From Candidatus Hodarchaeota archaeon (lineage in GTDB: Archaea > Asgardarchaeota > Lokiarchaeia > Sigyniarchaeales > SOKP01): a DNA stretch of 64,000 nt. Shown here piece after piece: positions 1 through 64,000 of the stretch. The stretch's first letter is position 1. Each line of letters begins with the position of its first letter. Below the pieces are notes generated by a model that did not search any database, was not told where the DNA came from, and was given only the letters and a program-made list of their open reading frames with translations. The DNA lies in assembly GCA_048886685.1 (NCBI GenBank), contig JBHLKM010000005.1, forward strand, positions 10,958-74,957, in the 5' to 3' direction. Position numbers and translations under genes: made by a program.

Positions 1-2
1 GT

Positions 3-3000
3 CATACCGCGAGGTGTGGGAATTACCTCAATATCATTTATCCATAAAGTATCGTCTTGATGATTATATTCACTTGCCATATAAATAGATAGGTTCATGC
101 TTTTTGCCCCACTTGGAACTATGATTACAAATTCTGCTTCACCTGAAATGTTGGTAGAAAATGGACCATAAGGTGATGCAGATACGTTATTAAAGTAAGG
201 AGTTATTACTATATTTGATCCCTCTATAGGAAGCCATTCTGAACCATTAAAATATTCTGCCTTTATTACGATAGTAAAATCTTCTCCGGCTTTCACATCA
301 TCAGGGGGATTTATAGGATTAAGAATAATTGAATATCTTTCTATAATTGTTAAATTAAAGTTATAAATTGCCGCCTCATAATTATCAAGTTTTATGGTAA
401 TATTAATAGTATAACTACCCGCATTAGCTAGATTCGAGGTAAAAATATCTCCTTTGTAAGTATTTGATGCAATTACAAAATCCAAAGTGTTCCCAAGTGT
501 GCCGAAATTTGTTGGATTTCCAATTTCAACAAATTCTATGAGATATGAATCAGCATCTCCAGTCAACAAATTATCATTATTATCAAGATCACTAATGTTT
601 AAGGTAACGTATAGATCCCTCTCAATAAACCAGTTATAGTTTTTACCTATTCCACTGAGTGTCACTCCAGCATCTTGATCTTCTATTGAAATCAAGTCAA
701 TTTTCGTTGTGTTTCCTCTTAGGTAAAAATCGAAACTTGCTGTAGTGTAATTATAATTGGGAGGAAGAGAAGCATTTATTTCAAGTTGAATCCAGCCTGA
801 AATTAAATCAGAGACGCTTACATTTAGTATATATTCTCCTTCGGTAGCTGTTGTATATAGCCAAATTGAAGGTCTTGGAAGTAGTGTTTGATTGTCTATA
901 ACAGTGACATTACTAACATCAAGTCCTGAAATACCCTTATTGATATCAGTATTATTAAAGGAAAATAGAATAGTTTGATTTAAGCCATCCTTTTGAACAA
1001 GAATATCATTTTTCGATATTATCTCGATCCCAGTCTGAGCAATTGTTACTGTTAATGTTAAGTAAATGTATTGCGTTTCGTTTCGGGGAGCCGTAATATT
1101 GAAGATACATGTATATGGTACCACTGATGCTGTAACTCCACTTGTATCTAATTCAATAGAGTAGTTTCCCGGCGTGATACTATCCTCGGATAATGAGGCA
1201 TCAAAACCTGAAGGAAGATCTACTACACTAAGAATTGCCTCCTGTATTGGATTAAAATAAATATCTGCATAATTGAAATAATAAGTTCTATTTTGTCCCT
1301 TTATGACATCGCCAAAATCTTTAGTATTTGAAGGAGTAATAGTGGTGTTAACTCGTAGATAAAAAGTAAAATCCGTAATTGCATTATTAAAATACGTTTT
1401 ATTGGCTTCAAATGTTATACTATTCCATCCAAAAGCATAATCACTCGTATTTAAGTTGTATATATAATATCCGTCAGTTCCATTGGTAGAAGGGCCTGAT
1501 AATGATCCACTATTTTCAGTCACAGTGGCACTAACAATTCCTCTATCTCCTTGATTATAACCAGTATCATTGTAAAATAATGTTATATCGAAAATTTCTC
1601 CTTCGAAGTATTCTTTTCCACTCTGAGGGGATATTAACTTTAAATCAGTAATCGCTATTATCGTTAAGTCTTTTTCTAAAAATCCTGCAGCAGTACCATT
1701 ATTCCAATAAACTTGAATCTTGTAAAGTCCATAATTGTCTGTTGCATTATCCGGTATAAACCAATCTTGTAAAGAAATTTCTGAATCTGTAACTAATGAA
1801 GCATTAGCATATGTATGATTTGAATAATAACCAGGAGCAGGACTGTAAACTGTAAGATTAATATTTCCATCGATAATAGGTTCTGTAAAATTTGCTAAGA
1901 AGGAAACCGTGTCAGTATAATTTACCGTTTCTTTTTCTATTGAGTTTACGTATGTGTGAATTGTATGTAGAAGATTATTAGATGTGGCGTTAATAAACCA
2001 ATATGTCCCATTTCCCGCATTAATTATTTGTAATGTTCTATATCCTCCAACTATAGGACCTAAATTAGTATCATCAGTCTTATTATTTCCAATTCCATTA
2101 AATGCCTGCAGATTCTGCCAATTAGCAGGGACAGAAAAATTTATTTTATAATTGCTGAAATCAGAGTCGAAAAAATTTAATCCTCCAATCCTGGTTGTAT
2201 TCCAATTGATATCCTGCCCACTTCCTTGAACTGTAAAGCTTGTAGCTGACTTTAAATCACTTTTAGTATAATTAGCTTGAATTTTAGTGATATTGCATGA
2301 TACATCCCACCATTCTGCGGTTAATTCATAATCTAATTGGGTAGGAAGACTTGTAAAATCTTTGGCGATAGTCACATTACCAGAACCATAATCCTTATTT
2401 TCTACTATGTTATTATTAATCTTAAGAGAAATTTCAGTAGGAAAAGGAGTATTACCACCGTTAGGTGAAAGATCAATTTTCATTAATTGATCTCTTGCTG
2501 GTAGTGCTGGAGTATTTGGATTAGCTAAATCCCATACTATTGAATCGTCAGTTCCATCACCTTCATTTTCAAAATCCCAATTTCCATTATCATTAGTAAG
2601 TCCTAAGACTGCTATGAAAAATGTATTGTTATAAGTATTATCAACATCAAGTGCTTCATGGATATTTGTAATATTGAACCAAATTCTACCTGCTGAATAC
2701 GATTGATTATATGTTCCAATTGTCCTTTGATTGGAGAAATGTTTAATATAATCAGTACCACCAAAGTTCCATAATTGAGCGTTATAAAGTTGAACTTGGT
2801 ATTCTTCCCATCCAAGACCCCCAGTATTTTGAAGACTTAAAGAAATGTTCTCTAAATAACAATCCCCAATCACTTCGAAAGAAGACCATATTTTCGAAGT
2901 AGTTGGTTGAGTCCATGAGAATTGATCTTCAATATTTAAGGTCTGGTTTGGAGCATAAATATCCTCTACAAAAATTTGAGATAGTGTTGAGTTAAATGTT

Positions 3001-3323
3001 GACTCAAATGGAGAATCAATATAAAAAGTATTATTATTACTATCAGAAGCATTAGTAATTTCAAATAAGGGAGTTCCTACATCAATTTTTGATTGGTGTA
3101 AACTTATATTCAAGTTCTCTCCTGAATTACCATAATCAGAAGAATAGCTGGCAGCTATGATTTCATCAATAAAGATAGGATCATTTGGAGTATTGATGTT
3201 AGTTAAATTATAAGACGAAGAGAAGTTAAAAATATTTGGATTAAACGCTGTAATACTAAGCATAGCTGTTAACGCGAGCAATATAAAAATTCGCTTGCTT
3301 TTCTTAATATTTAAATTCACCAT
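3..3323 (-). CDS. Large secreted/cell-surface glycoprotein (beta-rich, S-layer/Ig-like modules), 3' end outside window
   Basis: Missing from the ORF track because it runs off the window. My translation is open from ATG 3323 (MVNLNIKKSKRIFILLALTAMLSITAF, a basic n-region plus hydrophobic signal) for >1100 codons. It is very rich in N/T/S/I/Y with many N-x-S/T sequons. Confidence 0.85.
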   Translation of the reverse strand, partial: MVNLNIKKSKRIFILLALTAMLSITAFNPNIFNFSSSYNLTNINTPNDPIFIDEIIAASYSSDYGNSGENLNISLHQSKIDVGTPLFEITNASDSNNNTFYIDSPFESTFNSTLSQIFVEDIYAPNQTLNIEDQFSWTQPTTSKIWSSFEVIGDCYLENISLSLQNTGGLGWEEYQVQLYNAQLWNFGGTDYIKHFSNQRTIGTYNQSYSAGRIWFNITNIHEALDVDNTYNNTFFIAVLGLTNDNGNWDFENEGDGTDDSIVWDLANPNTPALPARDQLMKIDLSPNGGNTPFPTEISLKINNNIVENKDYGSGNVTIAKDFTSLPTQLDYELTAEWWDVSCNITKIQANYTKSDLKSATSFTVQGSGQDINWNTTRIGGLNFFDSDFSNYKINFSVPANWQNLQAFNGIGNNKTDDTNLGPIVGGYRTLQIINAGNGTYWFINATSNNLLHTIHTYVNSIEKETVNYTDTVSFLANFTEPIIDGNINLTVYSPAPGYYSNHTYANASLVTDSEISLQDWFIPDNATDNYGLYKIQVYWNNGTAAGFLEKDLTIIAITDLKLISPQSGKEYFEGEIFDITLFYNDTGYNQGDRGIVSATVTENSGSLSGPSTNGTDGYYIYNLNTSDYAFGWNSITFEANKTYFNNAITDFTFYLRVNTTITPSNTKDFGDVIKGQNRTYYFNYADIYFNPIQEAILSVVDLPSGFDASLSEDSITPGNYSIELDTSGVTASVVPYTCIFNITAPRNETQYIYLTLTVTIAQTGIEIISKNDILVQKDGLNQTILFSFNNTDINKGISGLDVSNVTVIDNQTLLPRPSIWLYTTATEGEYILNVSVSDLISGWIQLEINASLPPNYNYTTASFDFYLRGNTTKIDLISIEDQDAGVTLSGIGKNYNWFIERDLYVTLNISDLDNNDNLLTGDADSYLIEFVEIGNPTNFGTLGNTLDFVIASNTYKGDIFTSNLANAGSYTINITIKLDNYEAAIYNFNLTIIERYSIILNPINPPDDVKAGEDFTIVIKAEYFNGSEWLPIEGSNIVITPYFNNVSASPYGPFSTNISGEAEFVIIVPSGAKSMNLSIYMASEYNHQDDTLWINDIEVIPTPRGM

Positions 3324-3573
3324 AATAATCAGAAGTCGATTTCTAAATTTTTATTTTTATATTACAATTCGTAATTATTACTAATATTTTTGTAGGTAAA
3401 ATTTGAATAAATTTTTTATTTAATTGTATGGATAATATCACGATTAGTTCCTTTAAATCTATCTAATATGGAGCATTTATGTTCCATTAAGTAGAGCTTT
3501 TCAAAAAAAAATAATTCAAAAATTAATTTAAAATTTAAGTATTAGTCTTAGAAAAAAGAGATTTAAATAACTG

Positions 3574-4263
3574 TTATTCACTTTTCTTTAAGATGATCCT
3601 AGCATCTACACAAATCAAGCCTTTTTCATAAATGAACACAGGATTTAGATCCATTTCATTAATTTCTTCATGCTTAACAACAAGTTCTGATATTGTTAAC
3701 AATGTTTTTACAATGGCATCAAGATCAGCTTTTGGTTTCCCGCGGTATCCATCTAATATTGGGAATCCTTTGATTTCTTTAATCATTTCTTTGGCATCAT
3801 ATTCTGTTATCGGAGCTATTCTAAAACTTACATCCTCTAAGAGTTCAACCAAAATCCCTCCTATACCGAACATTAAAGCAGGTCCAAATTGAGGATCTGT
3901 TGTCATTCCAATGATAAGTTCCGTAATTGGTTCATCTGCCATTTTTTGCACAGAGATCTTTTTCTCTTTTTGAGCAGGAATTTTCATTAATTCCTCGTAA
4001 GCTTCTTCAGTTTCTTGCTTATTCTTTAGATTTAGTTTTACAGCACCGGTATCAGATTTATGCACTATATCTTCTGCCATTAGTTTTAATACTATAGGAA
4101 AACCAATTTTTTCAGCCGCGGATAAAGTTTCTTCCTTTGAAGTTGTTAATTTTTGATCAGGTACAGGAATTCCGATTTCTTGTAGAAGTTCCTTAGATTC
4201 AAATTCAGTTAAGACTGTTTGATTTGTTTCAATCTTATTTTTCAAAACTTCAGCAATATTCAT
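3574..4263 (-). CDS. acdB: ADP-forming acetate/acyl-CoA ligase, beta subunit (ATP-grasp)
   Basis: Motifs LTEFESKELL, IGFPIVLK, IVHKSDTGAV, DPQFGP, EMDLNP, DARI; stand-alone 229-aa subunit. Confidence 0.9.
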   Translation of the reverse strand: MNIAEVLKNKIETNQTVLTEFESKELLQEIGIPVPDQKLTTSKEETLSAAEKIGFPIVLKLMAEDIVHKSDTGAVKLNLKNKQETEEAYEELMKIPAQKEKKISVQKMADEPITELIIGMTTDPQFGPALMFGIGGILVELLEDVSFRIAPITEYDAKEMIKEIKGFPILDGYRGKPKADLDAIVKTLLTISELVVKHEEINEMDLNPVFIYEKGLICVDARIILKKSE

Positions 4264-4427
4264 TACTATAATCTCATTTAAGAATATTGAACTATTCAGT
4301 TCTAATTAATTTATAAAATTATAAAAAAAATATAAAATTAATTAAAAATATTCAAATCCTACTTCTAGTAAAAGAAACTAGATATAAATATGAAATTTAA
4401 AAGAAGTAATGATGAAAAAAAGAGTTA

Positions 4428-7244
4428 CTAAGTTTTTTTTAGTGTAATTCCTTTCTTTTTCCTGAGTCTATATTTTCTTACCTCATCAACTACTGAGACA
4501 CTAAATGCAGCAAAGAAAAGAGTTATCCAATAATAAGGGTGGAATAAAGGTACAACATGAAATGCTAATCCCATAGGAGTATATAATATAAGCATTTGTA
4601 AACCTAAAGAAAGTCCAGTAGCCCAGAATAAATGTTTATTTGGAAACAAGTAAAAGGGTTTCACATTAGAAGTACAGGTGTAAACAAACATTAATTCACA
4701 AATGACTAGGTTTGTAAATAAGATTGTCTGAGCTAACGATAAAGCATATGTGCTATCTACTGCTGTTAAACGAGGATCTATTCCCGCATCGACCCAAGCA
4801 GGAAGAAAAACACCCCATAGAAGTAAATAGAGAGAAATATCTGTAATCGAGGTATAAATTCCAAGTAATAAAACAGGACCTTTAATCTCTGGTAATAAAG
4901 TAAATCCTTTTCTCGGTTCCTCTTTCATCACATCTGGATCTGTGGGTGTAAGCCCAAGAACCATGGCAGGTATGCCATCAGTTGCTATATTAAGCCACAA
5001 AATTTGAATTGGTTTAACGGGAAGACCAATAAATACAAGCGGAAATAGTTTCATTACTATATAGGCAACGAGAATTAAAAAGATTTCATCAAAATTTGTA
5101 CTCAACATATATCTAAAGAAACCTTTAGTAGTTTCAAAAATTCCTCTTCCTTCCTCTATCGCATTAACAATTGTCGCATAATTATCATCAATTAATATCA
5201 TTTCTGAAGCCTCTTGAGTTACTTCTGTCCCTTTTAATCCCATTGCAACACCTACATGTGCGCCTTTAACAGCTGGAGCATCATTTACTCCGTCACCTGT
5301 CATTGAAACTATCAAATCTAATTCCTTTAATCTACGCAGAATTCTTAGTTTATGTTCAGAGGTAACTCTGGCAAAAATATCTACCGTTTTAACTTTCTCA
5401 CGGAGTTCATCATCACTCATTTCCTCTAAATCAACGCCAGTAATAGCTTCACTTGATTGAGTTAAACCTATTTCATGTGCAATTGCTACAGCAGTAATTG
5501 CGTGGTCGCCTGTAATCATGATAGTTCTAATACCAGCATCTCGAGCTTCTTCAATAGCATCTTTTACCTCATCTCTTGCTGGATCTATAATTCCTGCTAA
5601 ACCTAGGTATGTATAATCAGTTTCAATTTCTTCCTCTTTATATCCTTCTCTGATTGGTTTATAAGCTATACCTAAAACTCGAAGTGCGTTCTTTGCAAAT
5701 TCTTCATTTTTCTTTAGAATTATCTCCTTTGCTTCATCAATAGGTCTTTCTTGACCGTCCATGAGTGCTTTCCCAGCTTTTTTTAACAAAACATCTGGAG
5801 CCCCTTTGATTAAAGCAAACATTTGATTATCAATTTTAGAAATCACTGACATCATCTTTCTATCAGAGCTGAAAGGAATTTCATCAACTTTTTCAGCTTT
5901 TGTGTCTAATTCCATTTTCATAGCTAATACTTTTAGGGATATTTCTGTAGGATCACCAACAACATCAGTATTATTTGTACCATCATCTTTAGGGGATACA
6001 TTTGAATTATTGCAGAACATACAAACCTCAAGGAATCTTTTAATATAATTTTCTTCTACTAATGGAACTTGTTTCCCCTTATCATCAATAATCTTGCCCT
6101 CAAGTGCATATCCTACTCCTTCAACATTGTACTCATTTCCTCCTAAAAACACTTTTACAACTGTCATTTCGTTTTTTGTCAAAGTGCCTGTTTTATCTGA
6201 ACAAATCACATTTACCCTTCCCAGGGTCTCAACCGCAGTAAGTTTACGTACTAAAGCATTGCGATCTGCCATTTTACGCATTCCTAAAGACATAACAACA
6301 GTGATTACAACTATTAATCCTTCAGGTACAGCTGAAACCGCTAAACTTATTGATATTTCAAATGCTTCAATGAGTTCATCAACATCAAATTCAGTAATTA
6401 AGAGAATAAGTAGTTCAATTAGAAAAACTGCCGCACAAATTAGTAATATTATTATACCTAGAAGTTTTCCAAATCTGTTTACTTCTTTTTGAAATGGACT
6501 AAGTTCGATTTCTTCTTCTTGTAAGCTTTCTGCTATTTTACCAATTTCAGTATTCATTCCTGTCCCTATAACAATTCCTTCTCCATTACCACGAGTGATG
6601 ATAGTATTCATATATCCAAGATTAGTCCTGTCCGCTAAAATCATTTTCTCGTCAACAGGCTTCAATTGTTTTTTAACAGGTTTTGATTCTCCAGTTAAAA
6701 TTGCCTCATCAACATAAAGTGAAAATTCTTTATAAAGCCGTATATCAGCAGGAAACTTATCTCCTCCTTCAAAGAGAGCAATATCCCCAGGGACAACTTC
6801 CTCTACACCTATTTCTATTACTCTACCATCTCTTCGGACTTTAGCAAAATGAGGTGCTAATTTTTTTAGACTTTCTAAGGATCTTTCAGCTTGATACTCC
6901 TGGTAAAAACCTAATATAGCATTTACTATTAGAATTGCCGCGATTACTATAGCATCAGTGTATTCTGAAGGCCATCCTACATCGGGATCAGTAGATTCAT
7001 AAATTCCAATCAGAATTGAAATAAATATTGCGAACATTAGGAGATATATGAGGAAGTCTTTAAACTGTCCTATGAATATCTGCCAAGCTGTCTTACCTTT
7101 TTCTTTAATTAATTCATTTCTACCATATTTTTCAAGCCTAATTTGTGATTCTTTTTCAGTCAAACCATTTTCGATAGAAGTATTCATTTTATTAGCTACT
7201 TCTTCAAAATCGATTGCATGCGATTGAATATTTTCCATTTTCAT
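4428..7244 (-). CDS. P-type cation-transporting ATPase (P2A, Ca2+-type)
   Basis: TGES, PEGL, DKTGTLT phosphorylation site, KGAPD, TGDGVND, QILWLNIATD; about 10 TM helices. Confidence 0.95.
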   Translation of the reverse strand: MKMENIQSHAIDFEEVANKMNTSIENGLTEKESQIRLEKYGRNELIKEKGKTAWQIFIGQFKDFLIYLLMFAIFISILIGIYESTDPDVGWPSEYTDAIVIAAILIVNAILGFYQEYQAERSLESLKKLAPHFAKVRRDGRVIEIGVEEVVPGDIALFEGGDKFPADIRLYKEFSLYVDEAILTGESKPVKKQLKPVDEKMILADRTNLGYMNTIITRGNGEGIVIGTGMNTEIGKIAESLQEEEIELSPFQKEVNRFGKLLGIIILLICAAVFLIELLILLITEFDVDELIEAFEISISLAVSAVPEGLIVVITVVMSLGMRKMADRNALVRKLTAVETLGRVNVICSDKTGTLTKNEMTVVKVFLGGNEYNVEGVGYALEGKIIDDKGKQVPLVEENYIKRFLEVCMFCNNSNVSPKDDGTNNTDVVGDPTEISLKVLAMKMELDTKAEKVDEIPFSSDRKMMSVISKIDNQMFALIKGAPDVLLKKAGKALMDGQERPIDEAKEIILKKNEEFAKNALRVLGIAYKPIREGYKEEEIETDYTYLGLAGIIDPARDEVKDAIEEARDAGIRTIMITGDHAITAVAIAHEIGLTQSSEAITGVDLEEMSDDELREKVKTVDIFARVTSEHKLRILRRLKELDLIVSMTGDGVNDAPAVKGAHVGVAMGLKGTEVTQEASEMILIDDNYATIVNAIEEGRGIFETTKGFFRYMLSTNFDEIFLILVAYIVMKLFPLVFIGLPVKPIQILWLNIATDGIPAMVLGLTPTDPDVMKEEPRKGFTLLPEIKGPVLLLGIYTSITDISLYLLLWGVFLPAWVDAGIDPRLTAVDSTYALSLAQTILFTNLVICELMFVYTCTSNVKPFYLFPNKHLFWATGLSLGLQMLILYTPMGLAFHVVPLFHPYYWITLFFAAFSVSVVDEVRKYRLRKKKGITLKKT

Positions 7245-7592
7245 TACACAAATTTTAATTTTTCTTTAGATGTTTTTAATAAAAGAAATACAAACATATA
7301 AACTCATTATTTGATTTAATAAATTTAAATTCTCTTATAGGCTTTAGCAAAAGAAATCCTTAAATATAACCACTCGGACTCATATTACTCATGAATCCTC
7401 ATCTTTAAATTTATTATGAAAATAAATTAAGGGCTAAAAGAAATTTGAAAATTCGAATTATGATTAACCTCTTTGACATATTATTAAAATTAAATACCTT
7501 AAGAATTAAAAATGTAAAATTTATAAATATCATAACAGTTAAATTAATAAATTTACAACAAATAAAACATAAAACATCTAAATTCGATTAGT

Positions 7593-8171
7593 ATGAGGCC
7601 ATCGCGTGTTTTTAGGCTATTATTTCGTATCTTTATTACTTTATTGACAATATCAGTTACAACAGTATCAATTTTGGGTGGATTATCTGCAGTTTTGATA
7701 TTGTCAAATCAAGACAACTTTGGGGTAGACACTGATGAGGCTACCTTTTATTTAGAAATAAACAATTCAACTCTAAAAATTGAAAACGCAAATTTCTCTT
7801 TACCTTTTAACTTAACTAATACGGGGTATTTTGATTTGGAAGATCTCCAAGTTGGTGTTAAATTAGGGTTAAACTATAGTCATATAGTAAATGCAACTCT
7901 AAATGAAACAAGAGTTGTTGAACTCCTTGATGTTACACGAAATTTTGGTAATATTAATAAAGGAGCGACTGAATACTATAACTTCTCTGTGAGTAATAGT
8001 AGTTTTCTCCATCATAATTTTCCAGATCCCCTTGATGTAGACTGGTTTAGGGGCCCTCCAGCTTTAGAATTTTATGCAAATTTCACCATTAGTTTGGTTT
8101 ATTCAATAGGAATGCATGCTCTTTCCATTACAATAATTAATATAAAAGTAGGGGAGTACAGCCCTTTTTAG
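7593..8171 (+). CDS. Hypothetical membrane-anchored protein with extracellular beta domain (LEA/WHy-like)
   Basis: N-terminal TM helix, N-x-S/T sequons and an FNLTNTGYFDLEDL segment; first gene of a tight 3-gene operon. Confidence 0.7.
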   Translation: MRPSRVFRLLFRIFITLLTISVTTVSILGGLSAVLILSNQDNFGVDTDEATFYLEINNSTLKIENANFSLPFNLTNTGYFDLEDLQVGVKLGLNYSHIVNATLNETRVVELLDVTRNFGNINKGATEYYNFSVSNSSFLHHNFPDPLDVDWFRGPPALEFYANFTISLVYSIGMHALSITIINIKVGEYSPF

Positions 8172-8183
8172 GAGGCTTTTATT

Positions 8184-8657
8184 ATGGGTGCCGTTAAAAA
8201 TATGGTTAGGGGTTTTTTATTTACTGGAGTTTATGTTTTAATTACTATTGTTATTCCTCTTGTGACTTTTAGTTTAATTTTTAGCATTGAAAATTTACCT
8301 TTAAAGTGGGAAAAACAAGATCAAACCAATATAACTTTTTGGTTAACTGCTTTTGGATTATTAGTAAGTGGATTGGCGTTTTTCAAATATTCTTCACCAA
8401 AACAATCAATTAGAAAAGGTGTTTTCGCTCTCATTCAAGTTGTTGTAAATTGTTTATATCTGTGGAGTTATAGATTTTCAGGCGCTTCTGAGATTACATT
8501 TATAATCCTAGATTTTGGATATTTTACATTAAACATTTCACAGATGATTTTAATATATATGGGGATTTACTTTTTAACGATTATAATTAAAGTGTATGAT
8601 ATTATTGATTTTACAGTTAATAGAGAACAAATTCGAGAAAATCGGATGAAAGAGTAA
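8184..8657 (+). CDS. Hypothetical integral membrane protein (about 4 TM)
   Basis: Hydrophobic ORF with GGAGG SD upstream; 12-nt gap from the previous gene. Confidence 0.75.
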   Translation: MGAVKNMVRGFLFTGVYVLITIVIPLVTFSLIFSIENLPLKWEKQDQTNITFWLTAFGLLVSGLAFFKYSSPKQSIRKGVFALIQVVVNCLYLWSYRFSGASEITFIILDFGYFTLNISQMILIYMGIYFLTIIIKVYDIIDFTVNREQIRENRMKE

Positions 8658-8676
8658 AAGAGGTGAGATATTAAAC

Positions 8677-9075
8677 ATGATATTTCAAATGGATTTTTTA
8701 GAAATATTAGCAAATATAGTTGGTTCTATTCTCCTTTTCTTAAAACCACTGGTGACTCCTATAGGACAGTGGATGGTTGATTGGATTACCGCAACGACAC
8801 AGTTCTTTAAAGAAAACCTTGGTACGAGTTTAATCTTTTATATTGTGATATGTACTATCATAATAGTATCCGGTATAGTTGTCAATATTGTTTGGCCAGG
8901 GGATAGACCAGGATCCATCTTCTCAAAAGAAATAGGAAAAATTGAGGAATTTGAAGATAAATTTGACGTCTTCGAAGATGAGGATATAGTTGCTGAAATC
9001 AAGAGATGTAAGGATTGCGGAAATCCAGTTGGTGATTCTGAAATTTGTCCGTTATGTGGAGCTCGTCAAATGTGA
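8677..9075 (+). CDS. Membrane protein with C-terminal zinc ribbon
   Basis: TM helix, acidic linker, CKDCG...CPLCG; GAGGTGA SD upstream. Confidence 0.75.
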   Translation: MIFQMDFLEILANIVGSILLFLKPLVTPIGQWMVDWITATTQFFKENLGTSLIFYIVICTIIIVSGIVVNIVWPGDRPGSIFSKEIGKIEEFEDKFDVFEDEDIVAEIKRCKDCGNPVGDSEICPLCGARQM

Positions 9076-9361
9076 AATAATTTTTTTCACGTTATTTATA
9101 ATTTTCTCGCTTCTATTTACAAATCCATCTAATCTACTTTTTTTTTATATTGAGCTATTTCAAATTCACAATTCTTCAATACCTGCTTTCATTGATGAAA
9201 CTTCAGTATTTTTTACAATTAAAATATCATAAATTTATCTATAATTAACTTAGCACATATCTTCCTTTAATTTAATAAAATATAATTATGATAAATAACT
9301 AGTTTTTCCAAATAGATTATTTTTTTAATATAGTTTTATTAAAAAAAAAGTTGAAAATATT

Positions 9362-10516
9362 ATGGATTTTTCTTTAACTGAAAAACAAGAAATGTTGAAA
9401 AAAATTACAAGGGAATTTGCTGAGGAATATCTTGTACCTGTAGCAAAAGAAAGCGATGAAAAACAGGAATTGGATGCTAAAGCTTTTCAAAAAATGAAAG
9501 AAATGAACTATTTTGGAGCATGTATTCCAGAAGAATTTGGTGGTGCTGGACTTCATAATGATACTATTAGTCATTGTATTGTTGTTGAAGAAATAGGACG
9601 TGCTGATGCAGCTTGGGGTCTTTCTATTGCAGTTCATAATGGTCTTGCTACTTTCCCTATCTATAAGTTTGGAACGGAAGAGCAAAAGCAAAAGTTCCTA
9701 ATGGATCTTGCTAAAGGTGATAAAGTAGGCGCTTTTTGTCTAACAGAAGCAGATGCAGGGTCAGACGCTGGAGGAGTACAGTTAACTGCAGAAAAAGACG
9801 GTGATGAGTATATACTTAACGGGAGTAAGATTTTTGCAACAAATGGTGGTATAGCTAATACTCTACTTGTGATAGCTAAAACTGGTGAAAAAGAGGGTAG
9901 AAAACAATTATCTATATTTATTGTTGATACTGACACTCCTGGTTATAATGTTGGCGCAAAAGAAGATAAATTAGGAGTCCGTGGCTCAAATACATCTGAA
10001 CTTGTATTTAAAGATGTTAGGGTACCTCAAGAGAATGTTTTAGGAGGAATTGGAGATGGATTTAAGCTTGCGATGCAGATTTTAGGATATGGAAGAATTG
10101 TTATTGCAGCTCAATCTGTAGGTTTAGGACAAGCATCGTTAGAAGCTTCAATTAAATATGCAAATGAGAGAGTGCAATTTGGACAACCAATAGGAAGATT
10201 TCAAGCTATTCAATGGAAAATTGCAGATATGGCATGTGCCGTGGAAGCAGGTCGATACTTTACTTTTAAAGCCGCCTTTATGTATGATAACAAAATGGAC
10301 TATGGACATGTGAGTTCAATGGCAAAATTGGTGGCATCTGAGGCGGCAATGCAAGCAGCTCATAGCGCTGTTCAAATACATGGAGGATATGGTTTAATGA
10401 AAGCATATCCCGTAGAAAGATATTTCAGAGATGCAAAGATGGGTGAAATTTATGAGGGAACAAGTGAAATTCAAAGGATGGTAATCGCTAATCACTTATT
10501 ACGAAAAGGAGTTTAA
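9362..10516 (+). CDS. Acyl-CoA dehydrogenase (short/branched-chain type)
   Basis: FCLTEADAGSD, GSKIFATNG, KLGVRGS, QIHGGYG, IYEGTSEIQR. Confidence 0.95.
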   Translation: MDFSLTEKQEMLKKITREFAEEYLVPVAKESDEKQELDAKAFQKMKEMNYFGACIPEEFGGAGLHNDTISHCIVVEEIGRADAAWGLSIAVHNGLATFPIYKFGTEEQKQKFLMDLAKGDKVGAFCLTEADAGSDAGGVQLTAEKDGDEYILNGSKIFATNGGIANTLLVIAKTGEKEGRKQLSIFIVDTDTPGYNVGAKEDKLGVRGSNTSELVFKDVRVPQENVLGGIGDGFKLAMQILGYGRIVIAAQSVGLGQASLEASIKYANERVQFGQPIGRFQAIQWKIADMACAVEAGRYFTFKAAFMYDNKMDYGHVSSMAKLVASEAAMQAAHSAVQIHGGYGLMKAYPVERYFRDAKMGEIYEGTSEIQRMVIANHLLRKGV

Positions 10517-10695
10517 CGAAAATAGACAAAAATAATTTTTATTAAATAACTAATTCTTTTCCAAATTTAAAATTGTTGACTTCGTTTGTTTATCAAAATT
10601 TAGTAAACATTTTTAGTAATTTGAATTTCTATATTTTAAAATATCAACTATTTGAGGATTAATTCATAAATCGTTTAAGTGTAATTAAAAATCCT

Positions 10696-11382
10696 TTAAT
10701 CTTCTTCATCTATATCATCATCTGCATCAGCAGGTCTTTTTGAACAAGAAATTAAATGTCTACCAAGTCTAATGAATTCTTTTCCACAATACTGACATTT
10801 TTGCTTCTCCGTAGTACCTTTCTCTTTGGTTATAGGTTTTTCACTTGGTTTTTTTCTTTTTTTCTTTTTTGTAGGCATTATATCATCCATGCTAACGTCA
10901 TCGGGTGCAAATTCACAATTTTGAACGTGTGATGGGAGGTCGTCAAACAATTCACCGCAAAAGGGGCATTCAACTTCCGCAAATTCTTCAGAATCCTCCA
11001 AATCTGCTTTGCCTGCTTTCCTTTTTTCAAATTTTATCGGAGCTTCCTCATCTTCTTCGTCAAACTCATCAATTGATAAATCAATCTCATAATCTCCTTT
11101 TATAGCAGCAAGTTCATATTCTTCTAATTTTATTTGTTTCTCCTTGATTTTCTTTTCAGCAATATTTTTACTCTCTTCAAAAACCTCTGAAAATCTACGG
11201 TTATTTTTAACAGGATCATACAAGTTACAAACTTGACATACGTAAGCGCGTGTTCCTAAGACTAATTCTCTTGAAGGACAATAAGCTAAGGATTGTAAGC
11301 TATTACTAATATCACCCTTAGGTTCAAGGTGTTTACAAACGATTTTTCTTGAATATTTTACTTTTTGTTTTCGTCTAGGGAT
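10696..11382 (-). CDS. Multi-zinc-finger protein (two C2HC fingers plus N-terminal Cys/His cluster)
   Basis: Fingers CPFC-x9-H-x3-C and CQYC-x9-H-x3-C. The frame stays open upstream of the track's TTG (11223) through IPRRKQK..VCKH..YCP..CQVC to a TGA at 11391. Probable ATC start at 11382, 6 nt after GGTGA. Confidence 0.75.
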   Translation of the reverse strand: MPRRKQKVKYSRKIVCKHLEPKGDISNSLQSLAYCPSRELVLGTRAYVCQVCNLYDPVKNNRRFSEVFEESKNIAEKKIKEKQIKLEEYELAAIKGDYEIDLSIDEFDEEDEEAPIKFEKRKAGKADLEDSEEFAEVECPFCGELFDDLPSHVQNCEFAPDDVSMDDIMPTKKKKRKKPSEKPITKEKGTTEKQKCQYCGKEFIRLGRHLISCSKRPADADDDIDEED

Positions 11383-11465
11383 TATTAATCACCAAAAGAA
11401 GTATGTCAATTAATGAAACCTAAAATATAATTTTTTTGGATTTCAATTGGTTTAAAGTATTGAAA

Positions 11466-13067
11466 TTAAAAATTATAGTGTAAATTTTTAAGATCCTTGA
11501 TGATCCGATTTTTTATGTCAATATTATTAAGGTTAGGTAATAATTCTTCAACTATATCTCGTAGTTCTATAATTTTTTGTATAAGTAATTCTGGTTTGTT
11601 CCAAAAAGATGTTCTTAAAGGATGCATTTTTAGAATTGCGTTATTATAATTCTCAATTGCGGCTCTATAAAATAGACATGCATTTTCTAATATATATAAT
11701 CTTGATTGATAAATATTCCCAATCTTATTAAAACACATTCCTGCTCCTGCAAAATCGCCTTCCTTTTCAAAATCTATGGCAGCATCTTGAATTTTTTTTA
11801 AACCCTCCTCTAAAACATCGTTTTCACCTTTTTTTAGAAGTAAATATCCTAAAATGTAATTTGATATTCCTCTATAGAAAAGACTTTTATGTTTTTTTGA
11901 GAGTTTGAATAAGTCCTCAGCGAATTCTCCCGCAAAAATTAGATGATCATTAGCAATACACTTTTGCGATACAGTTCTTAATAAATCCATAACTTTATCG
12001 AACATTTTTAGTTCTCTATATTGATCAATTCCTTGTCTAAACTTTTCTATACCTGCGAATGCATCTTTATTGTTAAATGCCTGGTTCCCCTCATAAATTA
12101 ATTGTTCTGCAAATTCTTTTTTTGTTTTCTCCTTTTGCCTTTGTTGCGCTTTTTGGGAAAAATCGTCAACTTTGAAGTCAATTTCCTCCTCCATAGGGAT
12201 TTCTGTTAAGTAATTATTATTTGATGTACTACCAACATCAGAGTCAAAAGGAGAAAATCTTTCGGTCATTTCAGATTTCATACTAATGTTGTCTTCCTCT
12301 GGTTTTTCTTCCCCATAGGCTGATTGCAAAGGTTTACCTTCAGAAACCAGTGCAGATAATTCAGATAAGACATTAGCGAAGAAGTATTTATTTAATCCAT
12401 CAATAATGTAATCTACTTTATGGTAATTATCACTGTATTCTGGAGCATTTACATCCATACTAATATCTGTGATTCTATAGATTTCAAATCCAGTATCATA
12501 TTTAGTGATGATGAATTCAGATTCCTCTGATTTTTCTTGCTTTTTTTTTCCTAGTAAAGTATGATCAAACACTAGACCTATTCCATCTTCATGAGTTTGA
12601 AAAAATATCTGATTTCTCAGATCTATATCAGAAAAAAACAGTCCCAATCCCGGGTGAGAATGAAACCACCCTACGATATAAAGTTTATTTCCTTGGGTAA
12701 CTAACTTATCTTGTATTTCAGCAATAAATACATAATGTCTATTGTCTAAAACAACGTCTGTTTCATGCCCAAATGTTAATGCTTCTGCTCCTTCGACATG
12801 GACAAAGTCATCATCAGAAAATCCAATTAAGACACCATATATTTCTTTCCAATTCTCAGGAGCAATTGATCTATTAGAATATCTACTTGCATAAAGAATA
12901 ATAGTTTTATAAGCTTCAGCAGAAATAATAACAGGTTTGCCTGTTGGTTCTTTTTGCTTTTCATCAGATGGTTCTAATTCTCCTTTTTCACTTTCTACAT
13001 TTTCTTCTTTTAATTCATCGTGATCATCTGATTTTTTATTTTCTTCTGACATTTTTGAACTTCTCAT
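11466..13067 (-). CDS. MPN/JAMM metalloprotease (Rpn11/CSN5-like) fused to a C-terminal TPR/helical-repeat domain
   Basis: KEIYGVLIG...VGWFHSHPGLGLFFSDID is a complete MPN+ motif. The C-terminal ~220 aa are TPR-like (GNQAF, AGMCFNKIGNIY, AIENY). Confidence 0.88.
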   Translation of the reverse strand: MRSSKMSEENKKSDDHDELKEENVESEKGELEPSDEKQKEPTGKPVIISAEAYKTIILYASRYSNRSIAPENWKEIYGVLIGFSDDDFVHVEGAEALTFGHETDVVLDNRHYVFIAEIQDKLVTQGNKLYIVGWFHSHPGLGLFFSDIDLRNQIFFQTHEDGIGLVFDHTLLGKKKQEKSEESEFIITKYDTGFEIYRITDISMDVNAPEYSDNYHKVDYIIDGLNKYFFANVLSELSALVSEGKPLQSAYGEEKPEEDNISMKSEMTERFSPFDSDVGSTSNNNYLTEIPMEEEIDFKVDDFSQKAQQRQKEKTKKEFAEQLIYEGNQAFNNKDAFAGIEKFRQGIDQYRELKMFDKVMDLLRTVSQKCIANDHLIFAGEFAEDLFKLSKKHKSLFYRGISNYILGYLLLKKGENDVLEEGLKKIQDAAIDFEKEGDFAGAGMCFNKIGNIYQSRLYILENACLFYRAAIENYNNAILKMHPLRTSFWNKPELLIQKIIELRDIVEELLPNLNNIDIKNRIIKDLKNLHYNF

Positions 13068-13170
13068 ATTTGATTATGTTTCTTTTCAAAAAAATAATAG
13101 TTCTCTGCGTAAATAAAATTATGTGTGTTTCATGAATTGAATAAAAAAATATAGATTAAAATTTAAATAG

Positions 13171-13725
13171 TTAATTTGAAATTGACTTCATAAATCTGTT
13201 TTTAATTTCAACCGGTTTTAGCGGTATATTTTCTACTTGAGCATTTCCAGGCAGTGTATTAATCTTTATAAAATGGCATCCCGTTTCTAAACTTTTCAAT
13301 GTCGGATTAATATCTTCTTCATTATTAATAACTATAATAGATTCAAATCCCGCTCCTTTAGCTATTGTTTCTAGTTTAGTTTTTTTACTTGTGTAAGTTA
13401 CTTGATTACCTGTTGATCCATAGGAACCATTATCAATAACAATTAAAGAAAGATTTCTTGGTTGATTATTTGCGATGGTACTTAAGCTACCAAGATTCAT
13501 GAGTAGTGATCCATCTCCCTCAATACAGTAAACTTTTTTCGTGGGTTTCGAGAGAGCAAGCCCAAACGCTATAGAAGAGGCCAAACCCATAGATCCTAAC
13601 ATGTAAAAGTTCTCAGCTCTATCTTTTATGTTAAATAGTTCTCTTGAAGGAGCACCAATGTTGCATATTAAAAGCTCATTCCCAAGAGACTCAACAATCC
13701 TCTTTATTGCATCATATCTCTTCAT
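13171..13725 (-). CDS. comE: Sulfopyruvate decarboxylase beta subunit (TPP-binding)
   Basis: MKRYDAI, NIGAPSRELF, NFYMLGSMG, GDGSLLMN, DNGSYGSTG; ATG overlaps the comD stop (TAATG). Confidence 0.85.
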   Translation of the reverse strand: MKRYDAIKRIVESLGNELLICNIGAPSRELFNIKDRAENFYMLGSMGLASSIAFGLALSKPTKKVYCIEGDGSLLMNLGSLSTIANNQPRNLSLIVIDNGSYGSTGNQVTYTSKKTKLETIAKGAGFESIIVINNEEDINPTLKSLETGCHFIKINTLPGNAQVENIPLKPVEIKNRFMKSISN

Positions 13726-14225
13726 TAGCCTCCCCATAATGTCCTTTTTAAAAGAATTCCTGTTGAAACTTCTAATGTTTTACTTAATTCAACAGCTTTC
13801 TTTATATTTTTAATCTTTTCTTTTGAATCTATAATAAATGTATCTATTTTTAATAAATTTAATAAACCAGGCGTAAGCCTTCCCATAGGAATTTGAGCTA
13901 AAATCCTTTCTCCTTCAGCACCTCTATGGCTCATTATAAATATAACAGGAATCTTAAATAACTGTAAAAGTGATTTTATGGCGTTAACAGAGTTGCCTAA
14001 ACCAGAATTTTGCATTAAAATTGCCGGAGTTCTACCACCTAAATATGCACCAGCAGCTATTCCTACACCTTCTTCTTCTCTTGTAATTGGTATATGTTGT
14101 ATTTCACTTTTTTCTTCGATAAGTTGCAATAAACCCTTAAGCATGATGCATGGTAATGATAGAATTAAATCTATCCCTGAATCCTTAATAGTTTCATATA
14201 ACGTTAAATCAACAGACATTAACAT
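13725..14225 (-). CDS. comD: Sulfopyruvate decarboxylase alpha subunit
   Basis: SLPC, TREEEGVGIAAGAYLGG, MQNSGLGN, SHRG, AQIPMG. Confidence 0.85.
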   Translation of the reverse strand: MLMSVDLTLYETIKDSGIDLILSLPCIMLKGLLQLIEEKSEIQHIPITREEEGVGIAAGAYLGGRTPAILMQNSGLGNSVNAIKSLLQLFKIPVIFIMSHRGAEGERILAQIPMGRLTPGLLNLLKIDTFIIDSKEKIKNIKKAVELSKTLEVSTGILLKRTLWGG

Positions 14226-14442
14226 TTCTTCTAAAATAAAATTTCTATTATATAATAATACATTTTAGTTTTTTTAGTTTTAAGAAGCTATGATTTTTCA
14301 CATAGCTAAATATATAAATTCGATAAATTAAATGATGTTAGAGCCTGTTCAAAGTGAATTTCTTTCACTCTAATTAAAAAAATTTAATTAAATCTGGGCA
14401 TTAATAAACTTCATGGAATTAAGTCTTCAGAGGTGAAATATA

Positions 14443-14820
14443 ATAGTAATAGAAATAATTGCTTCAATTTATACTATAATAATAGGAACTGCTATGCTCT
14501 GCATGTGGATATTTCTATTAGGAAAAAAAGAAGTCCCAGAACTTACCACTAAACCAACTCAAATATCTTTTCATTTAGTTGCTGAATTTCTAACATCAGT
14601 CATGCTAATAATCGGAGGATTTGGGCTTTTTACAAATCAATCTTGGGGAATGGCGATGTTTTACATTTCTATTGGAATGGTGATATACTCCACTATAAAT
14701 GCAGCAGGGTTTTATGGCCAGTTAAAAGATTGGCCGATGTTTATCATGTTAATTGTATTTACACTTGTTTCCCTTTTGATTGTTGCATTAATAATACTTG
14801 TCGAATTCGAAATAATTTGA
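14443..14820 (+). CDS. Hypothetical 4-TM membrane protein
   Basis: Hydrophobic ORF whose first TM helix (IVIEIIASIYTIIIGTA) lies upstream of the track's ATG 14494. Probable ATA start at 14443, 6 nt after GAGGTGA. Confidence 0.7.
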   Translation: MVIEIIASIYTIIIGTAMLCMWIFLLGKKEVPELTTKPTQISFHLVAEFLTSVMLIIGGFGLFTNQSWGMAMFYISIGMVIYSTINAAGFYGQLKDWPMFIMLIVFTLVSLLIVALIILVEFEII

Positions 14821-14827
14821 TCTAAAC

Positions 14828-16033
14828 TTAAATTACACGCTTTTTTTTAAGCGCTCGAATTTTTTCATCTGAATATCCTAAATTCCTCAAAATTTCTTCG
14901 GTGTTTTGACCAATTTTAGGAGCAAAACTCCTAATTTTGAGTGGTGTCCGGGAATATTTAATTGGTGAAGCTACATTTTGGATTTTCCCAAGCTTAGGAT
15001 GTTCCATCTCTACCACCATATTACGGACTCGAATTTGAGGATCTTCACAAGCTTCTAAAAAAGATTTAACCGGCATAACACAAGCATCAAGATTTATAAA
15101 TATATCTATCCATTCTTGTTGTGTTTTCTTTAAGAACTCTTTTTGAATTTCCTCAAAAGTTCTTTCTCTATTTATGCCCTGCTCAATTTGTTTTGGATAT
15201 AAATCATCCCGACCTAGTCCTTTACAAAATTCTCTCCAAAATTTTGTTTCTATAATTCCGACCGATAAAAATTTATTATCCTTAGTCTTATAAACTGCAT
15301 AGAATGGAAAATCTCCATGTAAAATATTTACTCCTTCACTGTAATCTTTAGCGAAATGATAAGCTGCAACTAATGGCATAAATGAGAAGACTGAATCTGT
15401 CATTGAAATATCTATATATTGTCCTTTTTTATCTGGATTCTTTTCTCTTTCAATGATTGCCCCTAATATTCCTATAGCTGTAACCAAACCCCCACCAATA
15501 TCAGCAGCTTGAACTCCAGGATTTATAGGTTGTTTTATTTCATCTCCCGATCCAAATATTTTCCTCTCCTTATTTAAATCTAAAATGCCACAAATTCCTA
15601 TATAATTAAGATCATGACCTGCGATTTGTTCATATGGTCCATATTGACCATATCCAGTTAAGGAACAACAAATTATTGATGGATTAATCGAAGCTAAAGT
15701 CTTATAATCAATTTCTAATTTGCTCATTACTTTTGGTCGAAATGTATCGAGTACCACGTCTGCTTGCTTTACCAATTCATAGAAAATCTCTTTTGCTTCA
15801 AGTTTTTTCAGGTTAAGTGTAATAGATTTCTTATTCCTCATTAGAATGGAATGAAAGGCGCTTTCACGATATTTTCCTTTTTGAAAGAAGGGTGGAGGAT
15901 TACTATAAGGGTAATTAGGATCTTCAACACGGATAACTGTTGCTCCAAGATCTCCGAGAATCATAGAGCAATAGGGGCCGGGTAACATTCTAGAGAGATC
16001 TAATATGATTTTTCCTTCTAAAGGCAATGGCAT
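14828..16033 (-). CDS. CoA-transferase family III (CaiB/BaiF)
   Basis: DLSRMLPGP, RNKKSITLNLK, FRP, LTGYGQYGP, GHDLNY, AADIGGG. Confidence 0.93.
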   Translation of the reverse strand: MPLPLEGKIILDLSRMLPGPYCSMILGDLGATVIRVEDPNYPYSNPPPFFQKGKYRESAFHSILMRNKKSITLNLKKLEAKEIFYELVKQADVVLDTFRPKVMSKLEIDYKTLASINPSIICCSLTGYGQYGPYEQIAGHDLNYIGICGILDLNKERKIFGSGDEIKQPINPGVQAADIGGGLVTAIGILGAIIEREKNPDKKGQYIDISMTDSVFSFMPLVAAYHFAKDYSEGVNILHGDFPFYAVYKTKDNKFLSVGIIETKFWREFCKGLGRDDLYPKQIEQGINRERTFEEIQKEFLKKTQQEWIDIFINLDACVMPVKSFLEACEDPQIRVRNMVVEMEHPKLGKIQNVASPIKYSRTPLKIRSFAPKIGQNTEEILRNLGYSDEKIRALKKKRVI

Positions 16034-16106
16034 AATAAATAAAAATTAGGAAATCATAATTAAAAGTTTTCGAAAATTAAAAATAAATAGAATGCAAATC
16101 AATTCA

Positions 16107-17519
16107 TTAAGGAAAATACGGTTTCCTCCTTCTCTGAATCCAAGAAATTTTTCCGACTTTACTAAATCGAAAAATTTCAAAATCATTATTTTTCCATGTT
16201 ATTATCCATTTAGAACTCGTAAAATAATTTATTGGATTACCAATCATTTTTAATTCCTTAAATAAAGATTGAGATTTAAATAATTCTGGCATAAATTTAA
16301 TGTCGTTTATTTCAATTGGTCTTTCATAATCAGAGTTCTTGTGTGATTTATAATTGTAAAAAAAATCGAAAGGTGAATTTGAAATGCCTTTTCCTTCAGC
16401 ACTTAATGTATCAATGAAATTTTTATTCCCAGTATTTTCTATTATCGAGATTCTATTAAATCCAAGATATAGGTGCTTCAATTGTTTTAATATGTCTAAT
16501 TGTTTTATAGCTGTTATCTTATTATTTCTAAGATCTAAAAATTTTAAATTCTTTAAGTTATCTAAGCCCTTAATTTCAGATATTTGATTATGGCTAAGAT
16601 CTAAGAATTCTAGTTTTGTAAGTTTATCTAAGTCCTTAATTTCAGTTATTCTATTATTACTAAGGTCTAATCTTCTTAAATTATTTAGACACCTCAAACC
16701 TTTTATTTCATTGATTCTATTATTTCGTAGATTCAGGATTTCTAAATTCGATAAATGCTCTAGTTTTTCTATTTCAGCGATCTGATTATCATAAATCATT
16801 AATGATTTTAAATTAGAAAGGTTCTTGAGTCCTTGAATCTTAAGAATTTCATTATTATTGAGGTATAAATATTCTAAATTGTTTAAGTGTTCTAACCCTT
16901 TAATTTCTCTAATGTTATTCCATTGAAGGTGTAAAGATTTCAAATTGATTAGATTATCTAAGCCCTCTATTTCCGTAATTCTATTAAAATTTAATATTAA
17001 TTTACTTAAATTTATTAAATTCCCCAAGCCTTTAACATCAGATAAGTTATCAATATTACTACTACTTAAATTAATAATTGGATAAGACCCAAAGGGGAAA
17101 AAAATTCTTCCTTTATAATCAATATACTCAATAGTATTCAATAGCGATTTTAATTGTAAATTATTAGTTTTTTCTAATGCTCTGATTATCATAATTACAC
17201 AAAAATCAGATTTTTCATGTTTTAAAACCCACTTAATTGGTTCAAAAGCACGATTAGAGAAATTTCTAATAATTATACTCGCGGCGTGACCCCTTACGAT
17301 CTCATTTAGATCAGAGATTAATAGATTTTCAAGAAAAAAGTATATCCTTTCTTCTTTTGAACCGATTAGACCTAAGAATTTTACACTGGATATCCTGGTT
17401 CTGTTATCTAATTCGAGAGGATTGTCAATAACTGATATCAATAATTCTGATGCTTTGCTTTTATCCAATTTTTTCTTTTTAAAATCCCCATAAATTTTAT
17501 TGGGTGCTAATACGGACAT
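16107..17519 (-). CDS. Leucine-rich-repeat protein (Sds22-type, about ten 22-aa repeats) with N-terminal HEAT-like helices
   Basis: Repeated LxxLxxLxLxxNxIxEIxGL units. Confidence 0.92.
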   Translation of the reverse strand: MSVLAPNKIYGDFKKKKLDKSKASELLISVIDNPLELDNRTRISSVKFLGLIGSKEERIYFFLENLLISDLNEIVRGHAASIIIRNFSNRAFEPIKWVLKHEKSDFCVIMIIRALEKTNNLQLKSLLNTIEYIDYKGRIFFPFGSYPIINLSSSNIDNLSDVKGLGNLINLSKLILNFNRITEIEGLDNLINLKSLHLQWNNIREIKGLEHLNNLEYLYLNNNEILKIQGLKNLSNLKSLMIYDNQIAEIEKLEHLSNLEILNLRNNRINEIKGLRCLNNLRRLDLSNNRITEIKDLDKLTKLEFLDLSHNQISEIKGLDNLKNLKFLDLRNNKITAIKQLDILKQLKHLYLGFNRISIIENTGNKNFIDTLSAEGKGISNSPFDFFYNYKSHKNSDYERPIEINDIKFMPELFKSQSLFKELKMIGNPINYFTSSKWIITWKNNDFEIFRFSKVGKISWIQRRRKPYFP

Positions 17520-17577
17520 CTAATACTTCATTAAACAATTTTTAATTTTAAATAATTCAGAGAAAAAACTTGTTAAT

Positions 17578-18090
17578 TTATAATTCAATTATTTCAGCAT
17601 CCATCTTGTCTGTATCTATAATAGCAAATGTTGATTTTCCTGTTAAATAACCACATATTTCACCGGGATTAACCACTAAAACTCCATTATCATATTTTTT
17701 ATTTATTAAAAAATGCGTATGTCCTGATAATATAATATCAAAATCACCAGAATGAGCTAATGCGTCTATAGTTTCCTTCCTTGGCATATGAGATACAAAA
17801 ATTTTCTTTCCTCCCAATTCTAATATCAATTCATTGCCATTTTGAGCAAACTGACATAGTTGTCCTAAATTTTGCTTTAAAAGCAACCTTTCTCCATCGT
17901 TATTCCCAAAAACACCATAAAAATTTTTTTTTATATCATCATCGAGTTTATCAAACCATCTTTTAACAAATGGCGCAACATAATCTCCACAATGAATAAC
18001 AGCATCAATCTTTCTTTCATTTATTATGGAGATTGTTTTTAATATATTATCTTTATTATCATGCGAATCTGAAATGCAAGCTATTTTCAT
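17578..18090 (-). CDS. YfcE/MJ0936-family metallophosphoesterase
   Basis: SDSHDN, HCGD, GNND, SH, GHTH, NPG. Confidence 0.92.
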   Translation of the reverse strand: MKIACISDSHDNKDNILKTISIINERKIDAVIHCGDYVAPFVKRWFDKLDDDIKKNFYGVFGNNDGERLLLKQNLGQLCQFAQNGNELILELGGKKIFVSHMPRKETIDALAHSGDFDIILSGHTHFLINKKYDNGVLVVNPGEICGYLTGKSTFAIIDTDKMDAEIIEL

Positions 18091-18180
18091 CCTTTACAAT
18101 TCACCTTTAGTATAAAATTAAAAGGAATTAGATATAATTAAATTAAATTATTATATGTTTTATATTAATACTAATGAAAT

Positions 18181-19272
18181 TTGTATGATTTTAAAATGAT
18201 AGAAGATTTCTTTAAAACAGAAAAAGCATATGTAGATAATGAATTGGAAAAGTACTTTGCTCAGTTACAGAAAACGGAAAAAGATATCCTCCTTAAAGAT
18301 TTTATCGCACAACTTAAAGAATTCATTCTGAACGAAAAGGCTAAAAGAATTCATCCTATTTTATTAAACGCTGCTTTTTCTGGTATAGTAAATCCAATGT
18401 ATTTAGAAGATCAAATAGAACAAATCCGAGAAGTATCTATAGCAGTTGAGTTGTTGCATAGTGGACATCTTATTCATGATGATCTTTTAGATGATGATAC
18501 AATAAGAAGGGGTAAACCAACTTTTCACATGCAATTAAAGAATGAATTAAATCAAATATATAAAGATCTTAACATCCAAAAAAAAGATGAGGTAGTTAAA
18601 TTATATGGAAGAGATATGAGTATATTAGGAGGTACTCAAGGATATTTATTAGGCTTAGATATTATAAAATCTGCAAAATTCCCAGAACAGACTAAATTAT
18701 TAGCAATTAATGAGTATACTCAAGCAATGGACTACTTAATGAAAGGACAATTAATTGAAGAATACATGAATTATAATAATATAACTATGACTTTAGAACA
18801 ATATTTAAATATTGCTGAATGTCAGAGAGCTAAATTATTCGAGAAATCGGCAAAGATAGGCGCTATTTTAGCAAAAGGTAATATTCATTATCAGATTAAA
18901 CCTCTAAGTGATGCTTTACTGAGTATTGGTCAAGCTCATGCTATTAGAGATGACATAATTGATTTAGAAGATGATATTAAGGCGAAGAATCGCTCAAAAA
19001 TTGTTTATATTTTAGCAGTTCAGAACACTGACGAAAACCAATCTAAAACACTAAATGAAATCTATCATAAAGAAATCTTAACGAAAAATGATGTAAAAGA
19101 AGTGAAAAATATTTTTACTGAAACCAATGCTTTAATCATCGCTGAGCACTTAGCAAAAAACTTAGTAGAACAATCAAAGAATACTTTAAAAGACATATAT
19201 CCTGATCTCAATAAAAAACAAAAGATTTTTTTTAATGAATTCTCTGATTTTGTATATGAAAGAGAGTTTTAG
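18181..19272 (+). CDS. Trans-isoprenyl (polyprenyl) diphosphate synthase, divergent
   Basis: FARM HDDLLDDDTIRRGKPT, GQ motif, SARM-like RDDIID. Confidence 0.85.
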   Translation: MYDFKMIEDFFKTEKAYVDNELEKYFAQLQKTEKDILLKDFIAQLKEFILNEKAKRIHPILLNAAFSGIVNPMYLEDQIEQIREVSIAVELLHSGHLIHDDLLDDDTIRRGKPTFHMQLKNELNQIYKDLNIQKKDEVVKLYGRDMSILGGTQGYLLGLDIIKSAKFPEQTKLLAINEYTQAMDYLMKGQLIEEYMNYNNITMTLEQYLNIAECQRAKLFEKSAKIGAILAKGNIHYQIKPLSDALLSIGQAHAIRDDIIDLEDDIKAKNRSKIVYILAVQNTDENQSKTLNEIYHKEILTKNDVKEVKNIFTETNALIIAEHLAKNLVEQSKNTLKDIYPDLNKKQKIFFNEFSDFVYEREF

Positions 19273-19290
19273 CTATAATCTATCTTTATT

Positions 19291-19887
19291 TTAAACCACA
19301 ACGTATGGTATGTGCAGTTTTTTTAGCATTATATTATTTAATTCTTTAAAAACTTCTAAAACATTATAATTCTCTAAAGAGGAAGTCTTATAAAATCCAT
19401 CTAGTTGCTTTTTTTTTACATATTTATTGATTAAATTATCATCAACAATTTCTGACGTAGGTGTTTTCTCTAATAAATCGCTTTTGCTTCCTACTAAAAT
19501 AATTGGGATCTCTCTACTGACAGCATACTTAATTATTTGGTCATACCAAAAATCCAACTGATTAAACGAAAAGTTATTTACTAGATCAAAAACTAATAAA
19601 GCGCCGTTAGCGCCTTCAATGAATTTAGGAAGCAAAGGTAAAAAACGTTCCTGACCACCAAAATCAAAAATCGAATTAACAATATAATTCTCTTTTATTT
19701 CATCGAGATTTTCTTTAAAACTTATCTTTAAGTGAACCGAATGAAAATTTATTCCTATTGTTGGTGAAGTATCAAAATCAAATGAATTGAAGCAGTACCG
19801 ATTGAAAAGACATGTTTTTCCTACTGAACTTGCACCGCATATTACTATTTTAAAGCTGTATATAACCTCTTTTCCATTATAACTCAT
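19291..19887 (-). CDS. Ras-superfamily (Rab-like) small GTPase
   Basis: G1 GASSVGKT, G2 PTIG, G3 DFGGQERF, G4 SKSD, G5 TSS; no C-terminal prenylation Cys. Confidence 0.92.
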   Translation of the reverse strand: MSYNGKEVIYSFKIVICGASSVGKTCLFNRYCFNSFDFDTSPTIGINFHSVHLKISFKENLDEIKENYIVNSIFDFGGQERFLPLLPKFIEGANGALLVFDLVNNFSFNQLDFWYDQIIKYAVSREIPIILVGSKSDLLEKTPTSEIVDDNLINKYVKKKQLDGFYKTSSLENYNVLEVFKELNNIMLKKLHIPYVVV

Positions 19888-20067
19888 TAGCTTAAGTACT
19901 CTTAAGTAAATGACTAGATTGATTGATCCGAGATAATTATTATAAATTTATATATTTTGTTTTAAGGGTTAATAATCCTTTAATTAAAGATGTGATGCAA
20001 AAATGGAAAAGAGACGAAATCTATTTTACGAAAGGATACTGAAATTTTTAATATATCTCTATTTTTA

Positions 20068-21259
20068 TCAAAAACCTACCGCATATCCGTCTTTACGCCA
20101 GTCTGATGCACCTAAATAACCATCTTCAAGCTTATATATTATTTGTCCACCCCCAAATCTACTGTAATCTCTGTTAGATACTTTATGCCCAAAGGGGGAT
20201 AAGCCATTAAAGACCTCTTTTTTAAATCCAGATTCGAGAAAAACTTTTAAACCTTGAGAAATTCGCCATCTTGGAGCATCTAATGCCGCCTGAGGATTTT
20301 GTTTATACTCAAATATACGAATCATCAATTGAACATTTCCTTGAGCTTGCATAGCTCCGCCCATTACGCCAAAACTCATTAACGGATTTCCATTTTGTGT
20401 TACAAACCCAGGAATAATCGTATGAAACGGTTGTTTACTAGGACCTACTTGATTTGGATGTCCTTCTACTAAAGAAAATCCATATCCTCGATTTTGAAGA
20501 CTAATTCCAGTATTAGGAACAACAATACATGAACCAAAACCAGCATAATTAGATTGGATATACGATATCATCATCCCATCAGAATCCGCTGTTGTTAAGT
20601 ATATTGTGTCTCCTTTTTTTGGGATTCCCTCATTAAATTGTCTAGCTTCATTTAAATTAATCATACTTGCTCTTGATTCCAAATATTCTGATTTTAAGAA
20701 ATTCAAAGGATCAAATTCTAATGTATTTGATTCTGAAATATAACGATATGCATCAGCAAAAGCTAATTTCATAGCTTCAATTTGTAAATGAAGTGATTGA
20801 GGTGAATCTGATTCATATGAGCTTAATTAAAACTGGTTAAGAATACCAAGCATAATTAATGCTGTCAAACCTTGACCATTTGGAGGAAATTTCAATCCAA
20901 GCAGACACAGCTCCGGACATAGTTACAGTATCCCAACCAATCAATGGCATTACTTTACGACCAGAAAAGTGTTCTGGTGCCCAAGCTGTGGGGGATCTAC
21001 CCGAAGCATTTAATACCACTATTTTTTTGCCATTCCATAATATAGTAAAGGCATCACTCCCAATACCATTCATTGTAGGTTCAACGACAGTTAAGCAAAT
21101 TCCAGCTGCAATTGCTGCGTCAATTGCATTTCCACCTTTTAAGAGCATTTGAAGTCCTGCTTGAGAAGCTAAAGGTTGTGACGTTGAAACTATATTTCTA
21201 GCTAGGATAGGCATTCTTTGCGAGTAATATTTAAAATCCCAATTGAAATCTGTAGTCAA
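20068..21259 (-). pseudogene. ggt: Gamma-glutamyltranspeptidase (YwrD-like) pseudogene with internal deletion, frameshift and nonsense codon
   Basis: The N part (SQPLA, GGNAIDAAIA, VVEP, NGIGSD) jumps at ~20887 with a frame change into PPNGQG. An in-frame TAA follows at 20829-20827. The C part retains GDTIYL, SYIQSNY, PFHTIIPG and DWRKDG. Confidence 0.9.
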
Positions 21260-21391
21260 AATAATAACCTAAAAATTATTGATAATTATTATTGTAAATT
21301 ATAATAATAATATCTAAAAATCTACTTTATTTTAATAAACTTAGATACTGATTAAATATTATTTTTTAATAAAACTTCTTAATCAAGTACA

Positions 21392-22300
21392 ATGGCAATT
21401 AGTTATCCTCCTGAGCATATTATTATTCGTCCTCCTGTAGAAGCATACTCTCTTTTAATTGCTGTTACAGGCGGATGTTCTTGGAATAAATGTAGATTTT
21501 GCGGGACATATAAGGGAATGTATGGAACAACTCAAGAGTATACTATACGACCTTTAGAAGATGTCAAAAAGGACATTGATCAAGCAGCTAAATACAATTA
21601 TCATGGTTTTCCAGTGTTCTTAGCAGGAGGAAATCCTACTTCAGCTCCAACTGACTATCTGGTGGAAGTTATCAAATATGTAAGATTGAAACTAAGAAAT
21701 GTTCAACGAGTAAGTTGTTATGCGAAAGCATTAGATATCTTAAGAAAGACAGATGAAGAATTAATAAAACTAGCTGAAGCCGGACTAGACATAGTTTATA
21801 TGGGATTAGAGAGTGGTTCAAATACCGTATTGAGATTAATGAAAAAAGGGACTAACGCTCAGTCTTTTATAAAAGCTGGGAAAAGATTGTTAAAAGCAGG
21901 AATTAAATTATCACTTTATGTTATACTTGGATTAGGAGGACATAAATATTCTGATGATCACGTTAAAGAAACTGCGAGGGTCTTAACTGAAATTAATCCG
22001 ACGATCTTTAGGTTTAGAACTTTAAACATTTCACATAGTACACCTCTTTGGGAAGATTTAAAATCTGGAGAATTTACTTTACTAAGCCCTGTTGAAAATT
22101 TAGAAGAAGAACGGGATATTATTGCAAACCTCGGTGAAAATGTTACTTCTCAAGTGTTCAATGACCATATTAGCAATTACTGTTCAATTGAATCAACAAA
22201 TATTAAAATAGATCGAGAAATGTTTATTACCGCATTAGATTCATATATAAATGATCCAAGGATCAAACAAATGCCAAGAAAGAACTTAACTCGTATGTAA
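21392..22300 (+). CDS. Radical SAM protein
   Basis: IIRPPVEAYSLL, GCSWNKCRFC cluster motif, YMGLESG. Confidence 0.9.
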   Translation: MAISYPPEHIIIRPPVEAYSLLIAVTGGCSWNKCRFCGTYKGMYGTTQEYTIRPLEDVKKDIDQAAKYNYHGFPVFLAGGNPTSAPTDYLVEVIKYVRLKLRNVQRVSCYAKALDILRKTDEELIKLAEAGLDIVYMGLESGSNTVLRLMKKGTNAQSFIKAGKRLLKAGIKLSLYVILGLGGHKYSDDHVKETARVLTEINPTIFRFRTLNISHSTPLWEDLKSGEFTLLSPVENLEEERDIIANLGENVTSQVFNDHISNYCSIESTNIKIDREMFITALDSYINDPRIKQMPRKNLTRM

Positions 22301-22408
22301 CTAAAATAGTTAATTTGAAGATTTGACTTCTTCTTCCATCGCTTCAAAAGATGTCTTATAATTTTTAATAATATTCAACTATTATAAATGGAATGTAGTA
22401 AACTTATT

Positions 22409-23470
22409 TTATAAATTAACTACAGTATCTATTCTTTTAATATATTTACTATAGTCTGAGATTGCACTCAAAACATAATCATAGATCTTATGAATCTGAG
22501 TATAACCATTTAAATCTTTAAATTCAGCTTTATTTCTTTCTAACTCTAATTTCATATTTTCTAAAGTTTTTACCCATTTTGTCATTTTGATGATAATATA
22601 CCTTGAAAATCTGAGTAATATCAATGAATCGGCACAATATGTAATTTTACCTTTATCTGAAGTATGTGCTTTAAAGATAAGTTCATCCTCTAAAAGTTGA
22701 TTTACTTCTTCAGAAATCTTCCCTGCTGATAATCCTGTGACATTTTTCAATGTTTCTTGAGTGAGATATTTCCGTGTCATAAAATATCCCAAAATTTTAA
22801 TAAACATAGGATCGCGGGTAGAAAACATTGGTGACCCAATAAGTTCGGTTATAATATCATCTTCAATTATGTACACCTCAGGGTCATATTTTATCTCCTT
22901 TACATCTTTTTGCTCACCTTTTAGACACTCAAAGGATTTCGGAGAGAATTTTTTTTGAATTTTCTCAACTGGTAGCTCATCGTAAGGATAAACTATTTTA
23001 TAGATTTCAAAGCTATTTAGCAATTCTTCAATTCTTAATGATAGGTGTTCCGCGCCAACCTTAGATTGTTCAATTAACTTCTTTAAATCCTTTTGTTTAT
23101 TTTTTAAGAAATCTTCAAAAGAACCAATATGTTTTATCGCGAACTCAATCGCCTGAGTAGTAAGAGTTTCGAGTTCCCCTGAAAAAGAATACTCAAATGT
23201 ATGAGTACCTTCAATACGTTGTTTTTGAAAGTATCCTGTCCCAGCCATAACTGATAAATATGTTGATATCGTACCCATTGAAAATCCTGTTAGCTCTTTT
23301 AATTCTTTCTGAGTTAACTTCCCATGAATAAGTAAATAACAGGCGATTCTTGCTACTTTGGGATTGACTCTTTTACTCTTACTGATATTTAAAATAATTT
23401 CTACAAGTTCTTCTTCATATTTGCGTAAATTATCATCAAAAAGTCGAATTTCCACCGTTTTTTCTGACAT
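22409..23470 (-). CDS. Tandem-duplicated GbsR/MarR-type winged-helix transcription regulator
   Basis: Two homologous halves: LTQKELKELTGFSMGTISTYL and LTQETLKNVTGLSAGKISEEV; divergent from the ABC exporter. Confidence 0.85.
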   Translation of the reverse strand: MSEKTVEIRLFDDNLRKYEEELVEIILNISKSKRVNPKVARIACYLLIHGKLTQKELKELTGFSMGTISTYLSVMAGTGYFQKQRIEGTHTFEYSFSGELETLTTQAIEFAIKHIGSFEDFLKNKQKDLKKLIEQSKVGAEHLSLRIEELLNSFEIYKIVYPYDELPVEKIQKKFSPKSFECLKGEQKDVKEIKYDPEVYIIEDDIITELIGSPMFSTRDPMFIKILGYFMTRKYLTQETLKNVTGLSAGKISEEVNQLLEDELIFKAHTSDKGKITYCADSLILLRFSRYIIIKMTKWVKTLENMKLELERNKAEFKDLNGYTQIHKIYDYVLSAISDYSKYIKRIDTVVNL

Positions 23471-23618
23471 ACTTCAATTTCTATTATATAATTTGCTTTA
23501 TTTATTTAATTTTAAAATTGTTTTTCTATAAATATATAATTTAAGTTGCCTTAAGCTAGAGATCAAATTTTATATCTTAATTAATCTATAGGATTTCAGA
23601 AATATAAACTTTTCCAAA

Positions 23619-23758
23619 TTTCAAATAATGTGAAGGTTAAATTTAATTTTATTCCTCATATGACTCAATATTAGATTAAGTTTCGAAATTTGTGAAACAT
23701 TTAAATATGTTGTTTCCTCTATATTAATTGACATTCTTAAATTTCAAAAAAAATGAAG
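23619..23758. promoter_or_regulatory. Three phased TTTC-N9-GAAR operator-like sites in the divergent promoter region
   Basis: Sites at 23619-23635, 23681-23697 and 23742-23758, spaced 62 and 61 bp; TATA-like TTTAAATA just after the second site. Confidence 0.55.
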
Positions 23759-23855
23759 AAAGATTTATATATTAGTTATGCCTAAATAAACATAATTATA
23801 AATAAAATTTTGGTGATATTTAATAAATATAATTAAAATCATGGGATAAATAGAA

Positions 23856-24812
23856 ATGTCTAAAGAAATTATAATTCAAACTAAAAACCTGACAAAATTT
23901 TACGGCAGATCCCGAGGGATTGAAAATCTTAGTCTTGAAATTTTTCAAGGTGAGATTTTTGGATTACTTGGACCTAATGGTGCTGGAAAAACCACAACTA
24001 TTCGAGTATTATTAGATCTTATCCGAAAAACATCTGGGGAAGCAAAAATTTTTAATCTTGATGTTCATCTCGACTCTGTAGCAATACGTCAACGTATTGC
24101 TTATCTACCTGGGGAGCTAGGATTGTTTCAGGAAAAATCAGCTCGACGAAATATAAATTATATCCTTGGATTATATCAAAATCATATTCCTGATCGTCAT
24201 ATAGAAGAATTAGCGGAAATTTTTGGATTAGAACTTGATAGGAAGGTAAAAGAGCTTAGTAAAGGTAATAAACAAAAAATTGGAATAATACTTGCACTTG
24301 CCCCTGAAGTAGATTTACTTATACTTGATGAGCCAACTTCGGGTTTAGATCCTCTTATTACAGCTGAATTCTATAATATTCTTCATAAACAACAAGAGGA
24401 AACGGGATCTACAGTTTTATTGAGTTCCCATTTGTTAGGCGAAGTAGAGAAAGTTGCTCATCGTGTTGGGATCATTCGTGAGGGAGCTATAGTTGAAGTA
24501 GCAACGATCCAACAATTAAAACGTATGGCTATGAAAGAGATTAAAGTTGAATTTGCATCTGCGAAAGGCTTACAATATTTATCAAATAAACTCCCGGGTG
24601 AAAAAGTAGAAAAAGTCATATTAAATGATACTCATGCATCGTTTTTAGTGTCTCGAGAGGACCTCTCTAAAATTCTTAATTTACTTTCAGAAGCTGAAAT
24701 TGTTGATACTGACATTACAAGTCCGGCATTAGAGGATATATTTTTGAAATATTATCAAGTAAGCTCACCTGAAGTAAACAAACCTATAAAAAAGAAGGAG
24801 GTGGAATCTTAG
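23856..24812 (+). CDS. ABC-2 type exporter ATP-binding subunit
   Basis: GPNGAGKTT, LSKGNKQK, ILDEPTSGLD, SSH. Confidence 0.95.
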   Translation: MSKEIIIQTKNLTKFYGRSRGIENLSLEIFQGEIFGLLGPNGAGKTTTIRVLLDLIRKTSGEAKIFNLDVHLDSVAIRQRIAYLPGELGLFQEKSARRNINYILGLYQNHIPDRHIEELAEIFGLELDRKVKELSKGNKQKIGIILALAPEVDLLILDEPTSGLDPLITAEFYNILHKQQEETGSTVLLSSHLLGEVEKVAHRVGIIREGAIVEVATIQQLKRMAMKEIKVEFASAKGLQYLSNKLPGEKVEKVILNDTHASFLVSREDLSKILNLLSEAEIVDTDITSPALEDIFLKYYQVSSPEVNKPIKKKEVES

Positions 24813-25634
24813 ATGAGGCAGTTTATAATGAGTGTAAGAGAGAATTTACTGGCAAAGAAATATATACTATTAATTTTAGGGGGAATTATTGGATTGTTAA
24901 GTTATTTTATTATATATATGGTTGAAGATATGAATCTCGAAGATTTAACAGAAATTTTTCAAAATTTTCCAGAAGATGTAATAGAGTTTTTTGGAGATAT
25001 CGAAATTTTTACTAGCCCTTATGGATTCTGGAGTTTAGAAATGTTATCCTTTATTTGGATATATGCAGGTATTTATATTGTGTATATGGCAAGTACCCTA
25101 TTATCTCAAGAAGTCGAAGAAAAAACCATTGATCTTTCACTTTCTAAGCCCGTCTCTCGATACAACTTCCTAGGGTGTAAAATTTTATTCCTTTACATTT
25201 TCATAGCAGCCACAATAGGACTCTTCTTTCTCATTACAATGGGTGGTATGGCATTTTCTTCAACATATACTGAAGGTGGGCTATATTTTGATAGATTATG
25301 GTTGACGTATTTAAATGTAGTCCTCTTCTTAGGAGCACTAGCAATGGTTGCAAAACTTTTTTCAACCATTTTTCTTGCTACAAGAAAATCAATGGCATTA
25401 GGTGTTGTAGTATTATTTTTAATGTTCTTTCTTGGTGAATTTTATATTTACATGGATGATTCAGTTCAAGGAATAAAATATATATCAGTGTTCTACTATT
25501 TTAACCCTGGTGAATACTTAGTTCACTCAGACTTTCCCCTTTATATTCGAGATATTATTGTTTTAGGTTCTGTAAATGCTGGATTAATAATAGCAAGCCT
25601 TCTTATTTTCAATAGAAAGGATATACCTATATAA
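24813..25634 (+). CDS. ABC-2 type exporter permease
   Basis: 6 TM helices, EVEEKTIDLSLSKPVSR motif, C-terminal FNRKDI; abuts the ATPase gene. Confidence 0.9.
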   Translation: MRQFIMSVRENLLAKKYILLILGGIIGLLSYFIIYMVEDMNLEDLTEIFQNFPEDVIEFFGDIEIFTSPYGFWSLEMLSFIWIYAGIYIVYMASTLLSQEVEEKTIDLSLSKPVSRYNFLGCKILFLYIFIAATIGLFFLITMGGMAFSSTYTEGGLYFDRLWLTYLNVVLFLGALAMVAKLFSTIFLATRKSMALGVVVLFLMFFLGEFYIYMDDSVQGIKYISVFYYFNPGEYLVHSDFPLYIRDIIVLGSVNAGLIIASLLIFNRKDIPI

Positions 25635-25793
25635 ACCTTTTTTTTCCTTATTTTTTTAAAAAATCAAAACACACAAAATTTTATAAACTAAATTTTCTTT
25701 AATAATAAAATTCAAAAACTTTTTACTTTTTAATTCGAAAATTCAAGAATTCTTCAATTAATCAGTAAAATCCCTTAAAATTGGTGATTGTAA

Positions 25794-27263
25794 ATGTCAG
25801 ATTATTACAGAAAAAAAGTCCACTCAAATGAGCTAATTGCGACATTTGATGACGTTTTAATACTACCTGGTTTTACAGATTTTTCTCCAAGCCAGGTTGA
25901 TTTATCTTCGAATTTAGGCAAATATCACTTTAATCTTCCTATAATATCCTCTGCAATGGACACAGTTACAGAAGAAAATATGGCAATTAGCATGGCTTTA
26001 CATGGAGGTCTTGGAGTTTTGCATCGTAATTGTTCTTATGAAAGACAGGTTGAGATGTGTCGGATCGTAAAAAGAGCAAGATCCTTTGTTATAAATGATG
26101 TCGCTACAATTAGTCCAAGTGCAAAGGTCGCAAAAGCAAAATTTATGATGGAAAACTATAATATAAGCGGGATTGTTGTAACTAATGATGAAAAGAAGGT
26201 TTGTGGAATATTTACCAAAAGAGATATTCCTTTTCTTGAGCAAGATATAAAAAATGGAACTATTAAAAACTATATGACAAAAGATGTGATTTCTATTAAA
26301 CCAGGTGCATCGCGTGAGGATGCACTGAAAATTTTATATGATTCTCGTAAAGAAAAATTACCCATTATAGATGAAAACGGTTTTTTAAAAGGACTTATTA
26401 CAAAAAAGGATTTAGCTCCAGAATTCCCATTAGCTTCTAAAGATGAGGAAGGGCACTTGTTATGTGGTATGGCATTATCTCCTAAATTTCCAGAATCTTC
26501 CCAATCTAAAGAGATATTGAAAGAGATCGATAAATTTGTGGATATTTTCTTTATTGATGTAGCTGATTTCTATAAGAAAGACGATATTGAGGGTACAACA
26601 AAATTAATGAATTTTTTAGAATCTGATTTTGTGCTAGGTAATATAGGTACTTATCAAGCAGCAGAACATTTAATAACTAAAGTTGATTTTGTTGAAGAGA
26701 GATTTATCGGATTAAAAGTAGGAATGGGTTCAGGATCAATTTGTACTACTTCCCTACAAACGGGAGTAGGCGCTCCAACTCTTTTTGCTACAGCTCAAGT
26801 AGCTGATGCAATACAAGATTATAATCCAAAACTATCATTAATTGCAGATGGTGGTTTTAAGAATCCAGGTGATTTGCCAAAAGCATTTGCAGTTGGTGCG
26901 GACTTAATAATGTCTGGACATTTCTTTGCGGGTACTGATGAATCTCCTGGTTTTATAGACACCATAGCAGGGAGAAAAGTAAAAGTTTATAGAGGAATGG
27001 GGTCAAAAGAAGCAAGAACTTCAGGATATATCTCAGATAGATATGTTGAAGGGTCAAAAATGTTAACAGAAGGTGTATCCAATTATGTACCTTATGTAGG
27101 AGACGTTTTAGGTGTATTAGCTACTTTAAAGGAAGGTTTAGCAAATGGGATGATTTATGCTGGCGCTGAATCTATTAACGATATGAAGAAAGCACCACTT
27201 GGTATTGTTTCTGTTGTAGGTCAACGTGAGACTGCCCCTCATGATTTAATTGGAAAATTTTAG
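25794..27263 (+). CDS. guaB: IMP dehydrogenase with CBS pair
   Basis: TFDDVLILP, SSAMDTVTE, GGLGVLHRN, catalytic GSGSICTT, IADGG, YRGMGS. Confidence 0.93.
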   Translation: MSDYYRKKVHSNELIATFDDVLILPGFTDFSPSQVDLSSNLGKYHFNLPIISSAMDTVTEENMAISMALHGGLGVLHRNCSYERQVEMCRIVKRARSFVINDVATISPSAKVAKAKFMMENYNISGIVVTNDEKKVCGIFTKRDIPFLEQDIKNGTIKNYMTKDVISIKPGASREDALKILYDSRKEKLPIIDENGFLKGLITKKDLAPEFPLASKDEEGHLLCGMALSPKFPESSQSKEILKEIDKFVDIFFIDVADFYKKDDIEGTTKLMNFLESDFVLGNIGTYQAAEHLITKVDFVEERFIGLKVGMGSGSICTTSLQTGVGAPTLFATAQVADAIQDYNPKLSLIADGGFKNPGDLPKAFAVGADLIMSGHFFAGTDESPGFIDTIAGRKVKVYRGMGSKEARTSGYISDRYVEGSKMLTEGVSNYVPYVGDVLGVLATLKEGLANGMIYAGAESINDMKKAPLGIVSVVGQRETAPHDLIGKF

Positions 27264-27393
27264 ATCTTTCCCTTTTCACTTTATCTCAGGAAATTTCTAT
27301 TTATTAAATATCTATTAAATAATTTTTAACTACAATAAACTTTAGTTTCTTAGGATCATTGTTATTAATTAAGAATGGCCAAAATGAGTTTTT

Positions 27394-28995
27394 ATGAAAA
27401 AAATCGAAAGAGCATTAGTTAGTGTATATGACAAAAAGAACGTCTTAGATTTCGTCAGAGTACTAGTTAATGAATTTGGGGTTGAAATTCTTTCAACTGG
27501 AGGAACAGGAGAATTATTAGGGAATAATGGCATTAAATATATCAAAATCTCTGAGTATACGGAGTCACCTGAAATGTTTGATGGTAGAGTAAAGACTCTA
27601 CACCCAAAGATTGAAGGAGGTATACTTTATCGTAGAAATTTGGAGAAAGATGTAGAAAACGCAAAAAAATACAATATCCCTCCTATTGATATGATTATAT
27701 GTAATCTTTACCAATTTAAGGAGGCTATTAAACCCGATATTACCTTAGAAGAAGCATTAGAGATGATTGATATAGGTGGACCTACTATAATTAGAGCTGC
27801 TGCTAAAAATTTTCCAAACGTGGTAGTTGTTCCCCATGTAAGGTATTATGACCAAATTATTAAGGAACTAAAGGAAAACGATGGACAAGTTACCGATAAA
27901 ACAAGAGCGGAATTAGCTCAAGATGTTTTTACTATAATGGCGGATTATAACGCGGCTATAGCTAATTTCCTTCAATCTTATTATAACCCAGATAAAATTT
28001 TTGGAAAGCATATAATCAAAGTTTATGAAAAAGTTCAAGATTGCCGATACGGGGAGAATTGGGATCAATCCGCAGCTTACTATAGGGATCTTTCAGCAAA
28101 ATACGGACTTCATAGTTTTAATCAATTAGGTGGTAAACAGATTTCATTTAATAATTTTTTAGATATTGATTCTTGTGTACAAATGTTACTAGATTTTGAT
28201 AAGGCCCAATATGTAACTGCAATTCTTAAACATACCTCTCCAAATGGTATAGCTATTAACAGGAAGAATCAACTAAAATCTGTACAAATGGCATATAATT
28301 GCGATCCTATGTCTGCTTTTGGAGGAATTTGGGGTGTAAACAAAGAATTAACTTCTGATGTTGCAGATTTCATTATAAACAAGGAAAAAATCTTTGTAGA
28401 TGTTATTCTGGCACCTTCATTTGATCCTAAAGCTCTTAAAATTTTGAAACAGAAACAAAATATGAGAATATTAGAATTAGGTGATTTTCTAGAAAAAAGA
28501 AAAGAAATCTATGAAAACTTAGAGATTCGATCAACTTTAGGTGGGGTATTAATACAAGAATATGATAGTAAACCTGTTATTAAAGAATGGAATGTTGTCA
28601 GTAAAAGGAAAGTAAGTGAAGCCGAGAAGGAAGCACTAATTTTTGCATATAAAGTTTCAAAATGGGCTAAATCAAATTCTGCCTGTTTTGCTCAAGAAGA
28701 TGAGGATGGATTCTATACAATTGGAATAGGAGCTGGACAACAAAGTAGAGTACATGTAGTTAAATTAGCTGCTCAAAAGGCAATTGAATTTGGTCATAAA
28801 GAGGAATTGAAAAACTCAGTAATGGGGACTGACTCCTTCATTCCATTTCCTGATGCCTTAGAAGCTGCTGTGAATGTGGGAGCAAAAGCAATAATACATC
28901 CAGGGGGGAGTATAAGGGATGATTTAATTATCAATCGTGCTGATGAATTAGGATGTGCTTTGGTATTTTGTGGAAAAAGAGTATTCCGACATTAA
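27394..28995 (+). CDS. purH: Bifunctional AICAR transformylase/IMP cyclohydrolase
   Basis: RALVSVYDK, STGGT, GRVKTLHP, IDIGGPT, RYGEN, SAFGG, GAGQQSRV, PGGSIRD, RVFRH. Confidence 0.96.
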   Translation: MKKIERALVSVYDKKNVLDFVRVLVNEFGVEILSTGGTGELLGNNGIKYIKISEYTESPEMFDGRVKTLHPKIEGGILYRRNLEKDVENAKKYNIPPIDMIICNLYQFKEAIKPDITLEEALEMIDIGGPTIIRAAAKNFPNVVVVPHVRYYDQIIKELKENDGQVTDKTRAELAQDVFTIMADYNAAIANFLQSYYNPDKIFGKHIIKVYEKVQDCRYGENWDQSAAYYRDLSAKYGLHSFNQLGGKQISFNNFLDIDSCVQMLLDFDKAQYVTAILKHTSPNGIAINRKNQLKSVQMAYNCDPMSAFGGIWGVNKELTSDVADFIINKEKIFVDVILAPSFDPKALKILKQKQNMRILELGDFLEKRKEIYENLEIRSTLGGVLIQEYDSKPVIKEWNVVSKRKVSEAEKEALIFAYKVSKWAKSNSACFAQEDEDGFYTIGIGAGQQSRVHVVKLAAQKAIEFGHKEELKNSVMGTDSFIPFPDALEAAVNVGAKAIIHPGGSIRDDLIINRADELGCALVFCGKRVFRH

Positions 28996-29192
28996 ATCTG
29001 GTTTAAGATAAATGCCTTTAACTCTTAAAGTTTTGATAGATTTAGGTTTTTAAGTATTTTTTTCTTGGGATAAAAAAACTTTATAAAGATTAAATCATAA
29101 AAATTAAAAAGATCATTTTTACTTTTTAAGTTAAAAATTTAATTGAGGAGAGTATCACTAATTAGTTTCTGTTAGGAGGGGCTCTAATAACA

Positions 29193-29480
29193 ATGGACTT
29201 TTTCATGAATAACTTGAAAGCCACGCTTGATGCTATAAATAAATTAATTGATAATAATGTGAATATAGTCAATACTAAGAGAATTCGAAGATGTTTCAAT
29301 ATTAAATCATCAAATCGTTCTAAGATTAATTTTATATGGAGATCCCTAAAGTTTCTCGAGGAGGAAGGAATTTTAACTTTAAATGGCATTACTAATCCCA
29401 AAACATATAAGATCTTGGTAGACAAAAGAATTGACGTTGATAAATTTCTCACTCAACTAGAAAAAGATAAAAAACGTTAA
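29193..29480 (+). CDS. Small basic winged-helix-like hypothetical protein
   Basis: FIWRSLKFLEEEGILTL..PKTY resembles a wHTH recognition helix and wing; GGAGG SD upstream. Confidence 0.6.
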   Translation: MDFFMNNLKATLDAINKLIDNNVNIVNTKRIRRCFNIKSSNRSKINFIWRSLKFLEEEGILTLNGITNPKTYKILVDKRIDVDKFLTQLEKDKKR

Positions 29481-29482
29481 CT

Positions 29483-32212
29483 TCATACTAAATATAATTC
29501 TTTCAATAAATCCATTAACTTATTTTTTGAATCATTATCTTCTGGATTATTAATTAATCTTTTTTGATAAAATATTATATTTGGATATTTTACTTCAAGT
29601 TTATTAAATAATTTTACCCAGGATTCAAAGTTATGTAAATGCTCATATACTTCTAGATCTTCCGCAAAAGATTTTAGTTCCTTCTTCTCTTGAGTTGAAA
29701 AAATTTCTTTATATTTTTTAACACTAACACCTTGATCTCTTAGGAATTTCTTATTCGCTCTACGAACGAAAGCATCTAAACCACTTCTCCACTTTACATA
29801 TTTCTCATTTATTTTATCAATAATTTCCTGTATTAACTTAATTTCTTGAGGGAAAACTGTGTCTTCTTGTTTTGTTAATATTTTTTTAATTTTATCAAAT
29901 TCTGATTCAAAAATTTGATTATATTTATTTACATTTTTCTCGAATTCAAATAGAACTGTATTATAATCTTTCGCAAATAATACTTCATTACTAGAAAATG
30001 TTAAAGTCTCTAGATCGAATGTGCCTTTTAACTTCCCTTTTTTTATTAAATCATCAAAAATTTCTTTTAATAATTCGATTTCATCATTATTTAATTCTTT
30101 TCCATAGAATAAATCGCTAAAGGAAAATAAGAAACTATTTTCCAACATTAAATTACGAATTCCTCTTTCTGTAAAAAATTGTAATTGTCCTTCATTTTCA
30201 TAGAAAATACCTTTTAATTTTCCATCCTTTAGTAGATCTTTAATTAGTTCTTCAATCAAATTAGATCTAATATTTAAATTTCCTAATGCGAGACATTCTT
30301 CTGATTTTGATTTATCTAGCAACAGATATTTAATCTCATTCTTAGCTTCTTCAATTTTCACGGTATTGAATATTAAGTCATCATCTTTTTTAAAATATGT
30401 AATCCCTAATTCACCAATATATTTCAAAAAAGCTTCTAATTCCATTCCAGTTTTTTCAATGTATTCACTAACTTTTATCTGGTTTTTGTTCTTAATCTCT
30501 TCAACAATTAATTGTAGATTCTCATCAATTTTAGTTATGATTAAATTTTTATCAATATTCAACTCTTTAGCTAATAAATCAATTTCTTTAGATTTTTCTA
30601 CTTCATTTGAAATCGAACTAATTGTTTCTATTTTTTCTGTCAAAAATTTAGAATAATAGAATACCTCCTTTCTTTTATCCCAAATTCCACTTCTATGATC
30701 AACAGTTTGATCAAATACATCTATTAGTAGGATTTGGTCAATGTTTATTTTTTTTGAGTTCTTCATAATATCAAAGAATCCAAAAATTTTTGAACTTTGG
30801 ATTTCATTTGATATTTTAAGAGTACCTAAGTTAGTTAACCATTGAGTTCCTTTATGATAATTAGATAAATAATCCTTAGGTAAATTTTTAATTAAATTGA
30901 TAAAATCTTCATCATTTAATCTTTCTCGATATGATTTTAAATCAATTACACTACTTTTTGCTGCCTCTTGATTTATTTGTTTTTGTATCTTCTTTAGAGA
31001 ATAATAAGTATTTTTATCTTTTCCTAATAGTAGTTTATCTTTTTGAGACATCCTTATATCTTTTATTATATCTCCGATAAATTGAGGTGGAAGATAATTA
31101 TATTTGTTTACGTTAATAATTCCTTTTCGAATCAAATCATTTTCTAGTATCGACTTAATATAATTGAATGAATAGAATAATCCTAAATTTGAGTAATAGC
31201 CCTTAATAATTTTTAAATTTATCAAAGTTTGGATAAAAATCTTTAATTCTGAATCATCCTGGATTATTTGAGAAAATATATCTTGTAGTTTTTGTTGAGA
31301 TATTTTCAATCCTTCTTCAAAAAGGGTAATTAACTTATCTCTTTCAAGCTCATAAACAAATATTAAATTATCTTTTGTTTTTGTATAGAAAAAAATCTTT
31401 TGATCTTTCAAAACAGATTTTTTAATTTCTTTAATATAATCTTTTAATGATATATTTGAATTTCTTGATAATTTAGTAAAATTAGTTTTTTTCATAAGAA
31501 ATTGCTTATCTAATAAGGCTATTATATCATCAATTTTCAGAGTTTCTAAATCGTTTTCTTTCAAATCTGGAAAAAATTGTAGGAGGAGTTTTAGAAGACT
31601 TTTTACAATTTCAGACATAGTATCGTCATAATATGATGAGATTAATGATTTTGAAATATCCCTCAGATGGTATAATTGATCAAATCCCAAATCTTTACAA
31701 AATCCAAGTAAATCAAATAAGGATAACAAATTTTCTTTATTTTGCTCCATAGAAAGACTATTTAATAGATTATCTTTAATAAGATTAACTAAATTTGGGT
31801 TTCTTTTGACTAATTTAAGTAAAAAAAAGTGAACATTATCTCTCAAATCATCCGATTGGTCTGTTAAATATTCCCCTAATTTATTAAAGTGCTTCTTAAT
31901 AAGGTCTTGATTTGCTAGAAGAGCAAATCCAATAATGATTAATGAATTTACTCTTAATTTTACTTGATCAGAACCGAGAAGATTATCTACTTTTTGAATA
32001 ATTCGCTCGGTTATTAGGTCAATATTATGTTCTGCTAGGATACTTAAGATATATGTAATCGGTATAGCAAGTTCAGATTTATCTAATAAACTCTCTAATT
32101 CTTCTATTACTTTTATTACTTTTTGAGTTTTATTTTTACTTAGAAATTTGTTAAGCTTGTCAACAATAGGTTCAAGAACCAAATTGTCTTGAAATTCTTT
32201 TAGATTAAACAT
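29483..32212 (-). CDS. Large scaffold protein: N-terminal HEAT repeats plus tandem winged-helix (PCI/UFL1-like) repeats
   Basis: HEAT-like LLGSDQVKLRVNSL and LTDQSDDLRDNV; repeated LIxxGKLKGxF (LINLKIIKGYY, LLKDGKLKGIF, LIKKGKLKGTFD). Confidence 0.65.
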   Translation of the reverse strand: MFNLKEFQDNLVLEPIVDKLNKFLSKNKTQKVIKVIEELESLLDKSELAIPITYILSILAEHNIDLITERIIQKVDNLLGSDQVKLRVNSLIIIGFALLANQDLIKKHFNKLGEYLTDQSDDLRDNVHFFLLKLVKRNPNLVNLIKDNLLNSLSMEQNKENLLSLFDLLGFCKDLGFDQLYHLRDISKSLISSYYDDTMSEIVKSLLKLLLQFFPDLKENDLETLKIDDIIALLDKQFLMKKTNFTKLSRNSNISLKDYIKEIKKSVLKDQKIFFYTKTKDNLIFVYELERDKLITLFEEGLKISQQKLQDIFSQIIQDDSELKIFIQTLINLKIIKGYYSNLGLFYSFNYIKSILENDLIRKGIINVNKYNYLPPQFIGDIIKDIRMSQKDKLLLGKDKNTYYSLKKIQKQINQEAAKSSVIDLKSYRERLNDEDFINLIKNLPKDYLSNYHKGTQWLTNLGTLKISNEIQSSKIFGFFDIMKNSKKINIDQILLIDVFDQTVDHRSGIWDKRKEVFYYSKFLTEKIETISSISNEVEKSKEIDLLAKELNIDKNLIITKIDENLQLIVEEIKNKNQIKVSEYIEKTGMELEAFLKYIGELGITYFKKDDDLIFNTVKIEEAKNEIKYLLLDKSKSEECLALGNLNIRSNLIEELIKDLLKDGKLKGIFYENEGQLQFFTERGIRNLMLENSFLFSFSDLFYGKELNNDEIELLKEIFDDLIKKGKLKGTFDLETLTFSSNEVLFAKDYNTVLFEFEKNVNKYNQIFESEFDKIKKILTKQEDTVFPQEIKLIQEIIDKINEKYVKWRSGLDAFVRRANKKFLRDQGVSVKKYKEIFSTQEKKELKSFAEDLEVYEHLHNFESWVKLFNKLEVKYPNIIFYQKRLINNPEDNDSKNKLMDLLKELYLV

Positions 32213-32251
32213 TTTAAAAAAATATTAAACATGTATAATGAACTGTAATTG

Positions 32252-32977
32252 TTAATCCAATAAGAATTTTTTGAAGGGTTCAATTTCTAAAATATCCTTA
32301 ATTTCTTTAATTATAAAAGATGGTTTTGAATCTTCTAGACTTTCTCGAGTACCATGACCAGAAAGCAACGCAATACTTTTAACTTCTGCGTTCTTAGCAC
32401 AATAAATATCTTGAGGGAGATCACCTATATAGTAAACATCGTTGTTATTTATTGAAATTTTAAGAATTTTCTTGATTTCTTTTAAGGCGACATAAATGGG
32501 ATAAGGATTTGGTTTTCTGTAAGGAGTTTCGTTTCTTGAGATAAAGACAGAAAAATATTTGTTTAAATTTAATTGTCCTATAAAATGATCTAACCGATTT
32601 CCACTTGTATTTGAGACTATTCCTAAGATAAAATTATTTTCTTTAAGTTTATTTAGTACAGCTTCTAGATCAGTTTTTAAAGTCTCATATTTCTCGTATT
32701 TGGGATAAGTGCTCCTGAATTTCATAAAAAATAGAATTCTTTTCCACAAACTGGGAATATATTGTTTATAAATTTTGACTATTCTTAAAAAAGCTTTTAC
32801 TCTATTTTTTGAATCTGCTTCTTCGAAGATTCGAGCTAAGTCTATAAGCCTTAATTTTTCCGTATTTCTCCAATTATAAAAACTCTTCTTTAAAAAAACT
32901 GAAGCTGTATATTCTAAAGATTTTTGAGTAATGATAACTCCATCAAAATCAAATAGAATTATAGGTCGATGAGACAT
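32252..32977 (-). CDS. HAD-superfamily hydrolase (phosphoglycolate phosphatase-like)
   Basis: FDFDGV, IVSN, RKPNP, IGDLPQD. Confidence 0.92.
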   Translation of the reverse strand: MSHRPIILFDFDGVIITQKSLEYTASVFLKKSFYNWRNTEKLRLIDLARIFEEADSKNRVKAFLRIVKIYKQYIPSLWKRILFFMKFRSTYPKYEKYETLKTDLEAVLNKLKENNFILGIVSNTSGNRLDHFIGQLNLNKYFSVFISRNETPYRKPNPYPIYVALKEIKKILKISINNNDVYYIGDLPQDIYCAKNAEVKSIALLSGHGTRESLEDSKPSFIIKEIKDILEIEPFKKFLLD

Positions 32978-33083
32978 ATGTGTATTTAAAAGTGTGATTT
33001 AACTCTTAAACTTAATTATATGCGCTAAACAGTAAATAGAAATAAAATATAAAAAAAATTGAATGATTTAATTAAAACTCTTA

Positions 33084-33770
33084 TTAATCGATTTCATCCG
33101 GTTCCACAGAAACGTGAGAAAGCAACCAATCAAGTTGTCGTTCCTTTTTATTGATATTGAGAACAGTGGGTAATATCATAACTTCATCCGCTTTTCCTGG
33201 CATTATTGTAAACTTCCCGGCTCGGAGCATGAAGAATTCAAAAACATCAGGAATTTCTTTTTTAAATCTTAGACTTTTTACTGGAAATCTCTCGGCTGAA
33301 CTAAAAATACCAGCTTTATGGATGATTTCATTTCTTTCAATTTTATAATACTCGAATCTAGTACTAATCAACACAATCCCTAAAATGAACGCCAAGATTA
33401 TTGACATTACCATATAGAATTGCCAAGGCAAGCCTAAAAAGACATCTATATCCGCAGTAGATACCGTGAAATTGGGCAATACTAAGAATATAACAATCAA
33501 AATCACAATGACAATAGCTAGAATTAAAACAAAGAACTTGGTTGAGGAAAAATCGAAAGCAGTTACAAAAATATTTACAAAGAATACAATAAACCAAGCA
33601 TAACCTAATGCACTAGCATTATCTCCAGTATTATCATATATAATCGCCTGAATTAACCATAGAATAAGGGATGTTATCAGTAAAGGCCAATAAAATATTA
33701 CTTTGGGATAACTCCTTATGAATATCTCATTTGGGTATTTTACTTTTTTTTCAGACATAATTTCATTCAC
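33084..33770 (-). CDS. 4-TM membrane protein with C-terminal bacterial-PH-like domain (paralog A)
   Basis: YYKIERNEIIHKAGIFS..ERFPV..LRFKKEIPDVFEFF...AGKFTI. Confidence 0.75.
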   Translation of the reverse strand: MNEIMSEKKVKYPNEIFIRSYPKVIFYWPLLITSLILWLIQAIIYDNTGDNASALGYAWFIVFFVNIFVTAFDFSSTKFFVLILAIVIVILIVIFLVLPNFTVSTADIDVFLGLPWQFYMVMSIILAFILGIVLISTRFEYYKIERNEIIHKAGIFSSAERFPVKSLRFKKEIPDVFEFFMLRAGKFTIMPGKADEVMILPTVLNINKKERQLDWLLSHVSVEPDEID

Positions 33771-33987
33771 TACGTCTTTTTTTTTTTTATAATTTAAAGT
33801 AGATTATTAAAATAATAGATAGATGTGTTATTTAAATATTAGTATCTAATAGATTTACCTTAAATAAAGAAAAATTATAGTATATTCATTCACATTTAGG
33901 TTTTTTGACTTTTTAAATTAATAAGATATTTGACAAATTTTATCACAAATTTAAAATTTATGTAGTTTTTCTGAACAAAATCTATTC

Positions 33988-34656
33988 TCATATGATCTGA
34001 AGGCTACTTAAAAGAAGATCGATGCGTTCAGCTTTTTTTTTCACATTTAGAACTGTATTTAAGTGGACAATTTTATTATCTTTTGGAAACATAAGAGTAA
34101 TTGTTCCTGCTTTGAACAATAGATATTCAAATAAATCTGGAATCTCTTTTTTGATCCTAAGACCTCTTACCGGAAAACGTTCTAAGGATGTAGAAAAAAA
34201 TCCTGTTTTATGAATAACCTCATTTCTTTCAATACGATAATAGTCAAATCTTGAACTAACTATAACTAATCCTAAGATCAGCCCTAAAATGATTGCCATT
34301 ATCATATAAAACTCAGCTGACAATCCAATCCTAAAATTTTGACCAACTATACCTAACTGTTTTAATGTTGGTATCAAACCAAGAAAGATAGCTAACAAAA
34401 CAACGATAACCACTCCCAGAATTAATATCAAAACTCTGTAAGAAGGAAAATCCAAAGCAGTTACCGTAAAATTTGAAAAGAATATAACTACCCAGATTAA
34501 TCCAAACCATGGATTAAAATCTGTTAAAAATGATTGAGCAATGCAAAATGTAACTGACACTAAAAACAATGGTGTAAAAAATATAGCTTTAGGGAAATTT
34601 CTTAGAATTATTTGATTATTTCTTAAAGAATTACTTGTTCCCATTTTTTCTCCCAT
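33988..34656 (-). CDS. 4-TM membrane protein with C-terminal bacterial-PH-like domain (paralog B)
   Basis: YYRIERNEVIHKTGFFS...ERFPV..LRIKKEIPDLFEYL...AGTITL; collinear with the downstream paralog. Confidence 0.75.
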   Translation of the reverse strand: MGEKMGTSNSLRNNQIILRNFPKAIFFTPLFLVSVTFCIAQSFLTDFNPWFGLIWVVIFFSNFTVTALDFPSYRVLILILGVVIVVLLAIFLGLIPTLKQLGIVGQNFRIGLSAEFYMIMAIILGLILGLVIVSSRFDYYRIERNEVIHKTGFFSTSLERFPVRGLRIKKEIPDLFEYLLFKAGTITLMFPKDNKIVHLNTVLNVKKKAERIDLLLSSLQII

Positions 34657-34797
34657 GGTTATAAGTAAAATACTTTTTTGATGTCTATAATAGATTTCAC
34701 ATTATTTAATATAATACTTCTCTAAAAAAAATTACTATTATTTAATCGAATTTGTGCAAATATAATCTAAAAAATAGCAATAAATTTCCAAGAGAGA

Positions 34798-35547
34798 TTA
34801 ATAAAAAGAATCTATTGTTTTAATCATTTTATAAGAGAGTTCCACTGATTTATTCCCGTTTTCACTGATTCCCATATGACCTGGAAGGAGATACTTTACA
34901 TCTAAGTTATTTACAAATTTTATTGAATTAATTAATGTAGGTAATGAACCACCTGGAAAATCATATCTCCCAAAACTACCTCCTATAAAGATCAGGTCAC
35001 CAGGAATCAAAACTTTTTTTCCTGGCTCATAATAGCATACTGAACCTGAAGAATGGCCTGGGGTATGATAAATCTCAAAATTAAAATCAGAAGAAATTTT
35101 TATCTCTTTTAAATTACTTAAATCATTAATTTGAAGAGGAGTAATCTCAATTCCAAATCTATTCGCAGTTAAACCGAATATAACAGGTAAAATTCTCCTT
35201 TCTTCTCCTTTTTCTAATATTTTTGCTGTTTCACCGTAAGCATAAATTACTGGAGGGTCATCTTTCAAAATATCTAGCAGTTTATAGATGCCTAAGACAT
35301 GATCTACATGTTCATGAGTAAGGAACACTTTAGTAATTCGTTTGTAATTCAAATTAAATCTTCCCATTCCCTTAATCAAACCATCAAGGGAAATTGCATT
35401 ACCCGCATCGAATAAACTAAGATCACCGGTATTACTATCTTTAATAATATATTGATTACAATCAAGCATCTGATTTTCTGAGAAATAATATAAATCTGTA
35501 ATAATCTCCTTACCTAATTTCTCAGAATCATCCCTAGAAAAAAACAT
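34798..35547 (-). CDS. Metallo-beta-lactamase-fold hydrolase
   Basis: THEHVDH, HTPGHS, GDL, PGH. Confidence 0.92.
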   Translation of the reverse strand: MFFSRDDSEKLGKEIITDLYYFSENQMLDCNQYIIKDSNTGDLSLFDAGNAISLDGLIKGMGRFNLNYKRITKVFLTHEHVDHVLGIYKLLDILKDDPPVIYAYGETAKILEKGEERRILPVIFGLTANRFGIEITPLQINDLSNLKEIKISSDFNFEIYHTPGHSSGSVCYYEPGKKVLIPGDLIFIGGSFGRYDFPGGSLPTLINSIKFVNNLDVKYLLPGHMGISENGNKSVELSYKMIKTIDSFY

Positions 35548-35652
35548 AATATTTCAATTTAAGATCTATTTTAACCAAATAAAATTAGCTTGATTTTAAT
35601 GTTTTTCTTTTAAAAGATATAAATATTAATAATCAGAAAATAAATTATAATT

Positions 35653-36033
35653 ATGTCTAAAGAACCCAAAATTGAAAAATTAAAATCTAAAATCAGTTTT
35701 GGTATAAAATTTTGGCTCCAATTCGAGAATAAGAGTATATTAGGTAGTGGATGGGCAAAACTGTTAAAAAATATCGAAAAAAATAAGGAGGGTTCTTTAA
35801 CTCAAGCGGCTAAAGAATGTAATTATTCTTATAAGTATGCTTGGAATATTCTGAAGAGAATCGAAAAAAGAACTGGGATGCCTGTTGTAATAACAGGTAA
35901 AGGTGGCACAGGAGGTGGAGGATGGATTAAATTGAATGAATGGGGTCATTATCTTTTAGACACATATAATCAATATTTTAAAGAGATCAGTAAAATTGAA
36001 CAAAATCTTGAAGGAACCGTGAAAACAGACTAA
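35653..36033 (+). CDS. ModE N-terminal-type winged-helix regulator
   Basis: GSLTQAAKECNYSYKYAW, GGTGGGG wing. Confidence 0.88.
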   Translation: MSKEPKIEKLKSKISFGIKFWLQFENKSILGSGWAKLLKNIEKNKEGSLTQAAKECNYSYKYAWNILKRIEKRTGMPVVITGKGGTGGGGWIKLNEWGHYLLDTYNQYFKEISKIEQNLEGTVKTD

Positions 36034-36140
36034 TAAATAAATTTTAATTTAAGAAATGATTATTTTCATTAAGTTTAAGACAATGAAATAGATTTTTTTA
36101 GAAAAGAATTTTAAAAAAATTTAATATATGGGGTTTTAAT

Positions 36141-36569
36141 ATGGGGGAAGATCGCTTACAAAAATTTAGCCAAATAAAAGTATCGGAGATTATGATCAAG
36201 GATCCCCTTTCTATAACTCCAGATGAGAAAATTAGTACAACAGAACTTTTAATGTTGAGGAAAAAAATCGGAGGGCTCCCTGTAGTTAAGGATCGTAAAA
36301 AAAGTCAATTAATTGGAATTATCACCCAGCGAGATATACGTTTAGCTAGATTTGCTATGAGTTTAGAATCACCAAATACAACTGTGAAAGACTTAATGAC
36401 TTCTGAACCTTATGTAGTTAAAGAGGATGAGACATTAAGAAGTGTTTTAGAATTAATGTTTGGAAAAAATATCCAACGCTTACCTGTTGTAAATGATAAT
36501 AACCAATTAATTGGATTAATTGTACAAAACCAAATCTTAAAAAAATTATTTGACTATATGAAAACATAA
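36141..36569 (+). CDS. CBS-pair protein
   Basis: Two CBS motifs (GLPVV..LIGIITQRD; RLPVV..LIGLI). Confidence 0.9.
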   Translation: MGEDRLQKFSQIKVSEIMIKDPLSITPDEKISTTELLMLRKKIGGLPVVKDRKKSQLIGIITQRDIRLARFAMSLESPNTTVKDLMTSEPYVVKEDETLRSVLELMFGKNIQRLPVVNDNNQLIGLIVQNQILKKLFDYMKT

Positions 36570-36648
36570 GGAAAAAACAAAATAAAATTATAAAAACTAT
36601 AAAAATCATAGTTTTGATAATTAAAAATAATAAGAGCGTTGATTCAAA

Positions 36649-38172
36649 ATGGCAATACCCCTACCTGGTACACCAATCATAATCGATATAGGTTCTGCTT
36701 ACGTAAAAGTTGGATTTGCAGGAGAACCAGGTCCTAGATTTGTATTTCCTTGCATTACGGGCACTGAGAAATATAAAGCCGTAATGGTTGACGTAAGTGC
36801 AAGAAGTATATACGTTGGTAATGATGTTTCGCGAATGAGGGGCGTACTTAAAATCAAACACCCAATAGAAAGGGGCGCAATTATGGATTGGGACAGTTTC
36901 TACGAAATCCTCAACTATATTTTCTATTCTCTATTGAGGATTGAAAATTTATCGGATTATCCAGTATTTTATTGTGAATCACCTTTCATGAATAAAGAGA
37001 CTAAAGAATATATCGCTAGACTTCTATTTGAAACACATAGGATTAGAAGTCTTATTATGATGCCTACACCCTTATTGTCATTATTCAGTGTTGGATTGAC
37101 AACAGGATTAGTTATAGAATCAGGTGATGGTCTAACTTGGGTAGTTCCCATTATAAATGGTCAAATGATTGAGCATTCTGTACAAAAGCTTCCCCTAGCT
37201 GGTGTTGATGTAAATCACAATCTAAAGAATCTTTTAATGAGGGAAGGAATAAATATAGCATCAAGTGCAGCCGATGAAATCATTCAAGAAATTAAAGAAA
37301 AAAATTGTTATTTTGTTTTAGACCCAAATAATACCCCAAAAACGAACGAGATGTTCAGTATTCCAATGCCAGATGGTTCTACTATAAATATACCTAATTA
37401 TATTCTCTCTCAAGCACCAGAAGTTTTATTCAATCCAAGTATGTTAGGGTATAGCACTGTTATGAATTTACCTGATGCTGTAATCGCTAGCTTGAGAGTA
37501 TTAGATAATAATTACTGGCACGATTTATTATCTCATATTGTGATTTCAGGAGGAAATCTTTCATATAGTGGTTTTGAGGAACGATTCGAATCTGAGATGA
37601 ATGCTATCCTCCCTCAATTAGGTTCAATCCCAAGACCAAAACCCATTCTTTCAACAGTCAAAAATGAACTAATTCAACTCCAAGTTGCTGAAATTTCAAA
37701 GAAAAAAAGTGATACGTGTAGTCATTGTGGAGCGTTTGTAGATTTATCTTCTAGTATCGAACATTGTCCTTCATGTGGAGGGAGATTAATTTTGCCTGAA
37801 ATAAAAATTGAGTTATCTTCCTCAAGTGGGAAAAAAGACATAGAAAAGAGATTATGCCCCTTCTGTAAAAAAGAGATTGCGGATATATCCTCATTATTTT
37901 GTCCCTACTGTGGAAAATCAATAGAAAGCTTAGAGAAAACTGAAGTTCCTAAAGTTGAAAAACCAAAAACGGCTGCTCAAGAATTCACTGAATACATGGA
38001 GGCCTCTAGTAAAGTTTTGGAACTTTTTGTGCCTGATAATCTACAATTTACTATCTTCAATGGAGCAGCTATTCTAGGAAGTTTACCATCGTTTCAGAAT
38101 CTCTTTATCACCTATGATCAATTTCAAACTAATAAAGATCTCTTATATAGAGATATAAGCGAGATTCTTTGA
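36649..38172 (+). CDS. Actin-related protein (Asgard actin family) with inserted double zinc-ribbon region
   Basis: IIIDIGSAYVKVGFAGE..PRFVFP, PIERG, ESGDG, IKEKNCY, PEVLFNPS, ISGGN, GAAILGSL; insert with four CxxC motifs. Confidence 0.92.
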   Translation: MAIPLPGTPIIIDIGSAYVKVGFAGEPGPRFVFPCITGTEKYKAVMVDVSARSIYVGNDVSRMRGVLKIKHPIERGAIMDWDSFYEILNYIFYSLLRIENLSDYPVFYCESPFMNKETKEYIARLLFETHRIRSLIMMPTPLLSLFSVGLTTGLVIESGDGLTWVVPIINGQMIEHSVQKLPLAGVDVNHNLKNLLMREGINIASSAADEIIQEIKEKNCYFVLDPNNTPKTNEMFSIPMPDGSTINIPNYILSQAPEVLFNPSMLGYSTVMNLPDAVIASLRVLDNNYWHDLLSHIVISGGNLSYSGFEERFESEMNAILPQLGSIPRPKPILSTVKNELIQLQVAEISKKKSDTCSHCGAFVDLSSSIEHCPSCGGRLILPEIKIELSSSSGKKDIEKRLCPFCKKEIADISSLFCPYCGKSIESLEKTEVPKVEKPKTAAQEFTEYMEASSKVLELFVPDNLQFTIFNGAAILGSLPSFQNLFITYDQFQTNKDLLYRDISEIL

Positions 38173-38303
38173 AATTTCAGGATTAACTACCTATTTGTCT
38201 TTTTAAAAGATATCTAATTAATAAGTCCTACTGATAGATAGTTTTTAATTTCAAGGTAAATTTAAACAATTAAAATTTTATTCAATTAGCTTAGGTTGTT
38301 TAT

Positions 38304-39395
38304 TTGAAGACCAAATTTCGGTATTTCACTATTACACTAATAGTATTTTTTTTTATTTTAAATATAATTCCGATTGCATTGGGTAAAACTCGAAATGCTT
38401 ATTTAATTGATTTTATTTATAACCAAGAGATAGAAGGTGAAGGATTTAGAAATGGGCTTAAAGGGGGAGACCCAAGTAAGGAAGCAACAGCTTATGCTTT
38501 AGAAATTTTGGATTACTATGACCGATCACCACATAGAAATACTGATCTCAAATCATACTTAGAATCAGAATTAGAAACTATGTTTGACAATGATGAAATT
38601 GTACTATATGATTTATACTACTTGCTTAAATCCTTAGATCTATTAGATTCTCCACCTGAGGCTAGGTTAAAAGAAAGAATCCATAATTTTATTAATGGGA
38701 CTGAACAAATTGGTGGAGGATTTTCATTTTCAAATACCTCTTCGTTAGCAAGTATGAGTTCAACATACTTTATTGTTCAAGTTTTTACATTAATACAAGA
38801 ACCTATACCAAATAGAACTGTTCATAAAGATTGGATCTTATCATGCAATAATAGTGATGGTGGGTACGGTGCTAACAGCAGTTTATCTTCTACCTTACTC
38901 ACTACTTATTACGCTGTGTATCTTTTAGATGCACTTAACTCAGTGAATGATCTAGCCAATATAAATCAGACTTCAACTTACTTAAATTCTTTTTACGTAA
39001 AAAATCCATCAGATATAAATAATTTTGGAGGAGGATTACCTGATCCCATAGCTGATTACGCATTGATAAGTAGTACCTATCACTATGTAAGTGCTATTTC
39101 TATCATAAATAAAGAAATGCTCAATAAAGAGCAAACTGCTAAGTGGGTATTATCTCGTCAATATTTTCAAGATGGAGGTTTTGCAGATATAACAGAAGGA
39201 ACAAGTCAGCGAGCATCATCTGTAATTACATCATATTATGCTTTTGAGACTTTAAATATATCTGGTTCTTTGAGTAAATTATCAGCAGATGTGTTTATGG
39301 TAGAGTTCGACTATTGGATTTTAATAATCATATTTGCAAGTATTGGTTTAATCGCAGGTATATGGGTAATTGTTTGGAGAAGGAGAAGAATTTAA
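38304..39395 (+). CDS. Prenyltransferase/squalene-cyclase-repeat (alpha/alpha toroid) surface protein
   Basis: Signal peptide; repeats xxGGF..S....TYY (EGEGF, IGGGF, SDGGY, QDGGF); C-terminal TM helix plus RRRR. Confidence 0.8.
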   Translation: MKTKFRYFTITLIVFFFILNIIPIALGKTRNAYLIDFIYNQEIEGEGFRNGLKGGDPSKEATAYALEILDYYDRSPHRNTDLKSYLESELETMFDNDEIVLYDLYYLLKSLDLLDSPPEARLKERIHNFINGTEQIGGGFSFSNTSSLASMSSTYFIVQVFTLIQEPIPNRTVHKDWILSCNNSDGGYGANSSLSSTLLTTYYAVYLLDALNSVNDLANINQTSTYLNSFYVKNPSDINNFGGGLPDPIADYALISSTYHYVSAISIINKEMLNKEQTAKWVLSRQYFQDGGFADITEGTSQRASSVITSYYAFETLNISGSLSKLSADVFMVEFDYWILIIIFASIGLIAGIWVIVWRRRRI

Positions 39396-39484
39396 AATTT
39401 TTTTACTGAAACCAAAGAATTTTCAAATGAGTTATTCTTATTTTAATATGTCTATAATTCAAACATTCATGCAGAAATCAAATT

Positions 39485-40351
39485 ATGAATGATAAAATAT
39501 TAGACGGAAAAGCCCTTGCAGAAAAACTAAATTTAATTCTAAAAGATAAAATCAGTGAAGCAGTAGATAGAACCGGTATTAAACCTAAATTAGTTACTAT
39601 ATTACTTGGAGACGATCCTGCATCAAAAGTCTATTTGAATATGAAAAAAAGAACCAGTGCTTTTCTAGGTATTGAATCTGAAATTTTAGAATTGGATGAA
39701 TATAGCTCAAAAGAGATATTTGCTGAAGAAATCAAAAAACTTAACACAAATGATAGTGTCCATGGAATATTACTACAGTTACCTCTTCCACAATCCCAAG
39801 TTTCTAATACACTAGAATATATTGAATTTATATCACCAAAAAAAGATGTAGATGGATTAACTCCATTAAATAAAGGTAAACTTTATGATTATAACGAAAA
39901 CTTAGCGCCTTGCACTCCTACAGGAATCATTACATTACTTGAATATTATAATATTGACTTAAAAGGAAAAGAAGTAGTGATCATTAATCGATCGAATCTT
40001 GTCGGTAAGCCATTAATATTTATGATGCTTAAACGGAATGCTACTGTTTCAGTTTGTCATACATCCACAATTAATATTGAGAACCATATGAGAAGAGCAG
40101 ATATCTTAGTAGTAGCTGTAAGGCAACCAAATTTTATAACTAAAGAAAAAATAAAAAAGGGCGCAATAATAATTGACGTTGGCATAAATAGGGTCAATGG
40201 AAAATTATGTGGAGATGTAAATTTTGAAGATGTGTATGAAAAAAGTGGGAAAATTACTCCTTCTCCTGGAGGTATCGGACCACTAACAGTTCATTTTTTA
40301 CTCCAAAATACTTTTACAGCATATAAAAATCAATTAGGTATTAATTTCTGA
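39485..40351 (+). CDS. folD: Methylene-THF dehydrogenase/cyclohydrolase
   Basis: ILDGK, GILLQLPLP, KDVDG, PCTP, RSNLVGKP, DVGINR, PGGIGP. Confidence 0.96.
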   Translation: MNDKILDGKALAEKLNLILKDKISEAVDRTGIKPKLVTILLGDDPASKVYLNMKKRTSAFLGIESEILELDEYSSKEIFAEEIKKLNTNDSVHGILLQLPLPQSQVSNTLEYIEFISPKKDVDGLTPLNKGKLYDYNENLAPCTPTGIITLLEYYNIDLKGKEVVIINRSNLVGKPLIFMMLKRNATVSVCHTSTINIENHMRRADILVVAVRQPNFITKEKIKKGAIIIDVGINRVNGKLCGDVNFEDVYEKSGKITPSPGGIGPLTVHFLLQNTFTAYKNQLGINF

Positions 40352-40517
40352 CTATAATATAATTCTCAAATATTCTTTTATAAAGCTAAAAACAATTAAA
40401 ATTATATTTAATTGTAGCTTTAAAAAAAGATAGTAATAAAAACTTTCATTATTACTATAAAACAAAATAACGAGCATTGATAATATCTTAGAATTAGAAA
40501 AAAGTTCCTTATAAATA

Positions 40518-40973
40518 ATGGCAATATTAGAAGTTGGAATCAATATTGGAATGAAAAACTTAATTGAAATTAAGTATTATACATCTTCGGATAACGTCTT
40601 AGATCCAAATTTGCGTGCTGGATTTTTAACAGCATTAGAAAGTTTTACAAGCGAAGTTTTTGGTGATGATATTAATGTAATTTCTCTTGCAAGTTTTAAA
40701 TTAGTCTGCTGCTGTGAAATGATACAAATGCCCAGCAATGATGTTGAAAATAAGCAACCGTTATTGTCATTTGCCATTATTGAAAAAGGAACAGAAGTTC
40801 CGGTAGTTAAAGAACAATTAAACGAAATCGTTATTTATTTTCTAAACCGCTACTCACTGAATGATATATTTTCCAAAAAACCAAAATATTTTAAAGATTT
40901 TGAAACTCGTATAAATGAGATCTTAGGGGATCTAAAATTAAAAACAGAAGATCGTTTTAGATCTATATTCTAA
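40518..40973 (+). CDS. Longin/sedlin-like small domain protein
   Basis: DPNLRAGFLTALESFTSEVF helix in a beta-beta-alpha-beta3-alpha-alpha pattern typical of Asgard longin-like domains. Confidence 0.6.
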   Translation: MAILEVGINIGMKNLIEIKYYTSSDNVLDPNLRAGFLTALESFTSEVFGDDINVISLASFKLVCCCEMIQMPSNDVENKQPLLSFAIIEKGTEVPVVKEQLNEIVIYFLNRYSLNDIFSKKPKYFKDFETRINEILGDLKLKTEDRFRSIF

Positions 40974-40997
40974 AATTAAATTTACAGGGATTAATTT

Positions 40998-42194
40998 TTG
41001 AGTTCAAATATTGGAGCCGCAGCTAAAATTAAGTACCAAGAGTATTTAGATGCGGGGTCTTTAGAGCTAAAAATAAAATTGTTGGAGGAATTCATTTCTT
41101 TAGTTCCTAAACATAAAGGAACAGAGAAGATTATCGCGCTAAATAGATCACGTCTTGCTAAGATGAAACGCGAGCTTGAAGACCGAAAACAACGACAAAA
41201 GATAACTCAAAAAGTTATTAGCCCTTTTTCAATTAAAAAAGAAGGAATTCAAATAATACTGATTAGTGCCTATTATACACCAGGGGTCGGTAAATCTTCC
41301 CTTTTAAATTTTTTAACTGGTGCTGCTGAAGAAAAAATTGGCAAATTTACCGCGCTTCCTGAAATAGGAATCTATAATTACAATAATATTCGATTTCAAA
41401 TAGTCGAAATGCCTTCTATCATGAGGGGAGCGTCAGAGGGGATAGGAAACGGGAAAGAAATATTATCCCAACTTAGATCTTGCGATTTGATTTGTATATG
41501 TGTAGATCTTTCAAGGAATGTTGAAGAACAAATGAGTGTACTTATAGAGGAATTATCTAAAGCTGAAATCAGAATAAATATACCTCCACCTCCTCTTAAT
41601 ATCCAAAAAACAGGTTCTAATAAAATTCAAGTCTTATATTTGACAAAGGAAGCCAAAAATGTCGAGGATATTGAAGATTTTACAGAAAAGATTAAAGAAA
41701 TTATCCAGGAAAATGGGATAAGAAATGCTATAGTAAAAATTTATGGTGTCATAACTTTTGACGATATTATAGATGTTTTGACTCCTTCTGTTGTATATAA
41801 AAGAGCTATGATTATTGCAACGAAAGGAGATCTCCCACACACCGAAGAAAAATTCGAGAAATTAAAATGGAAATATTCTGATAAGTTTTCAAAAATAATA
41901 GGAACTAGTGTACATAAAAAAACCATTCCTCAAGATTTTGGTGAAATAGTTCTAAAATACTTAAAGAAAATACGCATATATACCATGAGCTCTAGTGGAG
42001 ATATAGCAGAGAAGCCAATAATTATGGAGGAAAATTCGACTATTAAAGATGCTGCTATTAAAATACATAAAAGCTTTTATGAATCCTTTGATCATGCAAT
42101 AGTTATACGGGAAAGCGCTCGTCAAAAACGTAAGAAAGTTGGGCTAGATTACGTTCTATTTGATAATGATATAATTGAAATCTTTACAATGTAA
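40998..42194 (+). CDS. DRG/OBG-family GTP-binding protein with TGS domain and degenerate G motifs
   Basis: PKHKGTEK N-terminus, PGVGKSS, GASEGIGNG, TKGD, C-terminal AIKIH..KVGLDYVL.D.DIIEI. Confidence 0.88.
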   Translation: MSSNIGAAAKIKYQEYLDAGSLELKIKLLEEFISLVPKHKGTEKIIALNRSRLAKMKRELEDRKQRQKITQKVISPFSIKKEGIQIILISAYYTPGVGKSSLLNFLTGAAEEKIGKFTALPEIGIYNYNNIRFQIVEMPSIMRGASEGIGNGKEILSQLRSCDLICICVDLSRNVEEQMSVLIEELSKAEIRINIPPPPLNIQKTGSNKIQVLYLTKEAKNVEDIEDFTEKIKEIIQENGIRNAIVKIYGVITFDDIIDVLTPSVVYKRAMIIATKGDLPHTEEKFEKLKWKYSDKFSKIIGTSVHKKTIPQDFGEIVLKYLKKIRIYTMSSSGDIAEKPIIMEENSTIKDAAIKIHKSFYESFDHAIVIRESARQKRKKVGLDYVLFDNDIIEIFTM

Positions 42195-42221
42195 TTTTAA
42201 ATGTTTTATAGGGATAAGTAT

Positions 42222-44891
42222 TTAATATTTTATCTGTTCGATTAAATTAGGAATCTCCCGTATTTCAATTTCATATTGAGGATCTAAATCAAATATCCCC
42301 TCTAAAATGTTTTTTATACTCTCTAAACTATAGATTAAGTTTTCTAAATATCCGATCATATCCCCCTTGTGAATTATAATTTTATATTCTTCACTAAAAT
42401 AATTACATATTTCCTCTATTGTTAATCTATGTTTTATTCTCAAGTTTAATATCATTTTTTCTAGGTTTAATCGTCCACAATCGCAGTATGGTGAATCTTT
42501 ACAACTACAATTAAAAATATCACTTACCCATTTCGATATGAATTCTACAAATTCTTTTGAAAATGTTTTTCTTTTTCGTACATAATCTGCATTCATTAGG
42601 GAAAGGACGCTACCACTAAATAGATTATTACTAAGATATCTCATATTCACATTTTTAGCTAAATCTGCTACAATTCCTTTAGATAAGTATAAGTTTTTAA
42701 TAGGTTTAAGGTCTAGAGCTATAGAAATTACAGATTTCTTCTTATTCTTTAAAATAGCTGCAATTTCTAAACACTGTTCGACTGATAAGAATGATTTTGC
42801 TATAGCTTGCCCTAAATGAGTGGATTTATAGACAAAATTTTCTCTTATTCTTATAAGTCCCATCTGGTTTAGTTTTCTTAAAAATAAATCTAATTCATAG
42901 CTGGCATTAATTAAAAGGTCGAAAAATTCATAGATAACTTCTTTCTCAATACCCTGAGTAAACATAGATATAAAGGCTAATAATTCAGTTAGACTTTTAC
43001 TTTCATTAGGGAGCAATTCGAAATCCTTAATTTTACCATTTAATAACTTGATAGCTATTTCTTCTTCAGTTTCTTTCATTTTTGGTGAATAAACCTTACC
43101 AGGCTCAACTAATAAATATGCATAACCTAAGTCATGTTTTTTTAATCTTCCACTTCGTCCAATCATCTGTTCGAATTCTGCAACTGTTAACCATTTTATA
43201 CCCATGGCTAATGATTCAAAAATTACTTGACTTGCTGGAAGATCTACACCCGCTGCTAATGCAGCAGTCGCGACTACCCCAGCAATCCTTTGAGATCGAA
43301 AATCCTCTTCAATTTCTTTTCGCTCTTCGTTAGTTAAACCAGAATGGTATGATGATACATTTACTCCTCTTTCTTGTAGATAAGCCGTGATTGATTCACA
43401 TTTTTTCCTAGTATTAGTAAAAATTATCGATTGACCTTTAAAACCATATTTAGATTTTTTATTGTATGCTGCTTTAACCAATTTTGTAATCTGTTTGTGT
43501 TTTTGAACTTGATTAAAGCAAAGTAGTAGATGTCTCTCAACAGGGACAGGTCTGTTATTATACATAATCAATGTGCAATCTAGTTTATCAGCTAATATTT
43601 TTGGTTCTCCTAACGTTGCACTTAAATATAAAAATTGAGCTCCATTATAAAGCAACTTCAAACGAGTAATGAAACCATCCAACAGATATCCCCTATCTGT
43701 ATCAATCAAAGTCTGAATTTCATCGACAATAATCGTACCTATATTTCCTAGGAGAGACTTTTTGCCACTTCTTAAAATATAATCTATTGCTTCATATGTA
43801 GCTATAATTATATCTGCATCGATCAACTCTTCTTGGACATTATCTTCAGTTTTTCCAAACAAGGATTCGCCTACCTTTTTAATTATTTTTAAATTTAAGG
43901 ATTTATATTTTTCTTTGAATTCTTCGGTTCTTAAATTAGCTAAAGCAACAATTGGGACTAGATAAAGCATTTTTGCATTTTTCGTTTCTAAAACTTTTGA
44001 AATACCTGCTAATTCTCCTACTAGTGTCTTTCCTCCTGAAGTGGGAGCCATAATTAATTGATTTGAATGTCTGCTAATTAAACCTTTCTCAATAGATAAG
44101 GCTTGAATTGGTAATAAAAACTTAAGATCAGATTGCTTTAGTACTGCTCTAAATAGCTTTGGGATTTCTAAATCTTCAATTTTTTGATTTAGATACCTTT
44201 TACTAATAGGAGATCTTTTTTCTATGTCATAAAGGGTAATGTCTCTATTAGTTATAGGATTAAAATCTGCTTGAAAAGCACTTAGTACTTTTTTTACATC
44301 TCGGAATTTTAAAATTATATGGGTAAAAAAATTTTTCAATTTTGTATTAATTCGATCTTGATTGATTAGACCTCTAAGTTTTGCTTCTCTAAAAATGATC
44401 TCATATGCACATTCAGAGCATATAATCTGATTATTAAAGGTTTTTATTTGAGATTTTTCGTTTAATATAGTAAATTTCTGAGTATTTAAGCAAGATTTGC
44501 AAAATGTTAAGCGCTTTATTTTGGTTTTATTAATTTGGAAATTTTTAAGCATTTCATCTATAGAAGCAAATCTTTCAAGAGAAGATTGGCTTGGAAATGC
44601 AATAAATCTATTATTATTAGAAACCAAAAATTTTTTGAAAAGTTGAGGATTAATTGGATTTACATTTCCATCTTTTTCAATCTTATTAAGACTTAAAGGA
44701 CGAATTCGATTTTTAAAATCTAATCCAAAGAGAACTGTACCCTTAAAAAAAGGTTCATTAATATATGAAAATTTGAAATCTTTTTCTTTATACTTTTTCA
44801 AATAAAAGAAATTGACATCAAAAATCAGATCCTTCTTAGATTTATCTTTTCGATCTAAAACTATAAAAAAATCTCTTGAAGGTATACTCAA
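42222..44891 (-). CDS. Archaeal Ski2-like SF2 helicase (ASH-Ski2/DUF5814 type)
   Basis: PTSGGKT, DEIQ, LSAT, YHSGL, ALAAGVDLPA, QMIGRSGR; N-terminal CxxC..CxxC and C-terminal CSC..PYCDCG. Confidence 0.92.
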   Translation of the reverse strand: MSIPSRDFFIVLDRKDKSKKDLIFDVNFFYLKKYKEKDFKFSYINEPFFKGTVLFGLDFKNRIRPLSLNKIEKDGNVNPINPQLFKKFLVSNNNRFIAFPSQSSLERFASIDEMLKNFQINKTKIKRLTFCKSCLNTQKFTILNEKSQIKTFNNQIICSECAYEIIFREAKLRGLINQDRINTKLKNFFTHIILKFRDVKKVLSAFQADFNPITNRDITLYDIEKRSPISKRYLNQKIEDLEIPKLFRAVLKQSDLKFLLPIQALSIEKGLISRHSNQLIMAPTSGGKTLVGELAGISKVLETKNAKMLYLVPIVALANLRTEEFKEKYKSLNLKIIKKVGESLFGKTEDNVQEELIDADIIIATYEAIDYILRSGKKSLLGNIGTIIVDEIQTLIDTDRGYLLDGFITRLKLLYNGAQFLYLSATLGEPKILADKLDCTLIMYNNRPVPVERHLLLCFNQVQKHKQITKLVKAAYNKKSKYGFKGQSIIFTNTRKKCESITAYLQERGVNVSSYHSGLTNEERKEIEEDFRSQRIAGVVATAALAAGVDLPASQVIFESLAMGIKWLTVAEFEQMIGRSGRLKKHDLGYAYLLVEPGKVYSPKMKETEEEIAIKLLNGKIKDFELLPNESKSLTELLAFISMFTQGIEKEVIYEFFDLLINASYELDLFLRKLNQMGLIRIRENFVYKSTHLGQAIAKSFLSVEQCLEIAAILKNKKKSVISIALDLKPIKNLYLSKGIVADLAKNVNMRYLSNNLFSGSVLSLMNADYVRKRKTFSKEFVEFISKWVSDIFNCSCKDSPYCDCGRLNLEKMILNLRIKHRLTIEEICNYFSEEYKIIIHKGDMIGYLENLIYSLESIKNILEGIFDLDPQYEIEIREIPNLIEQIKY

Positions 44892-45009
44892 ATATGAGAC
44901 CTACTAAAATTTTAAATTATTAATTAAACAGAATCTAAAAAAACACTTCAATTTTACGATTTTCAATATAAAACTGAAATAAAATAAGTTATTAAAAAAG
45001 AATAGAAAT

Positions 45010-45171
45010 TTAAAAACCAAAAACTCGTTTGATTTTATCATAGACTTCTTTAATTTGTCTTAACTTTGCTTCATCTCCTTGATTTAAAAAGTGCTCAACC
45101 CATTGCCCAAAAGCACCGCCTTTAATCCATTCAAGGAAATATTCAACTGATTGGCGTTCCTCTGCAGACAT
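45010..45171 (-). CDS. Small 53-aa hypothetical protein (below track cutoff)
   Basis: MSAEERQSVEYFLEWIKGGAFGQWVEHFLNQGDEAKLRQIKEVYDKIKRVFGF; coding-like island within an AT-rich spacer. Confidence 0.7.
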   Translation of the reverse strand: MSAEERQSVEYFLEWIKGGAFGQWVEHFLNQGDEAKLRQIKEVYDKIKRVFGF

Positions 45172-45322
45172 TTTTAATTCGTTCTTTTTTCTAATTTAAG
45201 TTTTTATTTTTAATTTTCTTCTATATAAAATTATAAATTATTCTATTTTATATTTTTATAATTTTAATTCGAAAAAATAAATTTTTTGAAATTTTTAACA
45301 AATTTTAAGAGATGATTAAAAA

Positions 45323-46279
45323 TTGTCAGTAAGAATTAAAACACCAAATCTTGATGATATTTTTGAAAAATGGAAACAAAAAGCTTCAAGAACGGATCGT
45401 AAAAGAATGGAAAAAGAATTTGGAACTAAGGGCGCTGTTTTTTCATTGGATGCAATTAGTGCAGCTGAATATGTAAAGGATACTATGAAGGAAGCAGCAA
45501 TTTATTTTGCTGTTAAGAAGTCTCTTGGTCCAGCACCAAAAGGAAAGGAAGAAAATACAGTAACTGCACCAAGGGTAGGTAGAGAACAATTCTATTCATT
45601 TAAAGGGGCAGGGAAGATTAATAAGGAGAAATGGAAAGGAAACGAAATTGTTCCGCAGTTTGAATCGATTCAAGCAGTTTCCTGCAAAACATGCAGAGGA
45701 AAGGGATATATCGAAAATAAATGCAAGACCTGTAAAGGTACTGGAAAAATAGAAGAAACTTTTACTGTATTGGTTGGTGAAGAACAAAAGAAAGAAAAAA
45801 AGCCGTTTTCTTATCCATGTGGTGCTTGTTATGGGTCTGGAAATAGAACAGAACCGTGTAAAGAATGCAGTGGACATAAAAATCTATACAAATATGAGGA
45901 ACTCCCTGTTCCATTTCAAACTGTAGTTACAGGTGTTCCTGTATTACATAGTAGCGCTCAAACTAAGTATGAGAAAGAAATTGGAGATGATCTTCACAAG
46001 ATGATTGAAGATGTTGAAGGAATTAAATTCAGTAATTTTAAGGAGTTAGACTCCAAGGCAGAAGCATCATTAGGATATTGGAATAAAAATATTAAGAAAA
46101 CAATAGGCTCTGCCGGTACCGATTATAAATCTTATGAAAAAGATAAAGATGCTCAAATTACTACTCAAATCTATCTTTTCCCTATGATACAGATGTTTGC
46201 TGAAACAAAACGTGGTAAAAGTTTCGAAATCTACAGTCTTGGTTCAGGAACTAAATTTATGGTATATTCTAATTTCTAA
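45323..46279 (+). CDS. DnaJ-type CxxCxGxG zinc-finger protein without J domain (SSUH2-like)
   Basis: CKTCRGKG, CKTCKGTG, CGACYGSG, CKECSGHK; no HPD motif. Confidence 0.75.
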   Translation: MSVRIKTPNLDDIFEKWKQKASRTDRKRMEKEFGTKGAVFSLDAISAAEYVKDTMKEAAIYFAVKKSLGPAPKGKEENTVTAPRVGREQFYSFKGAGKINKEKWKGNEIVPQFESIQAVSCKTCRGKGYIENKCKTCKGTGKIEETFTVLVGEEQKKEKKPFSYPCGACYGSGNRTEPCKECSGHKNLYKYEELPVPFQTVVTGVPVLHSSAQTKYEKEIGDDLHKMIEDVEGIKFSNFKELDSKAEASLGYWNKNIKKTIGSAGTDYKSYEKDKDAQITTQIYLFPMIQMFAETKRGKSFEIYSLGSGTKFMVYSNF

Positions 46280-46414
46280 CTAATTTTTTTTAGCTTATTT
46301 GAGAAAAATCGTTTTTATTGCTTTTTCTATTAACATTTTAATCAAAAATTTTATATATAAGTTTGAACTTATACATAAAATGTAACTTATATATTAAATA
46401 AAAGGTTAAAAAAT

Positions 46415-47035
46415 ATGGCTACTGATGAGAAACCTGAAGAAAACTTATTCCAAAAAGAGTATAAAAATTTTAAAGGATATGCCCTACCTATAAATGCTTT
46501 AGTACTTTCGATGATTGCTATTTTTACGGCTTTATCTTTTGTGATAACATTTTGGATTCAGATTCCTATTCCAGCAACTGGAGGATACATTAATATTGGC
46601 GATACAGCTGTAATGTTTACGGCTCTTTTATTTGGACCCATCATAGGTGGTATTGCAGGAGGCGTCGGACCAATGTTAGCGGATATCTTCTCGGGCGCTT
46701 ATATCATTTATGCTCCTGCTACATTGGTTATTAAGGGTATTGAAGGATTTTTAATCGGCTTAATTGCCAATCCAAAAGAATGTGAAGTTAGGATTTCTAC
46801 AGTTGATATGGTTGGTGTACTTACTGGAGGATTTTTAATACCTGTGGGTTATTTTATTTATGAGGCATTTATACTTGGTTTAGGAACTTCAGCTTTTGCA
46901 GAGATACCAGGGAACTGCTTTCAGTTCATATTTGCGGCAGCAGCCTCATTACTACTTACGGCTGCCTCAAGAAGGAATATAATCGATGGTTTACCACAGG
47001 TTTTTGATAAAGTATTTATTAGTAAATCTCAATAA
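46415..47035 (+). CDS. ECF transporter S component
   Basis: IPIPATGGYINIGD, LLFGP..G..AGGVG..LADI, APATLVIKG. Confidence 0.9.
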   Translation: MATDEKPEENLFQKEYKNFKGYALPINALVLSMIAIFTALSFVITFWIQIPIPATGGYINIGDTAVMFTALLFGPIIGGIAGGVGPMLADIFSGAYIIYAPATLVIKGIEGFLIGLIANPKECEVRISTVDMVGVLTGGFLIPVGYFIYEAFILGLGTSAFAEIPGNCFQFIFAAAASLLLTAASRRNIIDGLPQVFDKVFISKSQ

Positions 47036-47040
47036 AGTAT

Positions 47041-48471
47041 TCATAACAATGTAATTAGAACATCTAAAGCATCCAAAACTTTTTTTCCACTATCGGTAAT
47101 TAAGTATAAAACATTTTTCCCTTCTTTTTTTCGAGAGATTAGACCTTTTGCTTCTAAATCTTTAAGATGTTGATATATTGCTGGTAATTTCACATAATCA
47201 ATTATTTCATTAAGATTAGTTCCTGATATTCCTCTAATACTTGATAATGAAATTTGGGACAATATTTTTAATTTAGTAATTATGATTGACCCTTTTCCAG
47301 CAGTTTTCGTCTGTGAAGAGATAGCTTCTAATATATAGGGTGCTTTTAAACCACTACCGGTTATAAGACAAACAATATTATCATTTGGATCAAAAATATT
47401 TTTTTGTTGTAATGATTCTACTGCTGCTAGAGTCAAAGCAGATGCAGGTTCAGCAAAAATGCCCTCATTTCTTATAAGTTTATCAACTGAATCTAAAATT
47501 GATTCTTCAGGAACCGCTATAACTGTTCCGTCAGTTTCTCTAATACTTTTAATAGCTAACTCGATATATAAAGGTTTTTTTACTAAAATCCCTAATGCAA
47601 GAGACTTGGTTATTTTTTGATTAATTGCTTTATCTTTCTTTAAAAATTCGTTAACGATAGGGGATAGAACTTGAGATTGCACCCCGACCAACTTAGGAAA
47701 ATTATCAATAAGACCTACTTTTTTAAGTTCATAAAATCCTTTCCATAGGCTTACTAGTAATTCCCCACTCCCCATAGGAATTATTATCCAATCCAACTTT
47801 TTCATCCGTTTTACAACTTCATAAGCAATGGTTTTTTGAGCTTCTAGTGTAAGTGGATTCAATTCTGGTGTACACTGATAATAATCTTCAAATTTTTTAT
47901 GTTCTAAAACATAATCAATTGCTTCATCTACAGTTTCGCCAATAATTTTTAAGTTAGAATTATAGGCAATCATTTGGGCTTTTTTCCCTAAATCGATTTC
48001 TTTTGGAATGATATTTAAACATTTCATATCTTTAAGGGAGGCATAAGCAGATATTGAAGCTCCTTGATTTCCATTCGAAGCGCAAATTGTTTTTTTATAA
48101 TCCCATGTATTTGCATGAGAAATTAACAATGTAGCAGCGCGGTCTTTAAAAGAGTTAGTTGGATTTTGAGTTTCATCTTTAAAAAACAACTTTTTTATTC
48201 CTAAATTTTCCCCAATTTCTTTTGAAATTATACAAGGAGTTCCCCCTTCTCCCAATGAAATGATAAAATGATTTTCTATTAAAGGAAATGCAAATTTATA
48301 ATCCCAAAATTTATAGTTGCCTTTAATTTGTGAGAATTTCTTTTTAAAACCTTCTAAGTTTTGCTCAAACCATAATAATCCTTTACATTCAGGACACTTA
48401 TGTTGAATAGAGGTAATTTCATACTTTTTTTCACAATTGATACAAGTTAAAGTTAGTGGTTTTTTAATAAT
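47041..48471 (-). CDS. thrC: Threonine synthase-like PLP enzyme with N-terminal zinc ribbon and C-terminal winged-helix domain
   Basis: LGEGGTP, NPTNSFKDR (PLP Lys), EGIFAEPASA, TGSGLK. The frame extends upstream of the TTG at 48255 through LTCINC..KCPECKG..FWDY to an ATT at 48471/48468. C-terminal IYQHLKDLEAKGLI..YLITDSG. Confidence 0.85.
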   Translation of the reverse strand: MIKKPLTLTCINCEKKYEITSIQHKCPECKGLLWFEQNLEGFKKKFSQIKGNYKFWDYKFAFPLIENHFIISLGEGGTPCIISKEIGENLGIKKLFFKDETQNPTNSFKDRAATLLISHANTWDYKKTICASNGNQGASISAYASLKDMKCLNIIPKEIDLGKKAQMIAYNSNLKIIGETVDEAIDYVLEHKKFEDYYQCTPELNPLTLEAQKTIAYEVVKRMKKLDWIIIPMGSGELLVSLWKGFYELKKVGLIDNFPKLVGVQSQVLSPIVNEFLKKDKAINQKITKSLALGILVKKPLYIELAIKSIRETDGTVIAVPEESILDSVDKLIRNEGIFAEPASALTLAAVESLQQKNIFDPNDNIVCLITGSGLKAPYILEAISSQTKTAGKGSIIITKLKILSQISLSSIRGISGTNLNEIIDYVKLPAIYQHLKDLEAKGLISRKKEGKNVLYLITDSGKKVLDALDVLITLL

Positions 48472-48592
48472 GAAATAACCTTGAAGATAGAATTTATTAT
48501 TGATTTATTAATTAATTGGTTTTTCTTATTATTAAGTCCTTTTAACAAACTTTCTTTTTTTGAGATAGAAAATGGTAGAAAATGATATGATT

Positions 48593-48616
48593 AAATTTAC
48601 GAAACATCGTAAATTT
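48593..48616. promoter_or_regulatory. Perfect inverted repeat, candidate DtxR/MntR operator
   Basis: AAATTTACGA-AACA-TCGTAAATTT abutting a TTTATA box upstream of the ZIP-DtxR operon. Confidence 0.65.
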
Positions 48617-48672
48617 TATATTATTAATAATCCTAAATAAAACAATTCGAAATAATATAGAAGTGATGAAAT

Positions 48673-49437
48673 ATTCTAATATGGGTTATTTTATTTAGTA
48701 TTTTGGGAAGTGTTGGAGCAATTAGTGCGGCTGGGAGCTTTATGTTTTTAAGTGAAAAAGTACAAAAGGGACTAATACCAATTCTTATTGCTTTTGCTAC
48801 AGGAATTTTACTTACCGCCTCACTTTTAGGGTTAATTCCAGAAGCCCTCGAAGAAGTAGGAGAACCTCATATTATTATGCCATACATTTTAGGAGGTATC
48901 CTCTTTTTCTTTGTAATGGAAAAGATTATTATTTGGAGAAATTGTCGTGATAAAGAATGTGAGGTACATTCACATGCTTCTGGACCTATCATTCTTATTG
49001 GTGATTCTTTGCATAATCTAACAGATGGTATCGTTATCGCAGCAGCATTTTTGACGGATTCAACTAATCCTACTTTAGGAATTGTAGCAGGATTTACAAT
49101 CATTTTTCATGAACTGGCACATGAAACTGGAGATTTTGGTATCCTTTTGCATTCAGGTTATTCAAAAAGAAAAGCATTTCTTTATAATATATTCTCAAGC
49201 TCAACTACAATACCAGCAGCAATTATATCTTATTTCATTTTAGATTCGATAGAATTTACTATACCATTTTTGTTAGCAATATCTGCCGCGAGTTTTATTT
49301 ACATTGCTCTTTCCGACTTAACTCCAGATCTTCACCAACACACAGATTTGAAATATATCCTTCGTCAATTAATCGTTATCGTATTAGGAATTGTTCTGAT
49401 GACACTATTATTGTCAATAGGAGGTCATGAACACTAA
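48673..49437 (+). CDS. ZIP-family metal transporter
   Basis: AFATG.LL, LIPEA, GDSLHNLTDG, HELAHETGDF, SFIYIA.SDL.P. TM1 (ILIWVILFSILGS) begins upstream of the track's TTG 48703. Confidence 0.92.
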   Translation: MLIWVILFSILGSVGAISAAGSFMFLSEKVQKGLIPILIAFATGILLTASLLGLIPEALEEVGEPHIIMPYILGGILFFFVMEKIIIWRNCRDKECEVHSHASGPIILIGDSLHNLTDGIVIAAAFLTDSTNPTLGIVAGFTIIFHELAHETGDFGILLHSGYSKRKAFLYNIFSSSTTIPAAIISYFILDSIEFTIPFLLAISAASFIYIALSDLTPDLHQHTDLKYILRQLIVIVLGIVLMTLLLSIGGHEH

Positions 49438-49484
49438 AATTATCTTTTTTCATTTATTAAAGTAATATTGGTATTGTTTGGGTC

Positions 49485-49898
49485 ATGTTAGATTTTGAAT
49501 ATAGGGTTTTAAGATTATTATATCGGAAATATGCTCTAAAAGTCGGTACTATTGCTAAAGAGATTGGAGTACCTCATTCTACTGTAGGAAGTTGTGTTAA
49601 AAGATTAGAAAGACAAGGATATGTAATTTATCAACGTTATAAACCAGTATTTTTATCAGACAAAGGGAGAGATCTTGCTATTGAGTTAGATCGGCATGCG
49701 CATCTACTTGAAATGCTATTAATCAATGAACTTGAAATCGAAGCTGAATATGCTCATGCTGAATGTGAAAAATTTAATTTGCTTTTTTCATGTAATGTAA
49801 TAAACAAAATTTGTGAAAGATACAATCATCCAAAAGAATGTACATGTGGCGAAGAAATTTCATATTCTACAGATTGCTTTTGTGAAAAAGATCTTTAA
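49485..49898 (+). CDS. DtxR/MntR-family metal-dependent repressor
   Basis: IAKEIGVPHSTV...RLERQGYV.YQRY, RHAHLLE, AHAECE, HPKECTCGEEI. Confidence 0.9.
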   Translation: MLDFEYRVLRLLYRKYALKVGTIAKEIGVPHSTVGSCVKRLERQGYVIYQRYKPVFLSDKGRDLAIELDRHAHLLEMLLINELEIEAEYAHAECEKFNLLFSCNVINKICERYNHPKECTCGEEISYSTDCFCEKDL

Positions 49899-50383
49899 AA
49901 ATTCTTTTTACTAATAATATTAGTTGAAGCATATGCAGTTAATATTTTTCCATAAAAATAGTGATGACTGCTCAAATTTGATTTACTGGAATATATAATT
50001 TTACATTCATAATTTAAAATACAATTTTTTATCGTAGGTACTTTAGTATTCTTTCCGGGAATTGTTATCAATCCAGATTCACTTATTTTATCAACATTTC
50101 TCCCTGAATGAAATCCTGCTATATTTACAGCATGATAAGTTTTCTCTGAGGGTATATTAATCGTAAATTCATTTATACCTTCTGTTAATAATGTATATGT
50201 ATATCGACTATAAGCTACTTGAGCCCTAATAACAGGATAACCCTCAATTTCAGTAATTTTTTTCCAATCTAAAGCCATAACATTGCATTTACCTTTTTTA
50301 TCCATCGTTACCATTAATGCGGCATTTCCATCAAAATATTCAATGTATTCATCTGGTTCAATTTCTTCTCTGTTATATGACAT
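49895..50383 (-). CDS. Flavin reductase-like (flavoredoxin) protein
   Basis: NVMA..W, RYTY, EFTINIP, SGRNVDK, YECK; start taken as MSYN (track starts at 50428). Confidence 0.85.
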   Translation of the reverse strand: MSYNREEIEPDEYIEYFDGNAALMVTMDKKGKCNVMALDWKKITEIEGYPVIRAQVAYSRYTYTLLTEGINEFTINIPSEKTYHAVNIAGFHSGRNVDKISESGLITIPGKNTKVPTIKNCILNYECKIIYSSKSNLSSHHYFYGKILTAYASTNIISKKNF

Positions 50384-50436
50384 TATTTTAAGCCTATTTT
50401 TTAATTTTTTCCAGAATTTTTTATACAATGTATTAA

Positions 50437-51282
50437 TTAAGGAAGTCCTGCTCCTGGAACCTCTACCTCTACATATTCGATTTTTCCATTAGTTCTTTCA
50501 GAAGTAGACGTAGTTATAAAGAGTGTATCACGGTTGGGACCACCAAGCATACAGGCATATGCATTTGTTTCGATTTTTACTTTATGAGTAATTTTTCCCC
50601 CTTCAAGAACACGAACTACTCTATGTCGACCGGGAGCAGCGACCCAAATAGCACCTTCTGTATCTAAACAAATTCCATCTGGTGCAATGGATTTCAGATT
50701 TGCCCATATTCGACGGTTTTCTAAAGAGCCATCTTCCATGATATCGAATGCAGTAAGACGAGTTGCGAAAGTTTCTGCAACTATAAGTGTAGTTTCATCT
50801 GGTGTTATAACAGTCCCATTTGGAAATGCCATATCCCCAGCTACAATCCTAGAATCTCCACTTAATTCTATGAGTACTATTTCAGCAGGTTTAAAAGGTT
50901 GTGTATTAAAAAAATCGAAACCAAAATTCCCCACATAGGCTCTCCCTTTTTTATCAACAACCATATCGTTACAATTAAAAGTTGCTAGACCACTTAAGTC
51001 AGCATGTTCAGTAAGTCCTTTAGGATCAAGACGAAGTAAACGACAATTCTCCATTGATACTACTAATAAACTACTATCAGGAAGCCATCCTAGACCAGAA
51101 GGTCGATTTGGTATTTCTAATATTGTCTCTATATTTCCATCAAGATCAACCGTCATTACCTTATGACTATCCATATCAGAAAACCATAGTCTACCATTAT
51201 GCCAACGTGGACTTTCCGGGAATAATAAACCCTCAATAAGCACTTTTGTTTCTAGAAATACCATTTTTTTTACAATTATCAA
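50437..51282 (-). CDS. SMP-30/gluconolactonase/LRE-family beta-propeller
   Basis: FPESPRWH, CNDMVVD, FPNG, PDGICLD, LGGP. Confidence 0.92.
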   Translation of the reverse strand: MIIVKKMVFLETKVLIEGLLFPESPRWHNGRLWFSDMDSHKVMTVDLDGNIETILEIPNRPSGLGWLPDSSLLVVSMENCRLLRLDPKGLTEHADLSGLATFNCNDMVVDKKGRAYVGNFGFDFFNTQPFKPAEIVLIELSGDSRIVAGDMAFPNGTVITPDETTLIVAETFATRLTAFDIMEDGSLENRRIWANLKSIAPDGICLDTEGAIWVAAPGRHRVVRVLEGGKITHKVKIETNAYACMLGGPNRDTLFITTSTSERTNGKIEYVEVEVPGAGLP

Positions 51283-51285
51283 AAA

Positions 51286-51528
51286 TTATGGTTCAAACTT
51301 TTTGTCGTTAATTATTTTATCTATAGCGAGAAGGCAAGCCTCTTCCCAATCATTGTCAGGATCAATACTCTCACCACAATCCGGGCACCAATCCTCGGGA
51401 TAACCTTCATCAAAATCCTCAGCTTCCATATCCCCATTTAAGATGCTACCACAATAAAAACAAACGCCATCATCATATCTATCTAAGATTTCAGAAATTA
51501 AATTGATTTTTTTCTTTGCATTCATCAT
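51286..51528 (-). CDS. Small acidic zinc-finger protein
   Basis: CFYC...CPDC; likely start MMNAKKK at 51528. Confidence 0.7.
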   Translation of the reverse strand: MMNAKKKINLISEILDRYDDGVCFYCGSILNGDMEAEDFDEGYPEDWCPDCGESIDPDNDWEEACLLAIDKIINDKKFEP

Positions 51529-51839
51529 AATAAGAGAATTTTTATTTAAAATATTATAGAATAAGAAAAAAAACAATATAAGTGTTTAATGTAATTTAAA
51601 AAGGCTAGGATATAATATGAACTTCACTTTATCTTTTATTAGAAATTATTAAAAGATCTATCAAAGTGGTACTATCTATTTGCTAAAATATATATGGTTG
51701 TACTCTATAGATTAGCTAAATAAATTTAAATATATGTATCCTATTTTGTTTTTAAGAATTAAATTGTATTTAATAAATAATTGGGACAGTATTTATCTTT
51801 TCTATAGAAATATAACTGTTAATAAAGGCGATATAATAA

Positions 51840-52877
51840 TTGGATGGCGTTATTAACCTAAAACTAATAGTACTTGGAGAAGGAGAAGTAGGAAAATCAT
51901 CTATAATAAAAACGTTTTTAGGAGAAGCAATTTCTGAGAGATATATGCCTACAATTGGGAGTGTCACGTATAGAAAAGAATATTCATTAAAAGAAATATC
52001 AAAAATTATTAGGTTGACTATCTGGGATCTTGGGGGACAAAAATCCTTCAATCCTTATAATCCCGTTCATTACGCTAATGCGGATTTAGCTATTTTAGTT
52101 TTTGATTTAACCAAATCAGAAAACACATTGAAGAATCTTAAAAAAGAATTCGAGGAAAAAATGAGTAAATCAACGGAAGAATGTATATCTATCTTTGTCG
52201 GAAATAAGTTGGACATATTTGAACTAGGTAAAAAACTTAAAAACACTCTCCAAAATTTTTTTAATGATCGAGATCATTTTATTTTACTTTCTGCTAAAAC
52301 TGGCGAGAATATTGAAGAATGTTTTGAACTTTTGATTTTTACATATCTACAGAGAGCAGAATTATTAACTCCTGATCTCGTTCAAGAAAACTCAGCGAAT
52401 GAGTTTTTAAAATCAATAGGGAAGGATGAGAAGTCTTTAAAAAGTAAAATACTAAATTTAAATTCTATTAATTCTGCTTTAAATAAACATAAGTCAATAC
52501 CTAAAGCCACAGCAGAAGATTCCACCGAAGATAAATCAAGTGAATTAAAGTATCAAGAATTTATTCAACAAGAATTAAGTAAAGTTGGAGATCAGAAAGA
52601 AAATGTACTTGATCAGTTTTTAATAAATTTATCTGAATTAGAAAAGGCATTGACTCACATAAAGAAATCTCATATCAAGTCGGTTGATGAGGTGGTTGAT
52701 AACTTACAAAGTTTATTAATAACCTCAAAAATAGATTTTGAAAAAAATCTTGAATTAATCCAAAAATTAAATAGAGAAGAGAATGAATTAATGATCATCA
52801 GCTCTAAACTTGAAAACGAAATTCAAGAAGCCAATAATAAGGATCCAAATTATCAAAAAAGGATATATAATGTTTAA
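51840..52877 (+). CDS. Rab-like small GTPase fused to a C-terminal coiled-coil/helical domain
   Basis: G1 GEGEVGKS, PTIG, WDLGGQ, NKLD, SAKTG, then about 170 aa helical/coiled-coil tail. Confidence 0.9.
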   Translation: MDGVINLKLIVLGEGEVGKSSIIKTFLGEAISERYMPTIGSVTYRKEYSLKEISKIIRLTIWDLGGQKSFNPYNPVHYANADLAILVFDLTKSENTLKNLKKEFEEKMSKSTEECISIFVGNKLDIFELGKKLKNTLQNFFNDRDHFILLSAKTGENIEECFELLIFTYLQRAELLTPDLVQENSANEFLKSIGKDEKSLKSKILNLNSINSALNKHKSIPKATAEDSTEDKSSELKYQEFIQQELSKVGDQKENVLDQFLINLSELEKALTHIKKSHIKSVDEVVDNLQSLLITSKIDFEKNLELIQKLNREENELMIISSKLENEIQEANNKDPNYQKRIYNV

Positions 52878-52887
52878 TAAAAGGTAG

Positions 52888-53841
52888 GTGATTAAAATTT
52901 CAAGTACCGAACAAGCTTCAATAAAAGAATTACAGAATTTAAGAGAACAATTAAAAAAAATTGATCAGAGATTGAATCAACAGATAAAATCAATAGATCA
53001 GAAAACTCTAGATCACATGAATAAATCTGAAAAGAAATTAACAGAGCAAATATACAAAATAGAAAAGAGCCTAGTCGATCAAATGAAGAAAATGGGACAG
53101 AAAATTGAAGATAACGTCAATAAACTTGATCAAAGTATGACTAACCAAATAAACAAACAAGATGAAGATTTAAATGAAAAACTTAATAAACTTGAGAAGA
53201 GTTTGGATGAGCAAGTTAATAATATTAATAAAAAAATTGAAAATATTACTAATATTTATGATCAGGAGTTAGAAGATAAATATAATAATCTCAATAATAA
53301 AATGGAAGGAATTAACAATACGTTAATTGAAGAATTGAAAGGTGCATCTGACAGATTCGATAAAAATCTTAATAGTCAAATCACAAATGTTGAAGATAAA
53401 ATAAAGATTATAATTGATAGTATAAAAGCAGTCAACAATGATTTTTCTCTAAAATTTCAGAGATTACAGGAAGAATTTGAAACAAAGGAAGAAGTTCTAC
53501 TTGATATGTTAAAGAAATTCGAAGATGAAACTAATGAATTTAAAAATAACCTTAAACCAGAGTTAGAACATCTTAAAAGTCAACAAGATTTGGTCAAAAT
53601 AACAATGGATATACTTAAGAAACAAATTTTTGAGAACGCTAAAGAATGGATTAATGATGAGATAAAACTAGCATGTAAAAATAAAGAAAGAGAAATCTTA
53701 ATGAATTTATGGATTGATGAGTTAAAAGACATAATAGAGGATTTGGATAAATTAAAAGAAACAAATCCTAAAGAATTAAAAATTCATATTAATGAAATTT
53801 CAGCTACTATTGAATCATTTCGACATAAATTTGTTAAATAA
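52888..53841 (+). CDS. All-helical protein with 11-residue (hendecad) repeats
   Basis: IDQRLNQQIKS/IDQKTLDHMNK/SEKKLTEQIYK/IEKSLVDQMKK/MGQKIEDNVNK/LDQSMTNQINK/QDEDLNEKLNK/LEKSLDEQVNN; 10-nt gap from the GTPase gene. Confidence 0.85.
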   Translation: MIKISSTEQASIKELQNLREQLKKIDQRLNQQIKSIDQKTLDHMNKSEKKLTEQIYKIEKSLVDQMKKMGQKIEDNVNKLDQSMTNQINKQDEDLNEKLNKLEKSLDEQVNNINKKIENITNIYDQELEDKYNNLNNKMEGINNTLIEELKGASDRFDKNLNSQITNVEDKIKIIIDSIKAVNNDFSLKFQRLQEEFETKEEVLLDMLKKFEDETNEFKNNLKPELEHLKSQQDLVKITMDILKKQIFENAKEWINDEIKLACKNKEREILMNLWIDELKDIIEDLDKLKETNPKELKIHINEISATIESFRHKFVK

Positions 53842-53991
53842 AATAATATTTCTCCTTCTTTTTATTAGATTTTCTAAGGGTAGTAAAAACCAAAATTTAC
53901 TCATAACACATACCTAATTTTATAACCTTTAGAATTTAATATATTGAATAATAAATTTAGAAAAAATTTAATACAAGGATTGATATTAAAA

Positions 53992-54951
53992 ATGACTCCA
54001 GATATTATTTCCCTTGGAGAATTGTTAGTTGAAATTATGCGAACAGAATTGAATACACCACATGGAGTAACTGGTGCTGATTATCGGGGTCCATTTCCTA
54101 GTGGAGCACCCGCAATTTTTATCGACTCCGCCAGTCGCATGGGAAAACCATTCGGTTTTACTACAGGATTTATTGGTGTTGTAGGAAATGATGAATTTGG
54201 AGCTACCATAATTGAAAAGTTGGAAAAAGATGGCGTAGATGTATCTCAAATTAGAATTTCTGATACTGAGACTACAGGTATTGCTTTTAATCAATATAAT
54301 TCAGACAGTTCTCGGAAATTTATATTCGCACCGGGTGCTGCTGGTAAAACCACTTCTTCTGATATAAGAAATTTTTACTTCGAAGGTATAAAATGCTTAC
54401 ATATTATGGGAAGTGCTCTTTCAATTAGTAAAAATTCACGTAAGGCGTGTTATAAGGCAATAAAAATAGCAAAAAAGAAAAATCCTAATGTTTTAATTTC
54501 TTTTGATCCTAATTTAAGGCCGGAATTACTCGATTTAGAGGTTATACTTAAAATTTGCAGGCCTGTTTTAGAAACAACAGAAATTTTACTTCCAAGTGGG
54601 GAAGAAGCTGAAATGTTGGCAGGAATTAATGGTCCAATTGAAGCTTGTAAAAAATTGCTAGAAAAAGGTCCAAAAATCATAGTATTGAAACAAGGGAAAA
54701 GAGGATGTAAGATCTTTACGATAGATAATCCAAATGGTACTAATATAGAAGGATTCAAAGTTCATGAAGTGGATCCAACTGGAGCAGGGGATTCGTTTGG
54801 TGGTGCGTTTGTTGTAGGTTATTTAGGTGGATGGGATTTGAATAAGACAGCTAAATTTGCAAATATTGTAGGAGCACTGAAGGTAAAACATTTTGGACCT
54901 ATGTCAGATATAACCTATGAAGAAGTTATTGAATTAATGGAGAAAATTTGA
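53992..54951 (+). CDS. PfkB-family sugar kinase
   Basis: LGELLVE, SGAPAIF, FDPNLRP, DPTGAGDSF; start taken as MTPD (track starts at 53944). Confidence 0.93.
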   Translation: MTPDIISLGELLVEIMRTELNTPHGVTGADYRGPFPSGAPAIFIDSASRMGKPFGFTTGFIGVVGNDEFGATIIEKLEKDGVDVSQIRISDTETTGIAFNQYNSDSSRKFIFAPGAAGKTTSSDIRNFYFEGIKCLHIMGSALSISKNSRKACYKAIKIAKKKNPNVLISFDPNLRPELLDLEVILKICRPVLETTEILLPSGEEAEMLAGINGPIEACKKLLEKGPKIIVLKQGKRGCKIFTIDNPNGTNIEGFKVHEVDPTGAGDSFGGAFVVGYLGGWDLNKTAKFANIVGALKVKHFGPMSDITYEEVIELMEKI

Positions 54952-55515
54952 ATTTAATGTAAATGCGAGTTATATAAAACTTATATTTAAAAGACATATT
55001 AAATTTTGTGAATGATTAGAATCAAAAAATCTTAAATTATATCTCTATTTTTAATTTAATAAAAAGATCATCATGATCTTTATGTTTTGACCGGAAATGA
55101 AACAGTTTTAGTATTTTTTTTAAAAATAAGCAAATTTAGGAGTGGTACTGAATCTGTTTTGATGCGAATATCAGATAAAAATTTATCGTTATTATGCAAT
55201 CCCACCAAAAGACTTTAATAATACCACTTTGGAAAGATTTCAAACAAAAATTAAAATTAGTGCCTATTTAAACTTTTTTGTTGCCTCAGTGATTTTCCAG
55301 AGATATAAAAGAGAAAAGATTAAAATTTAAATATATGAATTAAGTATATTTCATAAGATACTTATTAGTATTAGATGTAGAAAAAATGATCGATTATTTA
55401 AATCGACACATATTTAAGCAAATTTGCAGTTGCAATAATTAAATTTTATAATTACTAATTCTAATTCTATATGAGGTAAAGATATTTTAAATCCAATATT
55501 CAGAAACGTGAAATA

Positions 55516-56970
55516 ATGACTAACGAATTGAATGGTGAAGAAAAAGAAACTAAGTCAGACAAGGAAATTGAGAAGATAGATAAGGAATTTTTGTCTAAAG
55601 CTAAAAATTCCAGAGATATGATAGATAAAAAATTGAGAACTTTTGAAGATAGTATAGAAAATATCTCAGAAACAATTACTGAAACAGAAGAACAAAAAGA
55701 AAAAAGCAAAAAAGAAGTAGAGGAAATTAGTGAAGAGGTAAAAGAAGCACAAATACAGCTTGATACAATCTCAAAGAAAATTAACGATAAAGAAGAATAT
55801 CTAACAGCTATTGAAGAAACAATATCTACTCTTGAAGAGAAGTATAATCGAAAAACAGAAGAAATGAAAAATCTGGAAGAACGACTCGAAATTATTAAAG
55901 AGAGTAAAGAAAATCTAGAAGACGAATATAAAGAACTCTTAAGAAATAACGAGCAATTAGTTAAGACATATGAAAGTAGGCAAGTTGATTTAATTGTTCT
56001 CACTGACTCTGTAAAAGAGAAAGTTACATCTCAGGATGAACTAAGAAATAAAATCTCAAAACTGAACCAAGAAATATTGGAAAAAGAAGCAAAAATAGAG
56101 AAACAAAGGGAAGAATCAGAGGCTCTGGAGAAAAAAATAAAAAGTCAGAGTGCTGAAAACGAGACTTTAAGATTTTACCTTAATAAAAATAAGGTTGAAT
56201 TAGAACACTCTAATTCCGAAATTGAGGCAAAAGAAGAGGAAAGGAAACTTCTAACAGAACAAATTGAAAAAAAGGAATTAAAGATAAAGGAAATAGAACA
56301 AAGGATCGAAGAATATCATGACGGTTTTCCTGAAATGGAAAAACAAAGAGAAACATATGAGGAACTTCTTGCTAAGTATAAAGTTCAGCTCACAGATAAG
56401 CAACAGCAGTTAATTGATATGGAATCTCGAATTCAAGAGCTAAAAGAAACGGCCGAATCCTTAGATGATCAGTTAATTACCAAACGAAATTTAATTGATG
56501 CTAATGAAAAAAGAATTGAAGATTTAAAACAAGATATAGAAACGTCAAATACAGAATACCTTGAGAGAGAAGAACGCCTCGATGCTATAACCGAGAAATT
56601 AACGCGTATGGAATTAGATCATGATAAATTAAAAAAAGCTAAAGAAGCAATTGAGAATAGTACAAATGACTCTCGAATTATACTTCAGCAATTGAAAGAA
56701 GAATTAGAAAATCAAGAAAAGGAAATTAGAGATAAAGAAAGTCGTATTCACAGACTAGAAATATTATCTGCGATATATAGAGCTTCAAAATTCTTCGGCG
56801 GAATTTTAATAGGTGCGGGAGTATTCTTTATAATTTGGGCCATAGGAATATTTTTTAATACTATAGATTTAGGGGACGTAAATGTAAATACATTTTTAAT
56901 GGTTATATTCCTGTTAATTGGGGCTATTTTGTCAATTATTTCTGGAATATTCCATCTTGAGAAATCTTAA
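55516..56970 (+). CDS. Long coiled-coil protein with C-terminal two-TM anchor
   Basis: About 420 aa of E/K-rich coiled coil, then FFGGILIGAGVFFIIWAIGIFF and FLMVIFLLIGAILSIISGIF. Confidence 0.85.
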   Translation: MTNELNGEEKETKSDKEIEKIDKEFLSKAKNSRDMIDKKLRTFEDSIENISETITETEEQKEKSKKEVEEISEEVKEAQIQLDTISKKINDKEEYLTAIEETISTLEEKYNRKTEEMKNLEERLEIIKESKENLEDEYKELLRNNEQLVKTYESRQVDLIVLTDSVKEKVTSQDELRNKISKLNQEILEKEAKIEKQREESEALEKKIKSQSAENETLRFYLNKNKVELEHSNSEIEAKEEERKLLTEQIEKKELKIKEIEQRIEEYHDGFPEMEKQRETYEELLAKYKVQLTDKQQQLIDMESRIQELKETAESLDDQLITKRNLIDANEKRIEDLKQDIETSNTEYLEREERLDAITEKLTRMELDHDKLKKAKEAIENSTNDSRIILQQLKEELENQEKEIRDKESRIHRLEILSAIYRASKFFGGILIGAGVFFIIWAIGIFFNTIDLGDVNVNTFLMVIFLLIGAILSIISGIFHLEKS

Positions 56971-57051
56971 ATTAGCCTTATACTAATTACAAAAATTAAT
57001 TAAAAAACATTTGAAATTCAAAATAATTATTACTTTTTTAAGGATTTAGGC

Positions 57052-58932
57052 TTGACTGAAAGAGAACAAGAAGTAATTGTCCCTAAAAGAACGATTAAGT
57101 TATCTTCAGGAATCCTTTATGGAATTGGGTGTGGTATTGGAGGCTCAGTTTTTATATTATTAGGTACAGCCATTGGACAAGCAAGATCAGGTGTCTTTAT
57201 TAGTTTAATCTTAGGCGGAGTATTGATTTTCTTCACTGCCTTAAATTATAGTGAATTATCAACGAGTTTACCTATTTCTGGAGGTGCCTATAACTTTAGC
57301 AAGGAAGCATTGGGGGGTTTTTTAGCATTTATAATAGGTTTTTTCTTATGGATTGCCAATATTGCCACTTTCTCTTTTTCTGCTCAAGCTTTTGTAGTCG
57401 TCATTGAAGCTTTTTTTCCAGTCCCCATTATTAAAAATTTATTCATTCTTATAGCATTAGTATCAATATTACTTACTGCTATAGTTGTTTTTAGAACTCA
57501 AAAATTAGCCCTAAGGACATTAATTTCTTTAACAATTATTTTATTAATTATTTTTGGTATTTTTATCATATCGGGGTTATTAATTGCTCCTATTACGAAT
57601 ACATCAAATTTCAATATAGATTTTCTCACATCAGACACAAACTTTCTTAGTGTAATTCTTATGTTCCCATTCTTGTTTATTTTTTTTACTAGTATCACTT
57701 CAAATTTAGCATATTTAAATGCTGATCTAAAGAATCCTTCAAAAAATATCCCAAAAACAAATATTTTTGCTATACTGTTTACACTTTTAATTTATCTATT
57801 AATAACGACAGTATCTATGATCAATATTGGTAATAATCCAGATGAATCACCAATTTTTTTGGCGTTAATCCTAAATGATGTATTAGGATTTTCAGGCTAT
57901 TTATTAATGGGTATAGCGGCCACAATCGCGACTTTTATTGCAATGAACGTAGCTTTAGGATCAGCAGTAAGTGTAATGCACGCATTAACCAGAGATCACT
58001 ATATTTCACAGAAACTCTTGAAAGTAAATAAAAAAACAAATGTCCCCACATACATATTAATAATTACAACGGGAATTGCAATATTGTTTACAATTTTGGC
58101 AATAATTTTTGCTAATGTAGGCTTTACGGCGAATATTACAACTTTTATTTATTTTTTTGGATTAGCCTTCGTAAATTTTGCTGCAGTTAACCTTAGATAC
58201 AAAAGAAAAGAATTGGATCGTCCATTTAAGGCACCATTTTTTCCTTATCTGCCATTAATCGTTGGTTCCAGCTGTTTAATCTTCGCTTTTGCGTTAAATA
58301 TTAATGCTGTTCTTTTAGGTCTAGTTATTTTCGTTATTGGGATTACATATTACTTATTGACCATTGCAGACCGATATTCGATAGTCTTTACATTAGCAGG
58401 TTTGAAATTTTTTGCACTCATTCTTGTCGGAATTTTTATCTGGGTTTTAAACAATTTAAGTATAATTTCTTCTCCCATACCTGGATTTGTTAATACTTTT
58501 TCTTTTATATTACTCCGTATCTTAATTTTCTTTTGCATTTTTTCAATTGGTACGATTTTTTTTGATATTTTTCCTCTTAAAGAATTAGTTTATTTCTTTA
58601 TAAAAAAAGTTAACAAGAAGGAAGTAGCAATTGATATTGGAATTGGAACTATTATTGAATTGAAAAAAATTAAAGCAAAAAGCATCTATTATACTAATAT
58701 AATAATTAGCACTGTTCAAATGGCATCTTCTTTATATATTTTTTCTTTAATAACTTTATTTAATTTAGAGTTAATTTCAATAGAGAATATCACCTTTGGG
58801 AGTACCATTATTCCACAAAAAACAGCCGAATTTCTATTCATCTCATTTTTATTGTTTTTTGGGACAACTTTGTTATTTGGGGGCATTATTAGTTTGTATT
58901 TAAATCGAGAAACAAAAACTCTAGGAATTTAA
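57052..58932 (+). CDS. APC-family amino acid permease with extra C-terminal TM helices
   Basis: GIGGSVF, YSELSTSLPISGGAY, LKNPSKNIPK, RPFKAPFFP. Confidence 0.9.
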   Translation: MTEREQEVIVPKRTIKLSSGILYGIGCGIGGSVFILLGTAIGQARSGVFISLILGGVLIFFTALNYSELSTSLPISGGAYNFSKEALGGFLAFIIGFFLWIANIATFSFSAQAFVVVIEAFFPVPIIKNLFILIALVSILLTAIVVFRTQKLALRTLISLTIILLIIFGIFIISGLLIAPITNTSNFNIDFLTSDTNFLSVILMFPFLFIFFTSITSNLAYLNADLKNPSKNIPKTNIFAILFTLLIYLLITTVSMINIGNNPDESPIFLALILNDVLGFSGYLLMGIAATIATFIAMNVALGSAVSVMHALTRDHYISQKLLKVNKKTNVPTYILIITTGIAILFTILAIIFANVGFTANITTFIYFFGLAFVNFAAVNLRYKRKELDRPFKAPFFPYLPLIVGSSCLIFAFALNINAVLLGLVIFVIGITYYLLTIADRYSIVFTLAGLKFFALILVGIFIWVLNNLSIISSPIPGFVNTFSFILLRILIFFCIFSIGTIFFDIFPLKELVYFFIKKVNKKEVAIDIGIGTIIELKKIKAKSIYYTNIIISTVQMASSLYIFSLITLFNLELISIENITFGSTIIPQKTAEFLFISFLLFFGTTLLFGGIISLYLNRETKTLGI

Positions 58933-58970
58933 ATGATTTTTTAATCCATTCCACATAAGAGAAATTATAT

Positions 58971-59738
58971 ATGACAATATCTTTCCCTCGAATGAATCTT
59001 CATATTCATTCAAATTTCTCTGATGGTAAAAATAGCATTAAACAAATTGTTCAAAGTGCTTTAAAAATGAATTTAGATTTCATTGCAATAACAGATCATT
59101 ATACAGATTCATGGAAGGAATGGGTTTCTAAGTTAAAAGATGAACAAAAAATTTCAGAATATTTAACAGAAATAACGTTATATCAGAATTATTTAAGAAA
59201 CAACCAAAAAAAATTAACTGTTTTTAAAGGTCTTGAAATAGACCTCGCCAGTTCTGACGCCTTTATTAAAAAGATCAAACCGGATAAATTTAACTTGATC
59301 TTATTTGAATATCTTCAGACTGTAGAGGGAATCGCATTTGTAAAAAATTTAATCAATTTCTGGCTGCGAAAATTGAAAAATGAGAGCAACTTCCCTATTT
59401 TAGGATTAGCACATTTCGATCCTTCATATTTCATTTATGATAATCTTGATATTCTGGTTTCATTTCTCAAAGAATACAATATTTATTTTGAATTCAACTC
59501 AAGTTATTCGAATTTCTATTCTCAAAAAAATCAGGTGTTCTTCGATATATTAAGAGAACTAAATATTCCTGTAGCCATAGGATGTGACTCTCATAGTATA
59601 AAGAGTTTAAATAATATAGAAGAACCACTTAAAGTAATTGATTATTATAATCTAGAAAACAATTTTAAGATTCTGATAAATTTGCTGAAAAAGAAATCTC
59701 ACCTTGATTTCGGCTATAATAACCAAGGAAATATTTAA
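58971..59738 (+). CDS. PHP-domain phosphoesterase
   Basis: HIHSNFSDG, ITDH, GLE, LAH, GCDSH. Confidence 0.9.
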   Translation: MTISFPRMNLHIHSNFSDGKNSIKQIVQSALKMNLDFIAITDHYTDSWKEWVSKLKDEQKISEYLTEITLYQNYLRNNQKKLTVFKGLEIDLASSDAFIKKIKPDKFNLILFEYLQTVEGIAFVKNLINFWLRKLKNESNFPILGLAHFDPSYFIYDNLDILVSFLKEYNIYFEFNSSYSNFYSQKNQVFFDILRELNIPVAIGCDSHSIKSLNNIEEPLKVIDYYNLENNFKILINLLKKKSHLDFGYNNQGNI

Positions 59739-60102
59739 ATGCTTTTTCAAAGGAAATATCAATCAAAATTTCATTTTTTTCTTTAGGATCTGACACCATA
59801 TTCTTTACCATTTTTTTACCTATGCTAAAGATTTCTTTTACTGCATTTAATCTTTTTCCTACTGGCATACCTGATATCGCAGTGATACTACAGTTATTTC
59901 TAGTTTCCCATTCTTTTAATGCTTTTAATGCTGTAACTTTCATTGCCAAAACGGGTATGTTTATAAAATCACAGATAATTTTAGTTATTCCCATAATTAA
60001 CTTTGATTGTACTTCTGAGCATTTATCTTTTTGATAATCTCGTTCAATATTCTTAAGCGCTACTTCATCAAAATTTATGGTATATAAGAAAATAATTCTC
60101 AA
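59665..60102 (-). CDS. Hypothetical helical protein
   Basis: 145-aa ORF fills an otherwise empty interval; 74-bp convergent overlap with the PHP gene. Confidence 0.55.
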   Translation of the reverse strand: MRIIFLYTINFDEVALKNIERDYQKDKCSEVQSKLIMGITKIICDFINIPVLAMKVTALKALKEWETRNNCSITAISGMPVGKRLNAVKEIFSIGKKMVKNMVSDPKEKNEILIDISFEKAFKYFLGYYSRNQGEISFSANLSES

Positions 60103-60333
60103 CCCCTACCTATAATGACTATTATATCGAATATCTGTTATTTAAACCTTTTTTGAAGTAAAATCTTTTTTAGTAAAACTCAAACAATTTACTAATATCT
60201 TGAATGATTGTTCTTATATGCTAACTTATTTATACTCCTTTATTTTCCTAATTCTAACTCATCTCAATCTTAGAATCTTAATTTTCTATTAATTTCAAAA
60301 ATCTTTTTAAATCCTCTTTATTTAATGTTTTTT

Positions 60334-61092
60334 ATGAGTTTAGAAGAAAATATTGATCTGGCAGCTAAATGGATAGCTGAATCAAAAAGTCTAGTTGTGT
60401 TTACTGGAGCGGGGTGTTCAACAGGTAGCGGAATACCAGACTTTCGTGGACCTGATGGTCTTTGGACCAGACGGGATAAAGGTTTATCTCCACCCAAACC
60501 AAAAGTGGCATGGGATAAGGCGAGTCCAAACCCTAATCATTATGCCGTAGTAGAATTAATGGAAATGGAAAAGTTAAATTATCTCATTTCTCAAAATATA
60601 GATGGATTACACGCTAAATCAGGAATTCCATTTGAAATGCTCGCTGAACTTCATGGAAATCAATTCTTTATGAAATGTTTATTATGCAATAAAAAAATGT
60701 TATTCGAGGAAGCGGGATGGGATAAAGCAAAATGGGGACGTGGAATGAGAAAGGACCCTATCCGAGAAGGTCAACCAAAATGTCCGCATTGTGGCGGAAG
60801 AATAATTAACAGCATTGTAGATTTCGGCGATCCGCTTCCCTACGACGAACTCCAAGAATCTATCGTACGATCTCAAAATTCCGACGTGTTTTTTGTAATT
60901 GGATCATCACTTGTCGTTACCCCAGCCGCCAATATGCCTGGGATTGCCAAGCAGAATGGAGCAAAATTGATTATCATAAATAAGGGAGATACTCCTTATG
61001 ATACGGTGGCAGATATAAAATTTGATGAAAAAATTGAAGACATACTCCCGCCAATAATGGAAAAAGTAAAAGAAATGATAAAAAATGAATAA
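60334..61092 (+). CDS. NAD-dependent deacylase, Sir2 family (SIRT6/class IV-like), copy 1
   Basis: TGAGCST.SGIPDFRGPDGLWT, SQNIDGLH, ELHGN, two CxxC, GSSL; start MSLEE by alignment with copy 2 (track starts at 60325). Confidence 0.93.
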   Translation: MSLEENIDLAAKWIAESKSLVVFTGAGCSTGSGIPDFRGPDGLWTRRDKGLSPPKPKVAWDKASPNPNHYAVVELMEMEKLNYLISQNIDGLHAKSGIPFEMLAELHGNQFFMKCLLCNKKMLFEEAGWDKAKWGRGMRKDPIREGQPKCPHCGGRIINSIVDFGDPLPYDELQESIVRSQNSDVFFVIGSSLVVTPAANMPGIAKQNGAKLIIINKGDTPYDTVADIKFDEKIEDILPPIMEKVKEMIKNE

Positions 61093-61190
61093 TTTTGCTT
61101 TTTAATACTTTTATTCATTACCTTAGATTTTTTTTAATTTATTCTTAAACCTAATTATATTTTTATAATCGAGATCTTTATCTTAATATT

Positions 61191-61946
61191 ATGGATTTAG
61201 AAGAAAAAATAGACCTAGCAGCCAAATGGATAGCTGAGTCAGAAAGATTAGTTGTGTTTACTGGCGCTGGAATTTCGACAGAAAGCGGTTTACCTGACTT
61301 TCGAGGACCTGATGGATTGTGGACTAGAAGGGATAAAGGACTTCCTCCACCTAAAAGCCCCCCTTGGGATCAAGTAAAGCCAAATCCCGGACATTATGCA
61401 ATTGTTGAATTATTAAACATGGGCAAATTAGATTATCTTATATCTCAGAATGTTGATGGTCTGCATGCGAAATCTGGAATTCCATTTGAAAAACTAGCCG
61501 AACTCCATGGAAATATGTATTTTATGAAATGTTTAGGATGTGGTAAGAAGATGTTGTTTGAAGAAGTTGGTTGGGATCAAGAAATCTGGGGAAAAGGGTA
61601 TAGATCTAGCCCAATTAAGAAAGGGCAGCCTATATGTCCCGATTGTGGGGGAAGACTCATTAATAGTATTGTAAATTTTGGCGATCCTCTTCCAGAAGAT
61701 GATTTATACGAATCTATAAGAAGATCTGAAAGAAGTGATGTTTTTTTTGTAATAGGCTCTTCACTTGTGGTTGTTCCTGCCGCAAATATGCCTTTGTATG
61801 CGAAACAACATGGTGCGAAGTTAATAATTTTAAATAAAGGAGAAACACCTTATGATGGAATTACTGATTTAAGGTTTTCGGATCAAATCGGAGAGGTATT
61901 ACCACCTATTGTAGAAAAATTACAACAACTGATAAATGAAGAATAA
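61191..61946 (+). CDS. NAD-dependent deacylase, Sir2 family (SIRT6/class IV-like), copy 2
   Basis: TGAGISTESGLPDFRGPDGLWT, SQNVDGLH, KLAELHGNM, two CxxC, GSSL. Confidence 0.93.
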   Translation: MDLEEKIDLAAKWIAESERLVVFTGAGISTESGLPDFRGPDGLWTRRDKGLPPPKSPPWDQVKPNPGHYAIVELLNMGKLDYLISQNVDGLHAKSGIPFEKLAELHGNMYFMKCLGCGKKMLFEEVGWDQEIWGKGYRSSPIKKGQPICPDCGGRLINSIVNFGDPLPEDDLYESIRRSERSDVFFVIGSSLVVVPAANMPLYAKQHGAKLIILNKGETPYDGITDLRFSDQIGEVLPPIVEKLQQLINEE

Positions 61947-61975
61947 AATAATTTTGAATAATCGATTGTTTACTA

Positions 61976-63634
61976 TTATTTTATCTTTGCGTAGATATCT
62001 TTATTTCTATCAATCTCTTTAAGAATTCTTCTTCCTTCTTTATTCGATAATGATAGATTTATTTCACTTTTTCTACTTAAAGAACCTGTAAATATTTCTT
62101 CTTGATCAGCAAAGATAATAACATTTTGACTGGCATATGTAGGTGCAGCCCTTAAAATAATTCTATCTTTCCTTACTTCAAGGTCAAGGTTAATTCTTTC
62201 TTTCTTTGATTTACTAGTCCGATAAGTGGATAGATCAGCATATTGATCGGGTCTAAATTTTGATCTTTTAGGTGTTATTGGATTTATTACAATATCCTGG
62301 CCAAATGAATAAATTTCGAATTCTAAGTTGCGAGTTTTGTAATCCCTTACTTCTACTACAGGTCTAGCTAAATCTTTATCCCTTAAACCCGAGGGAACTT
62401 TAACAGTCATTTTAATGATTAGTACACTTGAAATATCTCCACCTTTTATAAATATTATTGTGTCAATGATAGAAGGCAACATTCCAAGTTCTATACGTCC
62501 TATGAACCTTTGGATTGCATCAATTGCAGAAGAGGAGTGAACAACACCAACCATCCCAACGCCAGAGAGACGAAAATCTGCATAAATTTCGAAATCTTTG
62601 GTAGTTCTAACTTCATCAAAGATCGTAAAATCTGGTCTTACAAGCAGGAGAATATCAGCAGAGTTCTCAAGATTACCTTCTAATTTAGTATATTGAGTGA
62701 TTTCAGGTAAGACTTGTAAGTCTCTTACACTTTCTAATGTTTTAACGACTTTATTTTGGCTTAAATAATGGTTTGCTAATGCTGCACAAAAAGTACTTTT
62801 CCCCGCTCCTGGAGAACCACATACAAGGATACCTTCTGCCTTTTGTAATCTTTTTTGTAATTGGGTGTCAATAGAATAATCGGATAATTTCAAATTTACA
62901 AGTGGTCGAACTGCTGTTATCTCAACATCATTAGAAAATGGGGGCCTGGTTATTACTATTCTAAACTCTCGTAATTGAGCTACTACAGCACCAATTTTCT
63001 CAATTTCTATAAAAGAGTGATCATCTTCTCTAACATTTTCGATTATTTCAAGAGCAATATCTTCAATGAGCTTTGGAGTGATAATTTCATTGTTAATTTT
63101 TTCCAACAACCAATTACCAGGCGAACCTCTCTTGGCATATGGGGGTAGATTCTTTTTGAGGTGAACACTCATAGTTTTATCATCAAAATAATCTAGTAGC
63201 TTAAGAGAAAGTGGTTCTTTAGGTCTATAGATTCCTCTTTCTTTTACGTAAAAAACATCTAATCCTTCAAAAATCCCTACATCACCCTGAATTCGATCAG
63301 CTGTTATTAATATTGCGTTATTATTCAGTGTAGTTTCTCTTATCAGAGCATCAAGTTCTCCCCCTGGCGCCATTTTTATTTCTTCTCTAGTAGGACGATT
63401 TCCTACGATTTTTAACTTTATTTTATTTTCTTTATTTAATTCACGTAATGACTTTAGAACATTTAAACCAAAGAATCCAATTTCTTTGTGAATATTTGTT
63501 CTGTACTCGATTTCTGCAATTACAATATTAGGTATTAAAATTTCTGGTTGTTCCCCCAACTCACCATTATCGATTAAATCAAGGATTAAGCCATTAAATA
63601 TTACAGAGGTATCACAAACGAATTTATCTGACAT
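61976..63634 (-). CDS. PIN-domain/PilT-like ATPase (archaeal PINA family)
   Basis: N-terminal PIN CDTSV, GSPGAGKST, RPDFTIFDEVR, GVVH, QRFIGRIELG. Confidence 0.92.
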   Translation of the reverse strand: MSDKFVCDTSVIFNGLILDLIDNGELGEQPEILIPNIVIAEIEYRTNIHKEIGFFGLNVLKSLRELNKENKIKLKIVGNRPTREEIKMAPGGELDALIRETTLNNNAILITADRIQGDVGIFEGLDVFYVKERGIYRPKEPLSLKLLDYFDDKTMSVHLKKNLPPYAKRGSPGNWLLEKINNEIITPKLIEDIALEIIENVREDDHSFIEIEKIGAVVAQLREFRIVITRPPFSNDVEITAVRPLVNLKLSDYSIDTQLQKRLQKAEGILVCGSPGAGKSTFCAALANHYLSQNKVVKTLESVRDLQVLPEITQYTKLEGNLENSADILLLVRPDFTIFDEVRTTKDFEIYADFRLSGVGMVGVVHSSSAIDAIQRFIGRIELGMLPSIIDTIIFIKGGDISSVLIIKMTVKVPSGLRDKDLARPVVEVRDYKTRNLEFEIYSFGQDIVINPITPKRSKFRPDQYADLSTYRTSKSKKERINLDLEVRKDRIILRAAPTYASQNVIIFADQEEIFTGSLSRKSEINLSLSNKEGRRILKEIDRNKDIYAKIK

Positions 63635-63999
63635 TATTCACCATTCTCTCCTTTATTTAAAATTTGAAATTTTTTAACACTGTAATATATGGGCTTGCTT
63701 AAGCGATCTACTGTTGCCACAATTAAGTCTTTCCGCGAGCTTAATGCTACTCGAGACATCTTATCCAAATCTCTCAACTCAATTGGATCTCCTTCAAATA
63801 CGGGGAATATTAAAAATTTAGCAGTGTCTTTCTCAAAATCAGCTCCTCTTTTATAAACACGAAATTCTATCCCATTTCCGTAACCGGTTCGAACGATATA
63901 TCCTCTTTTTCTTAGATCCATATAAATGATATATTTATGCCATAGTCGATTGTCAAATTGTGTAAAATAAGTTAATAAACCTTCAAAATCGTATAATGC
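63634..63999 (-). CDS. endA: tRNA-splicing endonuclease subunit, C-terminal part (5' end outside window)
   Basis: Frame open to the window edge: WHKYIIYMDLRKRGYIVRTG..EFRVYKRG...RVALSSRKDLIVA. Confidence 0.82.
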   Translation of the reverse strand, partial: ALYDFEGLLTYFTQFDNRLWHKYIIYMDLRKRGYIVRTGYGNGIEFRVYKRGADFEKDTAKFLIFPVFEGDPIELRDLDKMSRVALSSRKDLIVATVDRLSKPIYYSVKKFQILNKGENGE

Positions 64000-64000
64000 T

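Follow-up and report, generated by a model that had tools for sequence, protein, structure and literature searches.

The locus described here raises the question of what a Rab-like small GTPase, carrying a long helical tail of its own, might do together with the repetitive helical protein that is encoded immediately downstream of it. Asgard genomes encode dozens of Ras-superfamily GTPases (64 matches in the genome studied here), the partners of which are almost entirely unknown. In MK-D1, according to a structural analysis of GTPases from Asgard archaea, GTPase genes are generally found outside operons with regulators or partners, and their partners are therefore hard to predict (PMC10933270). 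The two genes considered here, ORF A and ORF B of our window (the whole 64,000-nucleotide stretch of DNA that was analysed), form an exception, in that one GTPase and one partner are inherited together across a whole archaeal family. The upstream gene and its nucleotide-binding part are located as follows.

51840..52877, forward strand: ORF A, 345 aa and a stop codon, encoding a Rab-like small GTPase that ends in a helical tail (Pfam, PDB matches and AF2)
51840..52367, forward strand: G domain of ORF A, residues 1-176; G1-G5 are all intact, and the catalytic Gln67 is present

Judged by its sequence, the G domain of ORF A belongs to the Ras superfamily and is closest to the Rabs among solved structures. 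It matches the Pfam Ras family (PF00071; 7.8e-28, 97.5 bits against a cut-off of 21.6), with Roc and Arf as the other best Pfam matches and no septin family among them. The best PDB sequence matches are to Ypt51/Rab5, Rab7 and Rab1 (2e-22 to 1e-16), within a top list made up of Ypt51, RabF2b, Ypt7, Rab7, Rab22, Rab21, Rab5 and Rab1, and also including Thor-Rab; Foldseek likewise returned Rab2, Rab7 and Rab8 folds, with a TM score of ~0.8 relative to the target. The sequences RLTIW, HYANA and LVFDLT resemble, by eye, the RabF2, F4 and F5 motifs. All five G motifs were located (G1, GEGEVGKS, 13-20; G2, T38; G3, WDLGGQ, 62-67; G4, NKLD, 122-125; G5, SAK, 151-153) and this, with the Pfam score, bears out the original prediction of an intact small GTPase with canonical G1-G5. 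Because the P-loop, T38, D63, G66, Q67, NKxD and SAK residues vary little or not at all among 38 orthologues, the GTP switch looks functional. The TTG start codon of ORF A occupies the same position as the start codons of orthologues, which are TTG, GTG or ATG. ORF A is thus like the eukaryotic Rabs and the Rab-like GTPases of Asgard archaea (such as the Thorarchaeota Rab, PDB 7ezb) in its five motifs, sequence and fold, but differs from eukaryotic Rabs in having no prenylatable C-terminal Cys (it ends in KRIYNV, with Cys solely at 115 and 161) and in having a 170-aa helical tail instead. Thor-Rab and the MK-D1 Rabs are also without the Cys-containing C-terminal extension of eukaryotic Rabs (PMC10933270). 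The tail of ORF A is divided into three parts.

52368..52493, forward strand: proximal tail, residues 177-218, basic (pI 9.2), with three short helices, pLDDT ~90
52494..52547, forward strand: acidic disordered linker, residues 219-236, AF2 pLDDT below 50
52548..52874, forward strand: helical hairpin, residues 237-345, with conserved FLINLSEL and KLNREE.EL motifs

This tail (residues 177-345, 170 aa) had been described from the outset as helical and as lacking both a CAAX box and a transmembrane segment, and neither a hydrophobic segment (19-residue Kyte-Doolittle means reach 0.94 at most) nor a Cys at the C-terminus was found in it. In its AF2 model short helices (185-215) precede a disordered segment (219-236), which leads into a helical hairpin (235-334); the proximal part of the tail carries the conserved motif FL..I.K.E..L. 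A tail of this type is unique to ORF A among the 64 small-GTPase matches of its own genome. At locus L018 one ORF encodes the G domain (174 aa) and another, likewise ahead of B, the tail (181 aa), with the proximal-tail motif on the 181-aa ORF; the tail is thus a separable module. Long-form orthologues of ORF A carry Lys-rich extensions. The downstream gene and its features are these.

52878..52887, forward strand: 10-nt spacer from A to B, with a Shine-Dalgarno-like AAGGTAG
52888..53841, forward strand: ORF B, a 317-aa all-helical coiled-coil protein with a GTG start (AF2)
52906..52974, forward strand: conserved N-terminal motif of ORF B, residues 7-29, TEQASIKELQNLREQLKKIDQRL
52921..53415, forward strand: 15 in-register hendecads of ORF B, residues 12-176, hydrophobic at positions 3, 7 and 11
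53443..53838, forward strand: conserved C-terminal domain of ORF B, residues 186-317, which defines the B family

The stop codon of ORF A (52875-52877) and the GTG of ORF B at 52888, with AAGGTAG ahead of this start, confirm the ten-nucleotide gap that was first noted between the genes. AF2 models ORF B as a single helix of 274 residues (11-284) plus a helix at 294-316, with a mean pLDDT of 83.5. The original prediction had seen a clean run of at least 8 eleven-residue repeats in this 317-aa protein, and had suggested an analysis of its periodicity: 15 repeats were found in register, and spectral power at period 11/3 was 306.7, against 40.9 +/- 13.3 (maximum 121) in 2000 shuffles, which confirms the 11-mers. 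For the 165 repeat residues, hydrophobic moments of 0.433 at 98.2 degrees and 0.189 at 100 degrees were obtained, against 0.059 at the heptad angle (102.9 degrees), and the hydrophobic stripe is straight and narrow, occupying 3 of 11 positions. With 15 such repeats and a straight stripe, the register is that of a hendecad coiled coil, and B is a coiled-coil protein. That earlier account was right about the repeats but overlooked the defining part of B, the conserved C-terminal domain of 132 aa.

It is both ends of B, and not the repeats, that are conserved. Among 70 family representatives, 29 have the N-terminal motif within their first 35 residues and none has it within residues 36-70 (shuffles averaged 1.4). 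The spacer of B is 47-232 aa long across members and is hendecad or heptad by member; repeat number varies across species by 11 or 33 residues. Hendecads are found in the B proteins of the window's clade and heptads in other clades, and five members (P0084, P0092, P0097, P0108 and P0136) have heptad-periodic spacers in which power at 7/2 is 6 to 60 times that at 11/3. Overall, B has the look of a coiled-coil rod whose length varies but whose ends are conserved. The C-terminal domain has no Pfam relative and none in the PDB; a profile search of PDB sequences with this domain gave chance-level matches only (E at least 0.024). An ESM Atlas look-up returned nothing over 0.86, with TM scores no higher than 0.31, and NCBIfam gave only coiled-coil noise (ZorA, SMC), far under the cut-offs. 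The highest 19-residue hydropathy mean of ORF B is 0.56, and no membrane anchor of the golgin kind, transmembrane or GRIP-like, was found in it. We had considered whether the tail of ORF A and the C-terminal domain of B might be duplicates of each other, but the hhalign probability was 0.2 and this was therefore ruled out.

All 47 reference-genome loci holding the B C-terminal domain have a G-domain-plus-tail ORF directly upstream of B and in the same orientation, a count that includes one locus (L057) where the contig shows no more of a long-form upstream ORF than its C-terminal end, the GTPase part would lie past the contig end, and the assignment is based on PEVK-like repeats and a mini-domain as in L016. 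The same arrangement was seen at 7 of 7 further metagenome or MAG loci for which the DNA was read (L013, L014, L016, L018, L019, L068 and L069). Among the members with heptad spacers, loci were read for P0092 and P0097, and in both the GTPase gene is directly upstream. Adjacency within the window's genus proves little, because a whole block (SGL, GTPase, B, pfkB and CC-TM) is syntenic there; however, the pair spans at least five flanking contexts, namely SGL/pfkB (in the window's genus), thiolase with Fer4, M32 peptidase with GARS, PAP2 with AIRS, and pair beside pair. Synteny across Asgard genomes, which had been put forward as a check on the pairing, thus holds well beyond the genus: the A-B pairing is real, not local synteny, and the adjacency is obligate. 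In most relatives the two genes are -4 (overlapping) to about +60 nt apart, and wider spacings (L060, L062 and L066) have a small ORF, or a later start call, in between; from this spacing A and B are probably co-transcribed as a unit.

Within one GTDB family of Promethearchaeota (Asgard), 101 of 132 genomes gave a match to the B C-terminal domain, nearly always in single copy, and 12 of the 13 genera of that family are represented. In the rest of the class, probably Promethearchaeia/Lokiarchaeia, there was a match, and a weak one, in 1 of 26 genomes, and the single-contig genomes of family f2 gave no match to this domain. The pair is also found duplicated: the L013 contig carries GTPase-B-GTPase-B in tandem, and MAG DZ2S.378 holds a pair at each of two unlinked loci, L059 and L060. 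L060 is sister to the window clade in both the G-domain and the B trees (SH-aLRT 91 and 95), while L059 groups with L058 in both (SH-aLRT 99 and 94), and the two trees are congruent on their backbone. A and B are inherited as a pair.

The original prediction also held that the tail of the GTPase pairs with the repeat protein. A complex prediction, covering the tail (residues 170-345) and B as a heteromer, gave an ipSAE of 0.32 (runs 0.37, 0.32 and 0.32), against 0.00 for the best of three controls, with a partner pLDDT of at least 81 and with runs sharing at least 40% of their contacts. When the method was calibrated, 58 of 80 solved complexes passed the mark, as did 2 of 110 mismatches, and scores of 0.60 or under belonged to only 7 of the 80 solved complexes and to both passing mismatches. 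The tail-B score lies at the bottom of the passing range, and the prediction listed no interface. The model thus weakly suggests that the tail of ORF A binds B, and leans in the direction of the pairing first proposed.

We propose, tentatively and at a little short of an even chance, that A and B form a dedicated two-protein unit, a tail-held GTPase switch on a coiled-coil rod. The GTPase would be held on B by its own helical-hairpin tail, docking most likely at the conserved C-terminal segment of B, and the Rab-like G domain would act as a nucleotide switch sitting on one end of the rod, itself some 40 nm long. This switch might control either: what the far end of the B rod engages; or whether the rods assemble; and the unit could serve as a GTP-regulated adaptor, tether or scaffold. 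The binding of A to B, its site, the oligomeric state and the cellular role of the unit are what we infer here. A more specific version is possible but doubtful: that the pair is a lineage-specific GTP-switched coiled-coil machine, in which the tail-tethered G domain controls assembly, or target capture, by the N-terminal motif of B, making it an archaeal counterpart of Rab-tether systems, with an origin separate from that of eukaryotic golgins.

Several known systems resemble parts of this arrangement. Complexes of Rabs with coiled-coil effectors or exchange factors (Rabin8/Sec2, FIP3, the PDZD8 coiled coil) have been solved and are alike in joining a Rab-like switch to a long coiled coil; here, in contrast, the partner lies in what appears to be the same operon, has no solved relative and no membrane anchor, and the GTPase brings its own putative helical docking tail. 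Golgin-type tethers may offer a similar comparison for the A-B unit. Septins and the large Rabs (Rab44, Rab45 and CRACR2A) have a GTPase domain fused to a coiled coil that mediates assembly and, to our knowledge, neither has a dedicated operon partner; the G domain of ORF A is not septin-type, and the coiled coil of the large Rabs is N-terminal to the Rab domain, whereas the tail of ORF A is C-terminal. The peripheral stalk of A/V-type ATPases is built from two unlike long helices, which pair with each other and terminate in a globular part. B is like this stalk in its long straight helix and 3-4-4 hydrophobic spacing, but is unrelated to it in sequence, and its proposed partner is a GTPase tail and not an ATPase subunit. 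Such stalks of rotary ATPases are an example of right-handed hendecad coiled coils (PMC3293630, PMC6131620).

Other explanations of the pair have to be weighed against a tail-held switch on a rod. That A and B owe their adjacency to descent alone, with no joint function, would suit the syntenic block of the window's genus, but is already disfavoured, and indeed very improbable, given that adjacency is kept in at least five unrelated contexts, that pairs are duplicated both in tandem and unlinked, that spacers are short in most loci and that the trees are congruent. If A and B do work together, B might instead be a regulator that acts on the G domain via its switch regions (an exchange factor like Sec2/Rabin8, a GAP or a GDI-like protein): the fold search with the G domain returned Rab-coiled-coil structures (4lhx, 4uj5 and 7f6j), including nucleotide-free Rab8:Rabin8, a one-to-one co-inherited pair suits a dedicated regulator, and MK-D1 GTPase genes, which are generally not in operons with regulators, have partners that are hard to assign (PMC10933270). 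We nevertheless consider a regulator unlikely, as B has no sequence similarity to any solved protein, the GTPase tail (the only part tested for binding) is as conserved and lineage-specific as B, and a purely catalytic regulator leaves the variable-length rod and the conserved N-terminal motif unexplained. Co-polymerisation of A and B into GTP-controlled cytoskeletal filaments, intermediate-filament-like or septin-like, would draw on the long unbroken helix modelled for B and on a gene that is single-copy and conserved across the family. It would also accord with general knowledge that hendecad-containing rods are found in bacterial filament formers and that septins carry, besides their G domain, a coiled-coil extension through which they pair. 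Rods that form filaments, however, tend to be constant in length, whereas that of B ranges from 47 to 232 aa, and the G domain is Rab-like, not septin-like; filaments seem to us improbable.

The 11-mers had originally been read as possible lipid-binding helices of the apolipoprotein, perilipin or synuclein type, in which case the 11/3 amphipathic helices of B would coat or shape lipid surfaces and the GTPase would regulate membrane binding. B is indeed like apolipoproteins A1/A4/E, perilipin and synuclein in its 11-residue periodicity, which is perfect through 165 residues, in its all-helical prediction and in a repeat number that varies with species, as it does in lipid-binding repeat proteins; it has sub-threshold Pfam matches to Apolipoprotein (4e-12), ApoLp-III, Phasin and ApoO, and a basic proximal tail and the Lys-rich extensions of long-form orthologues on the GTPase side would also be in keeping. 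However, the Apolipoprotein match (PF01442) reaches 46.7 bits against a cut-off of 90, and the narrow hydrophobic face of 3 in 11 positions is flanked by Asp/Glu (position 4) and Gln (position 10), not Lys, so that B has neither the broad hydrophobic face nor the Lys/Arg interface of a class A amphipathic helix. B differs further in being cytoplasmic and acidic (net charge -2 in the repeats and -9 in the whole protein, pI 5.3), without Pro punctuation and with just 4 aromatic residues per 165 in its repeats, and its conservation is at the ends and not in these repeats. Finally, the heptad-periodic N-terminal regions of relatives such as the five named above are unable to lie flat against a membrane. 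This part of the original prediction found no support, and a membrane-coating role for B is, in our view, quite unlikely.

Our search of the literature found no publication describing a module of GTPase-tail plus B, and the initial impression that this is not a described system agrees with the absence of the conserved two-gene unit from the literature searched. If the more specific version given above, of a GTP-switched coiled-coil machine, holds, ORF A would be the first Asgard small GTPase with a direct partner legible from the genome. A and B can be taken straight to biochemistry as a pair through heterologous expression. The module carries limited weight for eukaryogenesis because it is found in only one uncultured family and B has no detectable eukaryotic relative.

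Two further candidates were set aside. A pfkB gene and a gene for a 484-aa tail-anchored coiled coil adjoin the pair in nearly all window-genus loci with sufficient flank (L021-L057), but in none of L018-L020 or L058-L067, and a functional cluster of these genes with A and B was rejected as a family-wide feature, the linkage being confined to the genus. The 529-aa P0016, in which the N-terminus of an ABC-F ATPase is joined to B on one 2.8-kb ENA contig, is probably an assembly or gene-call chimera.

The gene for the Rab-like GTPase (ORF A) and that for the coiled-coil protein 3′ of it (ORF B) form a dedicated unit; we hold this conclusion much more firmly than the mechanism that we propose for the pair.

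51840-52877, plus strand: ORF A, Rab-like small GTPase, open frame of 345 aa
52888-53841, plus strand: ORF B, coiled-coil protein, open frame of 317 aa

Both frames are open and the gap between them is 10 nt long (containing AAGGTAG); the size and spacing first described for the repeat protein are correct. Within the window's genus the order GTPase-B-pfkB is found at 11 of 11 loci, which by itself proves little because the whole block is syntenic there. The synteny of the pair across Asgard genomes, proposed as a check of the original prediction, is borne out more widely: 47 loci were fetched from species-representative genomes with a profile of the B C-terminal domain and scanned with HMMs for the G domain, the tail of A and the B C-domain, and at 46 of them all three lie in the order G-tail-B on one strand. 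The 47th (L057) is truncated where its contig stops; what is visible of the upstream ORF is the C-terminal part of a long-form orthologue like that at locus L016, and the GTPase part would lie outside the contig. The order is also the same on metagenome contigs with the most distant members (L013, L019/L020, L068 and L069), where the A-B spacer ranges between a 4-nt overlap and 7 nt.

The flanks of the pair vary by lineage: in the window's genus only, SGL and a small Zn-ribbon gene precede it and pfkB and a tail-anchored coiled coil follow; elsewhere there are a thiolase upstream with a convergent Fer4 protein downstream, an M32 peptidase upstream with GARS or Fer4 downstream, PAP2 with AIRS, and others. 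Two pairs stand in tandem (GTPase-B-GTPase-B) at L013, and two lie on different contigs of MAG DZ2S.378 (L059 and L060). In maximum likelihood trees of the G domain and the B C-domain, which come from quick searches and contain a few long branches (L018, L019), the window's clade has L060 as its sister in both (SH-aLRT 91 and 95), and in both L059 groups with L058 (99 and 94) and L062 with L066 (99 and 98); the two trees show backbone congruence, not proof of co-duplication.

ORF A scores 97.5 bits with Pfam Ras (cut-off 21.6) and 84.9 bits with Roc, and all five motifs of an intact small GTPase are present, as had been claimed: G1 is GEGEVGKS, G2 is T38, G3 is WDLGGQ, G4 is NKLD and G5 is SAK. 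Across 38 aligned orthologues the P-loop, D63, G66, Q67 (at the catalytic position), N122, K123, D125 and S151 are invariant and T38, A152 and K153 nearly so, which indicates that the switch is under purifying selection. By sequence, the nearest solved structures to the G domain are Ypt51/Rab5, Rab7, Rab22, Rab21 and Rab1, the Thorarchaeota Rab 7ezb being matched also; Foldseek is consistent with this Rab-like placement. The window's genome (4.4 Mb in 47 contigs, G+C ~30%; the window is part of contig C5) matches the small-GTPase domain 64 times; several of these matches are clustered in tandem, and many lie within open frames of 330-900 aa that represent other multidomain GTPases. Matches in this genome include the following, by contig:

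C12:89050-90587, small-GTPase match
C27:25150-27407, small-GTPase match
C4:158940-160647, small-GTPase match
C9:116679-117976, small-GTPase match
C11:107439-108629, small-GTPase match

The helical tail of A, by comparison with those 64 G-domain matches, occurs in the genome once. Its sequence (residues 177-345) has neither a hydrophobic segment nor a terminal Cys, in agreement with the description of a tail free of CAAX box and transmembrane segment. The AF2 model of A (38-sequence alignment, mean pLDDT 76, pTM 0.63) has four parts, namely the G domain and the following:

residues 177-215: proximal tail segment, confidently modelled (pLDDT about 90)
residues 219-236: disordered acidic linker
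residues 235-275 and 280-334: helical hairpin (pLDDT 61-77)

The tail is a distinct module. At L018 (2794-4656), which is distant, compositionally different and G+C-richer, the G domain is a 174-aa ORF, followed after 20 nt by a separate 181-aa tail ORF and, 1 nt later, by B. This 181-aa protein has an Arg/Lys-rich N-terminus and is collinear with the tail HMM, including its A..FL.LIGK motif (E 2e-5, against that single sequence). In L021, the window's closest relative, G domain and tail are in different frames with the boundary at the same place; these splits are either genuine gene fissions or assembly frameshifts or errors. Long-form orthologues (L016, 3915-5851; L057, 2-781; the first GTPase of L013, 2-1360) extend the tail further by a PEVK-like Lys/Pro/Glu/Val-rich repeat linker and by a small terminal element, present in one to three copies, NPGK(R/K)AV(Y/W)RGKETKGF(L/M)(E/A/D)WK, which has no match in Pfam; the window's GTPase ends KDPNYQKRIYNV, at the point where this element would begin. 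In two related genomes the GTPase gene and B are separated by a small ORF (about 70-80 aa) that weakly resembles the tail (L062:2466-2678 and L066:2462-2707).

The repeats of B proved more extensive than the eight or more originally counted: residues 12-176 are 15 in-register 11-mers with the consensus x-K-(L/I)-(D/E)-(Q/K)-x-(L/I/M)-x-(E/D)-Q-(I/V/L/M). Hydrophobic periodicity is maximal at 3.65 residues, and power at 11/3 is 306.7 versus 40.9 +/- 13.3 (maximum 121) in 2000 shuffles, each scanned across periods 3.0-4.2; the hydrophobic moment over the 165 residues is 0.433 at 98.2 degrees, 0.189 at 100 and 0.059 at the heptad angle. AF2 models B as a single helix (11-284) with a short terminal helix (294-316; 38 sequences, mean pLDDT 83.5).

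Among same-genus orthologues this repeat region is the variable part, with one extra 11-mer in the window and 33 extra residues in three species, whereas residues 186-317 are 71% identical per column (19-sequence domain alignment). The C-terminal domain belongs to no Pfam family, and the PDB sequences include no relative of it (lowest E 0.024, to unrelated proteins). Its profile matched 67 proteins among 1.84 billion representatives (62 at E 1e-10 or better), from fragments up to 318 aa, in all of which the domain reaches the C-terminus or stops about 15 residues or less before it. It is found, nearly always as a single copy, in 101/132 genomes and 12 of the 13 genera of the window's GTDB family, and elsewhere in the class in one of 26 genomes, weakly (6.6e-6); the single-contig genomes of another family gave no match. 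An N-terminal motif, roughly S-I-K-E-F-Q-K-L-K-E-Q-x-x-K-L-D-Q-K-L (residues 7-29 in the window), is present near the start (first 35 residues) in 29 representatives out of 70, compared with a mean of 1.4 for shuffled N-termini; at residues 36-70 none of the 70 has it. Upstream of the C-domain, 46 representatives have 47-232 aa, in which 11/3 power exceeds 7/2 power in 33; in a heptad-periodic minority (P0084, P0092, P0097, P0108 and P0136) 7/2 power is 6 to 60 times the 11/3 power. With its ends conserved and its spacer variable, B is best seen as a coiled coil, free in length and periodicity, between two conserved ends. One B-family protein, P0016 (529 aa; ENA contig, 2798 nt), consists of the N-terminus of an ABC-F-type ATPase fused to an almost complete B homologue, and is probably an assembly or gene-call chimera.

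The proposal that the 11-mers of B are lipid-binding amphipathic helices, and that the pair remodels membranes, is not supported by these sequence features. B does match the Apolipoprotein family of Pfam at 4e-12, but its 46.7 bits fall short of the gathering score (90), and a series of generic coiled-coil families is matched along with it. In lipid-binding helices of class A the apolar face is broad and Lys residues line its border; on an 11/3 wheel of B, by contrast, the centres of the hydrophobic positions (3, 7 and 11) are spread over about 65 degrees, with mostly Gln (position 10) on one side and Asp/Glu (position 4) on the other, and the Lys-rich positions (2 and 6) face away. The repeat region has a net charge of -2 (whole B -9, pI 5.3) and only 4 aromatic residues in 165. 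Most tellingly, heptads replace hendecads in other family members, and those whose loci were read (P0092, P0097) retain the GTPase neighbour; a 3.5-residue stripe winds round the helix and so cannot stay on a flat surface over 70-115 residues. Membrane association may instead occur through the basic proximal tail, the Lys-rich long-form extensions or a partner of the B N-terminal motif.

The tail may pair with B. Residues 170-345 of A (the tail; alignment of 35 rows), folded together with full-length B (alignment of 38), gave ipSAE values of 0.37, 0.32 and 0.32 versus 0.00 for each of three controls, a verdict of ‘weak support’, with partner pLDDT of at least 81 and runs agreeing in at least 40% of contacts. 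When the tool was calibrated, 58 of 80 solved complexes passed the mark, as did 2 of 110 mismatched pairs, and scores of 0.60 or less came from only 7 of the 80 and from both passing mismatches, so that a pass in this range is wrong more often than not, except where the two proteins were already likely partners. Given the strong genomic prior, physical binding of A and B has roughly an even chance or somewhat better. The likeliest mechanism, to which we would give slightly less than an even chance, is that the GTPase would be held by its own tail on a coiled-coil rod (B) with two functional ends.

A joins a G domain to a coiled coil, as do septins and large Rabs, but lacks the defining features of both. 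The G domain is a Rab-like member of the Ras superfamily, although on the prenylation criterion A falls outside the true Rabs, as do Thor-Rab and the MK-D1 Rabs (PMC10933270). No described family includes B. The pair is similar in its logic to a Rab and a coiled-coil effector or exchange factor; complexes of this sort are among the solved structures. The A-B functional unit is real and undescribed: full-text searches of the literature yielded no account of it, the original prediction not having recognised it as a described system either, and NCBI records name proteins of the two types ‘Rab family GTPase’ and ‘hypothetical protein’. It offers a tractable Asgard GTPase-partner pair, of a usefulness limited by its narrow distribution.

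Two neighbouring genes in the window are:

51286-51576, minus strand: acidic 96-aa ORF (CxxC...CxxC) with a weak double zinc-ribbon match, divergent from the GTPase gene
55516-56970, plus strand: 484-aa protein, about 420 aa of coiled coil with two hydrophobic segments at the end

The 484-aa protein is 72-89% identical across same-genus loci and its gene follows pfkB, downstream of the pair, in nearly all of L021-L057 with sufficient flank; none of the loci from other genera has it in that place, and its link to the pair is thus genus-level synteny only. At L014 a 79-aa ORF occupies the same position as the 96-aa zinc-ribbon-like ORF of the window.
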